From: Eledone cirrhosa
Taxonomy: Eukaryota
Direction of reading: 5' to 3'
Length of the DNA stretch: 64,000 bases
Assembly: GCA_964016885.1 (NCBI GenBank)
Contig: OZ024740.1
Location: 74,896,001-74,960,000 of the forward strand
Made by a program: the position numbers and the translations under genes. How positions within the stretch are numbered: the stretch's first letter is position 1; each line of letters opens with the position of its first letter. The notes beneath the pieces were generated by a model that saw only the letters and a program-made list of their open reading frames with translations, was not told the DNA's origin and ran no database searches. Below, one piece after another: positions 1 to 64,000 of this stretch.

Positions 1-722
1 TGTAGTTTCAGAATATATATGGTTATGGGGTTCTATCTCCAAAACCATAGGAGGAGTTCGTGAACAAACAAACAAAAAAAAAAACAGACAGGAGCTACAA
101 CTTTATATATATATATGCTTATATCCATACATCAATGCATGCATTCATATGCACCCATGTATGCACGTATGCGCGTATGTATGTTCTTCTGGTTTTATAA
201 TCTCACAAAGTTTTACCAACAGAGAGAGAGTCGGTTTCTAACATAGACACAAGACTCTCTCATTGGAATTTACACAACATCAACTAGGTAGATATGTCTG
301 CATGCATGTGTAGATATGGATGTTATTGTATGTGTGGATGTGTATGTTTTGAGTTGTATGTGTGCATGTGTATATGCTTTGTATCTATACATGTGTATAT
401 GCAGTTATTAGATGCAACATTTTTGGAATGTTTTACATATTTTTACTGTTCCATTAATGGATTGTACTTGTAGTTTCCTAACTAGTTGTGTTCTTTCTGT
501 TCCTGTGAAGCCTAGCTTCTCAAGATTTGTATGTATGTATGTATGTATGTATGTATGTATGTATGTATGTATGTATGTATGTATGTATGTATATGAAAAT
601 CTTACATATACCAGTGTGTAAAATAGCGTGCGTGTTTATGCATGCGTATGTAATTGTGATGTACTGGGTGTGTTTAAATAACATGTCTGCATTCCACAGG
701 CAACATTAGTACTACAGGAAGG

Positions 723-766
<44 letters not shown>

Positions 767-784
767 CTCTCTCTCCCTCCCTTT

Positions 785-838
<54 letters not shown>

Positions 839-1313
839 TACATACATATATATATATATTGGACATGTGGCGTTCTGGTAAACCAGAATTTCACACGTGG
901 GAACATCATGTGTTATGACGTTTTCGGGCAATATTCCCATGTAGTATATATTTCTGTTTGACATTGCAAGCTCGGAGCAGCAGAATTCGAATAAACACGA
1001 CAGCAAAGTATAATGACGATGACAGCAATATACAGTACTCTACTTTTTGCTCAATGTCATCGCCGTCATCTTTGTCTTTGTTGTCGTCATCATCATCGTC
1101 ATCACCGTCTCCATCATCATTTGCTCCCTCACACTATGCTCTAAACGATTTTCTAAAAGCTTTCAATGAAGCAGCCAAAAATACTCATACATATACAAAC
1201 GTACACGCATCCACGCACACACACATTCACACACGCACACGCTCATACACACTCGGAGAGGAATTCCATACACCAATGTACATATACAGATATACAGATA
1301 GATAAATAAATAA

Positions 1314-1354
<41 letters not shown>

Positions 1355-1357
1355 CTA

Positions 1358-1892
1358 TAATTGTTTCTACTTTAGGCACAAGGCCAGCAATTACCCAGTG
1401 CATTACTGGTACTTTATTTTATCGACCCCGTAAGGATGAAAGGCAAAGTCAACCTCGGCGGGATTTGAACTCAGATCGTAAAGGGACGTAACTATGCTGG
1501 AAAGCATGGCGTCCGACCCTCTACCGATACTGCCAATCCACCATATATAAACTATAATAAAGAGTAAGAAGCGCGGGACTGCGTACGGTTTATAATTTGT
1601 AAAATAATTAGTAAAATAAGTTGGATTACTTTGAATAAATAATTGTTTCTTATATAGGCACAAGTCCAGCAAATACCCAATACATTACTGGTACTTTATT
1701 TTATCGACCCCGTAAGGATGAAAGGCAAAGTTAACCTCGGCGGGATTTGAACTCTGAATAAATAATGAATGAATATTACATAATTTATCCCGCCGAGGTT
1801 AACTTTGCCTTTCATCCTTACGGGGTCGATAAAATAAAGTACCAGTAATACACTGGGTAATTGCTGGCCTTGTGGCAAAAGTAGAAACAATT
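1358..1892. mobile_element. Cluster of the same SINE: 1358-1542 (-), 1640-1756 (-), 1788-1892 (+); the last two form an inverted pair
   Basis: Sequence similarity to 48582-48773. Confidence 0.85.
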
Positions 1893-2055
1893 ACATAATT
1901 TATCTACTAAATTTCGTGGCTGTTCATTAAATATGTTATTACTTATTTAAAGATTCACTTCTTTAAAATTTTCAAATATCAACACTTCCGGTTAGTGATC
2001 GTTTAAATAAATATTCATATATTTCTGTCACTAATTTTCTCCTAATGCAGTTTAT

Positions 2056-2412
2056 ATATAATATCGTCTTTTTTAATCTATCATGGATTACGTTACTGAT
2101 TACATAAGGCAGTGTAACACAGTCTTCGTTCAATTTCTGTGTATATTGTCAATTACGATTTATATGATCATATCTACATGCATATACACTTGCGTATAAT
2201 ATCAATATACACACTACACATGCTAGCAGATATATAATATCGTCTTTTTTTTAATGAATCATGGATTACGTTACTGATTACATAAGAGAGTGTAACACAG
2301 TTTTCGTTCAATTTCTGTGTATATTGTCAATTACGGTTTTATTTAATGTATCATATCTACATGTATATATACTTGCATATAATATCAATATACACACTAC
2401 ACATGCTAGCAG
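2056..2412. repeat. Direct tandem duplication of about 178 bp
   Basis: tataatatcgtcttttt...cactacacatgctagcaga occurs twice with few mismatches. Confidence 0.85.
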
Positions 2413-2527
2413 AAAAACACCCGAACGGTGGTTTTTCTGCTTGTATATATAATTGGTGTTGGATGGTTAAAGCGTCCGTATGCTGTAGGCCGTTTGAGCA
2501 CTCGATGCTCTCATAGAGCAGAGTATG

Positions 2528-2667
2528 ATATCACAGAAAAAAAAGAGAATCAGTGTTGCGACGAATGGAATTTATTGGACATATTACAATCGTAATATTA
2601 CGATTGTAATATGTCCAATGAATTCCATTCGTTGGAACACTGATTCTTTCTTTTTTTTCTGTGATAT
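2528..2667. repeat. Spacer-less palindrome of about 140 bp centred at 2596/2597
   Basis: atatcacagaaaa...caatcgtaat|attacgattg...ttttctgtgatat. Confidence 0.85.
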
Positions 2668-2670
2668 ATA

Positions 2671-2738
<68 letters not shown>

Positions 2739-2946
2739 CGCGCGTGCGTGCGCGCGTCTGTGTGCACGAAATCTCAGTCTCCAGGTAGTGGCTGATGAGG
2801 AAGCTGATGCTTTTGTTCATTTAACCCACGTATTTCGTACTTTTCATGTGCAATTTTGCTATATATATATATATATACGGGAGAGAACAAGGGAAAGAGA
2901 GGGGGGAGCGAAGGAGACAGAGGGGAGGGGGGGGAGAAAGCTAAAG

Positions 2947-3001
<55 letters not shown>

Positions 3002-3042
3002 TAGTTAGATAAATATATATATAGAGATAGATAGATACTTAC

Positions 3043-45311
<42,269 letters not shown>

Positions 45312-48300
45312 CTAAAAATAACGAAAGTTAAACAAAATCATCAGTTAAATTGAAATGTGTTTAAAAAATTGCAAATGTAAGAAAAATATAATATATTACC
45401 AACATTATAAAGACATTTACATCGATAATATATGTTTAATTGATTATCTACTGCCCCATAAACTCCATACTGAAGACGTACATGGCACATAGAACAAGTG
45501 GAACATATTAAAAATCTAATGTATAAGCAACATAACATTATCAATTATGAGAACTGTTTAAAAAAAGTAAGAAATGAGCCAATAATTATCTAAATAATTA
45601 AAAACATTTGAAAATTAGCATTCTAAATATATATAGTCAATATCAAAATTTACGGACTTAAGAAAAAACCTAAATTTCTTTCAACATTTTTCTCTCGAAA
45701 TTTTTATGATAGAAAAAGGGACGAAGGGAAATCAATGAACTGTAGTGTATTACTTCAGATTCATTCTATATGTCTATCAGTAATAGCTTAGCTCATTTAC
45801 AAGTAGTACAGTAGTTTAGAGAAGTTTAGAGAAATCTATGTTTTGTTGAAGAAGCAATAATTGTTTCTAACGTAGGCACAAGACCAACAATTTTTGGGCG
45901 GTAAGTCGATTAAATCGACCCCAGTACTTTAGTGGTACTTTATTTTATCGATCACAGAATGATGAAAGGCAAAGTTGATCTCAGCGGGATTTGAACTCAG
46001 AACGTAAATAGCTGGAATCATGTTGAGGTGTTAATAATACCGAAACAAGGACAGATTTGTCTCGCGCATTTGCTCGAATAATTGAAAATAATATCTATCA
46101 TTAGCTAATATAATTTCCTTTTCCCCACAAGTAGATTTCTGGTTGGCATATTCATGATCCACACTAAATATTTTAACACAAACTACTGTAATGATATTAG
46201 CTAGACAATGTTAAAATTATAGGAAGCTTCCAGCGTGAAGTTTTGTCCTCTTCAGCTGCTTTGTTTTATAGTTTCGTATGAATAAAGTTAAAGCAAGGAA
46301 TAGATATAATCGTTTTAAGGCCAACATTTTCAAGGTAGGGGAAAGTCTATTAAATTAATCCCAGTAGTTAACTGGCAATTTAGTTTATTGACCTCGGAAG
46401 AGTGATAGGCAGGATTAGAATTCGAAACATGAAGAATCGGAATAAACACTACAAAGCATTTCTTCGCTTTCAAGGAATGGTAATTTAAATAGTAAAACGT
46501 TTAAAGAGCATAAAAATAATAATTCACTTGCATCTGTTTGCAAAGAATGAAAATCCAATAAACCTCTTGGTGCTAACAGCATATATTTAATGTGTATTCT
46601 AGGATATAAATTAGGTTGAATAATGAAGATAAAAATATATAAAATAAATAAATTTATTAGTAAAACCTACGTAATATGAGATAAAGAAGTTTCATTAAAT
46701 TAGGCATAACCACCCCGAAATATGATAGAGTTAATTATGACCAAGAATATTAGAATTAACTTAATGGTGAAAAGAGATTAATAAAAGAAAGTGATATTAG
46801 AGCTAACATCTCATGTAAACTACAACATATGATGCTGGTCAAAAATGAATGTTTGTTATGGATTAGTCAGCTCAGAAATGGCAGGGTCCACGAACGTTTG
46901 GTAATAACATGGAGTCTGGTGAAGGAGACGGAGTTAGTAAGAAGCCAAGACCCATGGGATAATGGAGTAGGAACCAGGGCATTAAGATATCAAGTTATTT
47001 GATCCAAATTCCGAATGTCTGTAATAGTATGGATTCCGCTAAAATTACTCAAGAGCCCAGTGAAGATATAAAAGCTCGATGGCGGATAGAGTCTACAACC
47101 AAATAGCAGGAGTAATCTAATGAGGTGATTCCGCATGGTTTTTCACCTACTCTGTTTCATTCACACTGTTTGGATCGGTCTGAAGCTATAATAGAAGAAA
47201 TTTGCTCAACGTGAAGTGCAGTACGACCGAAATAGGAACCAACACCGATTTTAATAAGAAAAAAGTTAACAACAAATTCATATACATCGTGATCTATAAA
47301 TGGAAGTGCCTTAAACTAAAAATAAAAGAAATGAAAATGTAAATCATAATAGAAAAAAAAAAGAATGCGAAAAAATAAATTATAGAAGTCTTACTAAATA
47401 AACCAAGTCGAAATATAAGTCATCTATGAATGAGCTAGAATAAAAATGTACAAATATTTTTGAAAGAAATCCAATACGATGAAGTATTCATTCAATAAGC
47501 GAATTAGGGGTAACATGATCCTATAACAGGGTCAGAAATCGCATTTGTGAAGGATCATAAATGTAATTTAATAGGCACACTTTATTTTCTAGTTGCAATA
47601 GCACTAACATATACGCAGACTCGTTTCCACCAAAGTTCAAAGTTGTTGTATAAGCACGTACCAAACTTGGTATGATCTAGTGAAGTAGTGACAATATCCT
47701 GAGAGATGCTTGTCCCGGCTGAGAAGGAGATCAAAGCCAAATCAATGACATCATCTTAAATAAGGCAGAGAATTGGCAGAGGTATTGGAACGTAGGATAA
47801 AATACCCTGCGCTAGGTATTTGTTTATGTTCTCTGAGCTCTAAGTTCAAATGCCACCGCTCGGGAGTCGATAAAATAAAGTACTAGTTTATGCTGGCGGA
47901 GTTGTTATAGCGTCGGATGAGATGAGACACCTTGCGATATTCTCACCGGCTCATTGCGTTCTGAGTTCTAATTCCGGTGCGGCCTGTATGGGTGGTTTAA
48001 CGCCACCATCGTTGCAAGTATTCGGGTCTGATCTCTGGTTTGGGAATAATTTTCTCCCTTCCTCATACTCGTCCTTCCTTCTTTGACTAATCCCTTAAAA
48101 GACACCTTTCTCTCTCTCTCTCTCTCTACTATATTTATATGAAATCGATCAAAGTGACTGAGAGATTGAAATTCTAAAAATATGGAATATGTGGCCGGGT
48201 TACGTTATAAACAACGGGTCGTAAGTCGCTATGGACATAACTTGAATGTAAAACACGAGAATTTTATACGCATTGCTCAAATGTACAGAAGTACGTAACT

Positions 48301-48581
48301 AATCTCCTTATAATATATAACCAGCAATTTCTCTGTCTGTCTGTCCGACAGTGGAAACACGTGCGCGCGTGGTTGCTATCTCTCTCTCACTCCAGCTATC
48401 CCTCTCTTTTAGTCTGTCTGTTTCTCTCACTCTCACTCTTTCTCTTTGTAACACACTAACATTCCTCCCCTCTATCGCTGTGACGAATGGGGAGATGGAG
48501 GAGGATGTGAGAGTCACTTCGTCACTTCACCTCTGCCTTTCTTTCTCTCCCCCCTCACTCCCTCATTCCGTACAGACATTA

Positions 48582-48773
48582 GGGCGGTGGATTGGCAGAA
48601 TCTGTAGAGAGTCGGACACCATGCTTCATAGTATGGAGTTACGTCCCTTTACGGTCTGAGTTCAAATACCGCCGAGGTTAACTTTGCCTTTCATCCTCAC
48701 GGGGTCGATAAAATAAAGTACCAGCAATGTACTGGGTAATTGCTGGCCTTGTGCCAAAAGTAGAAACAATTAT
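48582..48773 (+). mobile_element. Full-length tRNA-derived SINE, the most abundant family in the window
   Basis: A-box tggcagaatc, B-box gagttcaaatacc, central aactttgcctttcatcct..ggggtcgataaaataaagtaccag (resembles the Deu/Nin-type domain, from memory), tail gtagaaacaattatt. Confidence 0.85.
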
Positions 48774-48891
48774 TAGAAACATTGCTTCATGTTTACATAT
48801 CTAAGCATTAGTAAAATAACTAATAATTTCAAAAGTAATTTTTCAATTCCAATTGTTATGAACAGCAAAACATTAATAATAATTTTGTTCT

Positions 48892-49326
48892 AAGAAATAT
48901 ATATACATTTCTGTGTGTGTAATATATATATATATACACACACAGAAATATATATACATTTCTGTGTGTGTAATATATATATATATGTACACACACAGAA
49001 ATATATATATATATACACACAGAAATATATATACATTTCTGTGTGTGTAATATATATATATATACACACAGAAATATATATACATTTCTGTGTGTGTAAT
49101 ATATATATATATACACACACAGAAATATATATACATTTCTGTGTGTGTAATATATATATATATGTACACACACAGAAATATATATATATATACACACAGA
49201 AATATATATACATTTCTGTGTGTGTAATATATATATATATACACACAGAAATATATATACATTTCTCTGTGTGTAATATATATATATATATACACACACA
49301 GAAATATATATACATTTCTGTGTGTG

Positions 49327-49382
<56 letters not shown>

Positions 49383-49415
49383 ATATATATATATATACAC
49401 ACACACAGAAATATA
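48892..49415. repeat. Minisatellite of about 50 bp: agaaatatatatacatttctgtgtgtgtaa(ta)n-cacacac
   Basis: About 10 tandem units, each internally self-complementary. Confidence 0.85.
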
Positions 49416-49914
49416 TGGACATTTCTCCATGTTTGTCTGTCTGTCTGTCCTTCCCTAAAACTCAAATGTAGGTGCTACAGAAATATTACCTTCCCCTTCC
49501 TTTCTTCACTTTGGTACTACCAAGAGAAACACTGTCGCTATAGAAACATTACCTTCCCCTCTCCACTGACTTTGGTCACTGAGGCCGAGGGAATCGCTGG
49601 TTGCTATAGAGACACCTTGCACAAGCCAGAAGTAACCAGTTCGAGGCGGTTCTGAAGGACCATTTGAAGATATATTTCCATCGTTATATCATAACGTTTA
49701 TATTTCCGTCCTTAATCTCTTTTTCTCCTTTTTCGTTTTAACATATATTTATTTCAAAGATTTCACCGTATATATATTTATACATCCATAAAAGACACAC
49801 CGAGAGACGGTGAACATGTGGTGCCGAAAACATTTCTCATCCAAATCTCAACAATATCAGTATATGCACTAGATTTGCTAGCAGAAAACCGCCCACCGAG
49901 TGGTTTTCTGCTAG

Positions 49915-50700
49915 TCTATATATATAAAACAGAGGATGTCTGTGTGTCTGTTTCCCTAAAACTCGAGAAGTACCCAACCGGTTTTTTTCAAACTTTATAC
50001 ATGTAACTCGTATGACCCCGGAAGTGTTTTGAGCAAAACAAATTTCAAATGTTCAATGCCCTAGGGACCGCATTGGGCGATTTAGTGATCTCTTTCTCTT
50101 TCTCTTAGTCTTTCTCTTTTTAGATAGATACATAGATATGACGTCGCGCCTTCATAATATCTGTCTGTATGCCTGACTGTCTGCATTACGTCATTATGAC
50201 GCGATCAGTGTGTGTGTGTATATATATTCTTATGCCAGGGAACGTCTTCACGAACCAAAGTATCGTCTTCCTGTTTTCCAGATTGATTTTTTTAGTTTAA
50301 GAAGATCCCGTTAAGGTTGAAAGCAGCGATTCTTTGCTTAAACATTAATATGTTATTTTAATATAGATATTCGTGTACAGATATTTTTGCATACACAAAA
50401 ACAAAATATAAACAAACAAGGCCAAAGATTACATCAATTAGTCTTAGTGTATGTACTTCATACTGCTTTTAGGTAGAATATCCCGTTAAGGGGGAAAGCA
50501 GTGATTCTTTGCTTAAACTTTAGTCTGTTATTTTAATATATATATATATAATTATATATTTATGGACAGATATTTTTGCATACACAATAACAAAATATAA
50601 ACAAACGTATTTATTTCACGAGGTTCGATAAGGATAAATATATATCAAATATATAAGAACCCTATAGCAAATCCCGAGCAACGCCGGGCCATTCTGCTAG
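49915..50700 (+). mobile_element. Non-autonomous Helitron carrying family C sequence
   Basis: Start tctatatatataaaa; 3' hairpin cccgagcaacgccggg; CTAG|T end at 50697-50700. Confidence 0.8.
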
Positions 50701-52224
50701 TATATTATATTTTATCTTTTTTAATGCATATTTGATATGGCGGTGAAATGGCAGAATCGTTAGAACATCGAATAGAATGCTTTGCAGTATTCGCTCCGAC
50801 TCTACTCTCTGAGTTCATATCTCACCACGGTCAACTTTGCCTTTCATCCTTTCGAAGTCGATAAATAAAAGACTTTTATTTACCAGGTCTAAATGCACAC
50901 GTAACGACGTTTGTCACGACAATGTCCCTACGACTCCGCCAGAAATCAATGGCTTGTAATTCATTTACAGATATTAACCAATATATTTCACTTTTTTCTT
51001 TTTTTAATTTGCTGAAGCATAACGGATACCAAAAGGAAATGCACGTGAAATAAGTACATGTCTATATAAAAAATCTAGTTAATGTTTTTATATAAACATG
51101 TACTTATTCCATTGACCCAGAATTTATGAAAAGTTGAACACGATAGATATGACCTCTGAAGAAGTACAAAACCACAGGCAAAGAAACAGTGCAGTTGATG
51201 TACTATATGAATAACCTCGTTTGTTGTTGTTGTTGTATAACCCCCTGATCAATCTTGATCGAACACACTATGATTTAAGGTGTCTTTTTATGAATATCTA
51301 TGACCACATTTGACAATCTTATGTTATTACTGTTCAGTGCTGTACAGCACACTGGGCCCTTGTTTGACGTTTTAAGTAACGTATCAGTACTTCTACAAAA
51401 TAGACTGATAGCTTTTTGTTAGTGCTCCACGGCATTTCTCATGGTGTAATGTGAGAGAAACAGAAATAGATAGATAGATAGATACATAGAGAGAGAGAAA
51501 GAGAAAGAGAAAGAGAAAGAGAGTGAAGAATCAACTCTTGTTCTTGGTTGGTACTTTATTTATCGATCCCGGAAGTTAATAGCGACAGCATATGAACTCA
51601 AAGCTCAGAGAACCGGAATAACACGATATAGCAAGATATTTAAATTGATGTTCTAACAACGCTATCAATTCGTTGCTGTCTTTTAAATATAAGATATAAT
51701 TTGAATGAAATCGCGCTACTCTTTTTAGCAGAGCAAGCAAAGTAAAGGCTTTTTCGATGGCTTACAAATATATTGTTTTTATTTAGCCTTGATCGAGCAG
51801 ATTTATCATTAAAGGTACTTCTGTCAGTACAATGTACGTAATGGAGAGCCGATGAAAAGATTTCTTATTTGGCACGTAAATAATAACCTTGCCAACAGCA
51901 ACGTACTAGATCCAACCAAATACAAAAAGTCATCTCAATTAAGAATGCTTATAAATATTTTGGATACTTGCCCGTATTTATGGACTGAGAAAATCATCGT
52001 ACAAATTAAAACGACAGAATATGTCTACTAATTGAAAGAACAGTCCTTTCTCATAACAATACAACACTGAAAACATCCGCAAAGCTGAATAAATACAAAG
52101 ATCTAGGAACTGAAACTGCCGAATAAGGTCATTTGAAAATTATAGTCAAACTAACAAGTGCTGAGTATTTTTACGTATTAAGTTATATAGCATAAATTTC
52201 TGGAAATACGACCCAAGCAAACTT

Positions 52225-52297
<73 letters not shown>

Positions 52298-52325
52298 AGA
52301 AAAAAGAGAATATATATATATATAT

Positions 52326-52691
<366 letters not shown>

Positions 52692-52692
52692 C

Positions 52693-52725
<33 letters not shown>

Positions 52726-53173
52726 CATATATACATATATATAGACATATATATACATATATAAATATGCTTATGGCTTAGTGGTTAGAGCGTTGGGCTT
52801 ACATTTCTGAGGTTGTGAGTTCGATTCTCTGACCGGGCTTTGTCTTGTGTAATATGGGCGTGTGCAAAAGTGTATATGTATTTTTATTATGAATATATTG
52901 ACAGATTTCGAAATTTTGCAATTTGAACAAACCACAACAGGCATAAATACACACACACACATGCGCACGCGAAGTCACCCACATATATGTACATGTATAC
53001 CTAAATATATATACATACATACATACATATGTATGTACGTACACACAAAAATGAAAAAAAGAAATTATTTCATTTTCTTTCTTGTTAACACCTCCTCCCG
53101 CTTCTCCAGTAAATGAAGTAAATGGAGCTCAATTGAATTAAATGTAAGCACAATCAATTATTTCAATAGAAAA

Positions 53174-54878
53174 TAATTGTTTCTACTTTTGGCACAAGAC
53201 CAGCAAAATACCCCAGTGCATTACTGGTGCTTTATTTTATCGAGCCATAAGGATTAAAGACAAAGTTAAACTCGGCAAGATTTGAAGTCAGACCGTAAAG
53301 AGCCATAACTCTATGCCACTACCGATACTGCCAATCCAGACAGGTCCTATGTATTAAGACAGATTTCCTCTGAATGCAAAAGCGCCATAACTAATGCCAC
53401 AAAGCATTTGTCTGACACTCTAACGATTCTGAAAAATGGTAAGCGAAGTCTTACGCCGAATCAGTTATAAACAACAACAGCAACAATAATAGAGGAATAC
53501 AAACAACAGTATAAAAAAGGAATGAAATGAAATATCCAATAAGGTCTCGAAGGTTTGACAGTTATCCAAAATTACCTTGACTAACAAAGGCAAGTACCCT
53601 CTGTCTGAGCTGTGTTCTCCTGCCTATAGGTACATGTTGAAAGTAAGCGCTTTTAGCCGGGCCATTCCCGCCACATTCACCCACTTTCAGGAAATTAATT
53701 CAATATCAGTACTTCACCAACCATCCTCCTCTTCCTCATTAAATTGATGAGAACTTAGTCGAAGAGGAAATTGTTTGTCTTACAATAACTGTACATGATT
53801 TCTTTCCGCCAATCACATGAACACTAAGCTTTTTCAAAAATGTTCTAAAACGTTTTGTTAGAATTTACCGAACACAAATTTAAAACAAAAAGGGTGTGGA
53901 AAATTTTTAAAGATGTTTTCATTCATAACAGAAATTAGTGTTCTCTGTCAACACTATTGTTTATGTGTCCGTCCCACCCTCTTTCTATATATATATATAA
54001 GTAAGTATGTTTTGAAATAGCGAGTTTGAAATGGATGCTTTCGCCGTAATTTTTGACTAAAGAAATTTTAGCCTGATAATGGGGCTTAGAACCCCCTAAG
54101 AAATGGAGTACGAAAGCTTCCATTTCTAATATATATATATATATATGTTTGAGTGTGTATGTGTGTAGAAACCAAATATTGCGTATTCCATCTGTAAAAC
54201 AATGGGTTATGTATCAATACTAATAATTCTTTCTAACATTAGTAGAAGGTCAACCATTTTAGGGAAAGGGATACACCGATTATACTGACCTCAGTACTTT
54301 ACTGGTACTATATTTTATCGACTTTGCTGAAAGGCAAACCTGGCTTAAGTGGGTTTGAAGCCAGAACTTTGAAAGTCGTAACTAAATACCGCAAACCATT
54401 TTGTTCAATACTCTCGCGATTCTGCCAATCCACCGGCTTTACTAGTATTAATAATTATTTCTACATTTGGCATAAGGCCAACAATTTGAAGTGAAGGGGA
54501 AAGTCGATCAAATCGATCCAAGTGCGTTACTTTATTTTATCGACCCCGTAATGATGAAAGGCAAAACAGGATTTGAACTCAGAACGTAAAGGGCCGTAAC
54601 TATATGCCCTCAAAGCACGTTGCCTGATGCTCTACCTATACGGCCAATCTATCGCCCTTTTTACCACCTAATAATGGTTTCTGATTTAGGCACTAGGCCA
54701 GGGGAAAGTCGATTAAATCGACCCCCAGTACATTACTGGTGATTTATTTTATCAACCCCGTAAGCATGTAAAGCAAAACTAACCTCAGCAGGAATTGAAA
54801 TCAGTACATAAAGGGCCGTAACTCTATACCACGAAACATGTTGTCCGACGCCCTACTGATTCTGCCAATCCACCACCC
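53174..54878 (-). mobile_element. SINE cluster: one copy at 53174-53340 and three head-to-tail copies at about 54224-54878
   Basis: Repeated core ttttatcgacccc...gatgaaaggcaaa...gatttgaactcag...tgccaatccacc. Confidence 0.8.
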
Positions 54879-56150
54879 TCTTTTACCATCTAATAACAAG
54901 AATGATTTCGTTCATTTCCCACAAGGACGATAAATATTGGTGGTAGGGTAATATAAAAGTCAAATTATTTAAGAGTGGAATTTTCTAGAGTGTAGAAAAA
55001 TTAACATAAAAATGAAATGTGTGTGTGAGAGAGAGAGTGTGTGTGAAACAATGTTTGTGAAGGAAACTAGTCTTGTAAAAGTCATTATTTTTTATGAGGA
55101 ATAGAAACATCTACTCTATGTAATGACTGCTCTACCTTACATTGTGATTTCTCGTGTTATTATTTTAAAATGGAAATATTATACATACACGTGTGTATGT
55201 ATGTGTCTCTCTGCGTCTCTGTGTCTGTATGCATGCACGTGTGTGTGGAGGGGGGTGCATCAAAAGGGAGACAGTTAACGAAACCTAGCTAAAGACCCTT
55301 ACAGTTCCCAGATTACACTGATTACTAAGGTTAAATTCTCATTGTTAAATTGCGATTTTTGACCTACACTGGCTAATTTAGAACAGGTCCACTTAAGCAA
55401 GTCAAACTTATCACACTCAACGAAGTTACAGCAAATTAACTAGGAAACAACACACCCCTACCCTCCATCATATTCCTTGCTAAGTGGCACTTAAAGAAGT
55501 CGATGAGGGCTGGGCAGGTAATGAAATCTTTATTTGTCACTGAAACCTGCCCTATAAGGACTTACTAATAAAACTCATGTGATATAACATAGTGGAATGA
55601 AGTAGAAAGTTAAATAAGGCTATTACTGTAGAAGATTCAGATGAATATTTGCATAAGTGATCTGTTATTACGGCTCACTCATGCGTGGGTTCAGCTGACC
55701 CCCCCCCTCACGAGGTTGCATGCTACATGGTTTCTTGGGTGTGTTTTAATTATATGGAGCCTTAGTCCTTTTACATAACCATTTTCTCTGTGACAGGTGG
55801 TGGTGTGATTTGAACCTAGAACGTACACAGCCGGAATAGATACCGGAAGACATCCTGTCCAACGCTCGAACAATTCTGCTAATTTACCACCAGGGACTTG
55901 TAATCCATTTATCGATCTCCAAAAGGATGAAAGGTAAAGTTTACCTCAGTGGGATTATAACTCAGTGTGCAGAGCAGAGAGCCGAAACAAATGCTGGTAG
56001 GCATATAATCCGATGTTCTGGTGACCCTGCCAATTCGCTGTCTTATTAGCAATCTGACCGTCGGATAAGATATATAAACACATTATCGAAGTTTGTCATT
56101 AATTTTCACTTCAATATAATAAATACGAAATTAAGTTGATCGAATAGAGA

Positions 56151-56257
<107 letters not shown>

Positions 56258-59092
56258 ACTAACTGCATTTGGCAGCCACCACTAGTGTAGATAAAATATA
56301 TTTTAATTCGTGTCAATATATTTAATTTAGGGGATATTAAAACGCTAGAAATGTTTTGTTTTTACTACTTAGTGAGGGAGAGAAGGGAAGTACCCATAAT
56401 CCTTTTCAATGACTCTGAGACTTGTGGAAGGAAGACACTGTTTTCAAATAAGAGATTTGGCCCAAATGCTTGCAACGTAGTGGACTCTGCTAAAAGACAC
56501 ACAAGGATCAAGCGGTGGTATTATACCGAGAGACATATTAAGTCAATCACGGAAAAAATACAAACTAGAAGCTAATTATACAAAAATAAAAGATGGGTTT
56601 AGAAAAGAACAGGGAAGGTTAACATTTAAAAAAAGAAGATATTTTAAGAGACATAATCGGGTAGGTAACTACACTCAATGAAGGAATATGATGACATTTT
56701 CACATAAAAACCGAAAATAATGGTAGAAGCACGCTCCTACGTTAGTGTGTGACAATTCTATGTCCACGGTACTTTGGAGCATGCCAGTACAAATTGACAC
56801 AAGATATCAAAGTAAACTACCTAGTCAAAAACATTCTAGTTGTTGAAAGAAGAAGATCCGTCATATTAGCTGTAGAAGATAGCAGTTTGATAGTGGTAAA
56901 ATATTGAAGTTCCTAGAATACAATTTCACAAGGATTTCTGTCAGAAAATAGTTACATTTTGGATAGTTCTTCAACGGAGATTGAATTAGAATGCTACAGT
57001 TGAAAAGACAAGGCAGATAATAAATTTTGTTTTAAATTTTGAGCTGAGGAATTATCATGATCATAAATTTATTTGCTAGTATCCCTATTTTAATTGCAGA
57101 CCTGTCAACTCTTCCCGTCCAACAGGGAGATCTCCCACCCACTTTAGGGTGGGTGAGAGATGTCTTCTCTTGTGAAAATGGGTATAGCTTTCATTATGTA
57201 AAATCTCCCCATTTTGCCTCATTTCTCCCCGTTTTGGGGCACTTTTTTCATGATACTCCCCGTTTAGGTTTTTAGAGATTAGCATGTCTGTAATTGTTAT
57301 AGTCCCAACTATAGTAACCATGATGAGGAGACTAGTCCAAATAAGTCAGTGTATAATAGCAATAATTCGCCGTCTTTAAAATTTATACAAAATGAATCAT
57401 ATCATTACGGATGCAACGTGATACTAGAATTGTGATTATAACAACCAAGGCGAGGACACTATATACAATAAATCAACCTATGAGAAATATGATATAATCT
57501 GGTATCAGAAATGTTAAAACGTCCCATGGATAATCTGAAACCCCAGCAAGAAAGTTAATTTAAGTTTGAAGTGGCAGTTGATGGTAAAGTGCATGATAGC
57601 AATGATAAATGAGTGTGCCATAGTGTCAAGTGTATACACTAGAAGTACTCACAGATAGAAGGAAATCACTTGACCTGGAGCAGAATGTAGTCTAAAAATT
57701 CTGAAGCTGCGGTGAGGAAAAAAAAATTGATAACGATTTCAGGCCAAGCTGAAGAAATACGAATGAAAAAAAAAACTGGAATTATTCTATAAAATCTTAG
57801 TGAAACCCACAAAGTTTTTTACTGCCAATCCACCTACTAATATAAAAATAATGCACAATACAAATGTAAACAATGTAAAAGACGCCAAGACATAACCATT
57901 GTAAGGCAACAATCAAATTCCTCTATGTTCATTACACGTTAAAACGAGATTGCTTTAGCATCATATGTAAAAGTCAAAATCAACAGTTTGAAATCAGTCA
58001 TTGCCCCCCCCCCCCTCCACACACACACACAGACTTTCCTCTCATTTATGGCATTTATAGCCCTTTCTCCTACTTTTCTATACAGTCAGATCTGCCCTTC
58101 TTTACCCCTTCCCCACGGTTCATTGCTTAGTTTCGATCTTATCCTTTTTTTCGTTTTTCTTTTTCTTCCATATTTCCATCAATATTTGTAATGTTATTTA
58201 TACAACTGTGAATTGATTTATTGTCTGTAATTCTATTATAACATAAAATTATGCTTATGTGAAAAAAAATAAGTTGTAAAATCTCATCACATTATTAGAA
58301 CATACTGATTTAAATCATCCGAAAAATATATACTGACTATTTTTTATTTACTCTTTAATCAAGGAGGGAAGAGCAGAGCTCCTGGCCTGTCTTCATGGCT
58401 TTCATGATTGATGTGAGGGAGGAAGGGAGGTATCATAAAACAGGAGACTTGGTCCGAATGCCTGCAATAAAGTGAACTTTGCTAAAATGACACAAAGACG
58501 GTTGTTAGTATTAAACCGGGCAGCCGATTAAGTTTACAAACCTAGTGGACTACAGCGTGATTTGAACTCAGAACACAAAGAAAGGAGGAAAAGCAATGTT
58601 GACCACAGTGGGCAATGAACTAGTAGAGACAGTCAGAACTAATACTGCAAGGAATGTTGTTCTATTCGCTAACAACTCGCCGATTATTTGAATGACTTAG
58701 CAAATACCATAGGTGAAGCGGTTTCAGGAAATACAGCAGTGCCTCATTTTTGTGAATGCTCAGTCTTAGTAATGGGGCAGTATACATATATATATATATG
58801 AGAGAGAGAGTAGATATATTTACAGGCTAAAATATAAGTAGATGAAACTCCGTCGATTTCGACGACGATTATTCCCGTTGATAGGCCTACGGAACAGCCA
58901 ACTCGGTAAATTAATGTGTATGTGACTATATACTCCACAGACACGTGTATCCTTAACGATACTCAAAGTATGTAACAAGTCTGGCGCTTTGAGTTACATG
59001 TACAGTCCATCTGACTCGTGTCTAAACGGTTTCTGTAAACCAAATTTCACGAAAAATGCTTGAGGCAACCCAAACATAGTATGTAAAATGGT

Positions 59093-59177
<85 letters not shown>

Positions 59178-59923
59178 GTATGTATGTTTATATGCACATT
59201 GCTCGCTTTATATGCACATTGCTCGCTATATATAATAAAATGAGCAAATAAAGGTCCATTCGAAGAATGTTTCCTATATGTACCATTCTAAGCCACTTTC
59301 TATTTAATATAGATCGCCAGAGAATCAGTGAGTTGAAAATGGTTTCATTTCAACCTTCTCATGTGAAGCATACCTGGTTACCATTTGGCCGCATGCTAGC
59401 CAAATCTTATTCAAATTACATTGCACCATATGGTTTTAAACAATGAAGGCAGTGTTCCAGCATGGCCTTAACAGCGATGGTTAAATAATAGCGAATCCTC
59501 TGTCAGTTTCTACGATGAACATTTAGTCATTTGATTAACTGAATATACTACACGTTATATTAACGTTATGTTGGCTGAGTATTCCACGGACACATGTACC
59601 CTTAATGAATCAGAATATGCATGACTCAATATAGGACAAGGTTGGACCTTTGAAATGCAGGTAGTATAATCCATCCGATAGGTTTCCATACAGCTTCTGT
59701 CTACCCAATTTCACTCACAGGCTTGGGTTGACTTGAGGTTATGGTAAATACGTTTTTATCCAAGATGCTACGTAGTGGGAGTGAACCTTGGATGAACTTC
59801 TTAACCACTGAGCCATGTTTGCTTTATTTCGGCTAAACTAAGCAAAAGAACTAAAAAAAAGTTGGATATGTGCAAAGACATATTCAAACTTTTGTTTGAA
59901 TGTGTCTTTGCACATATACATTT

Positions 59924-60007
59924 GCATATCTGATGAGATGTCGAGTCCGGCCATGGTCATCATGATTGTACCCTGAGCTGATCGATATTGAAACGATTGT
60001 AATATGC
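59924..60007 (+). ncRNA. Type-I hammerhead ribozyme motif, complete, with minimal stem III
   Basis: Stem I GCAUAU/AUAUGC; core CUGAUGA (59930-59936); stem II GAUGUCGA/UCGAUAUU; GAAAC (59990-59994); loop GAUU; GUA cleavage triplet (59999-60001). Confidence 0.85.
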
Positions 60008-60499
60008 CAATAAAGTTTATAACAGTGACTTCGATCCTACTTACTTTTATTCACACTTTGCACTCTACAATCCAACACAAGACGGACCTTGTAACAGCAT
60101 CGAGTGCTTGGAACAGCGAATAGCTTGTAACTGTAGTTAACACTTAACACACACACACGAGTGTGTGTGTGTATGTACATATGCATGTATGCATGTGTGC
60201 ATCCATGCCTGTGTTTACATTTGTATCTGTGTTTGTGTTTACGTACCTTAGCTTAGCGGTTCGACAAAAAAGTGATAGATAAAATAAGTACCATACTTGA
60301 AAAAAAAAAGTACTGGGGTTGATATGATCAATTAAATCAAGGCGATACCCACACTATGGTCGCAGTCAAATGACTGAAACCAGTCAAAGTTTAAAATAGC
60401 AAACGAGTATATCCGAACTTGTTTTACAATCTAACAATGCAGTCAATTAAGCATTATATGCTATATTGGCTCTTAACACCCTGTTTAGCAAGAAATATC

Positions 60500-62245
60500 C
60501 ATACTTGATGATCATTCTCTATGATGATCAACCCTCAAACAATGCCTCCCAGTTCTCCATATCAATTTTCTGAGCTTTAAGATTGTCTTCTTTGGATTAT
60601 GCTATGGTCATTTCCCTCTAGTCAGCTCCCCATAAAATAACTGTTTAGGCAGCCTTCCATATTCCATCCTGACCACATGACTAGCCCAACGCATTTGGTT
60701 AATAATAATCTTTCTCTCAATACTGGTGCTGTCTGTTTTCTCAAGTACAGCAGCATGAGGTGTGTAAGAGGACCACACGATGTTCAGGGTGCGTCAGATA
60801 CAATGCTGATGAAACCTTTCCAGCTGCTTGATGTGATGCCTGTAAATTGTTCACGTTTCGCATCCGAACAGGGCTGGAAGAACACATGCTTCATACAAAG
60901 AGAGTTTTGTGTTTCTCCTGATACCCCTATCTGACCAGACTCACCTCTCAAGCTTCTCGAAGGCAAGACTCGCCTTCGCAATTCTGTGATTTATTTCGGT
61001 ATCGAGGTTACCATCTCTACTAAGTGCACTTCAGAGATACACTAAGCTGTCCACCACTTTCCCTCTCTCGAAAATGTCTGAATCCACATACACTCTCCCA
61101 ACTGATGGAGTGTACATGGCCTTTGCCGTTTTTATACTAACATTTTGCCCAAATGCAGTGCATGCATTGGAGAATGTGTCCAATATCAACTTAATGTCCT
61201 CTACAGTGTGAGCCACACAATCTGCATCATCAAGCACACAGGAACATCCTGGCAAGAGTGGCAACTGTTTTGGACTTGGTGTTAAACCGTCTTAGATTAA
61301 AGACTTTGCCAGAGGTTCTAATTCACAAGTATACACCGATTTCGAAATCTTGGAAGGCATATGTCAGCAGCATGGCAAAGTAGATGGAAAACAGTGAATG
61401 CAGGTATGTCGCTTTGCTTGACACCGTTTTCCACCAAAATTAGCTCTGAAAGTGTCCCATTGAAGTTCACTTTTGCCTTCATGTTTGATGGAGAATTTTT
61501 AAATTTTCCAACAAATTCAGGAGGGCATCCAAGTTCTCCTACAGTGCACTACGCTTAACAGTATCAAAGGCTTTAGTAAGGTCCTCAAATACTTGGTATA
61601 GTGGCTGTCGCTGCTCAACACTCTTCTCCATAAGCCGACGGGCTGAGAAAATCGTGTCCATAGTACCCTGCCCAGTTCTGAATACACACTGGGACTCAGG
61701 GATTGCACCAGAGCAGATCAATTCTATTAGACGATTCAGGATAAATATTTCCTACCGATTCGAGCAGACTTATACCACGATAATACTGCATTGAAATTTG
61801 GAGCCCTTGGCCTTGTAAATCGACAGCAAAATTGCATCTACCCAGTCTTCCGGGACAGGCTCACCATGCCATTCAGATAAAACTAGCCCATGAATGGTCT
61901 TAACAACACTTTCCCTTTCATAGCGGATCAGCTCAACAGGTATTCCATCCAAACCTGGAGCTTTCCCTATGTTTATCTCTTTGATAGTAGACGTTATCTC
62001 ATCAATGATCTTCATCATCTTCTGTTACAGTCTCCTTTTGCGGCAGTCCATTGATCATTTCCTCATCAACTACAAATGGGTTGTTAAACAGGCCTTTAAC
62101 GTGTTCAGTTCATCGACCCACAATTCCTGCTGGATCTTTGATGAAGACTTTTCCATTTTTTACTTCAATGGTAACATTTTTGAGGGCTGTGGGCCCAAAA
62201 CTTGCCTTATTGGTCTCTGCAGTTATAAGTTCTCTGCATCTTCGC
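60500..62245 (-). mobile_element. Degenerate RTE-clade LINE reverse transcriptase region
   Basis: Frameshifted motifs GKAPGLDGIPVEL, PESQCVFRTGQGTMDTIFSARRLMEK, DLTKAFDTV, NGVKQ, LDDADCVAH, QMRWASHVVRM..GRLPKQLFYGEL. Confidence 0.9.
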
Positions 62246-62875
62246 TGACATATTTACATATATACATACATGCATACATACATACATGCTTACATGCATA
62301 ACTTCTTATAACATTAATAATACATACATACATGCTTACAAGCATAAATACATATATACATACATAATACATACACACACACATACATACATACACTCAT
62401 ACAAAAATATATACATACATATGTACATAGTAGATCACGAATTCCCGCAACTCAAAAATTGCAACGTAGACAAAAACACGTGTATACCGTCTGTGTGAAC
62501 TAATTGCGTACGCTATGACATTGCTGCTTGCTCATTCACATATCACTTTACATGCGTCTGTATTACGTCAGAGGACTATGGGGTTTGCCCGTAGCTTTCT
62601 GTAGCTCCACCACTTGCCTCCTCCGTCACATTAGATAGAAATATATGCATATGCAAAATTATTAAAATTAACAATTGGGATGATAGATACATAATAGAGA
62701 TAGTTTCATACAGAGAAAGAAGGAAAACTATTAATATTAAATAAATAGTTAGTCAGATACATACTGTAGATACACACGCACAAATATAGACATAGACTTA
62801 TAACGAATAGAAACCACTTGGTTAATCTGTCTTTGAATATCGGTTATATATATAAATATATATATGAATATCGGT

Positions 62876-62916
<41 letters not shown>

Positions 62917-62924
62917 TTGTACAC

Positions 62925-62955
<31 letters not shown>

Positions 62956-63033
62956 AACATGTATATATATATATGTCATGATATACATACACACACTATA
63001 TATATATATATATATATAAAATATATATATATA

Positions 63034-63103
<70 letters not shown>

Positions 63104-63194
63104 CATATATACAAATATATATATATATATGTATATATATACACATATATATAAATATATGTATACAAATATACATATATATGTATATATATAT

Positions 63195-63239
<45 letters not shown>

Positions 63240-63289
63240 TATATATATATATACACACACATGTATATATATATACCCTCCCCAAGTAT

Positions 63290-63347
<58 letters not shown>

Positions 63348-63745
63348 GTACAAGTAGATACAAATGTAAATAGGAAGGTGCCATACAGCTCTGACGATGA
63401 CAGTGCACACAGACATACACACACACCGACACACACTTACACACACACACACCTACATACATACACACTTACACACGCACACGCACATTCTCTCACAGTA
63501 TTTCCCTTTCTAGCTATATCATTGAACATATTCTACTTGCACTTGAGACAACATTACTAAAATGGGGCATGTTTAATCTGTCCTTCAAAAGAGAAAGAAA
63601 GAGAGAGGGAAAGAGCGGGTGAAAGTGAGAGGGACAGAGAGAGTAGAGGAGAGGAGGAGATAGAGAATGGAAAGAGAGAGAGAGAGAGAGTGACAGAGAT
63701 ATGCAGACAGTCAAATGTACATAAACAAGTATAAGAATGCATGAA

Positions 63746-63914
<169 letters not shown>

Positions 63915-64000
63915 AATATATATACATTTATATATTTGGGGAGGGTCATATTTGCGTAATATTGCCAGAATTAATAACAGAACACACTCACTGTTTGGTT

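Follow-up and report, generated by a model that had tools for sequence, protein, structure and literature searches.

A minimal hammerhead ribozyme motif in a probable remnant of a Penelope-like element in the tolloid region of the octopus Eledone cirrhosa

The window, meaning the whole stretch of 64,000 nucleotides of Eledone cirrhosa that was analysed (assembly GCA_964016885.1, contig OZ024740.1, positions 74,896,001 to 74,960,000), contains coding exons of a tolloid/BMP1 gene and a hammerhead ribozyme motif embedded in a short repeat (Table 1). A CUB exon of the gene is 96% identical to a tolloid-like protein of Octopus vulgaris and 93% identical to that of Argonauta. Nothing in the window credibly matches residues 1-213 of the tolloid homolog. 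Because this first coding part is absent, the first exon presumably lies beyond the window, and the repeat is probably intronic and antisense. A preliminary description of this DNA had placed the hammerhead antisense to tolloid, which the strand of the mapped exons bears out; the orientation itself carries little meaning, since complete motifs also occur in the sense direction of tolloid, at 14224(-) and 15060(-). Other features of the neighborhood include a ~2.9-kb array of GTT/GTG-rich 9-, 30-, and 63-bp units (4287-7235), which holds a long Thr-rich open frame on the minus strand downstream of the last mapped tolloid exon and may represent a mucin-like exon or else a minisatellite, and a 58-bp tandem array of 7.4 copies (16030-16451) with a related repeat fragment at 60350-60400. 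The minus strand carries, at 60500-62300, a decayed reverse transcriptase (RT) remnant (RVT_1, E 2e-4) with a KAPGLDG-type start, by which it is presumed to be of the LINE type; this start and the location on the other strand led to its rejection as the RT of the hammerhead element, and it is apparently an unrelated LINE.

Table 1. Features of the hammerhead locus, its putative relatives, and the host gene (positions in the window)
Feature	Position	Strand	Basis or remark
Host tolloid/BMP1 coding exons	9280-45345	-	homolog mapping
Putative 5'-truncated PLE remnant (fold-back 5' end, hammerhead, AATAAA, tail hairpin, AC-rich end)	59863-60158	+	presumed limits
Left arm of snap-back inverted repeat	59866-59889		extends to 59863 beyond one mismatch
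Right arm of inverted repeat	59894-59917		element sequence upstream of hammerhead
Type I hammerhead	59924-60007	+	descriptor scan, both strands
Stem I, 6 Watson-Crick pairs	59924-59929/60002-60007	+	descriptor scan, pairing
Core CUGAUGA (C3-A9)	59930-59936	+	motif
Stem II, 8 pairs including 2 G·U	59937-59944/59982-59989	+	pairing; near match to Hydra-1_oBim row
Core GAAA (G12-A15.1)	59990-59993	+	motif
Helix/loop III ACGAUUGU, self-complementary via two G·U (dimer helix)	59993-60000	+	
Predicted cleavage site, after A17 of GUA triplet	60001/60002	+	motif geometry
AATAAA	60009-60014	+	common to relative at 2571-2593
Tail hairpin, GCACUC/GAGUGC on UACAA/UUGUA, 8-nt bulge	60060-60107	+	folding
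(AC)6-GA-(GT)6 microsatellite at 3' junction	60147-60172		(AC)6 60147-60158, (GT)6 60161-60172
Closest relative, palindromic remnant centred 2597	2400-2667		hammerhead 3' half (GAUU) on both arms; tail on left arm only
Distant complete hammerhead, perfect GAUC loop, 96-nt loop II	14930-15065 (15060)	-	sense to tolloid, within intron

The motif has the core of a type I hammerhead, CUGANGA...GAAA...UH at a three-way junction with helix I open, and both helices I and II can be paired (6 and 8 bp). The parts named in the preliminary description (a 6-bp stem I, CUGAUGA, GAAAC-gauu-GUA at 59990-60001 on the plus strand, and AATAAA downstream) are each present in their places, and cleavage after A60001 agrees with the site predicted from motif geometry. 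The 8-bp stem II with a large loop was likewise recovered, with a loop of 37 nt (59945-59981); what had gone unmentioned is that the stem is closed by a wobble, G10.1·U11.1, which is one of its two G·U pairs. Type I hammerheads have G10.1-C11.1 (or R-Y) here, with G-C preferred, and many Hydra-clade rows are likewise without G-C. The passages on this pair in PMC544870 and PMC2837043 call it conserved and state no rate for G·U. Loop II can itself be folded into an imperfect helix and includes two short palindromes that cause intermolecular pairing in a modelled tandem dimer, where they might possibly serve as an alternative dimer contact or act as a misfolding trap.

Chance rarely produces such a motif. 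With stem I of at least 6 and stem II of at least 8 pairs, one of 300 dinucleotide shuffles (block-wise, whole window) gave an equal; at looser settings (at least 4 and at least 3 pairs) the window contains four motifs, two of them being the arms of one palindrome, versus a shuffle mean of 0.08, and four were reached in none of 300 shuffles. An extremely improbable reading is that short motifs came together by accident beside an unrelated hairpin (e.g., a MITE or a miRNA-like hairpin), for which one could cite the modest fold of the 96-nt motif relative to shuffles (z -1.4), the weak matches of the upstream hairpin to miRNA models in Rfam (35 bits against a cut-off of 100, for which reason miRNA identity was rejected), and the lack of an Rfam hammerhead match. 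Rfam gave no gathering-level match over the window, nor was any hammerhead family among the 64 weak matches at 59000-61000, probably because loop II is as long as 37 nt and helix III is minimal. Against an accidental origin stand the shuffle frequency, the match to a published octopus PLE hammerhead (Hydra-1_oBim), and the agreement of 59993-60014, which comprises the 3' half of the core and AATAAA, with the relative centred at 2597 at 22 of 23 positions, an alignment score that none of 500 shuffles reached. As expected, a core-motif scan of prokaryotic genome contigs yielded no matches.

The inverted repeat that had been reported upstream of the hammerhead is present at 59866-59917, with 24 pairs (23 Watson-Crick and one G·T), a TTTT loop at 59890-59893, and a fold z of -10; its arms lie 38 nt upstream of the core, and the left one would be an inverted copy made by self-priming. 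At the other end, the element stops ~150 nt past the cleavage site, so that the hammerhead lies close to its 3' end. The preliminary description had left the type of element unnamed. The reported marks of Penelope-like elements (PLEs; PMC8557442) include inverted copies truncated at the 5' end, a tail confined to one arm, insertion at microsatellites, and a 3'-proximal hammerhead; octopus genomes are said to be rich in PLEs (PMC13282606, PMC8967140). The (CA)n end noted earlier near 60147 does exist as a short (AC)6, but treating this tract and the hairpin as special parts is not supported, both being generic features of PLE insertion; there are 48 such tracts in the window, and the tract at 60147 is probably the target junction and not the tail, either as host target or as slippage product. 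Additionally, a dispersed SINE-like repeat (59650-59820, homologs at 38760-38855 and 11537-11732) lies directly left of the fold-back and may have cut off a longer inverted arm. The closest parallel for the 5' end is found in the Penelope pLTRs of Adineta vaga (Arkhipova et al. 2013, PMC3846280), which are described as having short near-perfect 5' palindromes ascribed to self-priming (18 and 38 bp there, ~52 nt here) and a tail on one of two inverted arms; they differ in clade and host and in having target-site duplications, of which none longer than 5 nt was found at 59863-60158.

These features indicate that 59863-60158 is very probably a ~290-nt 5'-truncated PLE remnant, and quite likely, as a fuller statement, the non-coding 3' remnant of an EN+ PLE, most likely of the Hydra clade, lying antisense in a tolloid intron. 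The copy carries no coding sequence, and a Pfam scan of the 213 ORFs of at least 55 aa in the window detected no remnant of a PLE RT or GIY-YIG domain and hence no physically linked PLE ORF, which counts against the reading; such an absence is expected because the copy is 5'-truncated. Membership of the Hydra clade, which is defined by the RT motifs RWK/DKT and a CxCX5C linker without CCHH, is proposed provisionally from the hammerhead. Supplement File S2 of PMC8557442 (Craig et al. 2021) tabulates Hydra-clade hammerheads, including Hydra-1_oBim of O. bimaculoides, and in this table helix III is AC...GT in 26 of 26 Hydra-clade rows and cleavage follows an A in 12 of 26. The motif at 59924-60007 has, as judged by eye, the same AC...GT helix III (shorter by one nt) and a similar stem II. 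Over stem II and the start of its loop, 10 of the 12 non-core positions of the 5' strand agree with Hydra-1_oBim, as do 6 of the 7 of the 3' strand; one pair is compensatory (T-A there, G-C here), and an internal G·U is found in both. Agreement of this degree would arise by chance at ~0.009 (binomial, ~80 rows compared). Further likenesses are the octopus host, the CUGANGAG start, and the lack of G10.1-C11.1 for Hydra-1_oBim, and for the clade the frequent GUA site, the hammerhead near the 3' end, microsatellite insertion, and 5' inverted copies. In contrast, loop II measures 37 nt here versus 8 nt and helix III 8 nt versus 9-10 nt, and the copy has an extra U11.1, a different stem I and downstream sequence, a (CA)n junction, and no ORF. 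It would represent a family separate from Hydra-1_oBim, as a new member among already known PLE hammerheads.

The junction also bears on whether another PLE clade (Penelope/Poseidon, Neptune, or Nematis) is the source, since (TA)n is the reported target of the Hydra clade and the copy ends at (AC)6. Palindromic loop III variants reported from mosquito, Drosophila, rotifer, and shrimp PLEs (PMC4209133) would be compatible with such a source, as would an ATG (59938) where stem II begins, which recalls the layout of the anole Poseidon element (PMC11167929). That ATG opens only 12 codons, however, and Hydra-clade entries are favored by the GUA site, by the tail hairpin, and by stem II, whose closest match in the rows compared is of this clade, making another clade an unlikely source. 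The anole element itself, PAc Poseidon of Anolis (Frangieh et al. 2024, PMC11167929), resembles the copy in its AC-rich stem-loop region ~100 nt past the hammerhead, at the element end, and in the use of uncleaved RNA as template; it differs in having an ORF that begins at stem II and a measured activity, whereas here the frame closes after the 12 codons and any activity would probably be weak. A comparable mixture holds for the minimal PLE hammerheads of Cervera 2014, with which the copy shares a helix II of 7-8 bp, a palindromic dimer-needing helix III, flanks that are rich in U on the 5' and in AU on the 3' side, an occurrence mostly as truncated, solitary copies, and pairs on opposite strands. 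It departs from them in that no extra unpaired H stands between A9 and 10.1, the G...C that follows in their consensus (G10.1-C11.1) is missing, the palindrome leans on G·U, and loop II is very large.

The small size and the lack of an attached ORF (213 scanned) also recall non-LTR retrozymes (Cervera and De la Pena 2020, PMC7229834), small non-coding repeats of low GC that carry a type I hammerhead. A solo monomer of such a non-autonomous repeat, expressed as circular RNA, would fit the ~290 nt and 6-bp stem I, as the monomers are given as 150-450 bp (PMC7229834), and the border between the two is soft if retrozymes derive from PLE pLTRs, as a 2026 preprint proposes (10.64898/2026.07.22.740005). 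Yet the locus has no tandem repeat of a 150-450-bp unit and no second copy nearby, stem II is a non-canonical 8 bp with a 37-nt loop as opposed to the canonical 4 bp (PMC4209133), and the fold-back end and one-sided tail are described as marks of PLE insertion (PMC3846280). A retrozyme origin is accordingly considered improbable, and the PLE reading is retained.

Approximately ten similar palindromic remnants occur in the window. Relative to the one centred at 2597, downstream segments are identical at 21/50, 21/51, and 14/33 positions (41-42%), and since the 3' half of the core agrees at 22 of 23, the core is better conserved than the flanks between families, as the preliminary description had expected of paralogs. 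Sequence kinship to the complete motif at 15060(-) was rejected as marginal (13 of 500 shuffles reach the score), leaving it a structural paralog only. Further hammerhead-bearing palindromes are centred at ~3521, 3781, 13384, 14260, 24116, 28466, 28670, 32014, and 52387. The arms of 12 palindromes were compared, of which two gave uninformative alignments that latched onto neighboring arms; in six of the ten informative cases, including the closest relative, one arm terminates at a microsatellite, whereas the other is 4-11 nt longer and reaches into the tail hairpin, i.e., the one-sided tail of inverted PLE insertions, and the copy at 59863-60158 has the tail region. One arm ends at (TA)n in 8 of the 9 other informative palindromes, in contrast to the (AC)6 of this copy, and its inverted arm spans just 24-27 bp and lacks the ribozyme, unlike those of most neighbors. 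Ten palindrome centres (2597, 3521, 3781, 13384, 14260, 28466, 28670, 32014, 52387, and 59891) fall in or within ~40 nt of a hammerhead core, and the fold-back points always lie upstream of the cleavage site, a pattern that suggests uncleaved templates and stalling of the RT at the ribozyme fold and that may in part reflect selection bias.

The relatives also clarify the sequence of loop III. It had been supposed that GAUU is a one-change departure from the palindrome GAUC, but ACGAUUGU pairs with itself over 8 bp including two G·U (computed -5.8 kcal/mol), thereby conforming to the minimal PLE hammerhead consensus of a self-complementary 15.2-16.2 plus loop 3 (Cervera 2014), and both arms of the closest relative (2571-2622) carry GAUU. 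Of the paralogs in the window, whose loop III consensus had been proposed as a check, the distant motif at 15060(-) has GAUC and the closest relative does not. For comparison, self-pairing of the GAUC copy amounts to -10.0 kcal/mol and a mixed GAUU/GAUC pair to -7.9 kcal/mol. Because both arms of the 2597 copy read GAUU, the source element probably had it already, and CpG decay after insertion was rejected as the origin of the loop III G·U; the same decay was rejected for the internal wobble of stem II, which is common to Hydra-1_oBim, and is possible for U11.1. The assignment to the type I hammerheads with minimal helix III held; hammerheads of this kind are reported to need dimers (PMC4209133).

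Folding calculations suggest that the individual copy would be a poor ribozyme. Trimmed to its stems, 59924-60007 adopts a hammerhead-compatible fold in 3.2% of the ensemble, which is first of the four complete motifs, but with 10-nt flanks the value is 0.8% versus 12.8%, 6.3%, and 2.1% for the other three, and with the upstream hairpin included it is 0.06%. Stem II has a pairing probability of 0.9-1.0 in constructs up to 60020 and ~0.5 with the tail, while that of stem I varies between 0.02 and 0.8 depending on the flanks and is ~2% with the upstream hairpin. In silico, an artificial head-to-tail dimer paired via the palindromes of loop II instead of adopting the double-hammerhead fold (P about 2e-6). 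The earlier ranking of this motif as the best candidate for wet-lab work is hence difficult to uphold, as it is closed by G10.1·U11.1 and comes first only without flanks. In published assays, single minimal hammerheads are reported to show no cleavage in vitro and dimers low cleavage (PMC4209133), and the ribozyme of the anole PAc PLE required protein (PMC11167929); no cleavage test of a Hydra-clade hammerhead was found in the literature examined. With its wobble closure, a predicted compatible fold below 1% with flanks, and no tandem partner, self-cleavage of 59924-60007 would probably be weak: measurable cleavage is judged somewhat more likely than not if helix III were stabilized and unlikely for the native monomer.

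The intact core, the all-Watson-Crick stem I, the adjacent AATAAA, and the first rank when trimmed could nevertheless be taken to mean that an active ribozyme has been co-opted to process an antisense transcript of tolloid, cleaving beside AATAAA, while the upstream hairpin would serve as a stem that insulates or is edited by ADAR. Every one of these features is explained by inheritance from the element, the pairing of stem I collapses once the hairpin is included, and similar motifs are found on both strands of the tolloid gene, so that co-option is very improbable. Since the element is on the opposite strand, it cannot cut the tolloid pre-mRNA, and the solitary copy at 59863-60158 is, from sequence and folding, probably a weak or silent fossil. 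Such a single hammerhead matters little, as these motifs are numerous (reportedly thousands per animal genome, PMC4209133; 235 annotated in the giant squid, PMC6962438) and one octopus PLE hammerhead has already been tabulated (PMC8557442). No dedicated study of octopus hammerheads was recognized by title in the literature on hammerheads and octopus or cephalopods; closer relatives may be listed in supplement file 1 of PMC4209133 or in bioRxiv supplements.

For the PLE remnant favored here, a consistent history can be proposed. Within the source element, cleavage by the hammerhead would take place after GUA in tandem transcripts, by way of an 8-bp intermolecular helix III and probably with help from an element protein. 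The RT of the element would have copied an uncleaved transcript, because the cleavage site lies within the copy (which agrees with the main substrate in PAc being unprocessed RNA, PMC11167929), and would have been primed at a microsatellite on the AC-rich tail. It would then have halted ~40 nt upstream of the ribozyme core, and the end of the cDNA would have folded back and primed itself, giving rise to the 24-bp palindrome.

The tail hairpin is a variant of a hairpin of the form CUC-stem-2-nt bulge-GAG that stands behind other hammerhead families; across families, the bulged hairpin recurs 50-75 nt downstream of the core, within the one-sided PLE 'tail'. A descriptor for the form with a 2-nt bulge, designed post hoc, has 23 matches in the window, five of which follow a hammerhead half at a distance of 30-110 nt (against 0.33 expected; 2 of 23 half-motif coordinates are off by a few bases), and with bulges of 2-8 nt, 8 of 64 matches lie behind hammerhead halves (0.93 expected), at six loci that include 60060-60107. 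The inner stems vary in sequence between families, and singly the hairpins fold weakly (z -0.2 to -2.3), that at 60060-60107 having a bulge of 8 nt and not 2. By eye, the hairpin is present in two of six published new Hydra consensus ends (Hydra-2_Amil and Hydra-2_Ajap) and nearly so in Hydra-1_Crog, the remaining three sequences ending ~35-47 nt past the cleavage site; the downstream sequence of the present copy is unlike Hydra-1_Obim. The words hairpin and stem-loop do not occur in the main text of PMC8557442, and no earlier description of the tail hairpin was found in the openly accessible literature. In the Poseidon element, RT initiation has been placed in an AC-rich stem-loop (PMC11167929).

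A tentative and rather doubtful extension of these observations is that the copy represents a Hydra-type PLE family of octopods, not yet described, with a two-part RNA module at its 3' end, consisting of a dimer-dependent hammerhead and the CUC-stem-bulge-GAG hairpin. The helix III of this hammerhead would be tuned by G·U and able to pair with families that have a GAUC loop; the hairpin, a conserved feature that corals and sea cucumbers would share with octopus, would act in cis to recruit the RT and to set the two 'tail' start sites; and the ribozyme fold may also set the point at which the RT stalls and primes itself. If the tail hairpin is such a binding or initiation signal, it would offer studies of PLE priming a small, conserved, mutable target, as well as a marker for ORF-less PLE remnants that Rfam misses.

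Several other hammerhead-bearing repeats in the window deserve mention. A head-to-head palindrome at 14124-14395 adjoins (TA)n, has the tail hairpin on its right arm only, and holds two complete hammerheads (cores 14296+ and 14224-) with G10.1-C11.1, an 11-bp AT-rich stem I, and an AUA site; in the models, these fold better into hammerhead shape and may be better assay candidates than 59924-60007. One palindrome family, folded back inside loop II (3466-3576, 28410-28489, 28616-28725, and 52329-52445), carries the 3' half of the hammerhead, in which helix III has 5-6 bp and the site is GUC; monomer cleavage might be possible for a member that is intact. A second family (13342-13426, 26040-26080, and 31947-32081) has a 4-bp helix III (ACAG/CUGU) and a GUA site, like published Hydra-clade rows. 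Finally, 23352-24905 is a near-perfect 1.5-kb palindrome with hammerheads at 24784+ and 23438-. A 28-aa frame at its centre (24112-24196) resembles the decayed end of an endonuclease and was set aside, having no Pfam match. The palindrome has a long T-rich arm resembling a 3' UTR and a one-sided tail hairpin, is 99% identical over 381 nt, and is probably a recent insertion.
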